Positions 1 to 64,000 of a stretch of 64,000 nt of DNA are shown here, piece by piece. Both the position numbers and the translations under genes were made by a program. Each line of letters begins with the position of its first letter. The first letter of the stretch is position 1. This DNA is from Gammaproteobacteria bacterium (GTDB lineage Bacteria; Pseudomonadota; Gammaproteobacteria; Arenicellales; JAJDZL01), in the NCBI GenBank assembly GCA_047517965.1, contig JAKZRU010000017.1, positions 15,122-79,121 of the forward strand. The letters run 5' to 3'. The notes below the pieces were generated by a model. That model did not search any database, had not been told where the DNA came from, and worked only from the letters and a program-made list of their open reading frames with translations.

Positions 1-396
1 TTGTTCAATTTCAAGTTGATTGTGTTGATTCCGGTCACCTATGGCTGGCTCAAATTCCAATGCTCCGATGGCTCGCCTGCCGACATAACATAGCCTGTCG
101 ACCGGGTTGAAGTCCTGAATTTTTCTGCCTGTTTGTGCCAACCATACATCAATCAACTTGTTACCGAAATTGTCAGGCAATGAATCTGATAGTAATCCCG
201 GTAGGCCTTTGAATGTTTCCCTGTTGAGAGCGGGAAAACCGTACGGCGCTTCGCGTACGGGCATCAGTATTGGCGAAAGTTCGATTCCTGCTGAGAGGAA
301 GCTGGGATCATATTGAAAAAAACCAATGGCACGTTCCATGTCCCACGACACAGCACCGATCCGACGACCCCATAAATTTACTCTTGCATCAGTCAT
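1..396 (-). CDS. hipA: HipA-family toxin kinase, N-terminal part only (gene runs off the left window edge)
   Basis: Own minus-strand translation from ATG at 396 gives MTDARVNLWGRRIGAVSWD...GLPGLLSDSLPDNFGNKLIDVWL...VGRRAIGALEFEP, the HipA N-terminal pattern. The start lies 6 nt downstream of the hipB-like stop. The frame is open to position 1. Confidence 0.8.
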   Translation of the reverse strand, partial: MTDARVNLWGRRIGAVSWDMERAIGFFQYDPSFLSAGIELSPILMPVREAPYGFPALNRETFKGLPGLLSDSLPDNFGNKLIDVWLAQTGRKIQDFNPVDRLCYVGRRAIGALEFEPAIGDRNQHNQLEIEQ

Positions 397-401
397 CCAC
401 T

Positions 402-731
402 CTAGTCTCCCCAAATCCAGGGTTCTTCCGAATCTCTGACTTTTCTGGACCTTGCACGCTTGCGGACTGATTGACGAGAGTCTACTCGCTCAATGGGTCG
501 AATGTTTTGAGAAGGTATGGAATTGAGAACATCATCTGCCAATTCAAGTGCGATCACTATTCGTAGAAAGCTGTCTAGTGTAGTAGACTCACCGGATTCC
601 AACCGGCGAACCGTACGTACTCCAACCCCTGCTTCCTTTGCGAGTTCTGTTTGTGTGATGTTTCGGGTGAGGCGAATTTTTGCCAGACGGAATCCGAGTT
701 CGGCTTGAAGCGCGTAAGAGGTTGTAAACAT
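402..731 (-). CDS. hipB: XRE-family helix-turn-helix antitoxin/repressor (HipB-like)
   Basis: 109-aa ORF with an HTH_3 pattern (IRLTRNITQTELAKEAGVGVRTVRRLESGE). It lies immediately upstream of the hipA-like gene and on the same strand. Confidence 0.8.
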   Translation of the reverse strand: MFTTSYALQAELGFRLAKIRLTRNITQTELAKEAGVGVRTVRRLESGESTTLDSFLRIVIALELADDVLNSIPSQNIRPIERVDSRQSVRKRARSRKVRDSEEPWIWGD

Positions 732-783
732 TTATCTCATTTAATAGGTCATTTTTGTCATATTAATACTTATATTACTTATT

Positions 784-879
784 ATAGGCAATTAATAGCC
801 TTTTATATATAATATATTAATAAATCATATATGGCCTATAAACTTGATAAAATCACGTTATAGGCTATATATTGCCTAT
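784..879. promoter_or_regulatory. Candidate HipB operators in an AT-rich promoter region
   Basis: ATAGGC-N8-GCCTAT is a perfect inverted repeat at 860-879. ATAGGC-N8-GCCTTT at 784-803 is imperfect, and there is an extra GCCTAT at 834-839. The 6-N8-6 geometry matches the E. coli hipBA operators (TATCC-N8-GGATA). The region lies upstream of hipB on the minus strand. Confidence 0.5.
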
Positions 880-1373
880 TAATTATAAAAATATATCTGT
901 GCGTCGCAGAAAAGCGATTTCTTCTAACCGATGTAACCCCCATCCGAAAACTGTCACTTTAGTCGGCAGCAGTCAAAGTGGATGCAGAATGCAACCAATG
1001 AGTTTGAAACCTTTCACTATCCCATACCCGACACGGAATTTATCTTTGGGTTTTCGCGATCTCGCCGGCAGTTGAACGACAATACCGTAGGGCGCTTCTT
1101 GCTCGGATGATTTCGTAAATTCGACCCGAAGAGCACAATAATGTCTTAAAAATTCCTAAAGCACCACTCTCTCCAAACTAAAATGCTAGAAAATGACTTT
1201 TTTATACTTAAGTACCCAATATGAAATTATTTCCATGTCGGGGAGAATTCATTCCAGTCCTGTCTGTTTCATGTTGTACAGTTCGTCAAATCAATATTCA
1301 CCGCACCGCATTGATATTATTTGCATCGTTATTTGGCAATCGTAGTGCGGTGTATATCAAAGGAGAAAATGCT

Positions 1374-1580
1374 ATGTCAAATCGACTACTCACCAAGAGC
1401 AAGAGTCTTGAACGCTCAGATACCCATGTCGATACGCTTGAGGAGGTATTGGCACGTCCGGGCACACGCGAAGCATTGAAAGTTATTCATGGATGGCGGG
1501 ACCAAGACGGAGTATTCGGACCGCCTAGAAGTATAAGTCCAACGGATTCGATAAAAGTAGCGACAACCAATCGTACATAA
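1374..1580 (+). CDS. Hypothetical small protein (68 aa)
   Basis: An internal ATG of the 1221-1580 ORF is preceded by a strong Shine-Dalgarno sequence (AAAGGAGAAAATGCTATG). No recognisable family. Confidence 0.3.
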   Translation: MSNRLLTKSKSLERSDTHVDTLEEVLARPGTREALKVIHGWRDQDGVFGPPRSISPTDSIKVATTNRT

Positions 1581-1803
1581 ATTTCCGTCAAACTGATTGC
1601 AAAGGAGGGTTAAGTACCCATCTGAAGAGAATTTCTCAAAAAAATAGTGCAACCACAAGAGGAATACCAATCAGAAGACATTTATGCTCTTATGCGCAAT
1701 ATATTGAATCGTATAGGTAAATTAAGGTTCTAATACGCTAGTCAGTCGGTAAGTTAAACTCATCCGGCATACTAACGAATGATTCAAAGTAAATTTCGAA
1801 CTT

Positions 1804-3864
1804 TTGAGCAACCGAAAACACATGGACAACAGCAAAGACCCGTTGCTACAGCCTTTTCGGTTGAAGCATCTTGAACTGCGTAACAGAATCATCAGCACCA
1901 GCCACGAGCCAGCATATTCTGAGGACGCACTCCCAAAACTTCGTTATCAACTGTATCACGAAGAAAAAGCCAAAGGCGGCATCGCCATGACCATGTTCGG
2001 CGGCTCTACGCTGGTTGACCGTGATTCTCCGCCCGCTTTCGGCAATCTTTATGCCGGATCCGACGAAATTGTTCCGTACTTCAAGCAACTTTCGAACAGA
2101 GTGCATAGCCAGGGTGCCGCGCTGATGTGTCAGATTACCCATCTTGGACGGCGAACTTCCCCTTATGTTGAAGATTGGCTGCCGACTGTCGCAGCATCAT
2201 GCGTACGCGAGCCAGCGCATCGATCGTTTCCAAAAGAATTGGAGCATGAAGATATGCGGCGGATCGCAAAAGCTTACGGTTCGGCAGCAAGGAGATGCCT
2301 TGAAGGCGAAATAGATGGCATTGAAATCGAAGGGTATGGGCACCTACTTGATGGATTCTGGTCACCGCTCACCAATCGACGTAGTGACGAGTATGGCGGC
2401 AGCCTCGAAAATCGACTTCGATTTACTCTGGAGGTGATTAATCAAATCCGAAATCAGGTCGGCAGCGACTACATCGTGGGAATTCGCATGGTAATTGACG
2501 AAGATCTGCATGGAGGAATTGAATTTGAGGAAGGCATGAAAATTGCCGAAATTCTCACCGATACCGGCCACCTGGATTTCATCAACGTTATCAAAGGGCA
2601 TGTGGATACCGATGAAGGATTGTCCCATGTGATTCCGAATATGGGTTCTCCGTCCGGCCCTCATCTTGAATTCACTTCGGCAGTCCGTTCAAATTTGAAA
2701 CTGCCGGTCTTTCACGCTGCACGAATTGCGGATGTAGCCACTGCAAGACACGCAGTCGCGAGCGGGTGCGTAGACATGGTCGGTATGACTCGCGCACACA
2801 TGGCGGATCCTCATATTGTACAAAAAATCGAGCGCGGTATGGAAGATCAGATACGGCCCTGTGTTGGTGCCGGTTACTGTATAGACCGAATTTACTTGGG
2901 GCTTGAAGCCTTGTGCATTCACAATCCATCAACCGGACGTGAAGAAACAACACCGCACCTCATCACACCAGCTGCTGACAAGAAAAGAGTGGTCGTAATT
3001 GGTGCTGGACCCGCTGGACTGGAAGCGGCAAGAGTATGCGCTGAAAGAGGTCACGATGTGGTACTGTTTGAAGCAGTAGATCAGCCCGGCGGACAATTAA
3101 ATATTGCCGCCCGTGTGGAAAGAAGACGGGAAATCATGGGAATCATTGACTGGCGATATGGACAACTTCAGCGACTGTCTGTGGAAACGAGGTTCAGCTG
3201 TTTTGCTGAGCACAGCGATGTCATCAATGAAAATCCAGATGTCGTGATCGTCGCTACAGGTGGAACTCCAAATTGCTCGTTCATGAAATTCGGAGGTGAA
3301 TTTGCGACAACTACTTGGGATATTCTGACTGGAATGACAGTGCCCCACGACAACGTACTTGTGTACGACGACAACGGACAACATCAAGCGCTTTCGTGTG
3401 CCGAGTTCATCACGCTCAAAGGATCTGCAGTAAAAATTGTAACACCTGACCGAAATGTAGCTCAGGAAGTCGGCGGTACAAATTATCCGATTTACCTGAA
3501 ACAGTTTTATGAACGAAATGTCGAGATGATCGTCAATCAACGCCTACTCGGCATCAAACAGAAAAACGGAATGCTGACGGCAACTTTTTACAATGAATAT
3601 GACCATTCGACGAGTGCAATGGAAGCCTCACAGATCGTCGTCGAACATGGCACGCTGCCGAATGACGAAATCTACTTTGATCTCAAAGGTGAATCAATAA
3701 ATCTCGGGGTTGTCGATATTGAGGCTCTGGTCGCAGGATCACCTCAATCCACAGTGCTGAATCCGCATGGCTCGTACCAACTCTTCAGAGTCGGAGACGC
3801 CGTATCCAGTCGAAACATTCATGCAGCGATTTACGACTCGCTCAGACTTTGCCAGCACCTTTGA
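1804..3864 (+). CDS. FMN (Old Yellow Enzyme-type) oxidoreductase fused to an FAD/NAD(P)-binding domain; 2,4-dienoyl-CoA reductase / N-methylproline demethylase-like
   Basis: 686 aa. The N-terminal OYE pattern is LLQPFRLKHLELRNRIISTSHEP...QITHLGRR. A later Rossmann motif is VVVIGAGPAGLEAA. The start may be ATG 1822 rather than TTG 1804. Confidence 0.8.
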   Translation: MSNRKHMDNSKDPLLQPFRLKHLELRNRIISTSHEPAYSEDALPKLRYQLYHEEKAKGGIAMTMFGGSTLVDRDSPPAFGNLYAGSDEIVPYFKQLSNRVHSQGAALMCQITHLGRRTSPYVEDWLPTVAASCVREPAHRSFPKELEHEDMRRIAKAYGSAARRCLEGEIDGIEIEGYGHLLDGFWSPLTNRRSDEYGGSLENRLRFTLEVINQIRNQVGSDYIVGIRMVIDEDLHGGIEFEEGMKIAEILTDTGHLDFINVIKGHVDTDEGLSHVIPNMGSPSGPHLEFTSAVRSNLKLPVFHAARIADVATARHAVASGCVDMVGMTRAHMADPHIVQKIERGMEDQIRPCVGAGYCIDRIYLGLEALCIHNPSTGREETTPHLITPAADKKRVVVIGAGPAGLEAARVCAERGHDVVLFEAVDQPGGQLNIAARVERRREIMGIIDWRYGQLQRLSVETRFSCFAEHSDVINENPDVVIVATGGTPNCSFMKFGGEFATTTWDILTGMTVPHDNVLVYDDNGQHQALSCAEFITLKGSAVKIVTPDRNVAQEVGGTNYPIYLKQFYERNVEMIVNQRLLGIKQKNGMLTATFYNEYDHSTSAMEASQIVVEHGTLPNDEIYFDLKGESINLGVVDIEALVAGSPQSTVLNPHGSYQLFRVGDAVSSRNIHAAIYDSLRLCQHL

Positions 3865-4998
3865 ATGACTGCAACAACTCTTGATGCTGCAATCATCGGC
3901 GGCGGCATCGCGGGTGCCTCCGTCGCAGCCTTTCTCGCGCAAGATGGCGTCAAAACCGGCTTGTTCGAGATGGAAAATTCGCTCGCGTATCACACGACTG
4001 GACGCAGTGCCGCACTTCTGACACCTTATTATGGACCTGGCTCCATGCAAGCGTTTGCGTCTATCGCCAGACCCTTTTTTGAAAATCCACCAGTTGAAAC
4101 GGATGACCCTCTGATAACACCGAAGAATCTGCTTACAGTCACGGACGAAAAACACGTTCAACTCGTGGAACGCCCCCCTTCCAGTCTATGGTGGAGCGAA
4201 GCAGAGTGCCTGAAACAGGTGCCTTTTCTGAAACAGGGCAAGTTCGTTGGCGCCGTTGTTGACACCCAGGTGGCAAGCATCGACGTTCATGCCTTGCACT
4301 CCCTGTATCTAAAAATGTTTACGAATGGCGGTGGGCAAATATTCAGAGATGCAAATATTTCCACACTGGAGCAGAATTCATCAGGCGTTTGGGAATTTGA
4401 GATAAAAGGCGAAAAATTCCAGTCCCCCATCATCATCAATGCTGCAGGGGCTTGGGGAGATCAAATGGCGGGCATGGCAGGCATCGGACCTGTCGGACTA
4501 GTTCCAAAACGCAGGACGGTACTGGTTGTCGATGACAGTCAGTTCACCGGAACTGACTTCAACTCGCTGCCCTTCGTTGTCGTCGAACCGAACTATGTGT
4601 ATTTCCAAAATTTCGGCTCTGGCAAACTGATGATCTCGCCGGCCGATCAAACTCCGAGTAAACCCTGCGATGCACAGCCCGACGAACTGGATATTGCCAT
4701 CGGCGCTTCAAGATTTGAGGAGGTCACGACGTTGAACATCCGACGTATTGACCATAGCTGGGCCGGATTGAGGACTTTCTCTCTGGACAACAATCCAGTT
4801 ATCGGGTGGGAACCGAATCGAGAAGGATTCTTCTGGCTGGTTGGGCAGGGAGGTTATGGAGTCTTTTCGTCGCCCGCTATTGGTCGTTATGCAGCATCTC
4901 TTGTCGTAGATTCCAAGCTGCCGAAGGCATATCAGGAATCAGACTATCCATTCGGGGCATTGTCTCCCGATCGATTCAGGCTAACTTTGAGTTTCTGA
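3865..4998 (+). CDS. FAD-dependent oxidoreductase (DAO/glycine-oxidase-like family)
   Basis: 377 aa with the N-terminal dinucleotide fold AAIIGGGIAGASVAAFLA. The ATG directly abuts the upstream stop (TGAATG), which suggests an operon with the previous gene. Confidence 0.75.
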   Translation: MTATTLDAAIIGGGIAGASVAAFLAQDGVKTGLFEMENSLAYHTTGRSAALLTPYYGPGSMQAFASIARPFFENPPVETDDPLITPKNLLTVTDEKHVQLVERPPSSLWWSEAECLKQVPFLKQGKFVGAVVDTQVASIDVHALHSLYLKMFTNGGGQIFRDANISTLEQNSSGVWEFEIKGEKFQSPIIINAAGAWGDQMAGMAGIGPVGLVPKRRTVLVVDDSQFTGTDFNSLPFVVVEPNYVYFQNFGSGKLMISPADQTPSKPCDAQPDELDIAIGASRFEEVTTLNIRRIDHSWAGLRTFSLDNNPVIGWEPNREGFFWLVGQGGYGVFSSPAIGRYAASLVVDSKLPKAYQESDYPFGALSPDRFRLTLSF

Positions 4999-5016
4999 CC
5001 AAGGATACCGACACAA

Positions 5017-6150
5017 TCACACATTGGACAGCGACTGGCGCAGGTCCTCAATTAGATCTTCAACATCTTCAATTCCCACGGACAGTCGGATCAGATTGAT
5101 AGGAACTTGACTGTGCGGGCCTTCGACCGACCTTCTGTGTTCGATCAGGCTTTCGACTCCACCCAATGACGTCGCCCGAACGAAAACCTGCGTCGAAGAG
5201 ACGAATTTACGTGCAACTTCAGCTCCGCCCTTGACTTGAACAGACATCATTCCACCAAAACCGTTAGTCATCTGTTTTTTGGCGATTTCGTGAGATGAAT
5301 GACTCGGAAGTCCCGGATAAAGCACTTTTTCGATCGCTTCGTGAGATTCAAGAAATTCAGCAATTTTCATGGCATTGGCAGATGATCGTTCATAGCGAAT
5401 GGCGAGCGTTCTCATTCCTCTCAATAGGAGCCATGCTTCGAATGACCCTAATATTCCGCCTGTTAGCCGCCGCACTTCATCGATTTCTTCCCACTTCGAG
5501 GTTAACTCCCGCGTAACCAGCACACCAGCGTTCAGGTCACTGTGTCCGTTAAGATATTTCGTCGCGGAGTGAAACACGATGTCGGCCCCCAGTTCCAACG
5601 CACGGGTAGTAACGGGCGGAGCCGCGGTACAGTCGACTGCCAGAATTGCATCGGCTGTATGTGCTTGCTCAGCGCTTTTTTCGATATCGAGCACATCCCA
5701 AGATGGGTTGATCGGAGATTCAATCCACACCACGGTTGTCTTGCCTGGACGAAGGGCATCACCCAGCGCTTCCGGATCAGTCGGGTCAAACAGCGTCAAT
5801 TCGATTCCCCTTTTGGCTGAAATTCGCTTGAGCCAGTCGATAGTGCCGTGATACATAACTTTTGGAGCGACGATGTGCTCGCCCATGTTTACCGTCTCGA
5901 ACAACGCCGCAATGGCCGCAAGTCCGGAGGCAAAAAATCGAGCCTGCTTGCCACCTTCCATTTTGCAGATGATTTCTTCTAGCTGCTTATAGGTTGGATT
6001 ACTGTATCTGCCATAGACGTAGTCACCGATCAATTCCAGATTTTCATCTCTAGCGAAAGTTACTGACGGTTCAATCGGAGGAACGATCCCGCCGCTGTCA
6101 GAGTCTATGAAATGGCCCGCTTGAGCCAGCAAAGTCTTGAAGTCAGTCAT
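5017..6150 (-). CDS. PLP-dependent trans-sulfuration enzyme (cystathionine gamma-synthase/beta-lyase family)
   Basis: 377 aa with the Cys/Met-metabolism PLP pattern, including DIVFHSATKYLNGHSD (Schiff-base lysine context). Confidence 0.85.
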   Translation of the reverse strand: MTDFKTLLAQAGHFIDSDSGGIVPPIEPSVTFARDENLELIGDYVYGRYSNPTYKQLEEIICKMEGGKQARFFASGLAAIAALFETVNMGEHIVAPKVMYHGTIDWLKRISAKRGIELTLFDPTDPEALGDALRPGKTTVVWIESPINPSWDVLDIEKSAEQAHTADAILAVDCTAAPPVTTRALELGADIVFHSATKYLNGHSDLNAGVLVTRELTSKWEEIDEVRRLTGGILGSFEAWLLLRGMRTLAIRYERSSANAMKIAEFLESHEAIEKVLYPGLPSHSSHEIAKKQMTNGFGGMMSVQVKGGAEVARKFVSSTQVFVRATSLGGVESLIEHRRSVEGPHSQVPINLIRLSVGIEDVEDLIEDLRQSLSNV

Positions 6151-6156
6151 GTCAAA

Positions 6157-6822
6157 CTAGTTTCCATAAATTGAATATTGTTCACCCGCAACAACCTGTT
6201 GGACCCGTTCAATCAAATCCAATGGCTGATGCACCTCGTAGTCTGGATTGGCAGTTCGGAGCCACTCTATGCCGTGCCACCCCCAACTGACAGCTATGGT
6301 AGCCACGCCAGCGATTTTTCCCTGCTCGATATCACTTACAGTGTCTCCAACCATACAGGCTTTGTCCAACCTACTCTCAATTCCCTGAATTATGGACTTG
6401 ATCTTAACGGACTTGGCTCCTGGCATATCGCCACTGGCAATGTGGCGGACGAACTGTTCAATCCCGTTATTCTGGAGAACCTTGGAAATTACCGGTCTTG
6501 ATGTCGCGGACACAATCCCCAGAATTCCTACCCTACTGAGTTTTTCGATCACATCCGTCATGTGTGGAAAAATCGGAATCTCATTAGCCCTGCGAATCAG
6601 TTCATCGTCAATTTCCGTAACAAATGCGCGCATCAGTTTTTTCTCAATGCCAGCAACATGACTGATTTCCAGAATGGACATACGTTTGATATTTCTCAAA
6701 TCTTCCGGCTCGAAGGAAACGCTTCGATTCAGTTTTCTACCAGCAACGTTGACAGCCTCGGAAAACAATTCGATCGAGTCTACGATTACTCCATCGAAAT
6801 CAAGGAGAATAGTTGAATTCAC
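6157..6822 (-). CDS. HAD-superfamily hydrolase (phosphoglycolate-phosphatase-like), intact copy
   Basis: 221 aa. HAD motif I is LLDFDGVIVDS and motif IV is MVGDTVSDI. GTG start. Confidence 0.85.
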   Translation of the reverse strand: MNSTILLDFDGVIVDSIELFSEAVNVAGRKLNRSVSFEPEDLRNIKRMSILEISHVAGIEKKLMRAFVTEIDDELIRRANEIPIFPHMTDVIEKLSRVGILGIVSATSRPVISKVLQNNGIEQFVRHIASGDMPGAKSVKIKSIIQGIESRLDKACMVGDTVSDIEQGKIAGVATIAVSWGWHGIEWLRTANPDYEVHQPLDLIERVQQVVAGEQYSIYGN

Positions 6823-6888
6823 AAAATTATCTAGCTTAAATGATCGACTTCAACCAGTATGAACTGCTATCAGCTATGACCGTAACGA
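6307..6888. repeat. Direct repeat copy 1 (5' three-quarters of the HAD gene plus 66 bp upstream)
   Basis: Hand alignment to 14291-14885. I estimate about 93% identity by eye. Relative to copy 2 there is one 1-nt indel and one 14-bp tandem duplication. Confidence 0.9.
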
Positions 6889-6993
6889 CCTGGAATATGT
6901 TCCGAATGGTCTCCGTTTAACAATTTCCGGGTGGACGCGCCTCAGTCATGTTCGACGTAAGTTGTAATCTTAATTCGCGTGAATACCCTCGGT

Positions 6994-9051
6994 CTACCCG
7001 AACTTCGCGGCGCCGGCGTCCGCCGTCTGGTCTTGCATGTCACGCAACTCGGCCAGTGGAATATGACAGCGAATCGCATGGCCGAGCTCCGTGGGCCGCC
7101 AAGGTGGTGTCTCATTGTCACAGATGTCGCCGATACGTCGGGGGCACCGGCACTGGAAAGGGCAACCCCTAGACGGTGGATAGAGGTCCACCGCATCCTC
7201 AGTGGTCAAAGCCGGTTTGGCGTCCGGATCGGGCTCCAGCACCGCGCCGAGCAGCACTTCGGTGTAGGGGTGGGAGGGAAGGCGATAGACGTTTTTAGCC
7301 GGACCCGTCTCGCAGAGTCTGCCTTGGTAGAGCACCGCCACGCGATCGGCCATGGCACGCACCACCGCCAAGTCATGCGAGACAAGAACATAGGATGTCC
7401 CATGATCGGCTTGGAGCTGGGTCAACAGGTCCAGGACGGCGGCCTGAACCGAAACATCGAGTGCCGACGTCACCTCATCGCACAGCACTAGTTCGGGCTT
7501 GGCGGCAAAGGCCCGCGCCACCGCAACACGCTGCTTTTCGCCGCCAGACAACTGACTCGGCAGGCGCTCCAGATAATCCGCACCAAGGCGCACCCGCTCC
7601 AGCAACGCCACACTGTGCTCTCGCAATTCTTCGCCGCCAAGACCGAAATAAAGCTTCAGCGGCTGAGCCAGGATTTCCGCCACTGTGTGTCGCGGATTAA
7701 GGGAGGCATCCGGGTTCTGGAAGATGAGCTGAACGCGTCTCAGCAGGTCCTTCGCTCGCTTATCGACCGAGGTGTTCAAACTTTCGGTCTCCTCGTAAGT
7801 GATGGTTCCGCTCTGCAGGGGCCAAAGGCCGGCAATGGTCCGGAGGATCGTCGACTTGCCACTTCCGGATTCGCCCACCAACCCGATGGTTTCCCTTGGG
7901 CGAATAGTCAAATCGATCTCGTCGACGGTTGGCGTTACATCGGGTTGCCGACCAAGGATCTGGTCAAGAAATCTGGGCTTAGCATAGCTGATAGCCACGT
8001 TATCGAGGCGAAGGATGCAGTCTGTTTGGTCCTGGTCCGATCGGTTCGGCCGCTTCGGCGGTTCCGGTGTCGGGAGTCGCTCGATCCGTTCGTAAAAATG
8101 GCAGCGCACCAATTCCTGGGCGGCAGTGGATTCCAGCGCTGGCCTCTCATCACGACAGCGCTGCTCGGCCATGGGACAGCGATCCGCAAATGCGCATCCT
8201 TCGCCCGTTCCGCCGGGAGGAGGCGGCCGGCCCGGCATTGATTCGGGAATAACCGCTTCTTTTATCCGCGGAATCGACAACAACAGCCCGCGGGCATAGG
8301 GATGCGCTGGCTGCTTCAACACCTGGTGCGCCGGACCCTCGAGCACAATTTCCCCTGCATACATGACGGCCATGCGGTCGCTGACCCGCGCAATGGCACC
8401 CATGTCGTGGCTGACATAGATCATCGCAGTTCCGGTCTCGGCCGCCAAATCGCGCAACAACTCGAGGATATGGGCTTGAGTGGTGACGTCGAGGCCAGTC
8501 GTCGGCTCGTCGAGCAACAGAACATCGGGTTCGCCCGCCAACGCCATGGCGACGGCGACGCGCTGTTGCTGGCCGCCCGAGAGCTCGTGGGGATAGCGCT
8601 TCAGCAGCTCCTCCGGTCGTGGCAACCGCACCTGAAACAACAATTCGATAACACGTTCACGCCGATGCTCTTTTGCAAGCTTGGTGTGCAGTTTCACCGA
8701 CTCTTCGATCTGCCGGCCGATCCTCGAAGTCGGCGTTAACGACTGGCCGGCATTTTGCGGAATCAGCGCGAGTTCACCGCCGCGAATGCCTTGGAGGACC
8801 CGCTTGTCCATTTTAAATACGTTGCGACCACGAAACTGGGATTCGCCTTCCAAGACGTGGAGGCCACTCTTCAGGTAACCCATCATAGCAAGGGCCAGGG
8901 TGCTCTTGCCGCACCCTGATTCGCCAACTAGTCCAATCGTCTCGCCCTCGCCAATCGCCAGATCGATGTTCCGCAGGATCGGCATTACGAGTCGCGCTTG
9001 GCCAGTAAAGCCTATGCCCAGGTTCTTTACTTGGACCAGCGGTTCGCGCAT
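6994..9051 (-). CDS. Fused double ATP-binding protein of a peptide/nickel-type (Dpp/Opp) ABC importer
   Basis: Two Walker A motifs (GESGCGKST and GESGSGKST), two LSGG signatures, and Cys-rich oligopeptide-type C-terminal tails. Start set at MREPLVQVKNLG (ATG 9051), because the longer ORF to 9297 overlaps the upstream permease gene. Confidence 0.85.
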   Translation of the reverse strand: MREPLVQVKNLGIGFTGQARLVMPILRNIDLAIGEGETIGLVGESGCGKSTLALAMMGYLKSGLHVLEGESQFRGRNVFKMDKRVLQGIRGGELALIPQNAGQSLTPTSRIGRQIEESVKLHTKLAKEHRRERVIELLFQVRLPRPEELLKRYPHELSGGQQQRVAVAMALAGEPDVLLLDEPTTGLDVTTQAHILELLRDLAAETGTAMIYVSHDMGAIARVSDRMAVMYAGEIVLEGPAHQVLKQPAHPYARGLLLSIPRIKEAVIPESMPGRPPPPGGTGEGCAFADRCPMAEQRCRDERPALESTAAQELVRCHFYERIERLPTPEPPKRPNRSDQDQTDCILRLDNVAISYAKPRFLDQILGRQPDVTPTVDEIDLTIRPRETIGLVGESGSGKSTILRTIAGLWPLQSGTITYEETESLNTSVDKRAKDLLRRVQLIFQNPDASLNPRHTVAEILAQPLKLYFGLGGEELREHSVALLERVRLGADYLERLPSQLSGGEKQRVAVARAFAAKPELVLCDEVTSALDVSVQAAVLDLLTQLQADHGTSYVLVSHDLAVVRAMADRVAVLYQGRLCETGPAKNVYRLPSHPYTEVLLGAVLEPDPDAKPALTTEDAVDLYPPSRGCPFQCRCPRRIGDICDNETPPWRPTELGHAIRCHIPLAELRDMQDQTADAGAAKFG

Positions 9052-9059
9052 CGCGTGAT

Positions 9060-9953
9060 CTAGACCGGCGCCTTTTGGGCTCGATCGACACCCAAGGCCT
9101 TGCCGAGAGCGTCGGCGCTCAAGTTGATCCCGATAATCAGCGAACTGAGCGCAACGACAGGTGCCAGCGCCGCCCACGGCGCGAACGACATGAAGCTTCG
9201 CGCATTGGAAATCATCAGGCCCCAATCCGGCGTGGGTGGCGTGACGCCGAACCCAAGAAATGACAGCGAACTGAACGCCAGCAACATCCATGACCAACGC
9301 ATGGCGCCTTCGACCAGCAGAACGTCCAGCACGTTGGGCACGAGCTCACGCCAAACCATTGTCGACCGACTCTCGCCTCGTGCTCGGGCAGCCGTCACGA
9401 AGTCGAGTGCTACCACATCGTGCGTCGCCGCACGCGCCATCCGTATCACCGGGATGCCGTAGAAAAATCCCAAGGTTAGAATCAGCACGCCGGAGCCGAA
9501 ACCGACTATGACAACGACCAAGAGCAAGACCAGGATCCATGGCAGACAGAGAAAGGCATCGACGAGACGCATCAGGACCTCGTCGAGCCACCCGCCGACG
9601 AGGCCAAGTAAAACGCCCAACAATCCACCCCAAGTGATGGCGAGGATCGTGGAAATGGTTGTCACGAGTAACGCCTGTCGCCCCCCGAGCATGGTACGCG
9701 TGAATACGTCGCGTCCAAGGTCATCGGTGCCAAACCAGTGCTCGGAGGACGGCGCGTTAAGGATAATCTCAGCACTCAATTCTCTGAAATCGTACGGCGC
9801 GATCGCAGGCGACACGATTGCCAGGACGACGTGGAAAGCCACGAGAATAAGACCCACGAGGCCCGAGGGCCGGGAGACCATCGCCAATAGAACAGCCAGC
9901 AACCTGACGAGCGCACTCTTCGGTCTGACGGGCTCCATGTTCATCGCCGTCAT
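9060..9953 (-). CDS. ABC transporter permease (DppC/OppC-like)
   Basis: 297-aa polytopic membrane protein. It overlaps the upstream permease gene by 4 nt. Confidence 0.85.
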   Translation of the reverse strand: MTAMNMEPVRPKSALVRLLAVLLAMVSRPSGLVGLILVAFHVVLAIVSPAIAPYDFRELSAEIILNAPSSEHWFGTDDLGRDVFTRTMLGGRQALLVTTISTILAITWGGLLGVLLGLVGGWLDEVLMRLVDAFLCLPWILVLLLVVVIVGFGSGVLILTLGFFYGIPVIRMARAATHDVVALDFVTAARARGESRSTMVWRELVPNVLDVLLVEGAMRWSWMLLAFSSLSFLGFGVTPPTPDWGLMISNARSFMSFAPWAALAPVVALSSLIIGINLSADALGKALGVDRAQKAPV

Positions 9954-10909
9954 GGTCGCGACGTCCGCATAGTTCTAAGTCTTGGATTGATCACTAGAGT
10001 CAACAGGTCGGCAAAGAGATTTAGACCGATGTATAGGGTCGCTAGGATCAGGGCGATCGCCTGCACCATCGCGAGGTCACGGAAGAATATCGATTGGACC
10101 ATCAATCGACCAAGTCCGGGATAGTTGAACACGATCTCGATGACGACGGTGCCCCCCAACAACCATGCAATCGTCAAGGCGACAAGGTTGATGGTCGGCA
10201 ACAGGGCGTTCGGCAACACGTGCCTGAACACCATCTGCCAATAGGGAACGCCCTTTAATTGCGCCATCTGGACGTAGTCGCTTGCCATCACGTCGATCAC
10301 GCTGGTACGAACCATTCGCAATATGTGCGCCGTCATGACAAGGGCGAGTGCGACGATCGGCAGTATAATGTCCGACAGGAACTCATATAGCGGCGCGTCA
10401 GGTCGGGTGATTACGATTCCGGGGAGCCATCCGAGCCAGACGCTGAAAATCAAGACTAAAACCGTGGAGCTCACAAACTCCGGGATCGTCATGGCAAAGA
10501 TTGCCGTGGTGGATATCCACAGGTCGGGAGGACGATCTCGGCACAGGGCTGCGATAATCCCAAGCAGGATGGCGAGCGGAACACCTATCATCGACGCGGC
10601 AACGCCGAGGATGACTGTATTGCGGAAACGCGTGCCAACGGTTTCGGAAATCGGCTTCTTGCCCTTTAGGGAGATGCCGAAATCGCCGCGGACCGCGCCG
10701 AAAGCCCATTCGGCGTAGCGTGTCAGGGCAGGACGTTCGAGCCCAAAATCCTGGCGGCAATTCTCCAGCCTCTTCCCCTGGGCCATCCGCCCCAGATAGG
10801 CGGTGCAGGAATCGCCGGGCAGCACCTCAACACCCACGAAGATAATGCCTGAGACAAGCATGATCGTCAAAAAGCCGAGTGCCAATCTGCGGAGAACTAG
10901 CTTGAACAC
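9950..10909 (-). CDS. ABC transporter permease (DppB/OppB-like)
   Basis: 319 aa with the typical N-terminus MFKLVLRRLALGFLTIMLVS and a multi-TM profile. Confidence 0.85.
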   Translation of the reverse strand: MFKLVLRRLALGFLTIMLVSGIIFVGVEVLPGDSCTAYLGRMAQGKRLENCRQDFGLERPALTRYAEWAFGAVRGDFGISLKGKKPISETVGTRFRNTVILGVAASMIGVPLAILLGIIAALCRDRPPDLWISTTAIFAMTIPEFVSSTVLVLIFSVWLGWLPGIVITRPDAPLYEFLSDIILPIVALALVMTAHILRMVRTSVIDVMASDYVQMAQLKGVPYWQMVFRHVLPNALLPTINLVALTIAWLLGGTVVIEIVFNYPGLGRLMVQSIFFRDLAMVQAIALILATLYIGLNLFADLLTLVINPRLRTMRTSRP

Positions 10910-10975
10910 GCCATGCTCCGGTCGTGGTTCAAAGGTGTAGGCGTCGGCTTGGTCGTCACAGCAGTTGCGGCCAGC

Positions 10976-11902
10976 TCAGTACTCGAGCTCCACCCAATAG
11001 GGCCGATGGTCCGATCCATCCGCCGCGGTGTCGACCCATGCGCGCTCTACTTTGTCCCCGAGTTGTGGGCCGACAAAGCAGTAATCCAATCGCAATCCGC
11101 AACCGGGGGAGCGGCCTGGCGGATCGGGCCACCAGGTGATGCAGCCGTCATTGTCGGACCGTTCTCTTGCAACCGCCCAGCTATCGACGAAACGGTCCAA
11201 ATGCTCTACCTGACCGTAGACCGGATCGAAGGTGCCGACCATTCGCTGGAATTCCTCGCTTTCGGACTCGCTGTTGAAATCACCCATCATGACTGTTTCG
11301 TCGGGCATGGGTGGCTGGGACTCACCGTCAGACCAGTCGAAACCGATGAAATCCTCGTACCCGTTCATGATGTCGACGCCCGCATCGCCCGTCCAGACAC
11401 TCCCGTTCAACCGTGCGCGCCGGTGCCATGCGAGTAGGTAGTCGATTTGCAGGAGCCGGTCGCGGGGAGAGACAGCGGAGAGATGGATCGAATAGACCCT
11501 CAGAGGTCCCGAGGGTGCGTCTACCACACACTCGATTGCGCCAGTGTCCATATTAAAGTGCTTCACCGTTCCCAGCTTTGGAAACACGATGAGACGAGAC
11601 GCGAGAATCGGCCAGCGGGAGAGCACCATGGGTCCAAATTGCCGACGCCGATTGAGCACTGTCCCGTCTTCATTGCGTTCACTGGCGTTCATATCGAACG
11701 CGGGACAATAGACCCAGTAGAATTCCTTCAAGTGCCTGCCAAGAATGTTTGGCTGGTCAAGCATGCCGCTCCGTTTCCAAAACCGCTCGACTTCCTGCAA
11801 TCCAATGATGTCGGCATCGCGCACCGTTGTGGCGATGCGCTCAAGATCAATTCGTTGGTCGATGCCCAATCCAAAACGAATATTGTAGCTGACGAGCTTC
11901 AT
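10976..11902 (-). CDS. Endonuclease/exonuclease/phosphatase (EEP) family protein
   Basis: 308 aa. The N-terminal EEP pattern is KLVSYNIRFGLG...DIIGLQEV and the C-terminal pattern is SDHRP. Confidence 0.75.
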   Translation of the reverse strand: MKLVSYNIRFGLGIDQRIDLERIATTVRDADIIGLQEVERFWKRSGMLDQPNILGRHLKEFYWVYCPAFDMNASERNEDGTVLNRRRQFGPMVLSRWPILASRLIVFPKLGTVKHFNMDTGAIECVVDAPSGPLRVYSIHLSAVSPRDRLLQIDYLLAWHRRARLNGSVWTGDAGVDIMNGYEDFIGFDWSDGESQPPMPDETVMMGDFNSESESEEFQRMVGTFDPVYGQVEHLDRFVDSWAVARERSDNDGCITWWPDPPGRSPGCGLRLDYCFVGPQLGDKVERAWVDTAADGSDHRPYWVELEY

Positions 11903-12302
11903 ACCGTCCTCCGTATGGCGTTAATCAAGGTGAGACGCGCGCGACAATCAAGTTAAGGCACATGACATCAGGCAAGGTAGATGTTATCAACCGATTTCGG
12001 GGATTTCAAGGCTTATTTTGAGTTCAACGCATAGCCGATTGATATTCGGTGATTTGAAAGGGGGTTTGACAGGCTTGGAACGGGGACGGAACACAGATAG
12101 GGAAGAGGCTCCGGAATTTGGGGAGCGTCGGCGATCATGGCGGGGCCGTTGCGCTGTTTCTGGTACCGGGCCCACGCATCTTGCCGCCGATAGCTTTCGA
12201 CATTCATCTTAAGAATGATGCACCAAGTGGTCGATGGCGGCCACGACGGTGAACTCGACCGACAACTCACAACCATACACCTAGCGTGAAATAGCCCTAA
12301 CC

Positions 12303-12357
12303 CCGCCCCCGATTACCCCCCATTTCGAGAATGGTTTGGCTGATCGGGAGGGGGCGG
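12303..12357 (-). terminator. GC-rich extended stem-loop downstream of the binding-protein gene (possible terminator/attenuator)
   Basis: CCGCCCCC...GGGGGCGG outer arms with inner pairings CCCGAT/ATCGGG and CCATT/AATGG. The trailing T-run is weak. Confidence 0.35.
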
Positions 12358-12385
12358 AACCGAGTCCACATAGGTGGAAACTGCT

Positions 12386-13885
12386 TTAGTCGCTTACGTG
12401 CACAAGGTGATAGCGGACGGCGTCTGCAAACACCGCTTGCATGCCCGAAACTCTGGCGGTCGTAGCAATGGCCTGGTTTACGTGGAAGGGGATCAACGAT
12501 CCGCCCTCCTCGTATAGTATCCTCTGGAGTTGATGGTACAGATCCCTACGTTTCTCGAAGTCGAGCTCCTTCCGCGCCTTGTCCAGCATCTCGTCGAAAT
12601 CGGGACGGTTCCAGTATGTTTCGTTCCAGGGCGCACCGCCGCGGTAGTCTTCGTTTAGAATCTGATCGGCGGGCCGCTGGCCCCATCTAGTGGTTACTAC
12701 TGGCTCCTTCCTCCAGACTTCCGACCAATATCCGTCCGATGGGGCCATTATTATGTTGACCTTGATGCCAGCCTTCGCGACCTGTTGTTGATACACTTCC
12801 GCCAGTGTTATGAACCTGGGATCGATATTGCTGGTGGTGAGGTCAAACTCGATGCCGTCGGCATAACCGGCTTCGGCGAGCAGTCGCTTGGCCTCCTCCA
12901 CCTGCGGTTGGCAATCGAACGGCGCGCGATATTGATCGCCCGTCCACACCGGGTGATCACACGTCACGATACCGCCGCCGGGGCCCAGAACAAGGTCGAC
13001 TAGGGCTTGACGATCGGTTGCTATTCGCAACGCCTTGCGGAGGCGGGCATCGGTGAAAGGCTCAGTGTCGGTTCGGAAGACGATGCCCAGCCAATCGCCT
13101 GTGGGCACGCTCTGCACCTTAAACTTCGGGTTGCTCTCAAAGAGCGCTAACTGTTGTCCGGACAGGTCACCGTAACCGAGCACGTCGATCTGGCCACCGA
13201 GCAACGCTTGCACGCGCGCCTGCGCATCCGCGATTCCGATGATTTCAATGGTCTCGACGCCCGGCGGCCCCTCCCAATAGTCGGGATTCGCCTTCAGGAC
13301 GGTTGTCCCTTCAGGATCGAGCGTAACCAGAATGAAAGGCCCGGTTCCGATACCCGTCGTTCCGATGGTGTCCGCCGAACCTTCCGGGATCATCCGAATG
13401 CGATAATCCATCAGCTGCAACGGGAGATCCGCGTAAGGTGCCGAGAGCGTCATCTTGACGGTCAACCGGTCGACGGCCGCTATCGTTTCTACCATCGCGA
13501 TGACCGACGCAGCCGGCGAATCGAATTCGGGGTCTCGGATGTGTTCCAACGAATAAACCACGTCGGCTGCCTCGAGGTCGGAACCATCGTGGAATTTGAC
13601 TCCTTCACGCAACTTGAAAGTCCATTCGGTTGCGGCCTCGTTTGCCGACCACTCCGTTGCCAAATTCGGCTCCGGCTCTCCGCTCTCGGCTGGACGAACC
13701 AGGCGGCTCATCGTTTTCTCGGTGACTTGCCAGAAGCGACCCTTAGAAGCCGGGTCGACATCTACCTGCCCCGCGCCAAACCCAAGGTCGTGGGATTGGC
13801 GGAATGTCCCGCTCTGGGCATGGGCCAGCGTTATTGACGACACCGCAATGGTGACTGCTGTAAAGAAAATGCCCAATCTAGTCAT
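12386..13885 (-). CDS. ABC transporter substrate-binding protein, family 5 (peptide/nickel)
   Basis: 499 aa with a signal peptide (MTRLGIFFTAVTIAVSSITLAHAQ). Length and composition are SBP_bac_5-like. It lies upstream of the permease genes. Confidence 0.8.
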   Translation of the reverse strand: MTRLGIFFTAVTIAVSSITLAHAQSGTFRQSHDLGFGAGQVDVDPASKGRFWQVTEKTMSRLVRPAESGEPEPNLATEWSANEAATEWTFKLREGVKFHDGSDLEAADVVYSLEHIRDPEFDSPAASVIAMVETIAAVDRLTVKMTLSAPYADLPLQLMDYRIRMIPEGSADTIGTTGIGTGPFILVTLDPEGTTVLKANPDYWEGPPGVETIEIIGIADAQARVQALLGGQIDVLGYGDLSGQQLALFESNPKFKVQSVPTGDWLGIVFRTDTEPFTDARLRKALRIATDRQALVDLVLGPGGGIVTCDHPVWTGDQYRAPFDCQPQVEEAKRLLAEAGYADGIEFDLTTSNIDPRFITLAEVYQQQVAKAGIKVNIIMAPSDGYWSEVWRKEPVVTTRWGQRPADQILNEDYRGGAPWNETYWNRPDFDEMLDKARKELDFEKRRDLYHQLQRILYEEGGSLIPFHVNQAIATTARVSGMQAVFADAVRYHLVHVSD

Positions 13886-14290
13886 GATAACCTCCTTGTA
13901 CTGGATTCAAATTCATCTTCATCCTACATTTCGCGGATGATTCCTCTCGGACAAATTCAGTATAGCACGATTAGCCTCAGTGTCCGGATTCGTGGATTTT
14001 GTGCTGTAAGGTTTTTCGGGGAGTTTATCGGCCGGTTCGGTGTTCACGGACAAGCGGAGGGAGTATTTCGGGGGGCGTATGCTGCGGATTCGCGTTGAAG
14101 TTCGATACCGGGGCGGTGTTTTCACCGGTTGCGCGGACGGCGCGCGGATTGATGGCGAACCGGTTCCTCGGCGCGAAACGGCCGATGTCGCGCGGATCTT
14201 GGTTAGGCGGCGGAACGCATCAGCGAGCGCCGTCCGCCGGGGTGTCCGGCTCGGACATGTCCGAGCACCAGCGCTATCATCACGGCGACC

Positions 14291-14819
14291 GCCAGCGATT
14301 TGTCCCTGCTCGATATCACTTACAGTGTCTCCAATCATACAGGCCTTGTCCAACCTACTCCCATTTCCCTGAATAATGGACTTGATTTTCACCGACTAGG
14401 CTCCTGGCATATCGCCACCGGCAATTTGTTGGACGAACTGTTCAATCCCGTAATTCTGGAGAACTTTGGAAATTACCGGTCTTGATGTCGCGGACACAAT
14501 CCCCAGACTTCCTACCATACTGAGTATTTCGATCACATCCGTCATGTGCGGAAACATCGGAATCTTATGGCCCTGCGATTCAGTTCATCGTCAATTTCCA
14601 TAACAAATGTGCGCATCAGTTTTTTCTCGATGCCAGCAACATCACTGATTTCCAGAATGGACATACGTTTGATATTTCTCAAATCATCCGGCTCGAAGGA
14701 AACGTTTCGAAGGAAACGTTTCGATTCAGTTTTCTACCGGCAACGTTGACAGCCTCGGAAAACAATTCGATCGAGTCTACGATTACTCCATCGAAATCAA
14801 GGAGAATAGTTGAATTCAC
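14291..14819 (-). pseudogene. Truncated, frameshifted 5' copy of the HAD hydrolase gene
   Basis: It has the same GTG start context as 6822. It lacks the last ~50 codons. There is a 1-nt deletion near 14565 and a 14-bp tandem duplication, GAAGGAAACGTTTC x2, at 14695-14722. The reading frame is broken. Confidence 0.85.
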
Positions 14820-14885
14820 AAAATTATCTAGCTTAAATGATCGACTTCAATCCGTATGAACTGCTATCAGCTATCACCACAACGA
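14291..14885. repeat. Direct repeat copy 2
   Basis: See copy 1. The offset between copies is 7984 bp at the left end and 7997 bp at the right end. The difference is +14 for the duplication and -1 for the deletion. Confidence 0.9.
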
Positions 14886-14928
14886 AAGTACAGAGACTAG
14901 TCTGTTCGTGGTTGAGCAGCCGCGATGT

Positions 14929-16236
14929 CTACAGCGAATCACTGCTTCGCTGGTATAAACGTCGACCCATACTCCAGGTTTCCTTGACATTTTGTGCGCT
15001 CCCCAATATGACATACGTAAACAACAGCTCCTCAATCGATTTCGATCGCTCCAGCTTTTGTTGAATCAGTTTACTTCCGCCAGAATCGAGTACAACAAAA
15101 TCAGCCTCTTTACCGGAATCAAAGCTTCCTACATGTTCGTCAATGTGAAGTGCGCGCGCGCCTCCGAGCGTGGCGAGATAAAACAACTCAAACGCATCCA
15201 GATTTTCCCCACCCAAGCGCGCTACTTTGTACATCTCCTGCATCGTCTGTAACATGGAAAAACTGGTGCCACCACCAACATCGGTTCCAAGAGAAATCGG
15301 AATTCCATGCTCAGCCAACAGATTCGGCTGAGCCAGTCCACTCCCCAGAAACAAGTTTGACGTAGGGCAAAGAGAAGCCGTTGCACCAAAATCCGCCAGT
15401 CTTTCACATTCTGATTCGCTAAGGTGGATGCAGTGCGCAAAAATCGAATGCTCAGAAACCAGCCCAAATCCTTCGTAGATGGCTAGGTAATCCTGATACT
15501 CGTGATACAGACTCAACACCCACTTAATTTCCGCAAGAGTTTCCGACAGATGCGTATGAAACAACATCTCGGGGTAACGATTGACGAGTTCTGTACAGAT
15601 TTTCATTTGCTCAACTGTCGAAGTACATGCAAATCGCAGCGTAATCGCGTATGACTGGCGTCCATTGCCATGCCACTTCTGAATGAGCCGCTCGGAGTCC
15701 CCCATCCCGAAATCTTCACCGTCCAACAGACCAACCGGTGCATTGCAGTTCATCAACACTTTTCCCGCAAGCATCCGCAATCCAAGGCGATGCGATTCTT
15801 CGAAAAACAGATTGCACGAATCCGCGTGAACCGTGGGGTATGCCAAAGCACTGGTCGTTCCGTTCCGAAGTAGTTCATCAAGAAATTCTACAGCCACCTG
15901 TGAGGCATAATCCTGATCTCCAAATCGAAGTTCTTCCGGGAAGGTATGGTTTTCCAACCACTCCAGCAAGCCGGGAGCAGGTGACCCGATAATTCGGGTT
16001 TGGGCATAGTGGATATGTGTATCTACGAATCCAGGGCAAATCAGACACTCGGGATACTCGTAGACTGGCATCGCATTCTCAATCGACCGAATGCATTCAT
16101 CGGCAGGCGAAATTTGCTTGATCCGACCATCGGCAACAACCATCAAACCATCGTCCAGAAAGATCCACGCATTGGAATCTTTCGCGGGATTTGCCGTGGT
16201 GTGGAATATTGGTCCACGAACTGCAAATTCTTTCAT
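14929..16236 (-). CDS. guaD: Guanine deaminase
   Basis: 435-aa amidohydrolase with the pattern PGFVDTHIHYAQ and an overall guanine-deaminase-like sequence. It sits in a purine-catabolism neighbourhood. Confidence 0.85.
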   Translation of the reverse strand: MKEFAVRGPIFHTTANPAKDSNAWIFLDDGLMVVADGRIKQISPADECIRSIENAMPVYEYPECLICPGFVDTHIHYAQTRIIGSPAPGLLEWLENHTFPEELRFGDQDYASQVAVEFLDELLRNGTTSALAYPTVHADSCNLFFEESHRLGLRMLAGKVLMNCNAPVGLLDGEDFGMGDSERLIQKWHGNGRQSYAITLRFACTSTVEQMKICTELVNRYPEMLFHTHLSETLAEIKWVLSLYHEYQDYLAIYEGFGLVSEHSIFAHCIHLSESECERLADFGATASLCPTSNLFLGSGLAQPNLLAEHGIPISLGTDVGGGTSFSMLQTMQEMYKVARLGGENLDAFELFYLATLGGARALHIDEHVGSFDSGKEADFVVLDSGGSKLIQQKLERSKSIEELLFTYVILGSAQNVKETWSMGRRLYQRSSDSL

Positions 16237-16325
16237 GTCCTTCGCTGCAATCCGTACGCAATTCGGGGGCGCTGCACAGCAAACGCCCCCAAATTCAGTT
16301 TAGTGCAAGTAGAAGTGCTAAAGAG

Positions 16326-17402
16326 TTAGTTCGGAACCGACCCGTCAACACCCATGACGTAGTAATCCATGCCGAGCAATTCTCCATCGCTCATTACCGC
16401 GCCTGCCGCCACAACTTCATTGCCTGCCTGATCCATGATCGGACCGGTAAACGGATGAATCTCACCGGAGCGAATGCCTTCCACAGTCGCTTTTGCATCA
16501 GCAACCACATCGGCGGGAAGCGTTTCCTCATTTAACACCGAAGCATTAACCATTCCCGCGGTAATGCCATCCCAAACATCCTGCGACTTCCAAGTGCCGT
16601 CCATCGCTGCGCGAGTTCGCTCCACATAGTAGGGCGCCCAGTTGTTCACGATTGCATTGATGTGTGCAGTTGGTGCAAAGGCATGCATATTGGAAGCCTG
16701 CCCAAATCCAAGCACACCGCGCTCTTCTGCTACCTGAAGTGGTGCTGGCGAGTCTGTGTGCTGTGTTATCACGTCTGCACCCTGGTCAATCAAGGCTTTG
16801 GCTGCATCGCCTTCTTTACCCGGATCGAACCAAGTGCTTACCCAAACCACCTTGACCTTTGCATCCGGATTTACGCTGTGCAATCCTAATGTAAATGAGT
16901 TGATACCGCGGACAACTTCAGGAATTGGAAAGGATGCAATGTATCCAACCGTGTTGGTCTTGGTCACTGCACCCGCAATTCGTCCATTTACGTAGCGTCC
17001 TTCGTAAAATCGCGCGTTATAGGTTGCGACATTGTCAGCTCGCTTATAGCCGGTTGCATGCTCAAAATACACATCTGGGAACATCTTGGCAATCTTGACA
17101 GTCGGATTCATGTAACCGAATGATGTCGTAAATATTAGTTTGTGACCGTCCGCGGCAAGCTGGCGAATGACGCGTTCCGCATCCTGCCCTTCAGGCACAA
17201 ATTCAACAAATGTGGTCCGAACCTTATCGCCGAACTCTTCGTCAATTGCCAGTCGTCCCTCATTGTGCTGATATGTCCATCCGTGATCACCAACCGGACC
17301 GATATAGACAAACCCGACTTTTAGCGGTTCAGCTGAAACTGCTCCGGTAGCAGCCATAAGGCCAGCGAAAATTGCCAAAGTTGCAAATAGTAATCGTCTC
17401 AT
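16326..17402 (-). CDS. BMP-family (basic membrane protein/PnrA-like) purine-nucleoside ABC substrate-binding protein
   Basis: 358 aa with a signal peptide and the pattern KVGFVYIGPVGDHGWTYQHN typical of BMP/Med family binding proteins. Confidence 0.85.
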   Translation of the reverse strand: MRRLLFATLAIFAGLMAATGAVSAEPLKVGFVYIGPVGDHGWTYQHNEGRLAIDEEFGDKVRTTFVEFVPEGQDAERVIRQLAADGHKLIFTTSFGYMNPTVKIAKMFPDVYFEHATGYKRADNVATYNARFYEGRYVNGRIAGAVTKTNTVGYIASFPIPEVVRGINSFTLGLHSVNPDAKVKVVWVSTWFDPGKEGDAAKALIDQGADVITQHTDSPAPLQVAEERGVLGFGQASNMHAFAPTAHINAIVNNWAPYYVERTRAAMDGTWKSQDVWDGITAGMVNASVLNEETLPADVVADAKATVEGIRSGEIHPFTGPIMDQAGNEVVAAGAVMSDGELLGMDYYVMGVDGSVPN

Positions 17403-17685
17403 ACTCTTCTCCCTATTGTTTGTTCAAGATTAACTATAAATAAATTAACTAAATTAAATTTGCAGCATTTTGCCATTCCACTATGAATTGAATTTTTATA
17501 TTGGCACGCAAATAGAATTTCTAGTGGAAATTGTAACATTAACAATCTTCACAGCAAACACTACCCGTGCTCGAACTTGTGGTTGTTATGGTTGACGGGT
17601 TTATCATTGAGTTAGCTGTGGACAAAAGCATCAAATAGGTTCACATCATTTACATCCAATTGTCTATTGAGACAGGAGAAAGTAA

Positions 17686-18525
17686 ATGGACAAGTTACAA
17701 AACTGGGAAGCGCCTTTAGTGAATTCTGTGACAGGTCTGCTTAACGATTTCATTGCATATCTGCCTCAGATTATCGGTGCCATACTGTTATTGATTTTCG
17801 GATGGCTGGTAGCGCGGCTGGCACGAGGAATCGCCACCCGACTGGTAAAGGGTTTAGACCGATTTACAGGGCTAGTTCGAAAATCCAGTACAACTGCTCG
17901 CCCAAAAATCGGTGAATCCTCCGCATCCGTTATTGGCAATATTGTCTACTGGATCACGATTCTGATTTTCGTGACCTCAGCGGCCAGCCTGCTAGGCATG
18001 AACATGTTCGTGGGATGGTTGAACAAACTCGTTGATCATCTGCCCAACATCCTATCGGGCGTCTTGATTATCTGTGCCGGTGTAATTTTTGGCAATCTTG
18101 CCTATCAGGTCATTTCATCAACTACACTGAACATGTCAGTCTCTCAACGCATGATTCTGGCTCGATGCGCTCAATTTTTCACTCTGGTCATGCTCATATT
18201 GATCGGTGTTGATCAGATTGGGGTCGATATCACTGCAGTCATCACAATTATGTCGGTTGTTGTAGGCGCCGTCTTGGGCGGTTTGGCTATTGCATTTGGG
18301 ATTGGCGCTCGTAGGCTTGTTAGCAACTTGCTTGGTGTTCGTTATCTGAATCGAAATTACCAAGTCGGTGAACGCATAAAAATTGAAGAGTTTGAAGGCA
18401 CCATACTTGAAATCGCTTCCGTTGCTGTCGTCCTCGATACCGACCAAGGGCGCGTATCTATTCCGGCAAAACATTTTTCGGAGCAGCCAAGTATTCTTGT
18501 CAAACAGGAGAATGACGATGTCTGA
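17686..18525 (+). CDS. MscS-like small membrane protein (conserved-TM-helix repeats plus a beta-domain-like C-terminus)
   Basis: 279 aa with several TM segments. The C-terminal sequence GERIKIEEFEGTILEIASVAVVLDTDQGRVSIPAKHF resembles the MscS beta-domain. Confidence 0.55.
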   Translation: MDKLQNWEAPLVNSVTGLLNDFIAYLPQIIGAILLLIFGWLVARLARGIATRLVKGLDRFTGLVRKSSTTARPKIGESSASVIGNIVYWITILIFVTSAASLLGMNMFVGWLNKLVDHLPNILSGVLIICAGVIFGNLAYQVISSTTLNMSVSQRMILARCAQFFTLVMLILIGVDQIGVDITAVITIMSVVVGAVLGGLAIAFGIGARRLVSNLLGVRYLNRNYQVGERIKIEEFEGTILEIASVAVVLDTDQGRVSIPAKHFSEQPSILVKQENDDV

Positions 18526-19345
18526 ACGAATTGCGTTTGCTGAACATTTCATCCAGACCCATAGTCAGAATGCAGCACGGGTTATGGAGGAACTTTCGGC
18601 CGAAGTTGTGAGCAGTTTCATAGGGGCAATCCCTGATTCTATCAGCCTGTCGGCTTTGACATCGATGTTGCCCTATCACGCTGCCAAGTGTCTGGAGACA
18701 ATGCCACGAGATACCGCAGCGAAATATCTCGCGCAAATGAATCCGAAGCAAGCTGCGAGCATTTTAAGACAGTCAATCGAGGCGACCAGGACAGAGCTGA
18801 TACATTCACTACCTCGCCTTCAAGCATCGCGACTTTCTCGCCTACTGAGTTACCCCCGGACGCTGGTCGGAGCCTGGATGGACCCTGTCATTCTGTCTTT
18901 ACCAGTTGAAACTCATGTTGGCGAGGCAAAAAAACGCATATTTACCGAAAAGTATGACTACCGAATTATTTTCATAGTTGATTTCGACAATCGGGTTGTC
19001 GGTTCAGTTTCTCTGGTCGAATTACTGAAGTTCAGCAAAGACCAAGCATCGATAAATGACATTAGACAAAGTAAGGCAAATCCGATATTTGCATCAACGA
19101 CATTAGACCGTGCCATCAACGCAGACGGCTGGAGCGACAGCGATGTTCTACCAGTAATAGATCGAGAGGAGAAATTAGTCGGTGTTTTGCGTTTTGCCGA
19201 CTTACGCGATGCATTGAATAGACCGTCTCTTGACGTTCATACCAGCGAGGACAGCAACAATCTTGTCAACATTACTGAAATCTGCTGCCTGCGCCTGGCG
19301 GATTTAATAGTGACGACGCTAGCCAAAGAAAAAGTGCAAATCTAG
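18518..19345 (+). CDS. Soluble MgtE-N plus CBS-pair protein (MgtE cytoplasmic-domain paralogue with no membrane domain)
   Basis: Start chosen at MSERIAF (ATG 18518, with AGGAGA 6 nt upstream). It overlaps the upstream stop by 8 nt. LSYPRTLVGAWMDP resembles the MgtE linker/CBS entry. No TM segments. Confidence 0.7.
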   Translation: MSERIAFAEHFIQTHSQNAARVMEELSAEVVSSFIGAIPDSISLSALTSMLPYHAAKCLETMPRDTAAKYLAQMNPKQAASILRQSIEATRTELIHSLPRLQASRLSRLLSYPRTLVGAWMDPVILSLPVETHVGEAKKRIFTEKYDYRIIFIVDFDNRVVGSVSLVELLKFSKDQASINDIRQSKANPIFASTTLDRAINADGWSDSDVLPVIDREEKLVGVLRFADLRDALNRPSLDVHTSEDSNNLVNITEICCLRLADLIVTTLAKEKVQI

Positions 19346-19376
19346 CGAATTCAACTCGAATGGAGGTGATCAAATT

Positions 19377-20696
19377 ATGACGGATCGAAATAATCTGGAT
19401 ATCGCTGTTGCAGTGCTGATTGAACAGTTTTGCAAAGAGGCGCCTCTGAGCGCCGCACAAAAAATCGAAACCATGTCAACCGAAGATGCTGTGGACATAC
19501 TTGGGCAAGTTCCATTTGAGTCTGTCGTACCTGTTTGGGAAGCACTACCCCCCAATACCGCCGCGGAATTCATTGATGTGTTGTCTGTAAACGCTGCAAA
19601 AGAAATACTTAAAGCCTTAAATCCCGGTAAAGCGACTTCTGTCCTACTGCTTGTCGAACGTAAAAAGAAAGATGAACTGTTGGCCTTGTTAGATTCAGCG
19701 ATTGCTCAGGAAATCGAAGAACTGATTGCCTATCCGCCGGACAGTGCTGCGAGATTGATGGATACCCGCATTCAGGTTTATAGAGGGGACATGACAGTCG
19801 CTGATGCGCAAAAAATTTTGCGGCGTACAACATCGGGCCAACCGGTCTACGAATTGCGACTCATTGACGAACAACAGCGGTTCAGCTCTGTTGTCGATAT
19901 CAAAGATCTGGCGATTGCTAAACCATCAGTGCATTTGAATAGAATTGCGCATCCTATTGTTGCTGTCGTGAAGCCTATGGATACCAAGGAGAATATTACT
20001 GACAAAATGCAACAGTATCGATTGGAAGAGCTCACAGTGATTGACGAAGACGGACACATTGTGGGGGTCATCCGATATTCCGCTCTGATCGGTGCATTGA
20101 AAGAAAGTGCGTCACTTGACATTCAAACCATGGTCGGTGTGAGCAAAGATGAACGGGCCACGTCAAGCAGTTGGCTCGCAGTCAGGAAACGCATGCCTTG
20201 GCTTCAGGTCAATTTACTCACTGCTTTCCTGGCAGCAGCCGTCGTTGGACTGTTTGAAGGAACCATCGCGAAATTTACCGCTCTTGCCATACTCTTGCCT
20301 GTTGTCGCAGGACAGTCAGGGAATGCCGGTGCACAGGCGCTCGCCGTTACCATGCGCGGTCTTGCACTGCATGAAATCAGATTGGCAGATTGGTTGCAGA
20401 TGGCACGCAAGGAGGCAAATGTCGGAATCTGGAACGGTATTTCCATTGCCATCGTCTGCGGTGCTGGTGTTTATGTTTGGAGCGGGCAGTTTGGACTGGT
20501 ACTGGTGATCTGTTCGTCCATGATCATTGCAATGATACTGGCAGGACTCGCTGGAGCCTTGGTACCGATGGGATTGAAAAAATTACGACAAGACCCTGCG
20601 GTGGCTTCTTCGATAGTACTGACGACAGTCACCGATATTGTTGGGTTTTTCTCATTTCTCGGAATCGCGACCTTACTAACGGGAATACTGGTCTAA
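19377..20696 (+). CDS. mgtE: Magnesium transporter MgtE (full length)
   Basis: 439 aa with an N-domain, a CBS pair ([16 protein letters not shown]...) and a C-terminal 5-TM domain containing the pattern [15 protein letters not shown]. Confidence 0.9.
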
Positions 20697-20759
20697 CGAG
20701 TATTCAGATTATGAACATGATGCACTGATCGACGAGTATTCAGGCAATCCGCCCTTTCT

Positions 20760-20967
20760 GCAGTCGCTCAGGCAGAAAGGGAACGCATCCTGGAGCGCAC
20801 CAACGAGGGCCGACTGGAGGCGCAAGCCCAGCATCGACCACGACTGCGTTCTCAAGTTGTATCGCAAAGGCTTGGGAGCGACCGAGATTGCCCGGCAGAT
20901 GAGGATTGCGAGGTCCACCGTCTACAATATCCTGAACACATCAAACGGTATGCGTCTGCAAACTTGA
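20760..20967 (+). pseudogene. Serine recombinase (resolvase/invertase) remnant, C-terminal part only, frameshifted
   Basis: One frame reads [24 protein letters not shown], the end of the catalytic domain. A shifted frame reads [35 protein letters not shown], the HTH_7 domain. There is no N-terminal Ser domain and the GRPP linker is deleted. Confidence 0.75.
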
Positions 20968-20983
20968 CAAGGAGTTTCAATCC

Positions 20984-21685
20984 ATGGCACAAACCAACCC
21001 TAAAATTACTATTAGATCTGTATATTTTGGAATGCTATTGCTAAGCGCGGCTGTGATGATTTTAACGGTTCGTTTGACGGTTGCATCCGATCTGGATTCG
21101 CTTAAAGCGGCCGCCGAGCAGGGAGATTTCGAGGCGCAGTTCAATCTGGGTGTCATGTATGAAACTGGCGAAGGCGTTCCCCAAAACTTTACCGAGGCAG
21201 TGCGATGGTATAGCATGGCCGCCGAGCAGGGATATGCAACGGCGCAGTCTAATCTGGGTTATATGTATTCCACTGGTCGCGGCGTTCCCAAAAACGATAC
21301 CGAGGCAGTGCGATGGATTGGCATGGCCGCCGAGCAGGGATATGCAACGGCGCAGGTCAATCTGGGTTACATGTATTCCGAAGGTCGCGGCGTCCCCCAA
21401 AACGATACCGAGGCAGCGCCATGGTTTCGCATAGCCGCCGAACAGGGGAATGCCGAGGCGCAGGTCAATCTGGGTTACATGTATTCCACTGGTCGCGGCG
21501 TTCCCAAGGATTACGTGCAGGCCTATGCCTGGTCTAACACTGCCACGGCGCAAGGTCACGAAACGGCAATGGAGAACTTGGAAATCATCACAAAAGAAAT
21601 GACGACTGCTGACATAACCAAAGCACAGGAACTATCGCGCGAATACTGGGAAGCCTATGGGCCTAATCGGGCTTCGTCAGAATAG
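20984..21685 (+). CDS. Secreted/membrane-anchored Sel1-repeat (SLR) protein
   Basis: 233 aa with an N-terminal hydrophobic segment and four consecutive 36-aa Sel1 units (AAEQGyAtAQxNLGYMYSxGRGVPxNDTEAVRW). An AAGGAG RBS precedes the ATG. Confidence 0.85.
   Translation: MAQTNPKITIRSVYFGMLLLSAAVMILTVRLTVASDLDSLKAAAEQGDFEAQFNLGVMYETGEGVPQNFTEAVRWYSMAAEQGYATAQSNLGYMYSTGRGVPKNDTEAVRWIGMAAEQGYATAQVNLGYMYSEGRGVPQNDTEAAPWFRIAAEQGNAEAQVNLGYMYSTGRGVPKDYVQAYAWSNTATAQGHETAMENLEIITKEMTTADITKAQELSREYWEAYGPNRASSE
21109..21540 (+). repeat. Four tandem 108-bp units inside the Sel1 gene
   Basis: Units start at 21109, 21217, 21325 and 21433. Units 2 and 3 are roughly 90% identical at the DNA level by hand alignment. 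Confidence 0.9.
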
Positions 21686-21771
21686 CGATGTTTGAAAGCA
21701 CGTAACTACTCACTGGCACCACCACGAAAATTTATCGGTAACTAGGCACAAAGTGCCACAGGGGGAGTTGT

Positions 21772-21830
21772 GAGGGGATCTCCCCTCGCCTGTGCGAACA
21801 CAGCGAGCCAAAAAGTTTCACTTGTGAAAC
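21772..21830. repeat. Cluster of three palindromes between the convergent Sel1 and recombinase genes
   Basis: GAGGGGATCTCCCCTC at 21772-21787. CTCGCCTGTG-cgaa-CACAGCGAG at 21784-21806. GTTTCACTTGTGAAAC at 21815-21830. They could be terminators or protein-binding sites. Confidence 0.5.
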
Positions 21831-21999
21831 CCTTATAAAATTATCGGAAAAATGCTTGGAATACCAATTTTCAAATCAACAAGTCTGAATCGACTGGTCC
21901 GTCTGAACCGCCGACTAGTCTCAAGTTTCCCTTACTGTCCCAACCGTGATTCGTCAGAGTAGAATAGATTGGCTGTTTTAAAGGTTTTACTACCGACCG

Positions 22000-22551
22000 T
22001 CACGTAATCCGCACATACTTGTAAAGTGTCGGTTTTGAAATTCCCATCACCTGGCAGACCTGGCTCACGCTGTAATTCTTATCGTTGTAAAGCTTAACTG
22101 CCAGTTTCCGCTTCTCCGCATCTAGCGTCGGTGGTCTTCCTCCCTTTCGTCCCCTTGCCCGAGCAGCTTGCAAGCCAGCGAGGGTTCTTTCCTTGATGAG
22201 GTTACGCTCAAACTCCGCCAAAGCGCCGAACAGATGAAAGATCAACTTACCGCTACTTGATGCAGTATCAATCGATTCGTGTAGGCTTTTCAACTGAACT
22301 CCCCGGGATTCCAGCAACGTCACGGTCTCGATTAGATCTCGCAGTGATCTACTGAGGCGATCCAGTCTCCATACTACCAAAGTGTCTCCAGGACGAGCGA
22401 AATTAAGTGCCTGATTGAGATTCGGTCGAGTATTGACAATCCCGTTAACCAGGTCCTGAAAAAACCGTTCGCATCCTGCTTCTTCCAACGCATCTATTTG
22501 CAATGTTAAACTCTGATCACCGGTGGAGACACGGGCATAGCCGATCAGCAT
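22000..22551 (-). CDS. Serine recombinase, small resolvase/DNA-invertase type (Hin/Gin/Pin size class)
   Basis: 183 aa. MLIGYARVSTGDQ contains the catalytic Ser context. Also VVWRLDRLSRS and ALAEFERNLIKERT, a GRKGGRPP linker, and the C-terminal HTH SVSQVCQVMGISKPTLYKYV. Confidence 0.9.
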   Translation of the reverse strand: MLIGYARVSTGDQSLTLQIDALEEAGCERFFQDLVNGIVNTRPNLNQALNFARPGDTLVVWRLDRLSRSLRDLIETVTLLESRGVQLKSLHESIDTASSSGKLIFHLFGALAEFERNLIKERTLAGLQAARARGRKGGRPPTLDAEKRKLAVKLYNDKNYSVSQVCQVMGISKPTLYKYVRIT

Positions 22552-22567
22552 GACAGGACGTCCGGAA

Positions 22568-22632
22568 AGTAAAGAAACTCGTTAACCATAGCGAGTATCT
22601 TAACATAGAATTCTTTACCGAGTTTCTTTACT
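22568..22632. promoter_or_regulatory. 14-bp perfect inverted repeat immediately upstream of the recombinase gene (candidate recombinase binding/crossover or autoregulatory site)
   Basis: AGTAAAGAAACTCG at 22568-22581 and CGAGTTTCTTTACT at 22619-22632. The left arm starts 17 nt from the recombinase start codon. Confidence 0.45.
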
Positions 22633-22634
22633 AA

Positions 22635-22799
22635 AAATCAGGCGAAAACCGATCAATTCTGTGCATCAGGGAGAAAGTAAATAAAACGCACGTTTTGTTA
22701 ACAGCATACCCTCAAGCAAAATCTTTCTATCAAGGATGATCATCGGCTGCTGACCCAAAGGGGGAGTGGTTGGAGTACAGCCGGCAAATGGTTGCGTAG
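22635..22799 (+). pseudogene. Inverted, decayed copy of the 3' coding end of the Sel1/PG-binding gene (silent C-terminal cassette or relic)
   Basis: A single frame reads KSGENRSILCIREKVNKTHVLLTAYPQAKSFYQG*SSAADPKGEWLEYSRQMVA*. The active gene ends ...RVFTEAISFYEGCPSADPTGEWLQYSRLMVAWVNERERQRCI*. A 38-bp core at 22760-22797 matches the reverse complement of 23433-23470 at 36 of 38 positions. Confidence 0.65.
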
Positions 22800-22865
22800 G
22801 CAGGCGAAAAACAAAGAGCATTCATCAGCTTTTTACTCGATACATTTGTCACCGTCACCAAATCG

Positions 22866-23066
22866 TTGAGCAAAACCCTTTCTGAAGCAACACCAAATTT
22901 ATTGCCAGAAGAAGCTATTCAAGATTATTTGAAACCGATTTCTAAGGAAAGTGCGAAGATGCTGCAAAAAATACATAAATCCTGCTTCCTAACCGTATCC
23001 AAGTATACAAGTCCCGGAAAGGATTTCGGTGATTCGGCGAGAGCTAGAAACAAGCCCAAGCAATAA
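22866..23066 (+). CDS. Hypothetical ORF (66 aa, TTG start) between the inverted repeats
   Basis: ORF track only. No RBS was checked and no family was recognised. Confidence 0.15.
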   Translation: MSKTLSEATPNLLPEEAIQDYLKPISKESAKMLQKIHKSCFLTVSKYTSPGKDFGDSARARNKPKQ

Positions 23067-23397
23067 ACCTGACTTGGCATTAGTCCCACTATCTATCGGG
23101 AATCAATCCCGGATGGAGGGGAAAGTATCCTAAAAAATAATCAAGATAATATCTATGAATATGAAAGATGTCGATATTGTAAGAACGGATTTCAACCAAA
23201 ATATTAATTTTGTTAACCGCCTTTCATCCGCTGAACCGGTCTCACTTCAATGCACTACTAAGACACTAATCCTACACCTGTTTCACGCGCCTGACAGGCG
23301 CACACGCCACTTTCCTGTCCGCCGCTAGGTGGAAGTTAACCAAGCGCTTGAACTGGTGCATTGAGCATTGGTGAACTGCCCGAAGTTGCGACACTAA

Positions 23398-24315
23398 TTA
23401 AATACATCTTTGCCTTTCCCTTTCGTTTACCCACGCAACCATTAGCCGGCTGTACTGCAACCACTCCCCCGTTGGATCGGCTGATGGGCATCCTTCATAG
23501 AAAGATATCGCTTCGGTAAATACTCGTTTCGCTCCTCTAGCTGACAAACAAACGCCGACACTAGGATCACTTAGATCCGCACCAATTTGCTCAATTCTTT
23601 CGATCAGGCTGTTTTCACCAGGGCAACCGCTTGAGCCACCGGAACCACCAATTCCGCTACTGGTCTGAAGTTCAAATTCGTCAGGGGTGCCGACGCCTGA
23701 TTGACTTGCTGCGATGTTACGCAGTGCATTCAATGATTCCGCGGTCAAGATATCGATCAATGGCAGATCTTGATCGCGCAGGAATGATTGATAGGCCTGC
23801 CCGGTGCGTTTCCCCCATATACCGTCAGCGGGCCCGGGTTTATAACCTAGTGCGCTCAGTAATTGCTGTGTTTCCCGAATCTCGGTCGGTTGCGGTGGAC
23901 TTGCATCCTGTTCCGCTTCTTCAGGCGCTTCGGCAACCTGGTTCGTGTTAGGCTGCCAATTCGATGCACGTTTCTGCGCCTCCGCGAGGTTCGCAGAGGT
24001 CATCTTCTCTGCTAAAGCATCCCGTTCCGTTATCGCCGCAACCTCACCTCGGCTTGCCGCCAAGTTGAACCACATATGGGCATCTATGTAGTTCTGCGGC
24101 GTACCCAGACCTTTAACGAATAGCCGACCAAGTGCCAACATTGCCCGGCGGTTACCTGCTTCGGCTGCCGCCCGCCACTCAATCAGCGCATCGGCTGGAC
24201 GTCCAGCGTCCCAAGCCTGTTGCCCAGATTCATAATCCGCACGTACTGAAGACATCGCGATGAGAACAATCACGAGTATCATCTGTATGCTAAATTGATT
24301 CTTGAGATTGTTCAT
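23398..24315 (-). CDS. Secreted Sel1-repeat protein with a peptidoglycan-binding (PG_binding_1-like) domain and a Cys-containing C-terminal domain
   Basis: 305 aa with a signal-like N-terminus. The Sel1 unit is AAEAGNRRAMLALGRLFVKGLGTPQNYIDAHMWF. The PG-binding pattern is LLSALGYKPGPADGIWGKRTGQAYQSFL. A Gly/Ser linker leads to a 4-Cys tail. Confidence 0.8.
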   Translation of the reverse strand: MNNLKNQFSIQMILVIVLIAMSSVRADYESGQQAWDAGRPADALIEWRAAAEAGNRRAMLALGRLFVKGLGTPQNYIDAHMWFNLAASRGEVAAITERDALAEKMTSANLAEAQKRASNWQPNTNQVAEAPEEAEQDASPPQPTEIRETQQLLSALGYKPGPADGIWGKRTGQAYQSFLRDQDLPLIDILTAESLNALRNIAASQSGVGTPDEFELQTSSGIGGSGGSSGCPGENSLIERIEQIGADLSDPSVGVCLSARGAKRVFTEAISFYEGCPSADPTGEWLQYSRLMVAWVNERERQRCI

Positions 24316-25048
24316 CCGCTCAATTCCAAAGTGAAATTCACCTTGTTGGCAGTATAAAAGAATATTTTTTTTAGGTTCAAATATTTTATGAACTGCCGAA
24401 TAAAGAATTTGTGTGGTAACACGAAGTCGCGGTGTTTATTGAACTGATTTTCACAGTGGTACCGCAACACTCTAATTGATAACAAGTAATATTAGACACG
24501 TGACAGTCGTGAGTCGATGAAAAATAGGGAAATTTGAATTCCAAATAATCTGCAGAACCAACCTAGATACTATGAGGCAATTGCAATCGACGGTAGAAAA
24601 GGCTACTGCAAGGTTGAAATTCTATCGTATCCGAATTTCATGAGGGTATATAGAGTGCATTTGGGTGATATTATGTAAAAACTAGTGTTTTGCCCATATG
24701 CGTGTCGAAATTTGCATTCAAGTATCTAGACCACAGCCGGAATGGTAGCCATCGATTTTGACGCCAGAACAAATAACGGCAGTGGTATACGCAACCACGA
24801 GACTAAATTCCGTATCAAGTCTGAAAACCAACATGGTATATATAATGTGTATGAGGAATTTACACCAGACGCTAAATAGGGAGCGGCATTTTACGGCTAA
24901 CTGTGACGAATCCATAAATCCATCGATTCTAGTTCACCCGAAACTTGAGTTTCTAAGATCATAATTTGGCGATTGATTTCATTCTGATCTCGGTATTCAC
25001 TGATACTTGGCATCCAAACGTATCAGCACCCGCAATGCTATGCAAAAT

Positions 25049-25079
25049 GCCGGATGACGAATTGATCATTCGGCTTTTT
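25049..25079. terminator. Rho-independent terminator candidate (usable in both directions)
   Basis: GCCGGATGA-cgaattga-TCATTCGGC followed by TTTTT on the plus strand, and by ATTTT on the minus strand. It lies about 100 nt downstream of the minus-strand permease gene stop. Confidence 0.6.
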
Positions 25080-25178
25080 GCTAACAAAGCTTAAGCGAAT
25101 ATTGCTACAAGCGTTTAAAAATTTCAATTTCCTGTTTGGAAACTGATTAGAATACGCACTGGAGCCCCTGACTTTTAA

Positions 25179-26108
25179 TCAGGTATTTGGATGAAATATC
25201 TGACCAATGCATGCTGGAGCATTCAACTTAACGCGTGCTGCATTGCGGGAAATTAGAACCAGAACCAGTATCGTAACCAGATAAGGCAGCATTGACAAGA
25301 TCTGAGCTGGAATTTGGACTCCTATACCTTGCAGATGCAATTGCAAAATCGTCACAGCTCCGAACAAATAGGCACCAATAATGACACGCCCCGGTTTCCA
25401 CGTCGCAAAAACTACCAGTGCCAATGCAATCCATCCTCTGCCTGCAGTCATATGCTCAACCCACATTGGAGTATAGGATAAAGACAGAAAGGCACCGCCG
25501 AGTCCTGCCATTGCACCCCCAAACATAACCGCTAGAAACCGAATTTTCAAAACCGAATATCCGATGGAATGGGCCGCGTCATGCGATTCTCCGACGGCAC
25601 GAAGCACAAGACCTGACTTTGAGTGGTTTAAGAACCAGTGAACGGCCAGTGCCATGATGATTGAAATGTAAACCAGAGCATCCTGTTCAAACAGCAGTGG
25701 ACCAAAAATTGGAATATCGCCCAGTAACGGCAAATCAAGCGTCGGCAGCTTGTCAATTGGAAGTCCAATAAACGGAATGCCAATCAATGAACTGAGCCCA
25801 ATGCCGAACAGCGTCAATGCAAGACCAGAAGCAACTTGATTGGCGAGAAAAATCAGCGTAAGTAGTCCAAACAGCATCGACATTAGTATTCCCGCAGCTG
25901 CTCCAACAACAATGCCCAAGGCCCAGCTCCCTGTCGTCAATGCGGCAATAAACGCGCAAACCGCACCGGCTAGCATCATGCCCTCAATGCCGAGGTTAAG
26001 TACCCCAGATTTTTCCGCTACCAACTCTCCAGTTGCAGCAAGCAGCAATGGCGTCGCTGCGCTGATGACTGTCAGCAAAATAAATTCGATTGTCGTTATT
26101 GCTTCCAT
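25179..26108 (-). CDS. ABC transporter permease (BMP/nucleoside-type)
   Basis: 309-aa polytopic membrane protein. Its start overlaps the upstream permease stop. Confidence 0.85.
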   Translation of the reverse strand: MEAITTIEFILLTVISAATPLLLAATGELVAEKSGVLNLGIEGMMLAGAVCAFIAALTTGSWALGIVVGAAAGILMSMLFGLLTLIFLANQVASGLALTLFGIGLSSLIGIPFIGLPIDKLPTLDLPLLGDIPIFGPLLFEQDALVYISIIMALAVHWFLNHSKSGLVLRAVGESHDAAHSIGYSVLKIRFLAVMFGGAMAGLGGAFLSLSYTPMWVEHMTAGRGWIALALVVFATWKPGRVIIGAYLFGAVTILQLHLQGIGVQIPAQILSMLPYLVTILVLVLISRNAARVKLNAPACIGQIFHPNT

Positions 26109-27220
26109 CAGGATGTCTTCACTGGAGCGATTGTTTTAGTGTGCCTGAATTCCACCCGATAGTTGATTAACAGATCACATGACAGCAGATAGAACAGCAG
26201 CATTCCCTGAAACACACCTGCAATTCCGAGCGGCAAACCGAGTTTGATCTGCACAAACTCGCCACCAAGATAGGAAAGGGCAAGAACAAGGCTTGCAAAA
26301 ACTATTCCAATGGGATGAAGTCTGCCCAAGAAAGCGACAATAATTGCAGAAAAGCCATAGCCTGGAGAAACAATCGGCTGCAACTGTCCAATCAAGCCGG
26401 TAACTTCGATGATGCCAGCCAGTCCAGAAAGCCCTCCGGCGGCGAGAAGCACATACCAAATCATCCTTTTGTATTGAACTCCCGCGTAACGCGCAGCATT
26501 GGGAGCGAGTCCTGCTACCCTGACCTGAAAGCCTGCAATGGTTTTTGAATAAAGCACCCATGCAGTAGCAACTACCAGCAAGGCAATCAATGTCCCAGCG
26601 TGCAGCCGAGTGCCTGACAATATTGACGGTAGAGTGGCAACGCCAGGAAAAACAACACTTTCGGGGAAATTGTAGCCGTCAGGGTCGCGCCACGGTCCAT
26701 GAATCAGAGTGCTTAGCAAAAGTATGGCTACATAGACAAGCAGCAAACTCGTCAGGATTTCATTTGTGTTGAAACGCGTCTTCAGAAATGCTGGAATTGA
26801 AGCCCACGCCATACCGCCCACAATGCCGAGAATTAGCATAACCGGGAGCATCAAGAAATTTTCAGAACTTGGAAAATAAATTACCAGTGCGCTTCCTGCA
26901 ATCGCGCCAATGGTAAATTGTCCCTCAGCACCGATATTCCAGACATTCGCCCTAAACCCCATTGCCAATCCGACTGCTATCATCGCAAGTGGAGATGCCT
27001 TGATAATTAGTTCGCTCACACCATACAGATCACTGATTGGACTAATGAAAAATGTATAGAGACTCTGAATTGGAGGATAACCAAGCAGATAGAACATAAT
27101 CATCCCAGAAACAAGACTTAGACTCAAAGCCATGATGGGTGTCAGCCATGACATCAGCCTGGAATGCGTTTGCCTGGGAGTAATCTTAAGTCGCATGGCT
27201 GACACCTTCATGTTCTTCAA
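26108..27220 (-). CDS. ABC transporter permease (BMP/nucleoside-type)
   Basis: 370-aa polytopic membrane protein. The true start may be MRLKITPRQ at 27196, which shortens the overlap with the ATPase gene. Confidence 0.8.
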   Translation of the reverse strand: MKNMKVSAMRLKITPRQTHSRLMSWLTPIMALSLSLVSGMIMFYLLGYPPIQSLYTFFISPISDLYGVSELIIKASPLAMIAVGLAMGFRANVWNIGAEGQFTIGAIAGSALVIYFPSSENFLMLPVMLILGIVGGMAWASIPAFLKTRFNTNEILTSLLLVYVAILLLSTLIHGPWRDPDGYNFPESVVFPGVATLPSILSGTRLHAGTLIALLVVATAWVLYSKTIAGFQVRVAGLAPNAARYAGVQYKRMIWYVLLAAGGLSGLAGIIEVTGLIGQLQPIVSPGYGFSAIIVAFLGRLHPIGIVFASLVLALSYLGGEFVQIKLGLPLGIAGVFQGMLLFYLLSCDLLINYRVEFRHTKTIAPVKTS

Positions 27221-28733
27221 TCCTTGAGCCGCCCATCAATAGTCCGATTTTTTCGGCCGTTATGCTCGATACTGAATGTGCCTCAGATAGCCGACCAGCA
27301 AACATGACGGCTATGCGACCACAAAGTTCCATAAGTTCATCCAAGTCTTGAGAAACGACCAGAACCGCAGTTCCGTTCGCAGCCAATTCCAGCAGTGCTT
27401 TGTGAATGACGAGCTGCGACCCAGCATCAACTCCCCAAGTGGGTTGAGAAGCGATCATTAACAGTGGATACTGAAGAATTTCGCGCCCAATCAGAAATTT
27501 TTGCAGATTGCCGCCCGATAGACTTCCTGCATCTGCATGAATCCCAGAGTGTTTTACGTCAAAGGTGTCGCAAGTCTTTTGTGCGTATTGGCGCGCATTG
27601 GCGTGGTGCATCCACAGATTGCCGGTCAGGTTGTAGCGTTTGTGGCCACTCAGAAATACATTCTCCGTAAGCGACATGCTCGCTACCGCACCATGCCCGA
27701 GACGTTCTTCCGGCACGATTGCCGCACCGAGGTCCCTGCGAACTCGAATGCCGGATAGACCGCAGGAAATTCCACCGATTTTGATAGCGGAATTCTTTTC
27801 AGCTAAAAATTCCCCGGACAACATTTCCATCAGTTCAGTCTGTCCGTTCCCGGCAACGCCTGCGATACCGAAAATTTCTCCGGCGCGAACATCAAATCCA
27901 ATCTCTTGCAAAGAAATGCTGCGTTCGTTTTCTGCAGTTCGCGACAGACCATAAACCTCCAATATCGGATTCCCAGCAGCTTTCAATTCATATGTGGGTG
28001 GGCTAAGCGTCTTGCCAATCATCATTTCCGCAAGACTTCGAGTACTCTCCTTTGTTGGGTCGCACTGTGCGACGACTTTACCCTGTCGAAGAATTGTCGC
28101 GTGATGACATAAAACCTGAATTTCTTCGAGCTTGTGACTGATGTAGAGAATTGCACATCCCTGGTCGGCAAGTTTTCGTAACACACCGAACAACTTTTCC
28201 GACTCCTGCGGTGTCAACACGGAAGTTGGTTCATCCATGATGAGAAGCCTCGGAGATTGCAGCAGACAACGGACAATTTCAACTCGCTGTCGCTCGCCTA
28301 CCGACAGGCTGAACACATCTCTTTCTGGGTCAAGTTCCAATCCATAAGTCTCTGAGACGGTACGGATTTCTTCGGCGAGAGCATCTCCCCTCTTTTCTGA
28401 CTTTACCGCCAGTTCAATATTCTCACGTACGGTCATCGCTTCAAATAGTGCAAAATGCTGAAACACCATGCCAATTCCCATCTGACGCGCTTGCGCCGGG
28501 CTTGATAGATTCACTATTTCGCCTTTCCAGCGGACGGAACCCGCATCAGCCGAGTAATAGCCGTAGATGATTTTAACGAGTGTGCTTTTGCCCGCACCAT
28601 TTTCGCCTAGCAATGCATGAATCTGACCACTGGCTACTGAAAAATCGACCGCATCATTCGCTAATACGCCTGGAAAGGCTTTGGTAATGCCTTTCAATTC
28701 CAGCAGTGGAATGCTTTCAGATATTTCCGGCAT
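27186..28733 (-). CDS. ABC transporter ATP-binding protein with two nucleotide-binding domains (sugar/nucleoside-type)
   Basis: 515 aa with Walker A GENGAGKST, an LSVGERQR signature, and a second NBD with an LSGGNLQK signature. Confidence 0.9.
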   Translation of the reverse strand: MPEISESIPLLELKGITKAFPGVLANDAVDFSVASGQIHALLGENGAGKSTLVKIIYGYYSADAGSVRWKGEIVNLSSPAQARQMGIGMVFQHFALFEAMTVRENIELAVKSEKRGDALAEEIRTVSETYGLELDPERDVFSLSVGERQRVEIVRCLLQSPRLLIMDEPTSVLTPQESEKLFGVLRKLADQGCAILYISHKLEEIQVLCHHATILRQGKVVAQCDPTKESTRSLAEMMIGKTLSPPTYELKAAGNPILEVYGLSRTAENERSISLQEIGFDVRAGEIFGIAGVAGNGQTELMEMLSGEFLAEKNSAIKIGGISCGLSGIRVRRDLGAAIVPEERLGHGAVASMSLTENVFLSGHKRYNLTGNLWMHHANARQYAQKTCDTFDVKHSGIHADAGSLSGGNLQKFLIGREILQYPLLMIASQPTWGVDAGSQLVIHKALLELAANGTAVLVVSQDLDELMELCGRIAVMFAGRLSEAHSVSSITAEKIGLLMGGSRIEEHEGVSHAT

Positions 28734-28769
28734 TGATGGGGTTCCAGTTGATTCCTGCGATCGAAAAAT

Positions 28770-29819
28770 TCAGGACGTAACGAAAGTTTCCAGTGATCCA
28801 GATTTTTTATCCGAATCCAGCGACATTGCTTCAAATGCTTCCTGATGGGCTTCGAGCAGTTGTGCTGCGGTCGACATGGCTATAACAGCAGGCAACTTTC
28901 CTTTTATGCTGTCAAGTCCGATCGGACAGTGCAAACGGTGCAGCGTAAACGAATCTACGCCGTCTTCAATGAATCTTTTTTCGAACCTCTTTCTCTTGGT
29001 TTCGGAGCCAATCAGCCCAAGCCAACCAAATTCTCTTCCTTGAAGTATTTTAAGACACAATTCGTAGTCTAGACCATGACTGTGCGTCATGACGACATAA
29101 AACACACCTGATTGCGGGTTGTCGAGCGCTTCAAGTGGATCTTCCAGATGCCTTACGACAGCATTGTCAGGTATATCCTGCGGGAATAGGTCCTCGCGTT
29201 GGTCGATCCACTCAACCTGAAAAGGTAAATCCTGAAGCAGTTTAACCAATGCCTTGCCGACATGCCCTGCACCAAAAAGAACGATTTTTGAAGGTTGCTC
29301 CTCAAGTCTCGTCAGGAACCATTCTTCTTCTCCGTCTGAAACAAGTCTTGAACTGGGCTCGGCAGTTTCGACCATAGATTCTGCAACGCTGGAAAGAAAA
29401 TCAGGTAATTCTCTCCAATCATGCTTTGTATTTAATACCATCGTCGCTGCCTGACTCGCCACTGGACTGACCAGTATATGGATTTGTCGATTCCCTCTGT
29501 GTTCCAATTCATTACATAGGTGAGTTGCGACGTTTCCTGAAAATTTTTCGAACAGCAGGCGAACCGCACCCCCGCAGCATTGGCTCATCGTGATTCCCAG
29601 ACCAACGAATTCATCTCTGCGAATGGATTCTCCCGGTTGATTCAGCATTTCCCTCGCCTTTCGTATCGCCTCATGCTCCAAATTTCCGCCGCCGATACTA
29701 TCGACGGAAGAAATTTTCGAGACTGCAATACGCGCTCCGATATCTCTTGGTGCAGATCCATTGGTCTCAATTACCGTGACAATTACGACTGACTCTCCGC
29801 GTTTCGTGAGAGCGAGCAT
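28770..29819 (-). CDS. xdhC: Xanthine dehydrogenase accessory/maturation protein XdhC
   Basis: XdhC/CoxI family pattern (VIVTVIETNGSAPRDIGARIAV) and a C-terminal Rossmann-like sequence KIVLFGAGHVGKAL. Start set at MLALTK (29819). An alternative TTG at 29834-29836 overlaps the xdhB stop. The longer ORF to 29918 overlaps xdhB. Confidence 0.8.
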   Translation of the reverse strand: MLALTKRGESVVIVTVIETNGSAPRDIGARIAVSKISSVDSIGGGNLEHEAIRKAREMLNQPGESIRRDEFVGLGITMSQCCGGAVRLLFEKFSGNVATHLCNELEHRGNRQIHILVSPVASQAATMVLNTKHDWRELPDFLSSVAESMVETAEPSSRLVSDGEEEWFLTRLEEQPSKIVLFGAGHVGKALVKLLQDLPFQVEWIDQREDLFPQDIPDNAVVRHLEDPLEALDNPQSGVFYVVMTHSHGLDYELCLKILQGREFGWLGLIGSETKRKRFEKRFIEDGVDSFTLHRLHCPIGLDSIKGKLPAVIAMSTAAQLLEAHQEAFEAMSLDSDKKSGSLETFVTS

Positions 29820-29833
29820 TTCATGCAGCCACT

Positions 29834-32164
29834 TCAATTCTGTTGCCTCGATTTGCTGATATCCTGAATTGCTATCAAAACGCGTTCTGGAGTCGCGGGA
29901 GCATCCAGCTTCGGCCAACGCTGGTAGTCGGTCAAACTGGAAATCGCATCTGAAATCGCGCTGAATACCGATATGGCGAGCATGAGCGGCGGTTCACCAA
30001 CTGCTTTGGATCGATAAATTGTGTCCTCTCGATTGCGCCCGTGTGCCCATATTTTGACGTAGAACTCTTCCGGCACATCGCCACAGGTCGGTATCTTGTA
30101 GGTTGAGGGAGCATGAGTACAGAGCGCACCCTTACTATCCCACCACAGCTCTTCGCTGGTCAGCCAACCTGCCCCCTGCACAAAACCGCCTTCAATCTGA
30201 CCAATATCGACAGCTGGATTGATGGATTTCCCAACATCATGCAGGATGTCGACGCGACGAATCCGGTGCTCGCCGGTCAGACAATCCAATTCCACCTCGC
30301 TGACTGCGGCACCGTAGCCAAAATAGTAGAATGGACGGCCTGTCATCTGTGTTCGATCCCAGTTTATTTTCGGAGTTCGATAATATCCAGTCGCAGACAG
30401 TGGAACACGTTGACGATTGGCGTGACCGACGAGGTCTGCAAATTCGACCGACTGTTTTCCTGCTATGACCTGTCCCCTCTTGAAGTAAACACTGTCTTCA
30501 TGCACGCCAAACATCTTTGCGGCAACTTTTGTCAGGCGTTTCTTGATTTTCAGTGCCGCATTCTGTGCTGCTTTACCATTGATATCTGAGCCCGAAGAAG
30601 CAGCTGTTGCCGAAGTATTCGGAACTCGCGAAGTATTGGTTTCGGTTATCTTGACCGATTCGAGAGGTACTGAGAATTCATCGGCGACTACCTGGGCGAC
30701 TTTGATGAACAGTCCCTGTCCCATTTCTGTTCCACCATGATTGAGGTGAATGCTGCCATCGGTGTAGACATGCACCAGGGCACTGGCCTGATTGTAATGC
30801 GTCATGGTAAAAGAGATGCCAAACTTCACTGGAGTCAGAGAGATCCCTCTTCGGATTGTTTCAAATCCCCGATTCAGAGAATGAATTTCCTGGCGACGAC
30901 TTTCATATTCCGAAGACTGGATCAATTCTCTGGTCAGTTCCGACAAGACGAAATCATCAACATTCATGCGATAGGGTGTAACGTTTCGAGGTTGGTCGCC
31001 ATAATAATTCAGGAGCCGAATCTGCAGGGGACCCTTCTGAAGCTTACAGGCAATCTCATCCAGAATTCGCTCAATGCACAGCATTCCCTGAGGCGCGCCG
31101 AATCCCCGAAATGCAGTGTTCGACACAGTATTTGTTCGACACAGTCGAGTCGTCGCATGGACGTTTTCGAGATAGTAGGCATTGTCAAGGTGCAATAGTG
31201 CTCGATCGTTGATCGGGCGAGACAGATCCGCGGAGTATCCGCAACGGGAAGCCATGTTTACTACCAGACCTTGAATCCGGCCCTCTGCATCAAATCCCAC
31301 ATCATATTCAAACCGGAAATCGTGACGCTTACCGGTAGACAGCATGTCGATGTCTCGGTCGAGTCTTAGTTTCGCAGGACGACCTGTGCGATGAGCGACA
31401 ATTGCGGCAATACAGGCCCATTGGGCGGCCTGCGTTTCCTTGCCGCCGAATCCACCGCCCATGCGACGAACCTCGACAATTATGGAATTCAACGGCTTGT
31501 TCAAGACCTGAGCTACCAGCAACTGAACTTCCGACGGATGCTGGGTTGAGGAATAAATCAGAATATCGCCGCCTTCTCGGGGAATCGCCATAGCTGCTTG
31601 GCCTTCCAGATAGAAGTGATCCTGCCCGCCACACTTCAGCGTTCCTTGCAGCCGATTCGTTGCGTTTTCAAGAGCTGCTTGGGCATCTCCGAAACTCACA
31701 GTTGATTTCGGAAGCACGTAAGACTCTTTTTCCAGTGCATCTTCAATCGACAGAATGGGATCTTCAAGTTCGTATTCGATCTGAGCATTGCTGCACGCAT
31801 CGCGAGCTTGCGATTCGGATTCGGCAGCAACCGCGAAAAGAACCTGCCCCATAAAATCTACTCGATCTTGTGCAAAAACTGGATCATCGCCATTTGTCGG
31901 ACTGCAGTCGTTCTTACCCACTACTGAATCTGAATTCAAAACCGCAACCACTCCCGGAGATGATTCGACTGCGCGAGTATCCATCGAGAGAATTCGGGCA
32001 CTGGCATGCGCACTCAATGCAACCCAGACATAAAGCAGATTACGAAGTTCCGGTATGTCATCGACGTATAAGGCCTCGCCCGAAACATGCCTTTCGGCAC
32101 TGTCGTGCGCAATCGGCAGATGCACTGACAACGCTGCTGAAACTTCGTGTGCCTGGTCACCCAT
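29834..32164 (-). CDS. xdhB: Xanthine dehydrogenase, molybdopterin-binding subunit
   Basis: 776 aa in the aldehyde oxidase/xanthine dehydrogenase Mo-binding family (GGGFGGKE and AFRGFG motifs). It lies downstream of xdhA with an 8-nt overlap. Confidence 0.9.
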   Translation of the reverse strand: MGDQAHEVSAALSVHLPIAHDSAERHVSGEALYVDDIPELRNLLYVWVALSAHASARILSMDTRAVESSPGVVAVLNSDSVVGKNDCSPTNGDDPVFAQDRVDFMGQVLFAVAAESESQARDACSNAQIEYELEDPILSIEDALEKESYVLPKSTVSFGDAQAALENATNRLQGTLKCGGQDHFYLEGQAAMAIPREGGDILIYSSTQHPSEVQLLVAQVLNKPLNSIIVEVRRMGGGFGGKETQAAQWACIAAIVAHRTGRPAKLRLDRDIDMLSTGKRHDFRFEYDVGFDAEGRIQGLVVNMASRCGYSADLSRPINDRALLHLDNAYYLENVHATTRLCRTNTVSNTAFRGFGAPQGMLCIERILDEIACKLQKGPLQIRLLNYYGDQPRNVTPYRMNVDDFVLSELTRELIQSSEYESRRQEIHSLNRGFETIRRGISLTPVKFGISFTMTHYNQASALVHVYTDGSIHLNHGGTEMGQGLFIKVAQVVADEFSVPLESVKITETNTSRVPNTSATAASSGSDINGKAAQNAALKIKKRLTKVAAKMFGVHEDSVYFKRGQVIAGKQSVEFADLVGHANRQRVPLSATGYYRTPKINWDRTQMTGRPFYYFGYGAAVSEVELDCLTGEHRIRRVDILHDVGKSINPAVDIGQIEGGFVQGAGWLTSEELWWDSKGALCTHAPSTYKIPTCGDVPEEFYVKIWAHGRNREDTIYRSKAVGEPPLMLAISVFSAISDAISSLTDYQRWPKLDAPATPERVLIAIQDISKSRQQN

Positions 32165-33620
32165 GTCGCTCTGCCCACACGCTCGTCGCCTGTTCGCTCG
32201 TCCACTCGTTTACAAAGCGCTGAATCAGATTGCCAGCGACCAAAGAGCGATAATCCGAACTACCCCTAAAGTCGGTGATCGGCGAGAAATCCAATTTCAA
32301 TGCTTGTTTCGCTTTGTGCACACTGTCGTCACTTGCAAGTCCATTGCTCATCAGTGCATTCTCGCAGTTTCTTGCTCGAAGCGGCGTTGCCGCCATTCCC
32401 CCATAACAAACTCGAATCCTGTAGTTGGAGTTCGATTCTTTTGTTATTGAAAACGCGCCGCAGACTGCTGAAATATCTTGATGGAATCGTTTCGACAACT
32501 TGTAGATCATGAATTTCTGATTTGCTGCAGGCAATGGCACATCGACTCTTTCAAGGAATTCTCCGAGCTGCAAATCCTGTTTTCCATAGTCAATGAAGAA
32601 ATCCTCTGCAGGCACAGTGCGCGACCCGGTTGAACTCGTGATTGTTAATTTCGCATCCAGAGCAATTAAAGCCGGCAGGCTATCTCCGATCGGAGAACCG
32701 TTGGCTACGTTGCCACCAATGGTAGCAAGATTTCGTATTTGTACTGACCCATAGCGTCGAAACAACTCTTCCAGTGCCGGGTAATATTCAGACAACACTT
32801 TCATTGCGTCACTTACAGTCGCTGCACCACCAATCTGAATTTGACTTTCTGTCACGTTGATTTCTTTCATCACTTCAATGCCACCTGTGTAAACGACGGT
32901 TTCCAGATGACGTCTTTGCTTTGTTACCCAAATTCCCACGTCCGTGGCGCCAGCAACGATACGGCTTTTAGGATGACGGTTCAAAACTTGCGCCAACCCT
33001 GCAACCGTATCCGGTGCAAAATATGCCTGACCATTAGCAGTCAGTTCAACCGATGCTGAAGCGTCAAGTTGTGACAATTTTTGAATGGTTTTACTCTCGG
33101 CTTTATCAAATTCATCCCGGATGATCGACGACAGCATCTTGCGGGTTGCCCGAACAATTGGAGCATACCCAGTACATCGACATAGATTACCGGCAAGCGC
33201 ATCATCAATTGACTTTCTGCTGCTGGAACTTCGATTGTGATACATCGCAAACATCGACATAACAAAACCCGGTGTGCAGAAACCACACTGCGAACCATGC
33301 TCGTCAACGAGCGCCTGTTGGGCAGGATGAAGTTCTCCGTTTGCATCTTTCAGGTGCTCAACTGTGATCAACTGTTTACCATGCAGAAACGGAACAAACA
33401 TGATGCATGAATTAACCGCTTTGTAGCTGATTTTTTCACTTTCTTTTTCGGCGACAACGACGGTACAGGCACCACAATCGCCTTCAGCACAACCTTCCTT
33501 GGTGCCGACCATTCGCTCAACCTTCCGAAGATATTCAAGCACTGTCAACGTAGGGGAGACATCTTTCAGTTCTCTCGGTTCCTGACCCAACAGGAATCGA
33601 ATTGAATCAGCCGTTGTCAT
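32157..33620 (-). CDS. xdhA: Xanthine dehydrogenase, small subunit (2Fe-2S plus FAD-binding domains)
   Basis: 487 aa. The first cluster is CAEGDCGACTV, the second is CGFCTPGFVMS...CRCTGY, and a CO-dehydrogenase-flavoprotein-like FAD domain follows. Confidence 0.9.
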   Translation of the reverse strand: MTTADSIRFLLGQEPRELKDVSPTLTVLEYLRKVERMVGTKEGCAEGDCGACTVVVAEKESEKISYKAVNSCIMFVPFLHGKQLITVEHLKDANGELHPAQQALVDEHGSQCGFCTPGFVMSMFAMYHNRSSSSRKSIDDALAGNLCRCTGYAPIVRATRKMLSSIIRDEFDKAESKTIQKLSQLDASASVELTANGQAYFAPDTVAGLAQVLNRHPKSRIVAGATDVGIWVTKQRRHLETVVYTGGIEVMKEINVTESQIQIGGAATVSDAMKVLSEYYPALEELFRRYGSVQIRNLATIGGNVANGSPIGDSLPALIALDAKLTITSSTGSRTVPAEDFFIDYGKQDLQLGEFLERVDVPLPAANQKFMIYKLSKRFHQDISAVCGAFSITKESNSNYRIRVCYGGMAATPLRARNCENALMSNGLASDDSVHKAKQALKLDFSPITDFRGSSDYRSLVAGNLIQRFVNEWTSEQATSVWAERHG

Positions 33621-33970
33621 CAGCTTCCCCGATAGGTTGAATAGCCATAGCGTGACAGCAGTAGGGGAACGTGATAGTGTTGATCTGCATCAGCAACGCC
33701 GAACCGAATCACTACTTCATCAAGAAACCCGGACTCACCCTGATCAATGCCTTTGGACTTGAAGTACGCTCCAGCCTGAAAGATCAATTCGTAAGTTCCA
33801 GCAACAAAAGACTCTCCCTCAAGCAAGGGTTGATCAATGCGTCCATCCTGATTCGTTACACCGCTTTGCAGGTGCTCTCGTACATCGTTGAGACAATAAA
33901 GATCGACTCGGATATCACCTCCCGGACATCCGTGTACCAAATCCAATACGTGAGTCGTTAGTTTCCCCAC
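33620..33970 (-). CDS. uraH: 5-hydroxyisourate hydrolase (transthyretin-like)
   Basis: 116 aa. The N-terminus is LTTHVLD and the diagnostic C-terminus is YSTYRGS. Confidence 0.9.
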   Translation of the reverse strand: MGKLTTHVLDLVHGCPGGDIRVDLYCLNDVREHLQSGVTNQDGRIDQPLLEGESFVAGTYELIFQAGAYFKSKGIDQGESGFLDEVVIRFGVADADQHYHVPLLLSRYGYSTYRGS

Positions 33971-33986
33971 TACTCGCCCTTCCAGT

Positions 33987-35195
33987 TTATGGACTGGCTG
34001 CGGTTTGCGCAGTTTTGTTCAGTTCAGCATACCAACTGGAAATCAGTTGTCGTTCTTCGTCCGTCATCTTTGATAAATTTCCGATTGGCATGGAGCGAGT
34101 CGCGACGGCCGCAGTAAAGATACGCGAAGCTAACTGTGTTATCTGATCATCCGAGTCCAAGACAATGCCTCCAGGTGCAATTTGAAATCCCGGCTGTATC
34201 GGAGCCGCGGAATGGCATACGGTACAGCGTTCGTGAATGATGCTCCGAACACTATCAATAGTAATTGATTGTAATTCATCAGAACCCATTCTTGATTTCG
34301 GCACGGTTAAGAATGCGATGCCAGTAGCTACGATTAAGGCAGCCAACAGTAGCCACCACTTCGGTCCTGCAAGGTGGCGAACATTGAAATAATGCCGTAC
34401 CAGAATTCCAACAATTCCTAGTCCAATAAGGACAAGCCAGTTCCATGAACCGCTGAACGTTGACGGATAGTGGCTGCTGATCATGATAAACAGCACCGGT
34501 AGCGTCAGATAGTTGTTGTGTCGCGAGCGCGTCAACGCTGCTTTGCCAAGTTCTGCATCCGGAGTGCCACCGACTTTCATTGCATTGACCAGCGACTTCT
34601 GCGATGGAATGATGACTGCCATCACATTCAAGACCATGATCGTACCAATTGCGGAACCTACGTGAATGTAGGCCCCACGGCCGCTGAACATTTGACAGAG
34701 AACGAAAGTAAGTAGGGAAAAATAGACAAATACGATGGCTGCCAGAATACGAGGTCTTCGATTGACGGGAGACGCGCACAGTCGGTCATAGAAAATCCAT
34801 GAAACAATCAAAGATCCCAAGCCAATTATCGTACCGAGTAGCGGAGTGAGGTCGTAAATGGAAGCATCAAGCAGATATACCCTCGCGTTCAGATAGAAAA
34901 CAAGGACTAGCAGTGCAAGGCCGGTAAACCAGGTGAAATACGCTTCCCACTTAAACCAGTGTAGCTCGGCGGGAAGTTTATCTGGGGCCACTTCGTATTT
35001 CTGAATATGATAGAAGCCGCCGCCATGTATCGCCCACAAATCACCCTCAAGTGCGGAATTTTCTTGAGCTCCCCGTTGCAGACGATTTTCAAGCCAGTTG
35101 AAATAAAAGGATGCACCAATCCACGCAATGCCAACTGTCAGATGCGCCCAGCGTAATGCCAGTTCCAGCCATTCTCCAAAATGTGATTCGATCAT
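33987..35195 (-). CDS. puuD: Membrane urate hydroxylase PuuD (cytochrome c-containing)
   Basis: 402-aa polytopic N-terminal domain plus a C-terminal CxxCH haem motif (CTVCHS). It is adjacent to uraH and xdh. Confidence 0.8.
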   Translation of the reverse strand: MIESHFGEWLELALRWAHLTVGIAWIGASFYFNWLENRLQRGAQENSALEGDLWAIHGGGFYHIQKYEVAPDKLPAELHWFKWEAYFTWFTGLALLVLVFYLNARVYLLDASIYDLTPLLGTIIGLGSLIVSWIFYDRLCASPVNRRPRILAAIVFVYFSLLTFVLCQMFSGRGAYIHVGSAIGTIMVLNVMAVIIPSQKSLVNAMKVGGTPDAELGKAALTRSRHNNYLTLPVLFIMISSHYPSTFSGSWNWLVLIGLGIVGILVRHYFNVRHLAGPKWWLLLAALIVATGIAFLTVPKSRMGSDELQSITIDSVRSIIHERCTVCHSAAPIQPGFQIAPGGIVLDSDDQITQLASRIFTAAVATRSMPIGNLSKMTDEERQLISSWYAELNKTAQTAASP

Positions 35196-35429
35196 AGGAT
35201 TCGCTGCGATTCAGTCTGTTTGTAATGCCTGACAATAATTGTAGCCTTAACCAATCGACGGCAGTCCAAGTCACAGCAGGCTCGTTGATGCAACTTAGGC
35301 GCCAGTAGACTCGCTTGGCAGTTACACTAATATATACTGCTTACCGCATTCCTGAAGTCATCAAGATTGCGGTAGTGTTATTCCCCGTTTCCATAGAACC
35401 ACACAACATCTGATTCGACAATTTTTATC

Positions 35430-36947
35430 GTGAACGCAAATTTCTTTACAATTTTGCAACATCAAATGGTGAATTCAGCAGACCAGATATTTCTCGAACT
35501 GCCGGATCGACCTTCCATTACTTATGGGCAAGCCGATCGACTCTCTGCACAGTTGGCAAACAGACTTGCTGAATTCGGACTGGAGCGCGGAGATCGAGTC
35601 ACGGCTCAAATTGAAAAATCTCCAGAAGCGGTGATTCTGTACTTGGCCTGTCTTCGTGCTGGAATTATTTTTCACCCTCTGAATACGGCGTACACAACTA
35701 GCGAATTTGAACACTTTCTTAAGGACGCCAAACCTTTACTGGTTGTCTGCGATCCCGCGAAATTTGAGGAAACAGTTCAGCTTGCAAATCGATACCAAGT
35801 TAAACACGTTCACACCCTTGACGAAAACGGTGATGGGAGCTTGTGGTCTGATGTTTTCTCTTGCAGTGATCAATTTGAAGTTGCTCATCAAAACTCGGAC
35901 GATACGGCACTTTTGATTTACACCTCTGGTACTACCGGTAAACCGAAAGGTGCGATGATAACGCACCACAACCTATCCTCCAATGCTGCGAGTCTAGTCA
36001 AGATTTGGGGTTGGTCCTCGTCCGATGTTCTTCTTCACGTTTTACCGCTTTTTCATGTTCACGGATTGTGCGTAGGATTGCACTGTCCGATGTTACTGGC
36101 GTCTCGGATCCTCTTTCAGTCCAGATTCTCGGTTACAGAAAGCATCAGTCTGATCGCGGGAGCATCCGTGATGATGGCGGTACCAACTATTTACTCCCGA
36201 CTGCTATCTCACCCTCAATTGACAAGAGAACTCTGCAGAAGTTTTCGATTGTTCATTTCCGGCTCGGCACCCTTGCTGCCGGAGACATTCAAAGAATTTG
36301 AACAGCGCACCGGACACAGAATTCTTGAGCGATATGGAATGTCGGAAGCTCAGATGATCGCTTCCAATCCGCTGCAGGGAGAACGAATTCCAGGAACAGT
36401 CGGTTATCCGCTACCCGATGTAAATCTCCGCGTCTGCAATGAAGAAGGCGACCCGCTCAACAACGGACAGATCGGTAAACTGGAAATCAAAGGTCCCAAT
36501 CTGTTCAAGGGCTATTGGCAGAACCCTGATGCAACTCGGGCGGTTGTTCGGGACGACGGCCATTTTGTAACCGGTGACCTGGCGACTGTATCAGACGATA
36601 ACAGGCTGACTATCGTTGGCAGACAGAGCGATCTGATCATATCGGCAGGATTCAATATCTATCCCAAAGAAGTAGAAATTCAGCTCAACCAGATTCCTGG
36701 CATCATGGATTCAGCCGTCTTCGGAGTTGCGAATTCGGATCTAGGAGAAGCGGTGATTGCTGCAATCATTTTGCAAGGCCGTGGTGTAACGGAAGAAGAA
36801 ATTCTGACAGTTCTCAAGAACAAACTGTCGGCCTTCAAAATTCCAAAGAAATTTATCTATTTGGAGGAATTACCAAGAAATGCAATGGGAAAGGTAGAAA
36901 AGAATCGTCTACGTAAAGAGTATGAATCTACTTTCAAGGATGAATAG
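35430..36947 (+). CDS. matB: AMP-dependent acyl-CoA synthetase, malonyl-CoA synthetase (MatB)-like
   Basis: 505 aa. QIEKSPEAVILYLACLRAGIIFHPLNTAYT closely resembles the MatB N-terminal region. The AMP-binding motif is YTSGTTGKPKG. GTG start. Confidence 0.7.
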   Translation: MNANFFTILQHQMVNSADQIFLELPDRPSITYGQADRLSAQLANRLAEFGLERGDRVTAQIEKSPEAVILYLACLRAGIIFHPLNTAYTTSEFEHFLKDAKPLLVVCDPAKFEETVQLANRYQVKHVHTLDENGDGSLWSDVFSCSDQFEVAHQNSDDTALLIYTSGTTGKPKGAMITHHNLSSNAASLVKIWGWSSSDVLLHVLPLFHVHGLCVGLHCPMLLASRILFQSRFSVTESISLIAGASVMMAVPTIYSRLLSHPQLTRELCRSFRLFISGSAPLLPETFKEFEQRTGHRILERYGMSEAQMIASNPLQGERIPGTVGYPLPDVNLRVCNEEGDPLNNGQIGKLEIKGPNLFKGYWQNPDATRAVVRDDGHFVTGDLATVSDDNRLTIVGRQSDLIISAGFNIYPKEVEIQLNQIPGIMDSAVFGVANSDLGEAVIAAIILQGRGVTEEEILTVLKNKLSAFKIPKKFIYLEELPRNAMGKVEKNRLRKEYESTFKDE

Positions 36948-36956
36948 GGAAAGAAC

Positions 36957-37775
36957 TTATTTGGCTGACTCCTGTAACTGGCGAGCCAATCCATCCATCA
37001 ACCCGGATACACCACCCAGCGACCAGCCTCCATCAACCGGTATCACCGCTCCGGTTACATAAGCGGCCAATGGCGATGCCAGAAACATCGCTACCTTGCC
37101 GATATCCGAAGTATTTCCCAAGCGTCTGAGAGGCACGGATTCCGTCACTTGATCCAACAGTGTCTGCGTCGGTGCCAACCGTTTCATTCCTTCGGTGCCC
37201 TCTATCGGCCCCGGAACGATGGAATTGACACGCAATCCTTCACCGCCCCACTCCATGGCAAGCGTTCGGGTAATCATGTCTACTCCAGCTTTGGCAGCGC
37301 AAACATGCGACTGAAGAATCATGGGGATGAACGCTTGAGGTGCAGAAATATTGACTACCGAACCACCCGGCTTGCTTAAATGTGGATGTGCGGCTCGAAG
37401 CACGTGATAAGTCCCCATCAGATCAATATTCACTACTGCAGCAAAGCCATTCGGGGACATGTCAGTTGCTCGTGCCGGGAAATTACCGGCTGCACCAGAT
37501 ATCAGCACGTCGAATGTTCCCAATTCTTGTCGAATCTCTTCAAAAACCGCTTCCAGTCGTGAATATTCGCGGACATCCGCGCTGAATCCTACGACCAGAC
37601 CGCCCCATTCCATCAGGCGGGATTTAGCACTAGCGACTTTCTCTTCTGAGCGGCTTATTACTCCAATGCTGGCGCCGGCTGCTGCAAAATCACACGCGAT
37701 GCCAAAATTGATTCCACTGGTACCACCAACGACTACAACGCTTTTGCCGGAAAATTCCAGAATACCGTCATTCAA
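36957..37775 (-). CDS. Short-chain dehydrogenase/reductase (2,4-dienoyl-CoA-reductase-like SDR)
   Basis: 272 aa with the cofactor motif VVVGGTSGINFG and an SDR catalytic region. Confidence 0.8.
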   Translation of the reverse strand: MNDGILEFSGKSVVVVGGTSGINFGIACDFAAAGASIGVISRSEEKVASAKSRLMEWGGLVVGFSADVREYSRLEAVFEEIRQELGTFDVLISGAAGNFPARATDMSPNGFAAVVNIDLMGTYHVLRAAHPHLSKPGGSVVNISAPQAFIPMILQSHVCAAKAGVDMITRTLAMEWGGEGLRVNSIVPGPIEGTEGMKRLAPTQTLLDQVTESVPLRRLGNTSDIGKVAMFLASPLAAYVTGAVIPVDGGWSLGGVSGLMDGLARQLQESAK

Positions 37776-37842
37776 GATGGAGTTCTCTTGTACTTCAAAA
37801 CCGAATTTGAATACGTCGCTTGGATCGCTGAGGCTTGATTCA

Positions 37843-38007
37843 CTATGCAGAAGAATCTGACATGCTTCTAGTTGAAAGAACCATGTAGATTACAGTAACT
37901 ACAATGCCCCAGTAGGCAACGTTATGGATCGGATTGTCGAGAAAAGTGTCGAATGTTGACATGATGATGCAACTGACAATGGCTGCGATTCCTAATAGAT
38001 ATTTCAT
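37843..38007 (-). CDS. Hypothetical small membrane protein (54 aa, below the ORF-track cutoff)
   Basis: Own translation: MKYLLGIAAIVSCIIMSTFDTFLDNPIHNVAYWGIVVTVIYMVLSTRSMSDSSA. It has two hydrophobic segments and an AGGGG about 8 nt upstream of the ATG. Confidence 0.3.
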   Translation of the reverse strand: MKYLLGIAAIVSCIIMSTFDTFLDNPIHNVAYWGIVVTVIYMVLSTRSMSDSSA

Positions 38008-38347
38008 TGAATTACCCCTGAATATGTATGGCTCGAGAATTCGGAAATTTGATACTGCGATAAATTTTACCAGACCTTAGCCCATCCACTGTGTGCGATC
38101 GAGCACAGTTCGCACGAACCGGAGTAAACTAAGCGATCTGTGCTGACAATCATTTTCAAGAAACGCAGGTATATGGTAATATTTGTATTGAAGGTTTCTC
38201 CTTTGATAGTAAAAACTGCAGGATGCGCTCTTTGAATTGAAATCGTTGAAGGAGCGTCGTTTGCAGTTTGTTTGCAATGTGCCTAGGGCATGACTGTCAA
38301 TTTTGAATAAACAATAGAAGAAACACATTTTTGAGCTTGGAGCTTGC

Positions 38348-39346
38348 ATGAACATTCTCAACCTTTCTCACGAGCAAAGCGATAACTGCCTAGATCACTG
38401 GGTAGCTAATTCCTATGCCTGGGCGAAGGACGATATTAACCCACAGGACTGCATTATCCAAGTAGAGGATCAGGTACGTGACGAACTGCTGCGAATGGCT
38501 GAGTTGATAGACGCAAACCCATTACCGACCGTGTTAAGATCGATTCAGCAGTTTGAAATACCTAATACTCTTGAACTGATGGATGAAGTCAAGAGGAGGC
38601 TTGATCAGTCGCCGGGAGTTGCATTTGTTGAAAGTCTACCGCTAGAAGACATATCAATAGAGCAAGCCATTGATATTTTCTGGACAATTGGCCAGCGAAT
38701 CGGACGAAATGTCGCTCAAAAGTGGGAAGGGACCATGGTCTATCACGTTCGTGATACGGGAGCACAGTACAAATACGGCGTGCGAGGTTCGTATACCAAA
38801 GTCGAACTTATGTTCCACAACGACAATGCCTTTGGCATCAAACTGCCCCGCTATGTGGGGTTGATGTGCTTGCAGCCGTCTCTCGAAGGCGGCCTGAGCC
38901 GATTCTGCAGCCTCTACTCAATTCACAACCAAATGCTTAAGAGATATCCGGCGGAACTAAAACGCCTGTACGAGCCGGTTTTTTGGGACCGGCAGGCCGA
39001 ACACGCTGAAGGTCAACCAACAGTCGCACTTTCCCCGGTTTTTCGTTATGAAGATGAAAGACTGTGGACCCGCGCCAATCCAAGTCTAATCATGAAGGGT
39101 TACGAAGTGGCTGAAACTGCAATGGACAGCGAGACATCAGATGCGGTGTTTGCACTGAAAGAAGTATCCGAAAATCCTTCGTTGTGGTTTGAACTTCCAA
39201 TTGAGCGCGGGCACCTTCAGTACCTGAACAACATCGACATCGCTCATTATCGAAGTGAAATCATTGACCATCCTGACCCAGCAAAAAAGCGCCACCTAGT
39301 GCGTTCCTGGCACCGCGACACCGGACAAGTGACCTATGATGGATGA
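38348..39346 (+). CDS. TauD/TfdA-family Fe(II)/2-oxoglutarate dioxygenase-like protein
   Basis: 332 aa. HxD facial-triad candidate in MFHNDNAF, a distal His in IAHYRS, and an overall clavaminate-synthase-like length. Confidence 0.55.
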   Translation: MNILNLSHEQSDNCLDHWVANSYAWAKDDINPQDCIIQVEDQVRDELLRMAELIDANPLPTVLRSIQQFEIPNTLELMDEVKRRLDQSPGVAFVESLPLEDISIEQAIDIFWTIGQRIGRNVAQKWEGTMVYHVRDTGAQYKYGVRGSYTKVELMFHNDNAFGIKLPRYVGLMCLQPSLEGGLSRFCSLYSIHNQMLKRYPAELKRLYEPVFWDRQAEHAEGQPTVALSPVFRYEDERLWTRANPSLIMKGYEVAETAMDSETSDAVFALKEVSENPSLWFELPIERGHLQYLNNIDIAHYRSEIIDHPDPAKKRHLVRSWHRDTGQVTYDG

Positions 39347-39383
39347 TCGCTGTTTCTATAAAGCATTGCGAGGTAATTGAATT

Positions 39384-40133
39384 GTGACTGCACTCAGCGT
39401 TAATTTAAACAAGATAGCCCTATTAAGGAACTCCAGGGGCATGAATTTTCCAAAGGTTCTCGATTTTGCGGAACTGTGTGTCCAATATGGCGCTGATGGC
39501 GTTACTATTCATCCTCGCCCTGATCAGCGTCATGCAACCTACCAGGATGTCACCGACCTTGCTGAATTTTGCGAGCAGCATCCACAGATCGAATTCAATA
39601 TTGAAGGGTATCCGACTTCAGACTTCCTGGAAGTGGTCAAAGCCGCTAAACCAGATCAATGCACGCTCGTTCCTGACGCACCAGACCAAGTTACATCCGA
39701 CCATGGATGGAATACTCAGGCAGAAAATCACTTCCTTCGTCCCATCATTTCGGAGTTGCAGGCTCAAGGAATCCGTATCAGCATATTTCTTGATCCTGAG
39801 ATAGATTTGATTCCGTCTGCGGCAGAAACGGGTGCCGACAGAATCGAACTCTATACCGAAGAGTATGCTCGAACCTTCAGACAGGAAAACCATCTTGAAG
39901 TACTGCAGCAGTATGAAACCGCTGCTAAGGAAGCACAGAAGCACGGGCTTGGTGTGAATGCCGGTCACGACTTGAACCAGGAAAATCTCGATGCATTTCT
40001 AACCATTCCAGGTATTCTGGAAGTATCTATCGGGCATGCACTTACCATTGAAGCACTACTCAATGGTTATGAGTCCACCATCCGCTCTTACGTATCAATT
40101 ATTCAGGATTCCATCTCGCAAAAGCAGGAATAG
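39384..40133 (+). CDS. pdxJ: Pyridoxine 5'-phosphate synthase
   Basis: 249 aa with LSVNLNKIALLRNSRG...GADGVTIHPRPDQRH, the PdxJ signature region. GTG start. Confidence 0.9.
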   Translation: MTALSVNLNKIALLRNSRGMNFPKVLDFAELCVQYGADGVTIHPRPDQRHATYQDVTDLAEFCEQHPQIEFNIEGYPTSDFLEVVKAAKPDQCTLVPDAPDQVTSDHGWNTQAENHFLRPIISELQAQGIRISIFLDPEIDLIPSAAETGADRIELYTEEYARTFRQENHLEVLQQYETAAKEAQKHGLGVNAGHDLNQENLDAFLTIPGILEVSIGHALTIEALLNGYESTIRSYVSIIQDSISQKQE

Positions 40134-40139
40134 TACGGT

Positions 40140-41015
40140 TTAAACGTAATAGTAGGTAACTCTGTCGCCCTTCCGATAATTGACTACAGTTTGCGATTGC
40201 ATCCCTAATCCTTCCACGCCGAGTTCCATCCGATCCCCCGGTCTTAGAAATACCGGCGGCTTCATACCAAACCCTACTCCCGAAGGCGTGCCTGTAAGAA
40301 GTACGTCAGCTGGCAATAGTGTCATGAATCTGCTTACATAGCTGATTAGAAAAGGTACGTCGAAAATCATGTCGTCAGTACAGCCATCCTGATAACGGTT
40401 ACCTTCTACTTCCAACCAAAGCCGAAGATTCTGCGGGTCAGGTACTTCATCGGGAGTCACCAGATAGGGACCGAGCGGGCAAAACGTGTCAGCACTCTTT
40501 CCTTTCACCCACTGTCCGGTTCCTTCTATCTGAAACGCCCGTTCCGATACGTCGTTTGCGACACAATATCCAGCAACATACTCAAGCGCGCGACTTTCTT
40601 CGACATTGCATGCTGTGCTTCCGATGATGACAGCCAGCTCAACTTCCCAATCCGTCTTGACACTGTCTTTGGGGATCATCACATCGTCATTGGGACCAAC
40701 AATGGACGAGGTCGCTTTCATGAAAATAATAGGTTCTTCGGGAATGGCAAGTCCCGCCTCTTCTGCATGCATGCGGTAATTCAACCCGATACAGACTAAT
40801 TTTCCAACAGATGCTACAGGCGGTCCCAGTCTTGGATTACCATCAACGATGGGTAACTTTTCTATGTCAATCTCGGCCAGACTGTTTTGAAAATCAGGTG
40901 AAAAAGTGCTTCGGGTAATATCAGTAATTGAATCGTATAAATCACGAATCTTTCCATTGCTGTCTAACACCCCAGGTCTCTCACGCCCTCTGTCTCCATA
41001 ACGAAGTAACTTCAT
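40140..41015 (-). CDS. Fumarylacetoacetate hydrolase (FAH) family protein
   Basis: 291 aa. MKLLRYGDRGRERPGVLDSNGKIRDL is the typical N-terminus of FAH-family hydratases/isomerases. The C-terminal FAH fold pattern is GTPSGVG. Confidence 0.8.
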   Translation of the reverse strand: MKLLRYGDRGRERPGVLDSNGKIRDLYDSITDITRSTFSPDFQNSLAEIDIEKLPIVDGNPRLGPPVASVGKLVCIGLNYRMHAEEAGLAIPEEPIIFMKATSSIVGPNDDVMIPKDSVKTDWEVELAVIIGSTACNVEESRALEYVAGYCVANDVSERAFQIEGTGQWVKGKSADTFCPLGPYLVTPDEVPDPQNLRLWLEVEGNRYQDGCTDDMIFDVPFLISYVSRFMTLLPADVLLTGTPSGVGFGMKPPVFLRPGDRMELGVEGLGMQSQTVVNYRKGDRVTYYYV

Positions 41016-41140
41016 TTTTGTTTTTTCTCCTCGCTTAATTCCTCAAACGCTGTAGTAATTGCTTGACTGTGCAATTAATTACCAACCAAGACGATGATCT
41101 GTCCTCAGATTTTACGACTTATACCTGTAACTTCTCTTGT

Positions 41141-43465
41141 CTACTGATCTTTCGCATCTCTGATCAATTTCCATAACCGCTCTGATGTCACCGGCATTTG
41201 CACACCGGTGATGCCAAAAGGTTTTAATGCATCCTCAATCGCATTCATCATTGCCGCCGGTGCACCCATCGTTCCAATCTCGCCAACTCCCTTTACCCCT
41301 AACGGATTTTCGTCGGTTTCAATTGGACTCCAAATCGTTTCAAAGAACGGCAGATTGTCGGCTCTGGGCAGTGTGTAATCCAGATAACTTCCAGTAGTCA
41401 ACTGCCCGGATTCTTGATCGTATTCAGCCTTCTCACAAATTGCATGGCCAAGTCCCTGAGCAATTCCGCCGTGCACCTGACCTTCTGCAATAAGCGGATT
41501 TACCACCTTGCCTGGATCACTCACCGCGATCACTCTCTCAACCCTAAGTTGTCCCGTTTCCGGATCAATTTCCACCTCGCAAGCCTGACATCCACTCGAA
41601 AACGCGTGACCTTGGGTAATGTGTTCATACGATGCAACTAAGGATTTTCCAAAATTCCGCATGGATTTTGCCACCTCAAACAAGCCAATTCTTCGATCTG
41701 TTCCTGAAACGATAAATCGTCCTGATGCATATTCGATATCCTGCACCGCCACTTCCAGGCACTCTGATGCATGTTCTCGACCTTTCTCCAACATCCTCTC
41801 TGCACTGTGAAATATTGCTGTACCTCCAACCCTGAGAGAACGCGAAGCATGGGTGCCAGAACCAGTGCGCACTAAATCCGTGTCGCCGTCAATTATTCGA
41901 ATCTTCTCAAACGGAACCTGCAAATTGCTGGCTAGAAGCTGTGCAAATACCGTCTCATGGCCTGTACCGATTGACTTTGTACCGACTCTCGCTTCAACAA
42001 AATCCCCATCCACCTCCACTTCGGCAAATTCATTTGGGCTGCCGCCGACGCTATCTACGAAGACCGAATATCCCAACCCTCTAAGTTTCCCTGCCGCTCG
42101 AGAATTTTGATGTCTTTCCGAGTATTCATTCATGTCTATGCATTCCAGAAGCTTCCTGAAATTAGCTGGATAATCTCCCGCGGAATAATTGGCTCCAGTT
42201 GGAGTCGCCCATGGCATCTCGGACTCCTGAATGAGATTTCTCCTCCTAAAACTCAGCCGATTAATCCCCAATTCTCGTGCGGCTTCGTCAACAACTCTCT
42301 CCAGGGCATAAGAAGTTTCAGCGCGAGCAACACCTCGAAAAGCCGCGATTGGCGCGGTATTGGTGAACACTCCTTTGAGCTCGTAGTGAGCAGCTGGTAT
42401 TCGATAAACGCCACACGCCATCAAGTACATATAGCTTGCATGCAACCAGATCGATCGTGGGCTCAGATAAGCGCCCAACCGCCAGACGCTTGACAATCGG
42501 ACTGCCGTCATCTTACCGTCTTCATCTACGGCCAGTTTGATGTCCATTCTGTGGTCCCGAGACTGTGTATCCGTAGTAAAGCATTCAGAGCGATCAGCAA
42601 GCCATTTCACTGGGCGACCAGTAAATTGTGCAAGCCACCCGGCTACAGCATATTCCGGGTAGGGTCTTGCACGTGCGCCAAATCCGCCGCCGGTGTCTAG
42701 TGAAACGACTCTTACCTGATCTGTTGGAACATTCATGCAATAAGCGATCTCCTGCTGATGCCAGTGAGGAGATTGCGCGCCACAATAGATTTCAAACCGT
42801 TCTTTGTCAGTGTCATATCGGGCCAGTACTGAACGCGGTTCCATATATGCCACAATATGCCTGGGAAATTCAACTTGATAAGAGGCAACTCTTGCTGCAG
42901 TGCGAAACGCCAAATCTACTGCTTTCGCGTCACCACTTTCGGTATCAACGCAAACATTGTTTTCAAGCTCGTCCCACACAAGCGGAGCATTTTCTTGCAT
43001 GGCATCATCTACATTGATCAATGGCTGCAGAGGCTCATATTCAACTTCAACGGAATCTGCTGCAGCTTGTGCTTGGGAAATGCTGCCCGCAGCGATGACA
43101 GCAACCGGTTCGCCTACAAAGCGCACCTTGTTGCGAGCTAGCAACCATCGCCTTACATCAGACGGCTGACTGCCGTCTTTGTTGGTAACCGGACAGTCCT
43201 CACTTCGGCTCAGAGGATCAATCGGTCGAAACCCAACTTTGGCAAGCGTTTCACCATGTGCGAAAGCTTGAACGCCAGGCATGCGAACAGCCACTGATGC
43301 ATCAATGGAAACGATGCGGGCATGTGCATGAGGGCTTCGTATGAAACAGGCATACAGCTGCCCATCAAAATTCAGATCATCTGTAAATTGACCCTTGCCC
43401 TGAAGCAGCCGCTCATCTTCAACTCGAAGTACGGGTTCGCCAATCAGATTTTTCATTTCCAGCAA
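41141..43465 (-). CDS. Molybdopterin-binding large subunit of the xanthine dehydrogenase/CO dehydrogenase (CoxL-like) family
   Basis: 774 aa. The N-terminal a/b-hammerhead pattern is GEPVLRVEDERLLQGKGQFTDD, with Mo-binding domain motifs (GGGFG, AFRG). Confidence 0.85.
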   Translation of the reverse strand: MLEMKNLIGEPVLRVEDERLLQGKGQFTDDLNFDGQLYACFIRSPHAHARIVSIDASVAVRMPGVQAFAHGETLAKVGFRPIDPLSRSEDCPVTNKDGSQPSDVRRWLLARNKVRFVGEPVAVIAAGSISQAQAAADSVEVEYEPLQPLINVDDAMQENAPLVWDELENNVCVDTESGDAKAVDLAFRTAARVASYQVEFPRHIVAYMEPRSVLARYDTDKERFEIYCGAQSPHWHQQEIAYCMNVPTDQVRVVSLDTGGGFGARARPYPEYAVAGWLAQFTGRPVKWLADRSECFTTDTQSRDHRMDIKLAVDEDGKMTAVRLSSVWRLGAYLSPRSIWLHASYMYLMACGVYRIPAAHYELKGVFTNTAPIAAFRGVARAETSYALERVVDEAARELGINRLSFRRRNLIQESEMPWATPTGANYSAGDYPANFRKLLECIDMNEYSERHQNSRAAGKLRGLGYSVFVDSVGGSPNEFAEVEVDGDFVEARVGTKSIGTGHETVFAQLLASNLQVPFEKIRIIDGDTDLVRTGSGTHASRSLRVGGTAIFHSAERMLEKGREHASECLEVAVQDIEYASGRFIVSGTDRRIGLFEVAKSMRNFGKSLVASYEHITQGHAFSSGCQACEVEIDPETGQLRVERVIAVSDPGKVVNPLIAEGQVHGGIAQGLGHAICEKAEYDQESGQLTTGSYLDYTLPRADNLPFFETIWSPIETDENPLGVKGVGEIGTMGAPAAMMNAIEDALKPFGITGVQMPVTSERLWKLIRDAKDQ

Positions 43466-43474
43466 CCCATCGTC

Positions 43475-44365
43475 TCACACACTATTTGGGCCAGGAATTT
43501 GGGGCAATAGATTTTCAAATTTCGCTTTCAGCTCTTGATCCAAACTGGCGTAGGCAATATTGGCAGCTACATATCCGGCTTTGTTTCCACAGTCGTATCT
43601 TTTTCCGGTGAATTTCACACCGTGAACGGGTTCTTGCGATGCAATAGCATTGATCGCATCAGTCAGCTGAATCTCGCCTCCGAATCCGGTTTCCTGATTT
43701 TCAAGAATATCAAATACTCGACGAGAAAGAATATATCGGCCAATGGCAGCAAGGTTGGATGGGGCATTCTCAGGTTCAGGTTTTTCAATAATTCCTTCAA
43801 CCTGAATCAATGAGCCGAAAACTCGGCCTGGTTTCAGAATGCCGTAACAATTTACGAACTCGCTCTCGACTTCTTCAATCGCAAGGATGTTGCCGCCTAC
43901 CTCGGCATGCGCATCAGCCATCTGTTTCATACAGTGTGTCTCAGACAGCACCAGATCATCCGGCAAAATCACTGCAAAGTGCGAATCATCAATGTATTCC
44001 TTTGCACACAAGACTGCATGCCCCAAGCCCAATGGCTGTTCCTGCAGGACATGGAACAAACTCCCAGAATCCAAAGAATTTTCCTGTATCAATTTCAGCT
44101 CAGCGAGCTTGTTGTTCTTCCTGAGTGTTTCTTCCAGAGACGAATTTGTGGAAAAGTGTTTGATGACCAACGTATCTTTCGAGAGCGAGGGCACAACAAA
44201 AATGAATCTGTTGATACCGGCTGATTTAGCTTCATTCACCGCATATTCAATCAGCGGACGATCAACGACAGGAAGCATTTCCTTCGGAATCGCTTTAGTT
44301 GCTGGAAGAAAACGTGTTCCTAAGCCAGCGATCGGAAATACAACGGTTCGAACGGAAGAAGTCAT
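43475..44365 (-). CDS. galU: UTP--glucose-1-phosphate uridylyltransferase
   Basis: 296 aa with VVFPIAGLGTRFLPATKAIPKEMLPVVDRPLIEYAV, the GalU signature. Confidence 0.9.
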   Translation of the reverse strand: MTSSVRTVVFPIAGLGTRFLPATKAIPKEMLPVVDRPLIEYAVNEAKSAGINRFIFVVPSLSKDTLVIKHFSTNSSLEETLRKNNKLAELKLIQENSLDSGSLFHVLQEQPLGLGHAVLCAKEYIDDSHFAVILPDDLVLSETHCMKQMADAHAEVGGNILAIEEVESEFVNCYGILKPGRVFGSLIQVEGIIEKPEPENAPSNLAAIGRYILSRRVFDILENQETGFGGEIQLTDAINAIASQEPVHGVKFTGKRYDCGNKAGYVAANIAYASLDQELKAKFENLLPQIPGPNSV

Positions 44366-44506
44366 TTGGTCAGAAATAAATTATTGTCAGACAATCGATT
44401 GGTTTTTTGTGCTGTCAAGGTTTGCCAACAGTTGATAAAATACGACGCACATAGTCGCTTTCGATACGAAATGCCATAATAATAAAGCAAATCAAGCAAT
44501 AAACTG

Positions 44507-44536
44507 CTTGATTTTTCGCAAACAATTCCCATTTAT
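44507..44536 (+). promoter_or_regulatory. Candidate sigma-32 heat-shock promoter of htpG
   Basis: CTTGATT at 44507-44513, a 14-nt spacer, then CCCATTTA at 44528-44535. The consensus is CTTGAAA-N13/14-CCCCATNT. The -10 element ends 35 nt upstream of the htpG ATG. Confidence 0.5.
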
Positions 44537-44570
44537 GTCGAATATTGATTGGCTAATTTGGAGTTATTAA

Positions 44571-46475
44571 ATGTCCGAAGAAACAAAGAATGAGAACTTT
44601 ACTTTCCAAGCAGAAGTTCAGCAACTTCTGAATCTGGTCATTCATTCCCTGTATTCTGAACGAGAAGTCTTTCTGCGTGAATTGATATCCAACGCATCCG
44701 ATGCCTGCGGACGCTTGCGGTTCGACTCTCTTACCAACCCCGAAATGCGTGAGAGCGAGCAAGACTCATCCATCGACATCGAGGTCAACAAACGAGCCAA
44801 GACCATCAAGATTCACGACAATGGAATCGGTATGTCACGAGATGAAGTGGTGGAGAATATCGGCACCATCGCTCGCTCCGGGACGAAGAGATTTGTGGAA
44901 GCGCTTTCGGGAGAGCAGTCCGAAGATACCCGTTTGATCGGTCAGTTTGGCGTTGGATTCTACTCTGTATTCATGGTTGCGGAAAACGTCGTAATTCGTA
45001 CAAGGAGAGCCGGTCAGCCACCGCAAAGCGGTGTGCTGTGGGAATCAGATGGCGTCAGTGGCTATACAGTCAATCAGGAAACAATCGAAAATCCTGGCAC
45101 TGAAATCATTCTGACACTGCGTAAGGAAGCCAAGGACTTTCTGGATATCAGTGAAGTCAGGAGAATCGTTAGAAAATACTCGGATCATGTATCGATTCCC
45201 ATTCGATTGCGGGAAGTAACCAAGAGCAAGGAGGAAGATGAGTGGGAGACGGCCAATGCGGGATCTGCGTTGTGGACGCGAGCGCGCAAGGATGTCACTG
45301 AAGAGGAATATGACAATTTCTACTCTACGCTGTCATTCGATCCTGGAAAACCACTGGTCAGATTGCATAACCGAGTCGAAGGAAGACTGGAATATTCGGC
45401 GTTGCTTTACATTCCGTCGCAAGCTCCATTCGATCTGTTCGACATTGACCGCCAAAAGGGAATCAAACTATATGTTCGGCGAATCTTCATCATGGATGAC
45501 ACCGATAATCTTCTACCGGGCTATCTTCGATTTGTTCGAGGTGTAATCGACTCTGATGATCTGCCTCTGAATGTGTCGCGCGAGTTTCTGCAAAAGAACA
45601 AGCAGGTCGAAAGGATTCGGGCAGGTACAGTAAGAAAACTGTTGAATGAACTGAAGAGAGTCGCCAGTAAGGATGCAGAAAAATACCAGACGTTCTGGAA
45701 AGAATTCGGCAGGGTGTTCAAAGAAGGCATCACGGAAGATTCTGATAACAGAAAAACCATTGCTCAACTTCTTCGATTTACAAGCACGAAAGGTGAAGGT
45801 GCCGAGCAGACTGTATCTCTTCAGGATTATGTTGATCGCATGAAAGAAAAGCAGGATGCTGTCTACTATGTGACAGCAGACAGTCATGCGTCCGCAGAAG
45901 GATCGCCTCATTTGGAAATTTTCCGAAAACACGACATTGAAGTGCTGTTGATGAGTGACCCAATCGATGAGTGGGTCGTCATGCATTTGGGAGACTTTGA
46001 CGACAAACCATTGAAGTCGATCGCAAAAGGGGATCTTGCATTGGACTGGCTGGATGATGACGACAAAAGCGACGAAAAAGACACTTTAAAAGTGGATTCA
46101 CTGGTAGACAGACTGAAAGAAGCACTGACAGAACGGGCAGCCGATGTTCGAACTACGTCGAGACTAACGGATTCGCCAGCCTGTCTGGTTGTAAACGAGT
46201 ATAGTCTCAGTCGTAACATGTCTCGGATTTTGAAAGTTTCGGGACAATCCTCAGCAGATATGCCTCCAATTCTGGAAATTAATCCTGAACATCCTTTGAT
46301 TCGGCATCTAGCCGACAAGGATGACAATCTGAATGACTGGGCACATGTTCTGTTCGATCAGGCCACCCTGAGCGAAGGCACTCCATTGGAAAATCCTTCA
46401 GATTACGTTCGAAGAATCAATTCTCTGCTCACGAATTCAATCACCGAAAAAAGCCCAATCATTATCGCCTCGTAG
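44571..46475 (+). CDS. htpG: Molecular chaperone HtpG (Hsp90)
   Basis: 634 aa. FQAEVQQLLNLVIHSLYSEREVFLRELISNASDA is the Hsp90 N-terminal signature. Confidence 0.95.
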   Translation: MSEETKNENFTFQAEVQQLLNLVIHSLYSEREVFLRELISNASDACGRLRFDSLTNPEMRESEQDSSIDIEVNKRAKTIKIHDNGIGMSRDEVVENIGTIARSGTKRFVEALSGEQSEDTRLIGQFGVGFYSVFMVAENVVIRTRRAGQPPQSGVLWESDGVSGYTVNQETIENPGTEIILTLRKEAKDFLDISEVRRIVRKYSDHVSIPIRLREVTKSKEEDEWETANAGSALWTRARKDVTEEEYDNFYSTLSFDPGKPLVRLHNRVEGRLEYSALLYIPSQAPFDLFDIDRQKGIKLYVRRIFIMDDTDNLLPGYLRFVRGVIDSDDLPLNVSREFLQKNKQVERIRAGTVRKLLNELKRVASKDAEKYQTFWKEFGRVFKEGITEDSDNRKTIAQLLRFTSTKGEGAEQTVSLQDYVDRMKEKQDAVYYVTADSHASAEGSPHLEIFRKHDIEVLLMSDPIDEWVVMHLGDFDDKPLKSIAKGDLALDWLDDDDKSDEKDTLKVDSLVDRLKEALTERAADVRTTSRLTDSPACLVVNEYSLSRNMSRILKVSGQSSADMPPILEINPEHPLIRHLADKDDNLNDWAHVLFDQATLSEGTPLENPSDYVRRINSLLTNSITEKSPIIIAS

Positions 46476-46502
46476 AAATTCGTTAGTAAGTGAAGGAGAT
46501 AC

Positions 46503-46534
46503 GGAAAACAGGGAATGAGAATTCCCTGTTTTCC
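46503..46534. terminator. Bidirectional rho-independent terminator between convergent htpG and the DUF488 gene
   Basis: Perfect 14-bp stem GGAAAACAGGGAAT / ATTCCCTGTTTTCC with loop GAGA. The stem arms themselves contain the A and T runs. Confidence 0.75.
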
Positions 46535-46540
46535 TGAAAC

Positions 46541-47140
46541 CTATTCCGATCGCTGATGGGCAATACGCTGCTCTTGTGCGGCGTACGCGTCATTCACTCT
46601 CTGATCTCGCGAATAAATCAAGTCGGGTTCAGGAAGCTTCCTGAGTTCGCACAAGCGATCCATTGCTTGGCGGTGAGGCTGTGCTTTCCCATCCTCCAGA
46701 ATATGTAAAACATCATACTCATCTGTTTCCAGAGCTCGTGCAACAAGTATGGTGCGATGACAATCTAACGGCTCCTTTTCAGCACAGACGAGAGCCAAAG
46801 TTCTGCAATCAGCCAATTGTCTGATCTTCTCAATTCCAGATTGAAATAGAGAGGTATTTGCAAGCTTTTTATAGCTAACGCGGTTATTTTCGTAGCAAGT
46901 CGGGTCTTCACTACGAGCGCCTAACTCCTGACCAAGAAACTCGTAGCCTATGCTGTGCTCTTGCAGCGTTTCAATCAGATTTTCGCGATTGTATTGGGGA
47001 TTCCATCGACTGTAGGGAATCGATCTAACATCAATGAGCAGGTTTACTCGGTGCTGCTGAAGCAGTGAAACAAACTTTTCAGCCTCATGAGTTGAATGTC
47101 CAATTGTGTAAATTAGTCTGCGCCGCATAGTTGCCTGCAA
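46541..47140 (-). CDS. DUF488-family protein
   Basis: 199 aa. RLIYTIGHSTH...LLIDVRSIPYSRWNPQY is typical of DUF488. The start may be the second Met at 47128. Confidence 0.7.
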   Translation of the reverse strand: MQATMRRRLIYTIGHSTHEAEKFVSLLQQHRVNLLIDVRSIPYSRWNPQYNRENLIETLQEHSIGYEFLGQELGARSEDPTCYENNRVSYKKLANTSLFQSGIEKIRQLADCRTLALVCAEKEPLDCHRTILVARALETDEYDVLHILEDGKAQPHRQAMDRLCELRKLPEPDLIYSRDQRVNDAYAAQEQRIAHQRSE

Positions 47141-47266
47141 TCAGTTCACTGGGTTTACATTGACTTTATAGCAGTTCTTTCAGAGCAGTTGACTAAGTTC
47201 AGATTTCGGATGAAACTTTCAACTGCTCTGAGGTATGCCCTGATTCCGTCATGCGACTTTTCAACA

Positions 47267-47295
47267 TTGCTTATATGGCTTTATAAATCTATAAT
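47267..47295 (+). promoter_or_regulatory. Sigma-70 promoter candidate for the tRNA operon
   Basis: TTGCTT at 47267-47272, a 17-nt spacer, then TATAAT at 47290-47295. The -10 element ends about 65 nt upstream of tRNA-Pro. Confidence 0.6.
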
Positions 47296-47359
47296 TTACA
47301 TGTTTTGTCGGTACTGATGAACTTCTTTTTAAGGAGTTAAAATCTCGACAATCGTTGCG

Positions 47360-47436
47360 CGGGGTATAGCGTAGTCTGGTAGCGCGCCTGCTTTGGGAGC
47401 AGGAGAGCGGGGGTTCAAATCCCTCTACCCCGACCA
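47360..47436 (+). tRNA. tRNA-Pro (anticodon UGG), CCA encoded
   Basis: Hand-folded cloverleaf. Acceptor stem CGGGGTA/TACCCCG. Anticodon arm CCTGC-TTTGGGA-GCAGG. T-loop TTCAAAT. 3' ACCA. Confidence 0.9.
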
Positions 47437-47445
47437 GAGCGTTAT

Positions 47446-47757
47446 GCGCCTGTAGCTCAACTGGATAGAGCAACGGCCTTCAACAGGAGCCTTTACAGGG
47501 AAAACCGAACCTGTAAAGTGGAGGGCACTGTATCGGTGAAACCTTAACGCGTAATGGTGATGGCAATACCGAGGAAACCGCAGACTTCATAGAACTGCGG
47601 GATCCGTAGAGACTATACGTGCCCCGCCTGAGATGGCGAAGATATAGTCCAGACTACAAACTGGTGATTCGAATCCAATAGATTCGTTTGATTAGGCAAT
47701 GAAAATTGTAGTAGTACGCTAAGCCGTAGGTTACAGGTTCGAGTCCTGTCAGGCGTG
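47446..47757 (+). tRNA. tRNA-Arg (anticodon UCU) interrupted by a group I intron; exons 47446-47480 and 47719-47757
   Basis: Joined exons give GCGCCTGTAGCTCAACTGGATAGAGCAACGGCCTT|CTAAGCCGTAGGTTACAGGTTCGAGTCCTGTCAGGCGTG. This is nearly collinear with E. coli argU as I recall that sequence. Anticodon stem ACGGC/GCCGT and loop CUUCUAA. CCA is not encoded, and the 1-72 pair is G-U. Confidence 0.85.
47481..47718 (+). ncRNA. Group I self-splicing intron (IC3-like, no ORF) in the tRNA-Arg anticodon loop between nt 34 and 35
   Basis: P1 pairs the 5' exon GGCCUU with GGAGCC at 47486-47491, with a U-G pair at the splice site. P2 is 47491-47499/47510-47518. P3 is GGGCAC 47523-47528 with GTGCCC 47619-47624. 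P4 is TCGGT 47533-47537 with ACCGA 47568-47572. P6 is CCGCAG 47578-47583 with CTGCGG 47595-47600. P7 is GACTATA 47611-47617 with TATAGTC 47643-47649. P8 is CGCC 47625-47628 with GGCG 47635-47638. P9 is ACTACAA 47653-47659 with TTGTAGT 47706-47712. The last intron nucleotide is G at 47718. The core string GTAGAGACTATACGTGCCCC resembles the Azoarcus tRNA-Ile intron core as I recall it. Confidence 0.85.
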
Positions 47758-47833
47758 CTTTGTTTAGGTTGTGAAAGCTCATATCATATAGTTGATGTGG
47801 TTTTCAAACCGCACGCTAAATTTGATAATGTGT

Positions 47834-47910
47834 GGTGGGCGTAGCTCAACTGGTAGAGCTCTGGATTGTGGTTCCAGCGGTCGTGGGTTCAACCCCCATC
47901 GTCCACCCCA
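47834..47910 (+). tRNA. tRNA-His (anticodon GUG) with the extra 5' G(-1), CCA encoded
   Basis: GGTGGGCGTAGCTCAACTGGTAGAGCTCTGGATTGTGGTTCCAG...CGTCCACCCCA is collinear with E. coli tRNA-His as I recall it. G-1 pairs with C73. Confidence 0.9.
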
Positions 47911-47946
47911 TTTTTTAGGGGATTGCTGTAATGTGGAGTGAAATAG

Positions 47947-48921
47947 TTGCGTCTTCCATCGCTTGAAGAAATTAACTCTGCCGCCTCATTAGTCTCCAGC
48001 TATCTCCCACCCACCCCGCAGTATCAGTGGCCATTGCTGTGCAATCGTAGTGGAGCCCAAGTCTGGGTGAAACACGAGAATACGACTCCGATCGGCTCAT
48101 TCAAACTGCGAGGCGGTATCCACTATCTTTCCAACACTCCGCATGATCGCGTAATTACCGCGACACGCGGCAATCATGGACAGTCGGTTGCCTTTGCAGC
48201 AGGCCTTTTCGGTAAAAAGGCAACGGCCGTGATTCCACACGGAAACAGCACCTCCAAAAACGCCGCTATGCGCGCTCTGGGTGCAGAGCTGATTGAATAC
48301 GGTCGAGACTTTTCCGAGGCACACGAATATGCTCACCAGCAGGCCAGACAGCAGGGACTTCACTTTGTCCCCTCGTTCGACCGAAAACTGGTCGTCGGTG
48401 TCGCTTCTTATGCCCTGGAACTGTTACAGGCAGTGCCCAGTCTCGACGCGGTTTATGTTCCGATTGGCCTAGGCTCGGAAATTTGTGCGATGATTGCCGC
48501 TCGAGAAGCGTTAGGATTTGACGTTGAAATCATCGGCGTAGTGGCTGAAAATGCACCCACCTACGCGCTTTCGTTTGAACAGGGAAAGGTTGTCGAAACT
48601 GACTCTGCAGATACTTTGGCTGATGGCGTCGCGGTTCGCGTTCCCAACCGTGAAGCACTGGAAATCATACTCGAATATGTATCCCGGATTGTTCGCGTAT
48701 CGGAACTCCAGATTGCGAGTGCAATGCGCCATTATTTCACGGATACTCATCATGTAGTCGAAGGAGCGGGAGCTTCAACCTTGGCGGCTTTGCTCAAAGA
48801 AAAAGATCTCATGGCCGGAAAACGCGTTGCGATCATAGCCTCCGGCGGCAACGTTGATCTGGACTTGTATATGAGAATACTGAGCCAAGAAATTCCCGAA
48901 ATGCCGACACCACAATCTTGA
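47947..48921 (+). CDS. PLP-dependent threonine/serine dehydratase (threonine ammonia-lyase-like)
   Basis: 324 aa. ENTTPIGSFKLRGG contains the PLP-lysine motif. The glycine-rich loop is SGGN. TTG start. Confidence 0.8.
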   Translation: MRLPSLEEINSAASLVSSYLPPTPQYQWPLLCNRSGAQVWVKHENTTPIGSFKLRGGIHYLSNTPHDRVITATRGNHGQSVAFAAGLFGKKATAVIPHGNSTSKNAAMRALGAELIEYGRDFSEAHEYAHQQARQQGLHFVPSFDRKLVVGVASYALELLQAVPSLDAVYVPIGLGSEICAMIAAREALGFDVEIIGVVAENAPTYALSFEQGKVVETDSADTLADGVAVRVPNREALEIILEYVSRIVRVSELQIASAMRHYFTDTHHVVEGAGASTLAALLKEKDLMAGKRVAIIASGGNVDLDLYMRILSQEIPEMPTPQS

Positions 48922-48957
48922 ATTTGCAAATTTATCTGAATTCACACTACTGCCTAA

Positions 48958-50505
48958 ATGCGAAGAAAATCCGGCCAACGCTCCAAACGCAATCCTGATG
49001 CAATCCCAAGACTGAAGTGGCGTAAGGTAGTCAATCCTTATGCTCCGTTGGAAATTCTTTCCGAGGATCAGGTTGAAGCCATTCATGTGGCTTCTTTGGA
49101 GGTTCTGCGAGATTCAGGCATCAAGTTTTTGAGCGCCAAGGCTCGCAAGATTCTTCAATCTGCGGGGGCGGAAGTCGATGATTCTTCGAACATGGTGCGG
49201 TTTGATCCGGCTCTTGTGGAAGAATTGATTGGCAGCGTGCCGCCAAGCTTTACCCTAACCGCCCGAAATCAAGAAAGATCTCTGGAAGTCGGCGGCCGCA
49301 ATATCAATTTCGCGACCGTGGGTGGCCCTAGCTTTGTTTCCGACCTTGACAGAGGCCGCCGAAGCGGTACCTTGGCAGACTTGGAGGATTTTTTCAAAAT
49401 TGTCCATGAACTTGAAATTTTTCACTTGGGTGGAGCGAATTCATTTGAGCCTTTGGACCTTCCAGCCGAATCGCGGCATCTCGATAAATACCTTGCCGCC
49501 ACCACCTGTCACGATAGAATCTGGATGGCGAATATGATTGGGGCTTACCGAGCTCGCGACGCGCTTGAGATGCTCGCCATAGTCCATCGCATGGAATGGG
49601 AACAGTTGAAGAAGCAACCAGTGACGATGGGCAACATCAATGTCAATTCTCCTCGACAAGTCGATGAATCCATGTCGGATGCCCTGACTGAATTTGCACT
49701 TGCTGGACAGCCTGTACTTGTGACTCCCTTTACACTATTGGGAGCAATGGCACCGACTACCATGGCGGGCGCATTGGTCCAACAAAATGCTGAGGCACTC
49801 TCCTGTATTGCCCTTTCTCAGGCAGTTCATCTCGGGTCACCCATTATTTACGGCAGTTTTTCCAGCAATGTGGACATGAAGACCGGTTCTCCGGCATTCG
49901 GCACGCCGGAATATGTACGAACGACTCTTGCCAGCGGCCAGCTCGCTAGGCGATATTCCTTTCCATTTCGGTCCAGCGGGTCGAACGCTTCCAACGCTCC
50001 AGACGAACAGTCCGCATACGAAACCTGCATGTCCGTTTGGGCCGCAGTCCTGGCCCATACGAACCTGCTGCTGCAAGGAGGCGCATGGCTCGAAGGCGGG
50101 TTGGTTGCGTCATTTGAAAAACTGATTATTGACGCAGAAATTCTACAGATGATGGCAAAATCTCTCGAACCCATTGTGGTGAATGAAGATACGCTCGCAG
50201 TCAGTGCAATTGCCGATGTCCCTCCGGGAGGTCATTTCTTTGGTTCACCACACACCATGGAGCGCTACCAAGATGTGTTCTACACTCCCCTTTTATCTGA
50301 CTGGCGGAATTTCGAAACCTGGCAAGAGGATGGCGCACTTCATGCATCAAAACGAGCCAACAAAATTTGGAAATCACTTCTGCAAGAATATTCCCGACCG
50401 GTGCTAGACGAAGGAATCTTGGAGGAACTGAAGAGTTTTATCGAACGGCGGAAATTGGAGATCGCAAACGGACAGGAAGACGCAGTGCTTCACAGTCGAG
50501 ATTAA
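48958..50505 (+). CDS. MttB-superfamily (trimethylamine methyltransferase-like, non-pyrrolysine) methyltransferase
   Basis: 515 aa. The N-terminal PLEILSEDQVEAIHVASLEVLRDSGIKF is typical of COG5598/MttB proteins. There is no in-frame TAG. Confidence 0.75.
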   Translation: MRRKSGQRSKRNPDAIPRLKWRKVVNPYAPLEILSEDQVEAIHVASLEVLRDSGIKFLSAKARKILQSAGAEVDDSSNMVRFDPALVEELIGSVPPSFTLTARNQERSLEVGGRNINFATVGGPSFVSDLDRGRRSGTLADLEDFFKIVHELEIFHLGGANSFEPLDLPAESRHLDKYLAATTCHDRIWMANMIGAYRARDALEMLAIVHRMEWEQLKKQPVTMGNINVNSPRQVDESMSDALTEFALAGQPVLVTPFTLLGAMAPTTMAGALVQQNAEALSCIALSQAVHLGSPIIYGSFSSNVDMKTGSPAFGTPEYVRTTLASGQLARRYSFPFRSSGSNASNAPDEQSAYETCMSVWAAVLAHTNLLLQGGAWLEGGLVASFEKLIIDAEILQMMAKSLEPIVVNEDTLAVSAIADVPPGGHFFGSPHTMERYQDVFYTPLLSDWRNFETWQEDGALHASKRANKIWKSLLQEYSRPVLDEGILEELKSFIERRKLEIANGQEDAVLHSRD

Positions 50506-50534
50506 TGCTGATTCATTCCGTGAAAAGCCGCTAT

Positions 50535-51581
50535 TCAAACAGATTCCGCTACTCTCGAGTGCTCTCTTCCCGTATTGATATGATCATCGATTAGCTCAAT
50601 CCAGTTTTTGAACATGATCTTACCTTGTGAACTCCACGTGTTCTGTACGGTAGGCAGAATTTCGGACTCAGGAAACTCAGGCAAAGCATCGCCTCTTTCC
50701 ATGGCATCAATAAAAGAAAGCCGATATTCATCCAGTTTCACCTTCGCAGAGGCAGTCAGATAATGCTCAGGATACTGTGGATAATCACTACGTTCGCCAG
50801 CCACCAATCGCCTGATTTCGCGGTTATATTCCTTGAGAAGACTCATTGAATCGTATTCGGGATGACCTTGTAGAAATATCCACTTGAAACCGTCTGAACT
50901 GACTGCAATGTGAAAGTCGGCTTCCTGGCTGTAAGCGAGAATTCGAATTCCAAATTCTTCTAGTTTCTGCGCCTTCATTTCAAAAACATGCGAACGAGGC
51001 ACGTCGAACTGATTAGCCATTCCATTGACTAACGGGTGTTTTGCATCAGTTATTTGATGCGAAAAAACACCCCATCTTTTTCCAGGCAAGCATCGCGTTC
51101 TTTGAATGCCGTGAAAGACGTTTAGTATTGCATGCGATGCCAGGCACGAACACAGGATTGTCGGTACATTGCGATCAGCCCAGTGGATCACTTCCTCGAA
51201 TTCAGTCCAATATTTTTCATCTTTTAAGTCTGAAACACCCGGATTCGCACCCGTCAGTACAAGACCATCCAAGTCTCTTTTTCCAATATCCGAAAATGAA
51301 TCGTAATATCGCTCAACATAGTCCAACGCACCGGCTTCTCGCCCTAACCCACCAATCGTAAATGGATGTACATAGATCAGAGTATTTTCAGCAGCCGCGG
51401 CAATCAATCTGATGAACTGTCTTTCGGTCGCTCGCAACGCACGATCCGGCATCATGTTCAGAAATCCAATATGAATTTCTGACAATGTCGAATTCCAAAC
51501 TTCATCAGGAGCAAGAATTTGAACCCCTTCTTCCTGAAGTCTGTTCCAAGCGGCTATTTCTCGGTCGCGTACAAGTGGCAT
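50535..51581 (-). CDS. Divergent homoserine O-acyltransferase (MetA family)
   Basis: 348 aa. By hand alignment to E. coli MetA (recalled sequence), blocks match at FLNMMP, LDGLVLTGANP, YWTEF, CSCLASHAILN (active-site Cys region), GVFSH, GHPEYD and FKNWI. It has a C-terminal extension of about 40 aa. Confidence 0.65.
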   Translation of the reverse strand: MPLVRDREIAAWNRLQEEGVQILAPDEVWNSTLSEIHIGFLNMMPDRALRATERQFIRLIAAAAENTLIYVHPFTIGGLGREAGALDYVERYYDSFSDIGKRDLDGLVLTGANPGVSDLKDEKYWTEFEEVIHWADRNVPTILCSCLASHAILNVFHGIQRTRCLPGKRWGVFSHQITDAKHPLVNGMANQFDVPRSHVFEMKAQKLEEFGIRILAYSQEADFHIAVSSDGFKWIFLQGHPEYDSMSLLKEYNREIRRLVAGERSDYPQYPEHYLTASAKVKLDEYRLSFIDAMERGDALPEFPESEILPTVQNTWSSQGKIMFKNWIELIDDHINTGREHSRVAESV

Positions 51582-51602
51582 GGCAGGACTTCGGTTTACA
51601 GT

Positions 51603-52448
51603 TCAATCATCCGAGTCGAGTACAGAACAGATGAGCTCGATAAATTCCTGCTCGTTTTGTACATCATCTATTTTTTCTGCCGGCACGGTATAGCCGTACT
51701 CTGAGGCTATCGCTTCGTACTTCGGGCGTCGACTTCTCATTAGATGAGGGAATATCCAGCGTACAAACTCATCTGGATCAATCTGCTCGGAACTGTCGCA
51801 ACCACTCTGTTCCAGATACTCATTCAATCTGACGTCCAAAAAATCGGGCTCATAAAAAAGCGGTTTCGGATGTTTTTCCTGTCGACGGATAATTTTCATC
51901 TCAAGTTCTTCTTTTGTAGATAAATACACAATCAAAGTGTGCTTGTAGAGATGTTCCAACACTCGGTTATCGTTCAACTCGCAAATGCTACCACTGGAAT
52001 CATTAACAAAATGTTCATATCCGTAAATTACATGCGCCTTGCGAATGAACTCACCTACATCGAGCATCGTTTGAACTTCTGCATCTCTATGAAGTTTCTG
52101 GCGTCTTCGAAATTCTTCCAACGCAAGTCCTCCAAGCGACTCGTCGCCGAGCTTACCGACAAATTTTGACAGCAGTTCAAGGTTGTCGAATGTCATGGCA
52201 CTGCCGATGTATATCGAATCACTGCGCAATAAATCTCGAAGAAAACCGACTTTCATCGCCTTCTCTTTAATATTGTCCAGTATGGGTTCATACATGTATC
52301 GTGTTCCAATTCGATAATCCGCCGAAAAATGAAACCACGAGGTAGACGGCAGTTTACGCGCAAGCGTAGTTTTGCCGGCACCGGACATTCCGATAAGCGT
52401 TACGGATTTTCGGTTCATGGACCGAAACTGATTACCAGTTAGTTTCAT
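51603..52448 (-). CDS. P-loop NTPase/kinase-like protein of unknown function
   Basis: 281 aa. The Walker A motif is LIGMSGAGKTTLARKL (shikimate-kinase/AAA_33-like). The rest is unrecognised. Confidence 0.55.
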   Translation of the reverse strand: MKLTGNQFRSMNRKSVTLIGMSGAGKTTLARKLPSTSWFHFSADYRIGTRYMYEPILDNIKEKAMKVGFLRDLLRSDSIYIGSAMTFDNLELLSKFVGKLGDESLGGLALEEFRRRQKLHRDAEVQTMLDVGEFIRKAHVIYGYEHFVNDSSGSICELNDNRVLEHLYKHTLIVYLSTKEELEMKIIRRQEKHPKPLFYEPDFLDVRLNEYLEQSGCDSSEQIDPDEFVRWIFPHLMRSRRPKYEAIASEYGYTVPAEKIDDVQNEQEFIELICSVLDSDD

Positions 52449-52515
52449 TGTTGTTGGTTTTTCAGTTAGTGGATCAAGAGAAAATGGTTATAAGACTCAA
52501 ATGAAATTTCCTGAT

Positions 52516-52770
52516 TTACTGCAGTAGGAAATCCAGTTCGTTATTTGCGTCCAGTACACAAAGATTATCAAAACCCCCAATGCTGACGGAATCAATGAAA
52601 ATCTGGGGTACCGTGCTTTTACCACCACTACGCTCCAACATTTCATTTTTTCGAGACGCATTGAAAGTGACGTCAAACTCTTGGAATTCCGTACCTTTTT
52701 TCTTTAGCATACGTTTAGCGGCATAACAATAACCGCAAAACGGACTCGTATAAATTTCAACTTTAGCCAT
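52516..52770 (-). CDS. grxC: Glutaredoxin (Grx3-type)
   Basis: 84 aa with the active site CGYC in VEIYTSPFCGYCYAAKRML and a TVPQIFI motif. Confidence 0.9.
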   Translation of the reverse strand: MAKVEIYTSPFCGYCYAAKRMLKKKGTEFQEFDVTFNASRKNEMLERSGGKSTVPQIFIDSVSIGGFDNLCVLDANNELDFLLQ

Positions 52771-52776
52771 CTGGTT

Positions 52777-53232
52777 CTATCCGATTCCTGTATGTCCAAA
52801 TCCCCCACTGGCACGCTCGCTAGTTTGAAATTCATCCACTTCCACAAGTTCGGGACGAATTACAGGAACAAATATCATCTGGGCAATTCTGTCCCCCGGA
52901 TGCACAGTGAAATCTTCCGTCCCTCGATTCCAACAGGATACGAAGACTTGCCCCTGATAATCCGAATCAATGAGTCCAACAAGATTGCCTAGCACAATTC
53001 CATGTCTGTGACCGAGCCCAGACCTTGGCAGTAGAACCGCCGCTACTTCGGGATTACGAATATCAATGGCTATTCCCGTAGCAATCAGTTCACAGCCGGA
53101 GGGACGAATCAACAATGCACTGTCGACACACGCCCTCAGGTCCAGCCCTGCTGCACCAGAAGTGGAATACTCGGGCAGGGGTATGGACTTACCCAACCTG
53201 TCATCGAGTATTTTGTAAAGAACCCTTTGCAT
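52777..53232 (-). CDS. dut: dUTP diphosphatase
   Basis: Start set at [10 protein letters not shown] by alignment to the E. coli Dut N-terminus (recalled sequence). GSAGLDLRA-type motif ([11 protein letters not shown]) and GLIDSDYQG. It overlaps the coaBC 3' end by 32 nt. Confidence 0.9.
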
Positions 53233-54424
53233 GAAATCGAACAGATATTTGTTCAATCAACTGCTCTGCTACTTCCGTTTTCAAAGCTGGGCCCAACGTC
53301 GTTACTCCAGCACGATCAATGAGTTCAATCGTGTTGAAATCCGAGCCAAGTGCTCCGCCTACATCATTTGCAGCAATCAGATCGACTCCTTTAGAGAGGA
53401 GTTTCCGTCTCCCCTCAGAAATCAGATTCTCGGTTTCCGCTGCAAAACCGACCGCGAACAAATTGGGATGCTGTTTCTTCACCTCGGCTAGAATATCGGG
53501 GTTTCTCACGAGTTCCATTTGCAAAGCATCTGTGTTCCGTTTTTTTATTTTTACAGTCGAAGTCTTTGATGGTCTGTAATCGGCGACAGCTGCTACCGAA
53601 ATGAAGATTCCGTGATCGCTGAGATTTTCTTTTACAACATCCAACATTTCCTGCGCACTCGTAACGCGTAACAATTGGTGTACAGAAACCTGATTCGAGG
53701 ATGTCGTCGGTCCGGAGACAAGAGTCACTTCAGCCCCGGCTTTAACGGCTGCATTGGCAACGGCAAACCCCATTTTTCCTGAACTCCTGTTGGAGATTCC
53801 ACGCACCGGATCGATCGCTTCCCAAGTTGAACCAGTTGTGATCATCACCTTGATTCCTTTCAGCGGTCCATCGGCAAAGATATTGCCCAAACGATCCACA
53901 ATTTCTTCTGGCTGCAGCATCCGACCTAGTCCCGTTTCACCGCAAGCTTGATCTCCCACGCCAGGACCCAGTATGAATACTCCCTGGCTTTGTAACTCGT
54001 GGATATTTTTCTGTGTCGCTTTACTGTCCCACATCACCCTGTTCATCGCTGGCGCAACAGCTATAGGACAATCCGCTGCAAGACACAGCGTAGACAACAA
54101 ATCATCGGCAAATCCATGCGCTAGCCTCGCTATGAACCCGGCACTTGCAGGAGCTACTACAATTGCATCTGCCCAACGTGCCAGTTCGATATGTCCCATC
54201 CCTGCCTCGGCCGCTTCGTCGAACAATTCGCTCCTGACTGGATTGGCGCTAACCGCCTGCAATGTCAGGGCAGAAATGAATTGTGCGGCATTTTGAGTCA
54301 TCACAACCCGTACTTTCGCTCCCTGCTCACGTAGTCTTCGGACTACTTCTGCGGACCGATAGGCGGCGATTCCACCTGTCACGCCTAGTAAAATAAATCT
54401 GTTTTTGAGTTGGCTATACTGCAT
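53201..54424 (-). CDS. coaBC: Bifunctional phosphopantothenoylcysteine decarboxylase / phosphopantothenate-cysteine ligase
   Basis: 407 aa. The N-terminal flavoprotein pattern is [21 protein letters not shown], followed by a C-terminal DFP ligase domain. Confidence 0.9.
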
Positions 54425-54537
54425 TTGAGTTACAAAATTTGTTGTGTCTAGTGCACTCGATTTTGATTTACACGTGTCGATAGTATAGAATGTGCGGTTT
54501 CATTGACAAACATCAATATTAATGGTCTGGGATCAAG

Positions 54538-54774
54538 ATGCCAAGAGTTTGCCAAGTTACCGGGAAAAAGACCGTTAGCGGTCACAATGTGTCACACGCG
54601 CACAACAAGACGAAGCGAAAATTTCGTCCCAATCTCCACTATCGACGTTTCTGGGTGGAGAGCGAGAATCGCTGGGTGAAGCTTCGCCTGACGCAGAAAG
54701 GAATTCGTACCATCGACAAGAATGGTATCGATACCGTACTGGCGGATTTACGTGCAAGCGGAACAAAAGTTTAA
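54538..54774 (+). CDS. rpmB: 50S ribosomal protein L28
   Basis: 78 aa starting [27 protein letters not shown]. Confidence 0.95.
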
Positions 54775-54795
54775 CCACAATTTGAGAGTCTGATC

Positions 54796-54951
54796 ATGCG
54801 AGAAAAAATCAAACTGGAATCTTCCGCTGGAACCGGTCACTTTTACACGACGAGCAAAAACAAGCGCAATTCAGAAGGAAAACTTGAACTGAAGAAGTAT
54901 GATCCAGTCGCTCGAAAGCACGTCATCTACAAAGAAACAAAACTTCGATAA
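54796..54951 (+). CDS. rpmG: 50S ribosomal protein L33 (51 aa, below the ORF-track cutoff)
   Basis: Own translation: [51 protein letters not shown]. It starts 22 nt after rpmB. Confidence 0.9.
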
Positions 54952-54990
54952 GTTCCAAGTCCGACTCCATAAGGAGTTCAGGAAATAATA

Positions 54991-56163
54991 TCAGGCGCTG
55001 ACGCTACCTTTCAACCGAATCGAGAACCGCGTCAGCGCTTCTATACCGGAGGCTTCCGCATTCCGGCACCAATCATCCAGAGCATTGCGAATCGTTTCGT
55101 AAGAAGGCGATGATCTGGTTGCAATGTGGTGCAGCGATTCTTTCATCAAGTAGACTTTATGCAGGCGTTTATTCGTTTCCAGGAAATGTCGTAATCGCTC
55201 CTGATTTTTCTCACTCAACATTGACCTTTCCGCATCAAGTAGGCGTTTCGTTTTTTTTAGAAGCTTCTTGGTGTCTCCTGAAGCTGATCGAATCTCCTCT
55301 CGGCACACATCATCAATCACTTCACGAACATAGTTAGACAGAACCTGAAATCGGTTCGATACAAATGCTTTGACGGTTTCTGCGTCACAGGTATGCTTGC
55401 CTGCATGATAGGTAATGACAGGAATTTTCCTGTGCACCTTCAGCAATTTCATTGCACTCAATAAACGTACATACCACCAGCCCACATCAATTTCCCAGCT
55501 ACGCGCAGAAAATTGCGCAGAACTCGCATAGGCGTGATGATTGTTGTGCAATTCCTCACCTCCGATCAGCAAACCCCAGGGAACAATATTGCGGCTGGCA
55601 TCCGGAAGATCGAAATTCCGGTATCCTGCGAAATGTCCAACACCGTTGATGACACCAGCAGCCCAGAAAGGTATCCAGATCATTTGAACAATCCAAATTG
55701 CCGGTCCAGCTATGATGCCAAAAAGATAGAGATTCAAACCAAGGAGAATTAACAAACCGAGATTCGGATGCCCTGCATAGACGCGCCGTTCTAGCCAATC
55801 ATCTGGTGTGTTTTTTCCGAATTTTTCCAGAATGCCAGGTGATCTCGCAGCTCGCCGATATAGAATCCACCCACCCCAAAGAACTGCGTGAATTCCAGAT
55901 CGCTGTGGGCTATGTGGATCATCATTCGTTTCAACCGTGGCATGATGCTTTCGATGAACTGCCACCCACTCCTTGGTTACGATTCCTGTCGTTAACCACA
56001 GCCAGAAACGAAAAAAGTGACTGAGCGCAGGATGAAGCTCGAGCGCCGAATGCGCTTGACATCGATGAAGAAAAATCGTTACTGAAACGATTGTCACGTG
56101 TGTGAGGGCAAACCCAATCAGTACGTAACCCCACCACTCAAGTTCAAATAACGGAAAATCCAC
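54991..56163 (-). CDS. Membrane fatty-acid (acyl-lipid/acyl-CoA delta-9-type) desaturase
   Basis: 390 aa with histidine boxes HRKHH, HSPQ and HNNHH, N-terminal TM helices and a long C-terminal helical extension. Confidence 0.8.
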   Translation of the reverse strand: MDFPLFELEWWGYVLIGFALTHVTIVSVTIFLHRCQAHSALELHPALSHFFRFWLWLTTGIVTKEWVAVHRKHHATVETNDDPHSPQRSGIHAVLWGGWILYRRAARSPGILEKFGKNTPDDWLERRVYAGHPNLGLLILLGLNLYLFGIIAGPAIWIVQMIWIPFWAAGVINGVGHFAGYRNFDLPDASRNIVPWGLLIGGEELHNNHHAYASSAQFSARSWEIDVGWWYVRLLSAMKLLKVHRKIPVITYHAGKHTCDAETVKAFVSNRFQVLSNYVREVIDDVCREEIRSASGDTKKLLKKTKRLLDAERSMLSEKNQERLRHFLETNKRLHKVYLMKESLHHIATRSSPSYETIRNALDDWCRNAEASGIEALTRFSIRLKGSVSA

Positions 56164-56184
56164 CTTACCTAATCCGCTAAATAA

Positions 56185-56412
56185 CTAACGCTCGTACCGT
56201 TCTCGATAAACGATTCGACCTTTTGTAAGGTCGTAGGGAGTCAACTGAACAATCACTCGGTCACCTCGCAATATACGAATATAGTTCTTACGCATCTTCC
56301 CGGAAATGTGGGCGGTAATAGTATGGTCATTATCTAACTTAACTCTAAAATTGGTATTCGGTAGTGTTTCAAGAACAGTACCATTCATTTCTATCTGATC
56401 TTCTTTCGGCAC
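56185..56412 (-). CDS. infA: Translation initiation factor IF-1
   Basis: 75 aa with [41 protein letters not shown] start. Confidence 0.95.
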
Positions 56413-56608
56413 GATGTTGGGATTAGTCTCCTATATACTGACAATTGTAGCGAAAGTATAAGTCATTAAGCCATAGTATCGTTAGTTGTATTATTGGATT
56501 AATTAGTAGCGAAACTCAAGAGATTCATGAAATTCGTCAGAATCTGTCAAATACGCAACCACGGATAACGCACGGCTGGCAGGACTTACAAATAAAAAGG
56601 AAAGATTC

Positions 56609-57022
56609 ATGCTCTGGACAAAGACATTTCACATTATATTTGTGGTGACCTGGTTTGCCGGCATCTTCTATTTGCCACGGCTTTTTGTTTACCACGCACA
56701 GACAGACGACAGCGTCAGTAACGAAAGATTCAAAATTATGGAGCGAAAGCTCTATTTTGGAATTTCAACTCCAAGCGCTGTACTGGCGCTTGGAACTGGA
56801 TTGATGCTATGGCTAAAGTATGGCTTCGGTGGCAACTGGCTGGCCTATAAACTGCTGTTAGTGGCGATTCTAGTGGCCTATCACGCATGGTGCTGGAAAT
56901 ATCTGATCGACTTTAAGAATGACAGAAACGCCCGTTCACACACATTTTATCGATGGTTCAACGAACTACCCGTCGTTCTGCTTGTCGTAATCGTAGCGCT
57001 GGTTGTTCTAAAGCCAGGTTAG
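56609..57022 (+). CDS. hemJ: Protoporphyrinogen IX oxidase HemJ-type membrane protein
   Basis: 137 aa. KTFHIIFVVTWFAGIFYLPRLFVYH is the HemJ (TIGR00701-like) signature. Confidence 0.8.
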   Translation: MLWTKTFHIIFVVTWFAGIFYLPRLFVYHAQTDDSVSNERFKIMERKLYFGISTPSAVLALGTGLMLWLKYGFGGNWLAYKLLLVAILVAYHAWCWKYLIDFKNDRNARSHTFYRWFNELPVVLLVVIVALVVLKPG

Positions 57023-57033
57023 AGTGTAACGAA

Positions 57034-57798
57034 TTATGAATGCTTGCAGATTGCGGCTCCCACAATCGGCCCTGCAACACTTTGACGAGTCGAGTCATAT
57101 CTCTGCACGATGACCGCACAATTCTGGTTTTCGTCTAAGGATTTTAACGTTGTAGTGATAGCCACTGGGTCACCTTTCCATTTGCCTACAAATTCAAATT
57201 CTCTGACAACGTTGTAGTTCGTAAGGGTTTTTCCCTTGTTCTCACCAGTGTCGATTACCGTGACATTCTTTTTGTCATAGGTAATTAGCCATACATCCGC
57301 TTTGGAATGGTATTGCCCGTCGATGTTGATCGTAATGTTGCCGTCACTCGATATTTCGGCAGATGTTTCAAGTATCAAACTTGAATCTTTATCCAGTTGT
57401 TTCTTGGCCTGCTCTGCCTTACTTCCCACGAAAGCGTAATTTCCATTGACGACCATTTGCGGTGTGTAGACACCAGTTCGCCCTTTCAGTGACAATCGGT
57501 TGTAATCGCGTTGGCGTTGACTGTAGGCGGGCGAAGAGAACGGATCCTTCCACTTTCCAGCCGATCCATAGACTAGGGAGTCCCAGTAATCAACGTGAAA
57601 CTCAAGCCCTAAAACTTCCTCATTGTTTTCAACCAACATGCCTAACAACTTATCTGCAGGAGGACAAGAATAGCAACCTTGAGATGTAAAATGTTCAACT
57701 ACGTACTTTGTCTTAGCATCAGCGAATACTCCGGTCGAGACCATTAATGCGACACCTGTGACGACAAATGCCTGGCAGATTCGAATCCGAATAGACAT
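57034..57798 (-). CDS. DUF1223 thioredoxin-fold secreted protein
   Basis: 254 aa with a signal peptide and the motif FTSQGCYSCPPAD typical of DUF1223. Confidence 0.7.
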   Translation of the reverse strand: MSIRIRICQAFVVTGVALMVSTGVFADAKTKYVVEHFTSQGCYSCPPADKLLGMLVENNEEVLGLEFHVDYWDSLVYGSAGKWKDPFSSPAYSQRQRDYNRLSLKGRTGVYTPQMVVNGNYAFVGSKAEQAKKQLDKDSSLILETSAEISSDGNITINIDGQYHSKADVWLITYDKKNVTVIDTGENKGKTLTNYNVVREFEFVGKWKGDPVAITTTLKSLDENQNCAVIVQRYDSTRQSVAGPIVGAAICKHS

Positions 57799-57853
57799 AA
57801 TATGATTCCTTTATGTTTTAAGTATTTTACGTTTAGACAGTCTTAAATTTGTT

Positions 57854-58321
57854 TTGTTCAACATTGTACTGGTTTCACCAGAAATTCCTCCGAACACCGG
57901 CAACATCATCCGATTGTGTGCAAATACAGGATGCAACCTGCACCTTGTTGAGCCTCTTGGATTTGAATTGAGTGACGCAAAACTTCGCCGTGCTGGATTG
58001 GATTATCGGGAGTGGACAAATATTCAAGTCTACGAATCCTATTCAAGTTTTGTGGAAAGGTATGATTCGGAGCGAATCTTCATTTACTCGAAATTTCATT
58101 CTAAACTGTATACTGAATCTGACTATCATCCAGGCGATGTATTCGTTTTTGGTTCTGAAACAGCCGGATTGCCCGAAAGCATTCGGATGAGCGTCAATGC
58201 AGAACGATGTCTAAAACTGCCCATGCTCCCATACAATCGAAGTATAAATCTGTCCAATTCTGTTGCGATCGTCGTTTATGAGGCTTGGCGTCAAAATGGG
58301 TTTGTTTTTAGCAACAATTGA
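57854..58321 (+). CDS. trmL: tRNA (cytidine/uridine(34)-2'-O)-methyltransferase TrmL
   Basis: 155-aa SpoU-type protein. The N-terminus IVLVSPEIPPNTGNIIRLCANTG and the C-terminal knot region match the family. TTG start. Confidence 0.85.
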   Translation: MFNIVLVSPEIPPNTGNIIRLCANTGCNLHLVEPLGFELSDAKLRRAGLDYREWTNIQVYESYSSFVERYDSERIFIYSKFHSKLYTESDYHPGDVFVFGSETAGLPESIRMSVNAERCLKLPMLPYNRSINLSNSVAIVVYEAWRQNGFVFSNN

Positions 58322-58530
58322 TACCCGAGAAATGTGAATATTGGCATGTAGGGTGGGATGTGTGCCGGTTTCAGCCGGGTCACGTAAGTGCGGGTGATTG
58401 GGGATGGTGCTCAAACTGTGCCAGCGCACTGCCGCAAATTCGTAAAACCCCAGTAGTTTCTCCCGATCCTTCTTCAAACACCAGTCGATTGATGTTGTCT
58501 GATTCGAGTGATACCTACGAAAACTGTTGT

Positions 58531-60633
58531 CTACACACCGTCACGCGGAATTTCTTCATCCCACCTTTGAAAAAATATTTGTCTGCTGTCTTCCAGTACT
58601 TCCAGGCTTGCTTCAATGCGAAATCTTGCCGAATTTGAGGTCATTCGGCATCGAGTTAGAATGAGGGCATCCAACTTTCCCTCTCGACCATAAACGTCCT
58701 CCCCCTCAAGATCAATACGCGCACTCAACCAATCGCGTGGGTCGATTTCATATCGTCGAAGTATTTTGTTGCCATGTTTCCAGCCATGACTGTCGATTTG
58801 TGTAATGCCTTCATCTTCTTCTTGAACATAAGCAAGTTTACCGGTGACCATGTCCTCCTCCATTCGAGCCACAACCGGCTGTTGAGACCGAAGTTTCGTT
58901 CTGGATTGAATTGACGTGCATTTTGGCGAGTCAAATTCTCTCAATTTGGCATCTGTTTCACGATTCTCCCGAACCGGCAACTCAAGATGCGAAACATCCA
59001 TACCAATCTCAAGTGTTACGATCTCGGGTGATGGCCAAATCACCGGCCAAAGTCCAGTTGCTACTGCGATTCGAATGCAACTGCCGGCAGCAAATCGGTA
59101 AGCGGCATCGTTCAGTCGCACTCTCGCTTTCATGGGAACACCAACGTCGACCGTTGTAACTGTTTCATGTTCTTGGTCATGCGTCAAATTGAAGACACCG
59201 AAACTCACTTGCGTAACTTTGCCATCGACACGAACTTCTGACAAACGAACACTGATCTGAGCAACCGGCTTGTCAGATGTCACTTCGAGTTCGACTACAG
59301 GTGTACCGAGAATCGCCATGGATTCCTGCAAAGGTTGTGAATCGAAACACAGCGAAACCGCATCGTCTAATCGCTGGTCCATTGGAGATTCCGGTGCTTT
59401 CATACCGAAATGTCCCCAAGCAGGGTTTGTTCTACCTACAGTTGCAGGCGACGAGATTTGCAACTTGGATGTTTTCGCTGAAGGAGACAACATCGCAAGC
59501 TCAATTTCTTTCAACGGTACAAGTCCCTCCTGCTGAATTTGCCAGAATCTTGTTTCTATTCTCTCACTCGGCCAACAATCCTCCGAAACCCAACTGCCTG
59601 GAACCACATCTCGCATGGCATCAGGCTCATAACTGTCCTGCATCCAGACACGTACCATTGGTTCATCCTCTTGCCCGGTGTCGATACCCTTGAGCCAATG
59701 GTTCCACCATGAAAGGCTCTCCTGAAGAAATCCAATCTGAGGTCCAGGGTAAGCATGATGGGGATATTCATGCCCCCAAGGTCCAATCAAAGCTCTTCTC
59801 GGAACTGTCAAATTCTCCATCAGTCGAAGCACCGGATTGGTGTATGCATCGGCCCATCCACCCACTGCAAACACTGGGCAGACGATGGAAGAATAGTCTT
59901 CGCAGACCGAAGCGTGCTTCCAGAAGTCGTCACGCCGCTGATGCTTCAGCCATTCAATGATCCAAGGAACGTTGTTTTCAATTCGTTGTATCCACAGATC
60001 ACGCCAGCCTTCACCAAATAACAGGGGATCCGGTGGTCGAGCGTTACGTCCGAACATGTTGAATGCCCAGTTCGGATTCTCCAGAATCAGGCAGCCGCCT
60101 GCGATGTGAATGCAATCCGCATAGCGATCATCAACCGAATACACCGTAATGATTGCCTTGAGTGCCGGCGGTCTTCGGGCCGCGACTTGAAGACTGTTGT
60201 AACCGCCCCAGCTCTTACCGAACATTCCTACATTTCCACTGCACCAAAGCTGTTCGGCAATCCATGCAATCACTTCAAGTGCATCATCCTGTTCCTGTGG
60301 GAGATATTCGTCCAGCAGCAATCCTTCCGACTCGCCACTACCTCGCATATCGACACGGATCGCACAGTAGCCATGTCCAGCGAGATACGGATGCATGCTT
60401 TCATCTCTTTCTGATGTGCGATCTCGTTTGCAGTACGGGATGTATTCGAGAATCGCAGGAACCGGATTCTGTTCGGCATTTTCTGGTAACCAGTATCTGC
60501 ACGCGAGACGCGTTCCATCAGACAGTTGAATCCACGCGTGTTCAACCTCTCGAATCCTGCAGGGTAGAGATTCGTATCCCACTGATTCAGCTTGCGAATT
60601 CTGATTACTAGCCATGTTGAAAGCACGCTTCAA
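58531..60633 (-). CDS. CocE/NonD-family serine hydrolase (X-Pro dipeptidyl-peptidase S15-like)
   Basis: 700 aa. The N-terminal alpha/beta-hydrolase has the nucleophile elbow GKSWGG, and a C-terminal jelly-roll domain is typical of the family. Confidence 0.8.
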   Translation of the reverse strand: MKRAFNMASNQNSQAESVGYESLPCRIREVEHAWIQLSDGTRLACRYWLPENAEQNPVPAILEYIPYCKRDRTSERDESMHPYLAGHGYCAIRVDMRGSGESEGLLLDEYLPQEQDDALEVIAWIAEQLWCSGNVGMFGKSWGGYNSLQVAARRPPALKAIITVYSVDDRYADCIHIAGGCLILENPNWAFNMFGRNARPPDPLLFGEGWRDLWIQRIENNVPWIIEWLKHQRRDDFWKHASVCEDYSSIVCPVFAVGGWADAYTNPVLRLMENLTVPRRALIGPWGHEYPHHAYPGPQIGFLQESLSWWNHWLKGIDTGQEDEPMVRVWMQDSYEPDAMRDVVPGSWVSEDCWPSERIETRFWQIQQEGLVPLKEIELAMLSPSAKTSKLQISSPATVGRTNPAWGHFGMKAPESPMDQRLDDAVSLCFDSQPLQESMAILGTPVVELEVTSDKPVAQISVRLSEVRVDGKVTQVSFGVFNLTHDQEHETVTTVDVGVPMKARVRLNDAAYRFAAGSCIRIAVATGLWPVIWPSPEIVTLEIGMDVSHLELPVRENRETDAKLREFDSPKCTSIQSRTKLRSQQPVVARMEEDMVTGKLAYVQEEDEGITQIDSHGWKHGNKILRRYEIDPRDWLSARIDLEGEDVYGREGKLDALILTRCRMTSNSARFRIEASLEVLEDSRQIFFQRWDEEIPRDGV

Positions 60634-61495
60634 GACCTTTACGTAGATCCGAATAAGTCAATTCAACTGATAGCTCTTGAATCATACGATGATTGTCAAT
60701 TTTTCGAGATTCACGCAGATATTCAAGCATGGTGGGACTCAACTGCCCCAGACTCTGGGAATCCAAACTTTCGTTTACCGATGGCAGCCCCCAAACATCC
60801 GCGACCAGATTCATATAGTCATTCATTCGTAAGGGACAACCATCCGATACATTGAATATGCCTGATTGAACTGATGGTGAAGATGCTGCTACGCACACCG
60901 CAGCCAAATCGTCAACATGAATGCGATTGGTGTAACCATTTTTACTTGCCGGAGGCAGCGTCAAGCCTTGTTGAATTCGATTCACTGGAACTCTGCCAGG
61001 TCCGTATATTGCCGGAACCCGAAGTATCACCAATTCTACGTCGTTGCGTGTTGCCCAATCTTGTGCGAATGTCTCGGCATCATGTCGGCGTTTGGCTCGA
61101 TCCGTTTGTGGATTGACAGGTGTATCTTCCGTAACCCAGGCGCCCTCACAATTACCGTAAACACCCGTGGTACTAATCAATACCAAACGAACCGGTACAG
61201 TAGCGAGAACCTGTTCAAGAAATCGTCGAATTCGCGTGTCAATGGAGCCTTTCGAAGGCGGTGGAACAAGATAAAAAACAACTGTGTCTCGGTCCAATGA
61301 GATACAGCATGAAGAATCGTGGTCGAAGTCAATCTGAAATGACTCCACCTGCGGCAACTCAATTGTGGATTGGTTGGTAATTGCAACAGTCCTTTTCGTT
61401 TGCAAAGCTTGATCAACAATCAACCTCCGGCCGGTATATCCACAACCAGCAACAACGACGGTTTCATAAATTTGCGACAATTCGCCCGCCATCAA
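60608..61495 (-). CDS. NAD(P)-dependent epimerase/dehydratase-family (extended SDR) protein
   Basis: 295 aa with an N-terminal Rossmann sequence VVVAGCGYTGRRL. The length fits an extended SDR. Confidence 0.65.
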   Translation of the reverse strand: MMAGELSQIYETVVVAGCGYTGRRLIVDQALQTKRTVAITNQSTIELPQVESFQIDFDHDSSCCISLDRDTVVFYLVPPPSKGSIDTRIRRFLEQVLATVPVRLVLISTTGVYGNCEGAWVTEDTPVNPQTDRAKRRHDAETFAQDWATRNDVELVILRVPAIYGPGRVPVNRIQQGLTLPPASKNGYTNRIHVDDLAAVCVAASSPSVQSGIFNVSDGCPLRMNDYMNLVADVWGLPSVNESLDSQSLGQLSPTMLEYLRESRKIDNHRMIQELSVELTYSDLRKGLEACFQHG

Positions 61496-61507
61496 ATGCT
61501 AAATCGA

Positions 61508-62680
61508 TCAGTCGCGCCGTAATTTATCCGACACCGCAACCGGAGTTGGATACTGGAACACGATCAGATAAGATGACACGGCAAACGTCAAAACAGTAGC
61601 AACAAGAAGAAAATTCGCAGCGTGGTTTCCGATTATTCCCGAAGCGATTGCCAGAAACACAATGAGTATGGAAAACTCGCTTAGTTGACCCAATCGTATG
61701 CCTGCCTCCCAAGCAGTCTTCTTCGATTCGTCAAAGTAAACGAGAAGGTATCGATAGGTAATCGGCTTGACAGCAAGCACCAAACCCGCCAAAACAATCG
61801 ATGGAAGCGCTACAGCTGCGAATGCACCAGCGTCGAAGTGTGCGCCTATGGCAACGAAGAAAAGTACCATGAAGAAATCACGAATTGCATGTAGACGTTC
61901 AGCGATAAAACGGGCAATTGGTGAAGCGGCCAAAGCTACGCCAGCAATAAATGCACCGATTTCCGGCGACAATCCAAATACCCCGGCCAATTGTCCCAAA
62001 CCCAGACACCACGCAATGGTGACTAGAAAAATGTACTCGCGAATCTGCTCGAACCTATGCAGAAGCCTACGGACGATAAAGTACTCAAGGAGAAAAGTCA
62101 AACCCACAAACACAGGAAGAGTCACCACGGGCAGCAGGCTTTTTATGCTGAATTCAAGAGAATCCCCAAGTTCCTGAATGACAACCAAGGCCAATATGGC
62201 AAGCAAGTCCTGAAGCAGAAGAATCCCGATTACCAGTTCGCCGATGTGTCGGTGATGTAGAGCGGTAGTGGGCAATAGTTTGATGCCTATGATTGTGCTG
62301 GAAAAACCGGTCGCGATTCCAGTGATGACGGCCTCAATGTTTGAAAACCCGAATACCAAGGCAACAACATAACCAACGACGAAAAATACTACTGATGATG
62401 CCAGCGTAATTAGCGAAGCAGACTGAAAAATCTTGAGTAGTTTTTGTGGGTAGAGATCAATTCCTAACAGAAACAGTAGAAAAATGATACCTATTTGGGC
62501 CAGGTCTTCGACAATATGCAACTCTGGAATCAGTTTGAATCCTCCGGGCCCAATGATCGCCCCGAGAATGATATAGACTACTGGCAGTACCTGCCGGGTA
62601 TAAAGAGCCAAAGTACCCAGAACCGCCGCTCCAAAATAGATGACGAACACCGAGTACCCAATGATTTCCTTTTCAAACAT
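61508..62680 (-). CDS. Cation:proton antiporter (CPA2/Kef-type membrane domain only)
   Basis: 390 aa with about 11-12 TM segments and a Na_H_exchanger-like pattern (GAIIGPGGFKLI). No C-terminal TrkA/KTN domain. Confidence 0.75.
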   Translation of the reverse strand: MFEKEIIGYSVFVIYFGAAVLGTLALYTRQVLPVVYIILGAIIGPGGFKLIPELHIVEDLAQIGIIFLLFLLGIDLYPQKLLKIFQSASLITLASSVVFFVVGYVVALVFGFSNIEAVITGIATGFSSTIIGIKLLPTTALHHRHIGELVIGILLLQDLLAILALVVIQELGDSLEFSIKSLLPVVTLPVFVGLTFLLEYFIVRRLLHRFEQIREYIFLVTIAWCLGLGQLAGVFGLSPEIGAFIAGVALAASPIARFIAERLHAIRDFFMVLFFVAIGAHFDAGAFAAVALPSIVLAGLVLAVKPITYRYLLVYFDESKKTAWEAGIRLGQLSEFSILIVFLAIASGIIGNHAANFLLVATVLTFAVSSYLIVFQYPTPVAVSDKLRRD

Positions 62681-62815
62681 TTGGCGTCGCCTTATCTGTG
62701 AATTGAGCCACCAACAGAAAATTTTTCAATGCGCACTCGCAACTACAAGCCAGACTATATGGTAAAAGTAGTGGAGTCGGTTTGTATCTAGCGAACAAAT
62801 GAAATCAGCCAATTC

Positions 62816-63391
62816 CTAGTTTTTTTCCGTTTTCCACTTGATACTGCATCCCAAGCTCGGCTTTTGGTCAGACGAGATCGACTCTCCCGCCAACAGCGCA
62901 TCTGACGCTGCCCGCAAATCTGTACCAGAAACGGGAATGTCATTTCCAGGTCGACTGTCATCAAATTGTCCTCGATAAACCAGCTTGCGTGCTGAATCAA
63001 ACAGATAAATATCTGGAGTACAGGCAGCATCGTATGCTCTTGCCACTTCCTGAGATTCATCGTAGAGATAGGGAAATCCATAATCGTGTTGAATGGCGTC
63101 GGTGGTCATATTTTCGGGGCTATCACTGGGATATGCGGCGGCTGAATTGGCATTTATGGCTATAACTGCGATTCCTTGGTCTTTGTAATCCCGGGCATAG
63201 TCCGAAAAGGCCTGCTTGATATGTACTACGTAAGGACAGTGATTGCAGATAAACGCGACAACGTATCCTTTGGTAGAAATGTAGTCCGATAAAGCCACTT
63301 TGGCGGAGGCAAAACTCGGGTTCATATTTGGAAGTGTAAATTCAGGCGCGATTGTACCCAATTCAATCATTCTCGATTCAACAGCTGCCAT
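62816..63391 (-). CDS. Thioredoxin-fold AhpC/TSA-like protein
   Basis: 191 aa with FICNHCPYV (CxxC-type redox motif) in a peroxiredoxin-like context. Confidence 0.7.
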   Translation of the reverse strand: MAAVESRMIELGTIAPEFTLPNMNPSFASAKVALSDYISTKGYVVAFICNHCPYVVHIKQAFSDYARDYKDQGIAVIAINANSAAAYPSDSPENMTTDAIQHDYGFPYLYDESQEVARAYDAACTPDIYLFDSARKLVYRGQFDDSRPGNDIPVSGTDLRAASDALLAGESISSDQKPSLGCSIKWKTEKN

Positions 63392-63431
63392 ACTCCGTTC
63401 CTCTAAAAATTCTTTCAGACAGGTAATTCAT

Positions 63432-64000
63432 TCAAACTGCAGATTGGACAGCTGCCATGCTTGAGCTGCAAACAGGGCAATGTTCATCTTTCTGAATGCG
63501 AACTTCCTGCCACTCCACTCTGGCTGCATCGAACAATATCAGTCTGCCGTGTATTGTCTCTCCCACTCCCGCAATGATCTTCAAAACTTCAGTCGCTTGC
63601 AATGCGCCAATTGTTCCGCATAATGAACCCAGAACTCCAGTTTCGCTACAACGTTCATCCGGCTCGTCTTCCGGGCCGTAGAGGCAGCGAAAACAAGGGC
63701 TATCATCCAGGTCGGGACGATATACCGTCATCTGACCTTCCATTCGAATTGCCGCGCCCGACACCAGCGGAGTGCGGGTTTGTACACATGCTTGATTGAC
63801 TGCGAATCGAATGGCGAAATTATCCGTCGCATCGACAACCACATCAGCCCTTTCAACCTGCTCGAAAAGCTCATCCTCATTCAGTTTCCGATTGATTCCA
63901 GTCACTTGAATTTCCGGATTGAGTGCGGTAAGAGTTCGAATAGCTGATTCGACTTTGGACATGCCCACCGATTCACTCGTATGAACGATTTGACGTTGGA
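63432..64000 (-). CDS. moeB: Molybdopterin-synthase adenylyltransferase MoeB/ThiF family (5' end beyond the right window edge)
   Basis: The frame is open to position 64000. The upstream in-frame residues QRQIVHTSESVG match the MoeB NLQRQ.LH block. C-terminal Cys pairs are CFRC and CPVC. Confidence 0.8.
   Translation of the reverse strand, partial: QRQIVHTSESVGMSKVESAIRTLTALNPEIQVTGINRKLNEDELFEQVERADVVVDATDNFAIRFAVNQACVQTRTPLVSGAAIRMEGQMTVYRPDLDDSPCFRCLYGPEDEPDERCSETGVLGSLCGTIGALQATEVLKIIAGVGETIHGRLILFDAARVEWQEVRIQKDEHCPVCSSSMAAVQSAV

Follow-up and report, generated by a model that had tools for sequence, protein, structure and literature searches.

Group I introns of bacterial tRNA genes are classically known from Leu(UAA), fMet, Ile(CAU), and Arg(CCU) genes, all of which carry introns of subgroup IC3. 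Our literature search found no peer-reviewed description of a group I intron in tRNA-Arg(UCU), only a 2020 preprint, and to our knowledge this combination of host gene and insertion site has been catalogued only in a preprint. Williams (bioRxiv 2020, doi 10.1101/2020.01.27.920355) extended the bacterial tRNA introns to 21 settings, and the seed alignment holds an entry named Rba190.Arg.3Ug. As represented there, the Arg.3Ug class has the same tRNA-Arg host as the locus described below, with a loop that reads CUU/CUAA and is broken after its third nucleotide, a U at position -1, and a terminal ωG.

The locus lies in the window, which is the whole 64-kb stretch of DNA that was analysed. Window content is chromosomal (htpG, galU, a molybdenum hydroxylase, a threonine dehydratase, and an MttB-family gene; 48.7% G+C), and an Rfam search found no rRNA within it. 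The genome had been described as gammaproteobacterium-like in the initial annotation, and this is only loosely supported: the window HtpG is ~50% identical to the HtpG of Ralstonia, Legionella, Acinetobacter, and E. coli, with beta- and gammaproteobacterial proteins alike. Protein identity between the window locus and the loci of named genomes never exceeded 62%. On this evidence the host is placed as a beta/gamma-like member of the Pseudomonadota that has no close cultured relatives. Between 47360 and 47910 the sequence holds a Pro-Arg-His tRNA operon, the middle gene of which is a split tRNA-Arg(UCU) with an intron within its anticodon:

47360..47436, + strand: tRNA-Pro(UGG), first gene of the operon, with CCA encoded (ARAGORN and Rfam RF00005, 70.3 bits)
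47446..47480, + strand: tRNA-Arg(UCU) exon 1, 35 nt, comprising the acceptor 5' strand, D arm, anticodon-stem 5' strand, and C32 U33 U34, ending ...GGCCUU
47481..47718, + strand: group I intron, 238 nt, no ORF (RF00028 at 32.1 bits, covariation, fold z = -4.45)
47719..47757, + strand: tRNA-Arg(UCU) exon 2, 39 nt, starting CUAAGCC and comprising C35 U36 A37 A38, anticodon-stem 3' strand, variable loop, T arm, and acceptor 3' strand
47835..47910, + strand: tRNA-His(GUG), last gene of the operon (ARAGORN and Rfam)

When 47446-47480 and 47719-47757 are joined, ARAGORN recognises a canonical 74-nt tRNA-Arg(UCU) with the anticodon loop CUUCUAA, as expected from the earlier reading of a 238-nt insert in the middle gene of the operon. 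The last base of the 35-nt exon 1 is U34 because the D loop has 9 nt, and the intron lies between this wobble base and C35. A promoter and terminator scan at the locus returned nothing above chance. A perfect TATAAT at ~47291, kept in congeners, was spotted by eye only.

Default ARAGORN and Rfam at gathering thresholds found only tRNA-Pro(UGG) and tRNA-His(GUG) at this locus and left the split tRNA-Arg unreported; tRNAscan-SE was not built to handle group I introns. ARAGORN in intron mode did find the split gene with a 238-nt intron, placing the boundary 1 nt leftward and labelling the product Ser(GCU). The slide of one base arises where the flanks read T/T and G/C. This output is what speaks for a tRNA-Ser(GCU), to which we assign a negligible probability. 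The intron would then end in C rather than in the invariant G, and all homologues fit the arrangement ...CUU / intron ...G / CUAA. Bacterial tRNA-Ser has a long variable arm, whereas the tRNA body here has a 5-nt variable loop and is nearly identical, base by base, to tRNA-Arg(UCU) genes that lack an intron. The Ser(GCU) placement was rejected on these grounds, and the gene is treated below as tRNA-Arg(UCU). AGA accounts for 93 of the 560 Arg codons (~17%) in the 17 long ORFs of the window, so a tRNA-Arg(UCU) is needed; a second, intron-less copy outside the visible 64 kb, if present, would relax the need for splicing. Because default tRNA finders and curated Rfam miss the gene and the ARAGORN intron mode mislabels it, genomes of this lineage would appear to be without an AGA-reading tRNA, and such an apparent loss would distort inferences about genome completeness or codon reassignment.

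The insert carries the paired elements of a group I ribozyme from P1 to P9. P2, P3, P4, P6, P7, P8, and P9, which had been listed from inspection of the sequence, are all present, and so are P5 and P5a:

47478..47489, + strand: P1, CUU/C (47478-81) with GGAG (47486-89), loop AACA
47491..47518, + strand: P2 hairpin, CUUUACAGG (47491-99) with CCUGUAAAG (47510-18), 10-nt loop, compensatory changes at 47493/47516 in congeners
47523..47528 and 47619..47624, + strand: P3, GGGCAC with GUGCCC, 5 of 6 pairs with double changes, 99.3% of cells paired
47533-38 and 47567-72, + strand: P4, 98% paired, flanked by J4/5 AAA and J5/4 CAA
47542-43 and 47562-63, + strand: P5, from fold and hand comparison
47548-50 and 47557-59, + strand: P5a, from fold and hand comparison
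47573-75 and 47603-05, + strand: P6, GGA with UCC, from covariation and fold
47578-83 and 47595-600, + strand: P6a, CCGCAG with CUGCGG, 11-nt loop, from covariation and fold
47611..47615 and 47645..47649, + strand: P7, GACUA with UAGUC, 5' strand inside the conserved GUAGAGACUAUAC, pseudoknotted with P3
47625-28 and 47635-38, + strand: P8, CGCC with GGCG, loop UGAGAU, 100% paired, 3 of 4 pairs with double changes
47639..47649, + strand: J8/7 and the P7 3' strand, AAGAUA then UAGUC, invariant block AAGA-AU-GUCCAGAC
47653-57 and 47711-15, + strand: P9, ACUAC with GUAGU, 96.8% paired, enclosing P9a and P9b
~47661-47696, + strand: P9a, a long lineage-specific hairpin, the most variable region among congeners
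47697-47708, + strand: P9b, CAAU-GAAA-AUUG, GAAA-capped, 100% paired, double changes in 4 of 4 pairs
47718, + strand: ωG, last intron nucleotide; column G203, invariant in alignment A1 (25 distinct homologues)

The 5' splice site is marked by the U47480·G47487 wobble within a P1 that is predicted in all homologues, and the terminal G47718 is the ωG; the splice sites proposed earlier at 47480/47719 are thus exact. J4/5 (AAA), J6/7-P7 (GUAGAGACUA-AC), and J8/7 (AAGAUAUAGUCCAG) match the seed alignment of bacterial tRNA introns. The invariant G47611-C47649 pair in P7 is a candidate for the guanosine-binding site. Between P5 and P5a, an internal loop reading CCUUAAC...GUGAUGG resembles a tetraloop receptor, and the P9 tetraloop may dock to this P5 receptor. 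The P6/P6a region (47573-47605) is where relatives hold ORFs or long inserts. The minimum free energy fold of 47478-47718 reaches -77.5 kcal/mol (z = -4.45 relative to dinucleotide shuffles) and recovers P1, P2, P3, P4, P5, P5a, P6, P6a, P8, P9, P9a, and P9b, the pseudoknotted P7 being the exception.

Covariation was assessed in an alignment of 25 distinct cores from P3 to ωG (alignment A1, built with MAFFT), on which the hand-derived structure was scored. Standard pairs filled 93.8% of pair cells among the 25 homologues, compared with 78.2% in shuffles and 30–39% with slid partners. The covariation score was 0.477; shuffles gave 0.177, none of 500 reaching the observed value, and sliding the partners gave no more than 0.118. 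The window row supplied the structure, which is for this reason favoured over the slid controls, an effect that leaves untouched the count of double changes, found in 25 of the 42 pairs. P3, P7, P8, and P9b are 99–100% paired with many compensatory changes, and P4, P6/P6a, and P9 are 90–98% paired, with P6/P6a at 90%. P7 is paired in every sequence (100%), three of which replace U-A by C-G in a double change, and the P3/P7 pseudoknot architecture is backed by covariation. P5/P5a scored poorly, with 58–76% of cells paired, because MAFFT misaligns the length-variable region there, and this low pairing is not evidence against the helix. When each homologue was folded singly, P1 and P2 were predicted in all, the P2 sequences being quite different from one another. 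Splice marks, helices, and covariation together bear out the initial annotation of a group I intron that has no ORF and sits between U34 and C35.

In a permissive search of 47300-47950 (651 nt), RF00028 (Intron_gpI) matched 47470-47673 over the full model with 32.1 bits (E = 2.3e-6). It was the sole match over the core of the insert; YrlA and a partial tRNA matched weakly at the exon edges. At its 50-bit gathering score, RF00028 gave no report for the intron. The anticipated RF00028 hit therefore stands as a significant local match and not as one that reaches the gathering score. Homologous introns score 27–41 bits with the same model, none reaching 50, and these include some with intact endonuclease genes. 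According to the preprint (Williams, bioRxiv 2020), cut-offs of 18–20 bits were applied because the RF00028 seed holds no bacterial sequence. The missed gathering score reflects a model seeded from eukaryotes and not the biology of the ribozyme. The same sub-threshold score, and nothing further, would favour reading the insert as some other element that resembles a group I core by chance, whether a remnant of an IS, another ribozyme class, or an assembly artefact. RF00028 is, however, the only family found over the core, covariation backs the P3/P7 pseudoknot, and the same locus recurs in six independent metagenome contigs and in three sister species. We give a chance resemblance next to no weight and consider it effectively refuted.

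The six independent metagenome contigs carry the window locus at 99.7–100% identity. Three sister species, whose DUF488 proteins are 84–88% identical to that of the window and one of whose loci lies on a 3.18-Mb contig, retain the intron, 239–240 nt long, within the conserved gene order htpG-DUF488-(Pro-Arg-His)-threonine dehydratase-MttB. Across these four sequences (the window and the three sisters), the exons of all three tRNAs contain 0 variable sites. Variable sites in the intron number 21 of 238 and all fall in P2 (compensated at 47493/47516), L2, P5a, P6a with its loop, and P9a, while the Arg-His spacer, taken as neutral, varies at 12 of 77 sites (15.6%). Since the core is invariant and variation is only peripheral or compensated, these comparisons establish purifying selection on the catalytic core, of roughly the strength that acts on the tRNAs.

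This pattern bears directly on whether the intron is a decayed, dead relic and the gene a pseudogene, with AGA read by a tRNA-Arg(UCU) elsewhere. Such decay could be argued from the Rfam score below gathering, from an intron that holds no homing endonuclease, from a view of the genome that spans only the 64-kb window, and from exon 2 (47719-47757), which has a discriminator G and no encoded CCA, unlike both operon neighbours. Yet not one site varies among four species in the exons or anywhere in the catalytic core, next to a spacer that varies by 15.6%, the changes in P2 are compensatory, and the core helices and junction sequences all fit the family consensus. Homologues with intact endonuclease genes likewise fall below the Rfam cut-off. 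We regard a dead relic as very improbable and favour an active intron.

We consider 47481-47718 to be, with high probability, a functional self-splicing group I intron that is removed by the usual two-step route, with guanosine as the initiator; that it is catalytic, and in which order the steps follow, we infer from the established group I pathway. After transcription the intron would fold into P1–P9, and an exogenous guanosine bound in P7 would attack the phosphate after U47480, the U being held by its wobble with G47487. The terminal G47718 would next occupy the guanosine site, and the freed 3'-OH of U34 would attack the 3' splice site, so that ...CUU would be ligated to CUAA... and the loop CUUCUAA restored. 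A P10 helix that would join the loop of P1 to the 3' exon was sought, and none was convincing; for this reason, splice-site alignment would probably be aided by the exons' own anticodon-stem pairing. Zaug et al. are said to have reported in 1993 that the exon anticodon stem assists splice-site alignment in Anabaena pre-tRNA-Leu.

Many group I introns need protein cofactors, and this one may be a true group I intron that splices efficiently only with a host protein or chaperone and is not autonomous in vivo. Its short P1 and P8 (4 bp each) and the lack of a visible P10 would suit such a dependence. Related compact bacterial tRNA introns (Azoarcus, Anabaena), on the other hand, self-splice well in vitro, the GAAA tetraloop in P9b and the receptor-like P5 loop suggest a self-sufficient tertiary fold, and no candidate maturase is encoded. 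Dependence on a protein is in our estimation unlikely, and autonomous self-splicing remains the preferred reading.

Intron-less alleles, whose existence among related genomes had been raised initially, are abundant. A metagenome scan with the joined-exon sequence yielded at least 120 contigs with a near-identical intron-less tRNA-Arg(UCU). Among the matches listed, ~45 of these genes stand in the order Pro(UGG)-Arg(UCU)-His(GUG), and four of the intron-less genes adjoin an htpG with 51–62% identity. Given how widespread intron-less alleles are, the intron-less operon is the common state and probably also the ancestral one, and acquisition of the intron dates to the ancestor of the window's genus or earlier. 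In the window's lineage it would since have been inherited vertically, as a fixed passenger obliged to stay active, and its homing-endonuclease gene would have been lost, or never have been present. The locus offers a clean case of a fixed group I intron without a homing endonuclease that is kept across several species, with the operon of other lineages available without the intron.

To place the intron among its relatives, one genome per GTDB species was scanned with the pattern GGATAGAGCNNNNNNCTTCN{3,8}GGAG, whose matches include intron-less tRNAs with an anticodon stem ending in GGAG. At least nine true homologues from at least six bacterial phyla were found, and the window's own species was not among the matches listed; this taxonomic spread is a lower bound. 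Hosts are Neobacillus sp. SCS-31, Melghirimyces profundicolus, and MAGs labelled as Gammaproteobacteria, Blastocatellia, Bacteroidia, Saprospiraceae, Clostridia, Omnitrophota, and Elusimicrobiota. An exon 1 ending in CCUU, an intron start of the form C-loop-GGAG-CC, and an intron-end G before CUAAG are shared by at least nine genomes. Among the matches listed, the closest relative comes from a MAG labelled Gammaproteobacteria (L031), with the same operon, a 202-nt intron, and 77% core identity; its flanks share no synteny with the window, and this MAG does not anchor the window's taxonomic placement. The body of the window intron aligns with scores of 235–251 to this intron and to those of L026 and L056, compared with 145 to Rba190 and 125 to the Azoarcus-type row; J4/5, J6/7-P7, and J8/7 are common to the window intron and all five. 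Three candidates were rejected as homologues: L029 is a chance match, and L036 and L110 are tRNAs of archaea whose short introns are spliced by proteins.

A scan of IMG/VR with a core pattern of the intron identified 32 viral contigs. In most of these the intron interrupts tRNA-Arg(UCU) at the same site, and in a few it lies in Lys(UUU), Glu(UUC), or Thr(UGU). Related introns total ~40, distributed over bacterial phyla (at least six) and phage contigs, and many of them hold genes for homing endonucleases. All phage group I introns known by 2014 were in protein-coding genes, according to a 2014 review.

Longer relatives at the same tRNA site contain ORFs in their P6 or P2 loops. Pfam assigns them to LAGLIDADG in L108, to PD-(D/E)XK (PF11645) in L035 and L109, and to HNH in L147, L144, and other viral copies; similarity adds L111, L141, and L143 to the PF11645 proteins. 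Such endonuclease ORFs mark the group I introns of this family as mobile, and the window copy is an ORF-less derivative within it. We suggest tentatively, and with more doubt than conviction, that the intron represents a distinct and not yet formally described sub-lineage, marked by J3/4 UGUA, P6 GGA/UCC, and a 4-bp P8 with a UGARAY loop. In its full form, this equally doubtful proposal would have the sub-lineage colonise the Arg(UCU) wobble site in at least six phyla as well as related sites in three further tRNAs, Lys(UUU), Glu(UUC), and Thr(UGU), with three endonuclease families and a presence in phage tRNA arrays. If true, phage tRNA arrays could be vehicles that spread the sub-lineage between phyla. 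The intron family, with at least six phyla, phage contigs, and three endonuclease types, is well suited to the study of mobility between tRNA genes.

The initial annotation had regarded the Arg(UCU) host and site as unusual, a view overturned by the Rba190.Arg.3Ug seed entry and by a family present in at least six phyla and on 32 viral contigs. On sequence grounds we file the window intron as a bacterial tRNA-type group I intron of class Arg.3Ug. Its compact architecture with P2 present is consistent with IC3, the likely subgroup.

[quoted passage not shown] In the same part of the alignment, the window differs from Rba190 in J3/4 (UGUA, not AAA), in P6 (GGA/UCC, not GCC/GGU), and in a P8 of 4 bp with a 6-nt loop. 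The tRNA-Ile(CAU) IC3 intron of Azoarcus sp., a model system for structural work, is likewise compact (~200 nt) and ORF-less, sits in the anticodon loop, and has helices P1–P9. The core likeness to Azoarcus-type introns that had been noted earlier is borne out by the row Aol6.Ile2.5Ug, which shares with the window J4/5 AAA, J5/4 CAA, GUAGAGACUA-AC, and AAG-AUAGUCCAG; its P9 region likewise bears a GAAA tetraloop, and its P5 a CCUAAG...UAUGG-like receptor. The Azoarcus intron differs in its tRNA, in its site after loop nucleotide 5 and not 3, and in P6 and P8, and the self-splicing that is predicted for the window intron has been demonstrated for it.

The cyanobacterial and plastid tRNA-Leu(UAA) intron (Leu.3Ug) is a tRNA-type group I intron at the same anticodon position, 34/35 after U, and differs in tRNA, host lineage, and peripheral elements. 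The alphaproteobacterial tRNA-Arg(CCU) intron (Arg.5Ug; Agrobacterium) is also a group I intron and also interrupts a proteobacterial arginine tRNA, but its isoacceptor is CCU and not UCU, and its site follows loop nucleotide 5, 3' of the anticodon. The Synechocystis tRNA-fMet intron encodes I-Ssp6803I, and introns related to the window's that occupy the Arg(UCU) site encode PD-(D/E)XK proteins of PF11645, which we take to be the family of I-Ssp6803I; the window copy differs in having no ORF and in its tRNA and site. Host gene and site are thus already catalogued, and the window intron is a new example of this setting, not a new setting.

In its intron mode, ARAGORN reads the split tRNA-Arg(UCU) gene at positions 47446-47758 of the window as tRNA-Ser(GCU), and several homologues are called SeC, Gln or Stop. 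These labels are wrong because the program ignores the ωG rule, by which the intron ends in G. Mislabelling of group I-interrupted tRNAs is a systematic annotation pitfall. For the family introns at loci L136 (segment positions of about 543-812), L144 and L157, the host tRNA is Thr(UGU) according to ARAGORN. Applying the U(-1)/ωG rule to them would give the spliced anticodon loop CCU|GUAA, which would place C at position 33, where U33 is normally invariant.

The split tRNA-Arg gene does not encode CCA, its 3' end reading ...CAGGCGU-G-CUUUG (window 47752-47762, with a G1·U72 acceptor pair), unlike tRNA-Pro and tRNA-His of the same operon, which do. Intron-less relatives often share G1·U72 and G73 with the window gene, yet encode CCA. 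In the three sister species the tRNA-Arg 3' end is identical to that of the window gene.

Within the intron, the P9a hairpin followed by UUUGAUU (47670-47696) is the one site across the operon region that resembles a terminator, a count no higher than chance would give. Among the sister species, no other part of the intron evolves as fast as P9a. The adjoining P9b (window 47697-47708) is capped by GAAA, and the P5 internal loop (window 47542-47563) is CCUUAAC...GUGAUGG. This loop resembles the 11-nt GAAA-tetraloop receptor (CCUAAG...UAUGG), of which it may be a variant. In family introns whose tetraloop is GUAA or GCAA, the P5 loop differs too, a hint that tetraloop and putative receptor co-vary.

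Beside the tRNA operon, an uninterrupted MttB-family ORF of 515 aa (window 48958-50505) is kept in all sister species. Its score with the trimethylamine methyltransferase equivalog is 327 bits, where the cut-off is 525 bits, and it is probably a non-pyrrolysine MttB homologue.

At a single tRNA site, members of this one intron family (L108, L109, L035, L111, L141, L143, L147 and L144) encode homing endonucleases of three unrelated kinds: LAGLIDADG, PD-(D/E)XK (PF11645) and HNH. The endonuclease insertion loop differs, being P6 in the bacterial copies and P2 in many of the viral ones.

tRNA genes on IMG/VR viral contigs (L127-L158; putative phage DNA, or possibly host flanks) likewise house introns of this family. 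Two occur together in a single tRNA array of an uncultured phage (locus L282):

LR756508.1, 11548-12876: tRNA array with two family introns, 484-kb uncultured phage

These interrupt Lys(UUU) (193 nt) and Arg(UCU) (175 nt). According to a review (PMC3984707), the phage group I introns known by 2014 were all in protein-coding genes.
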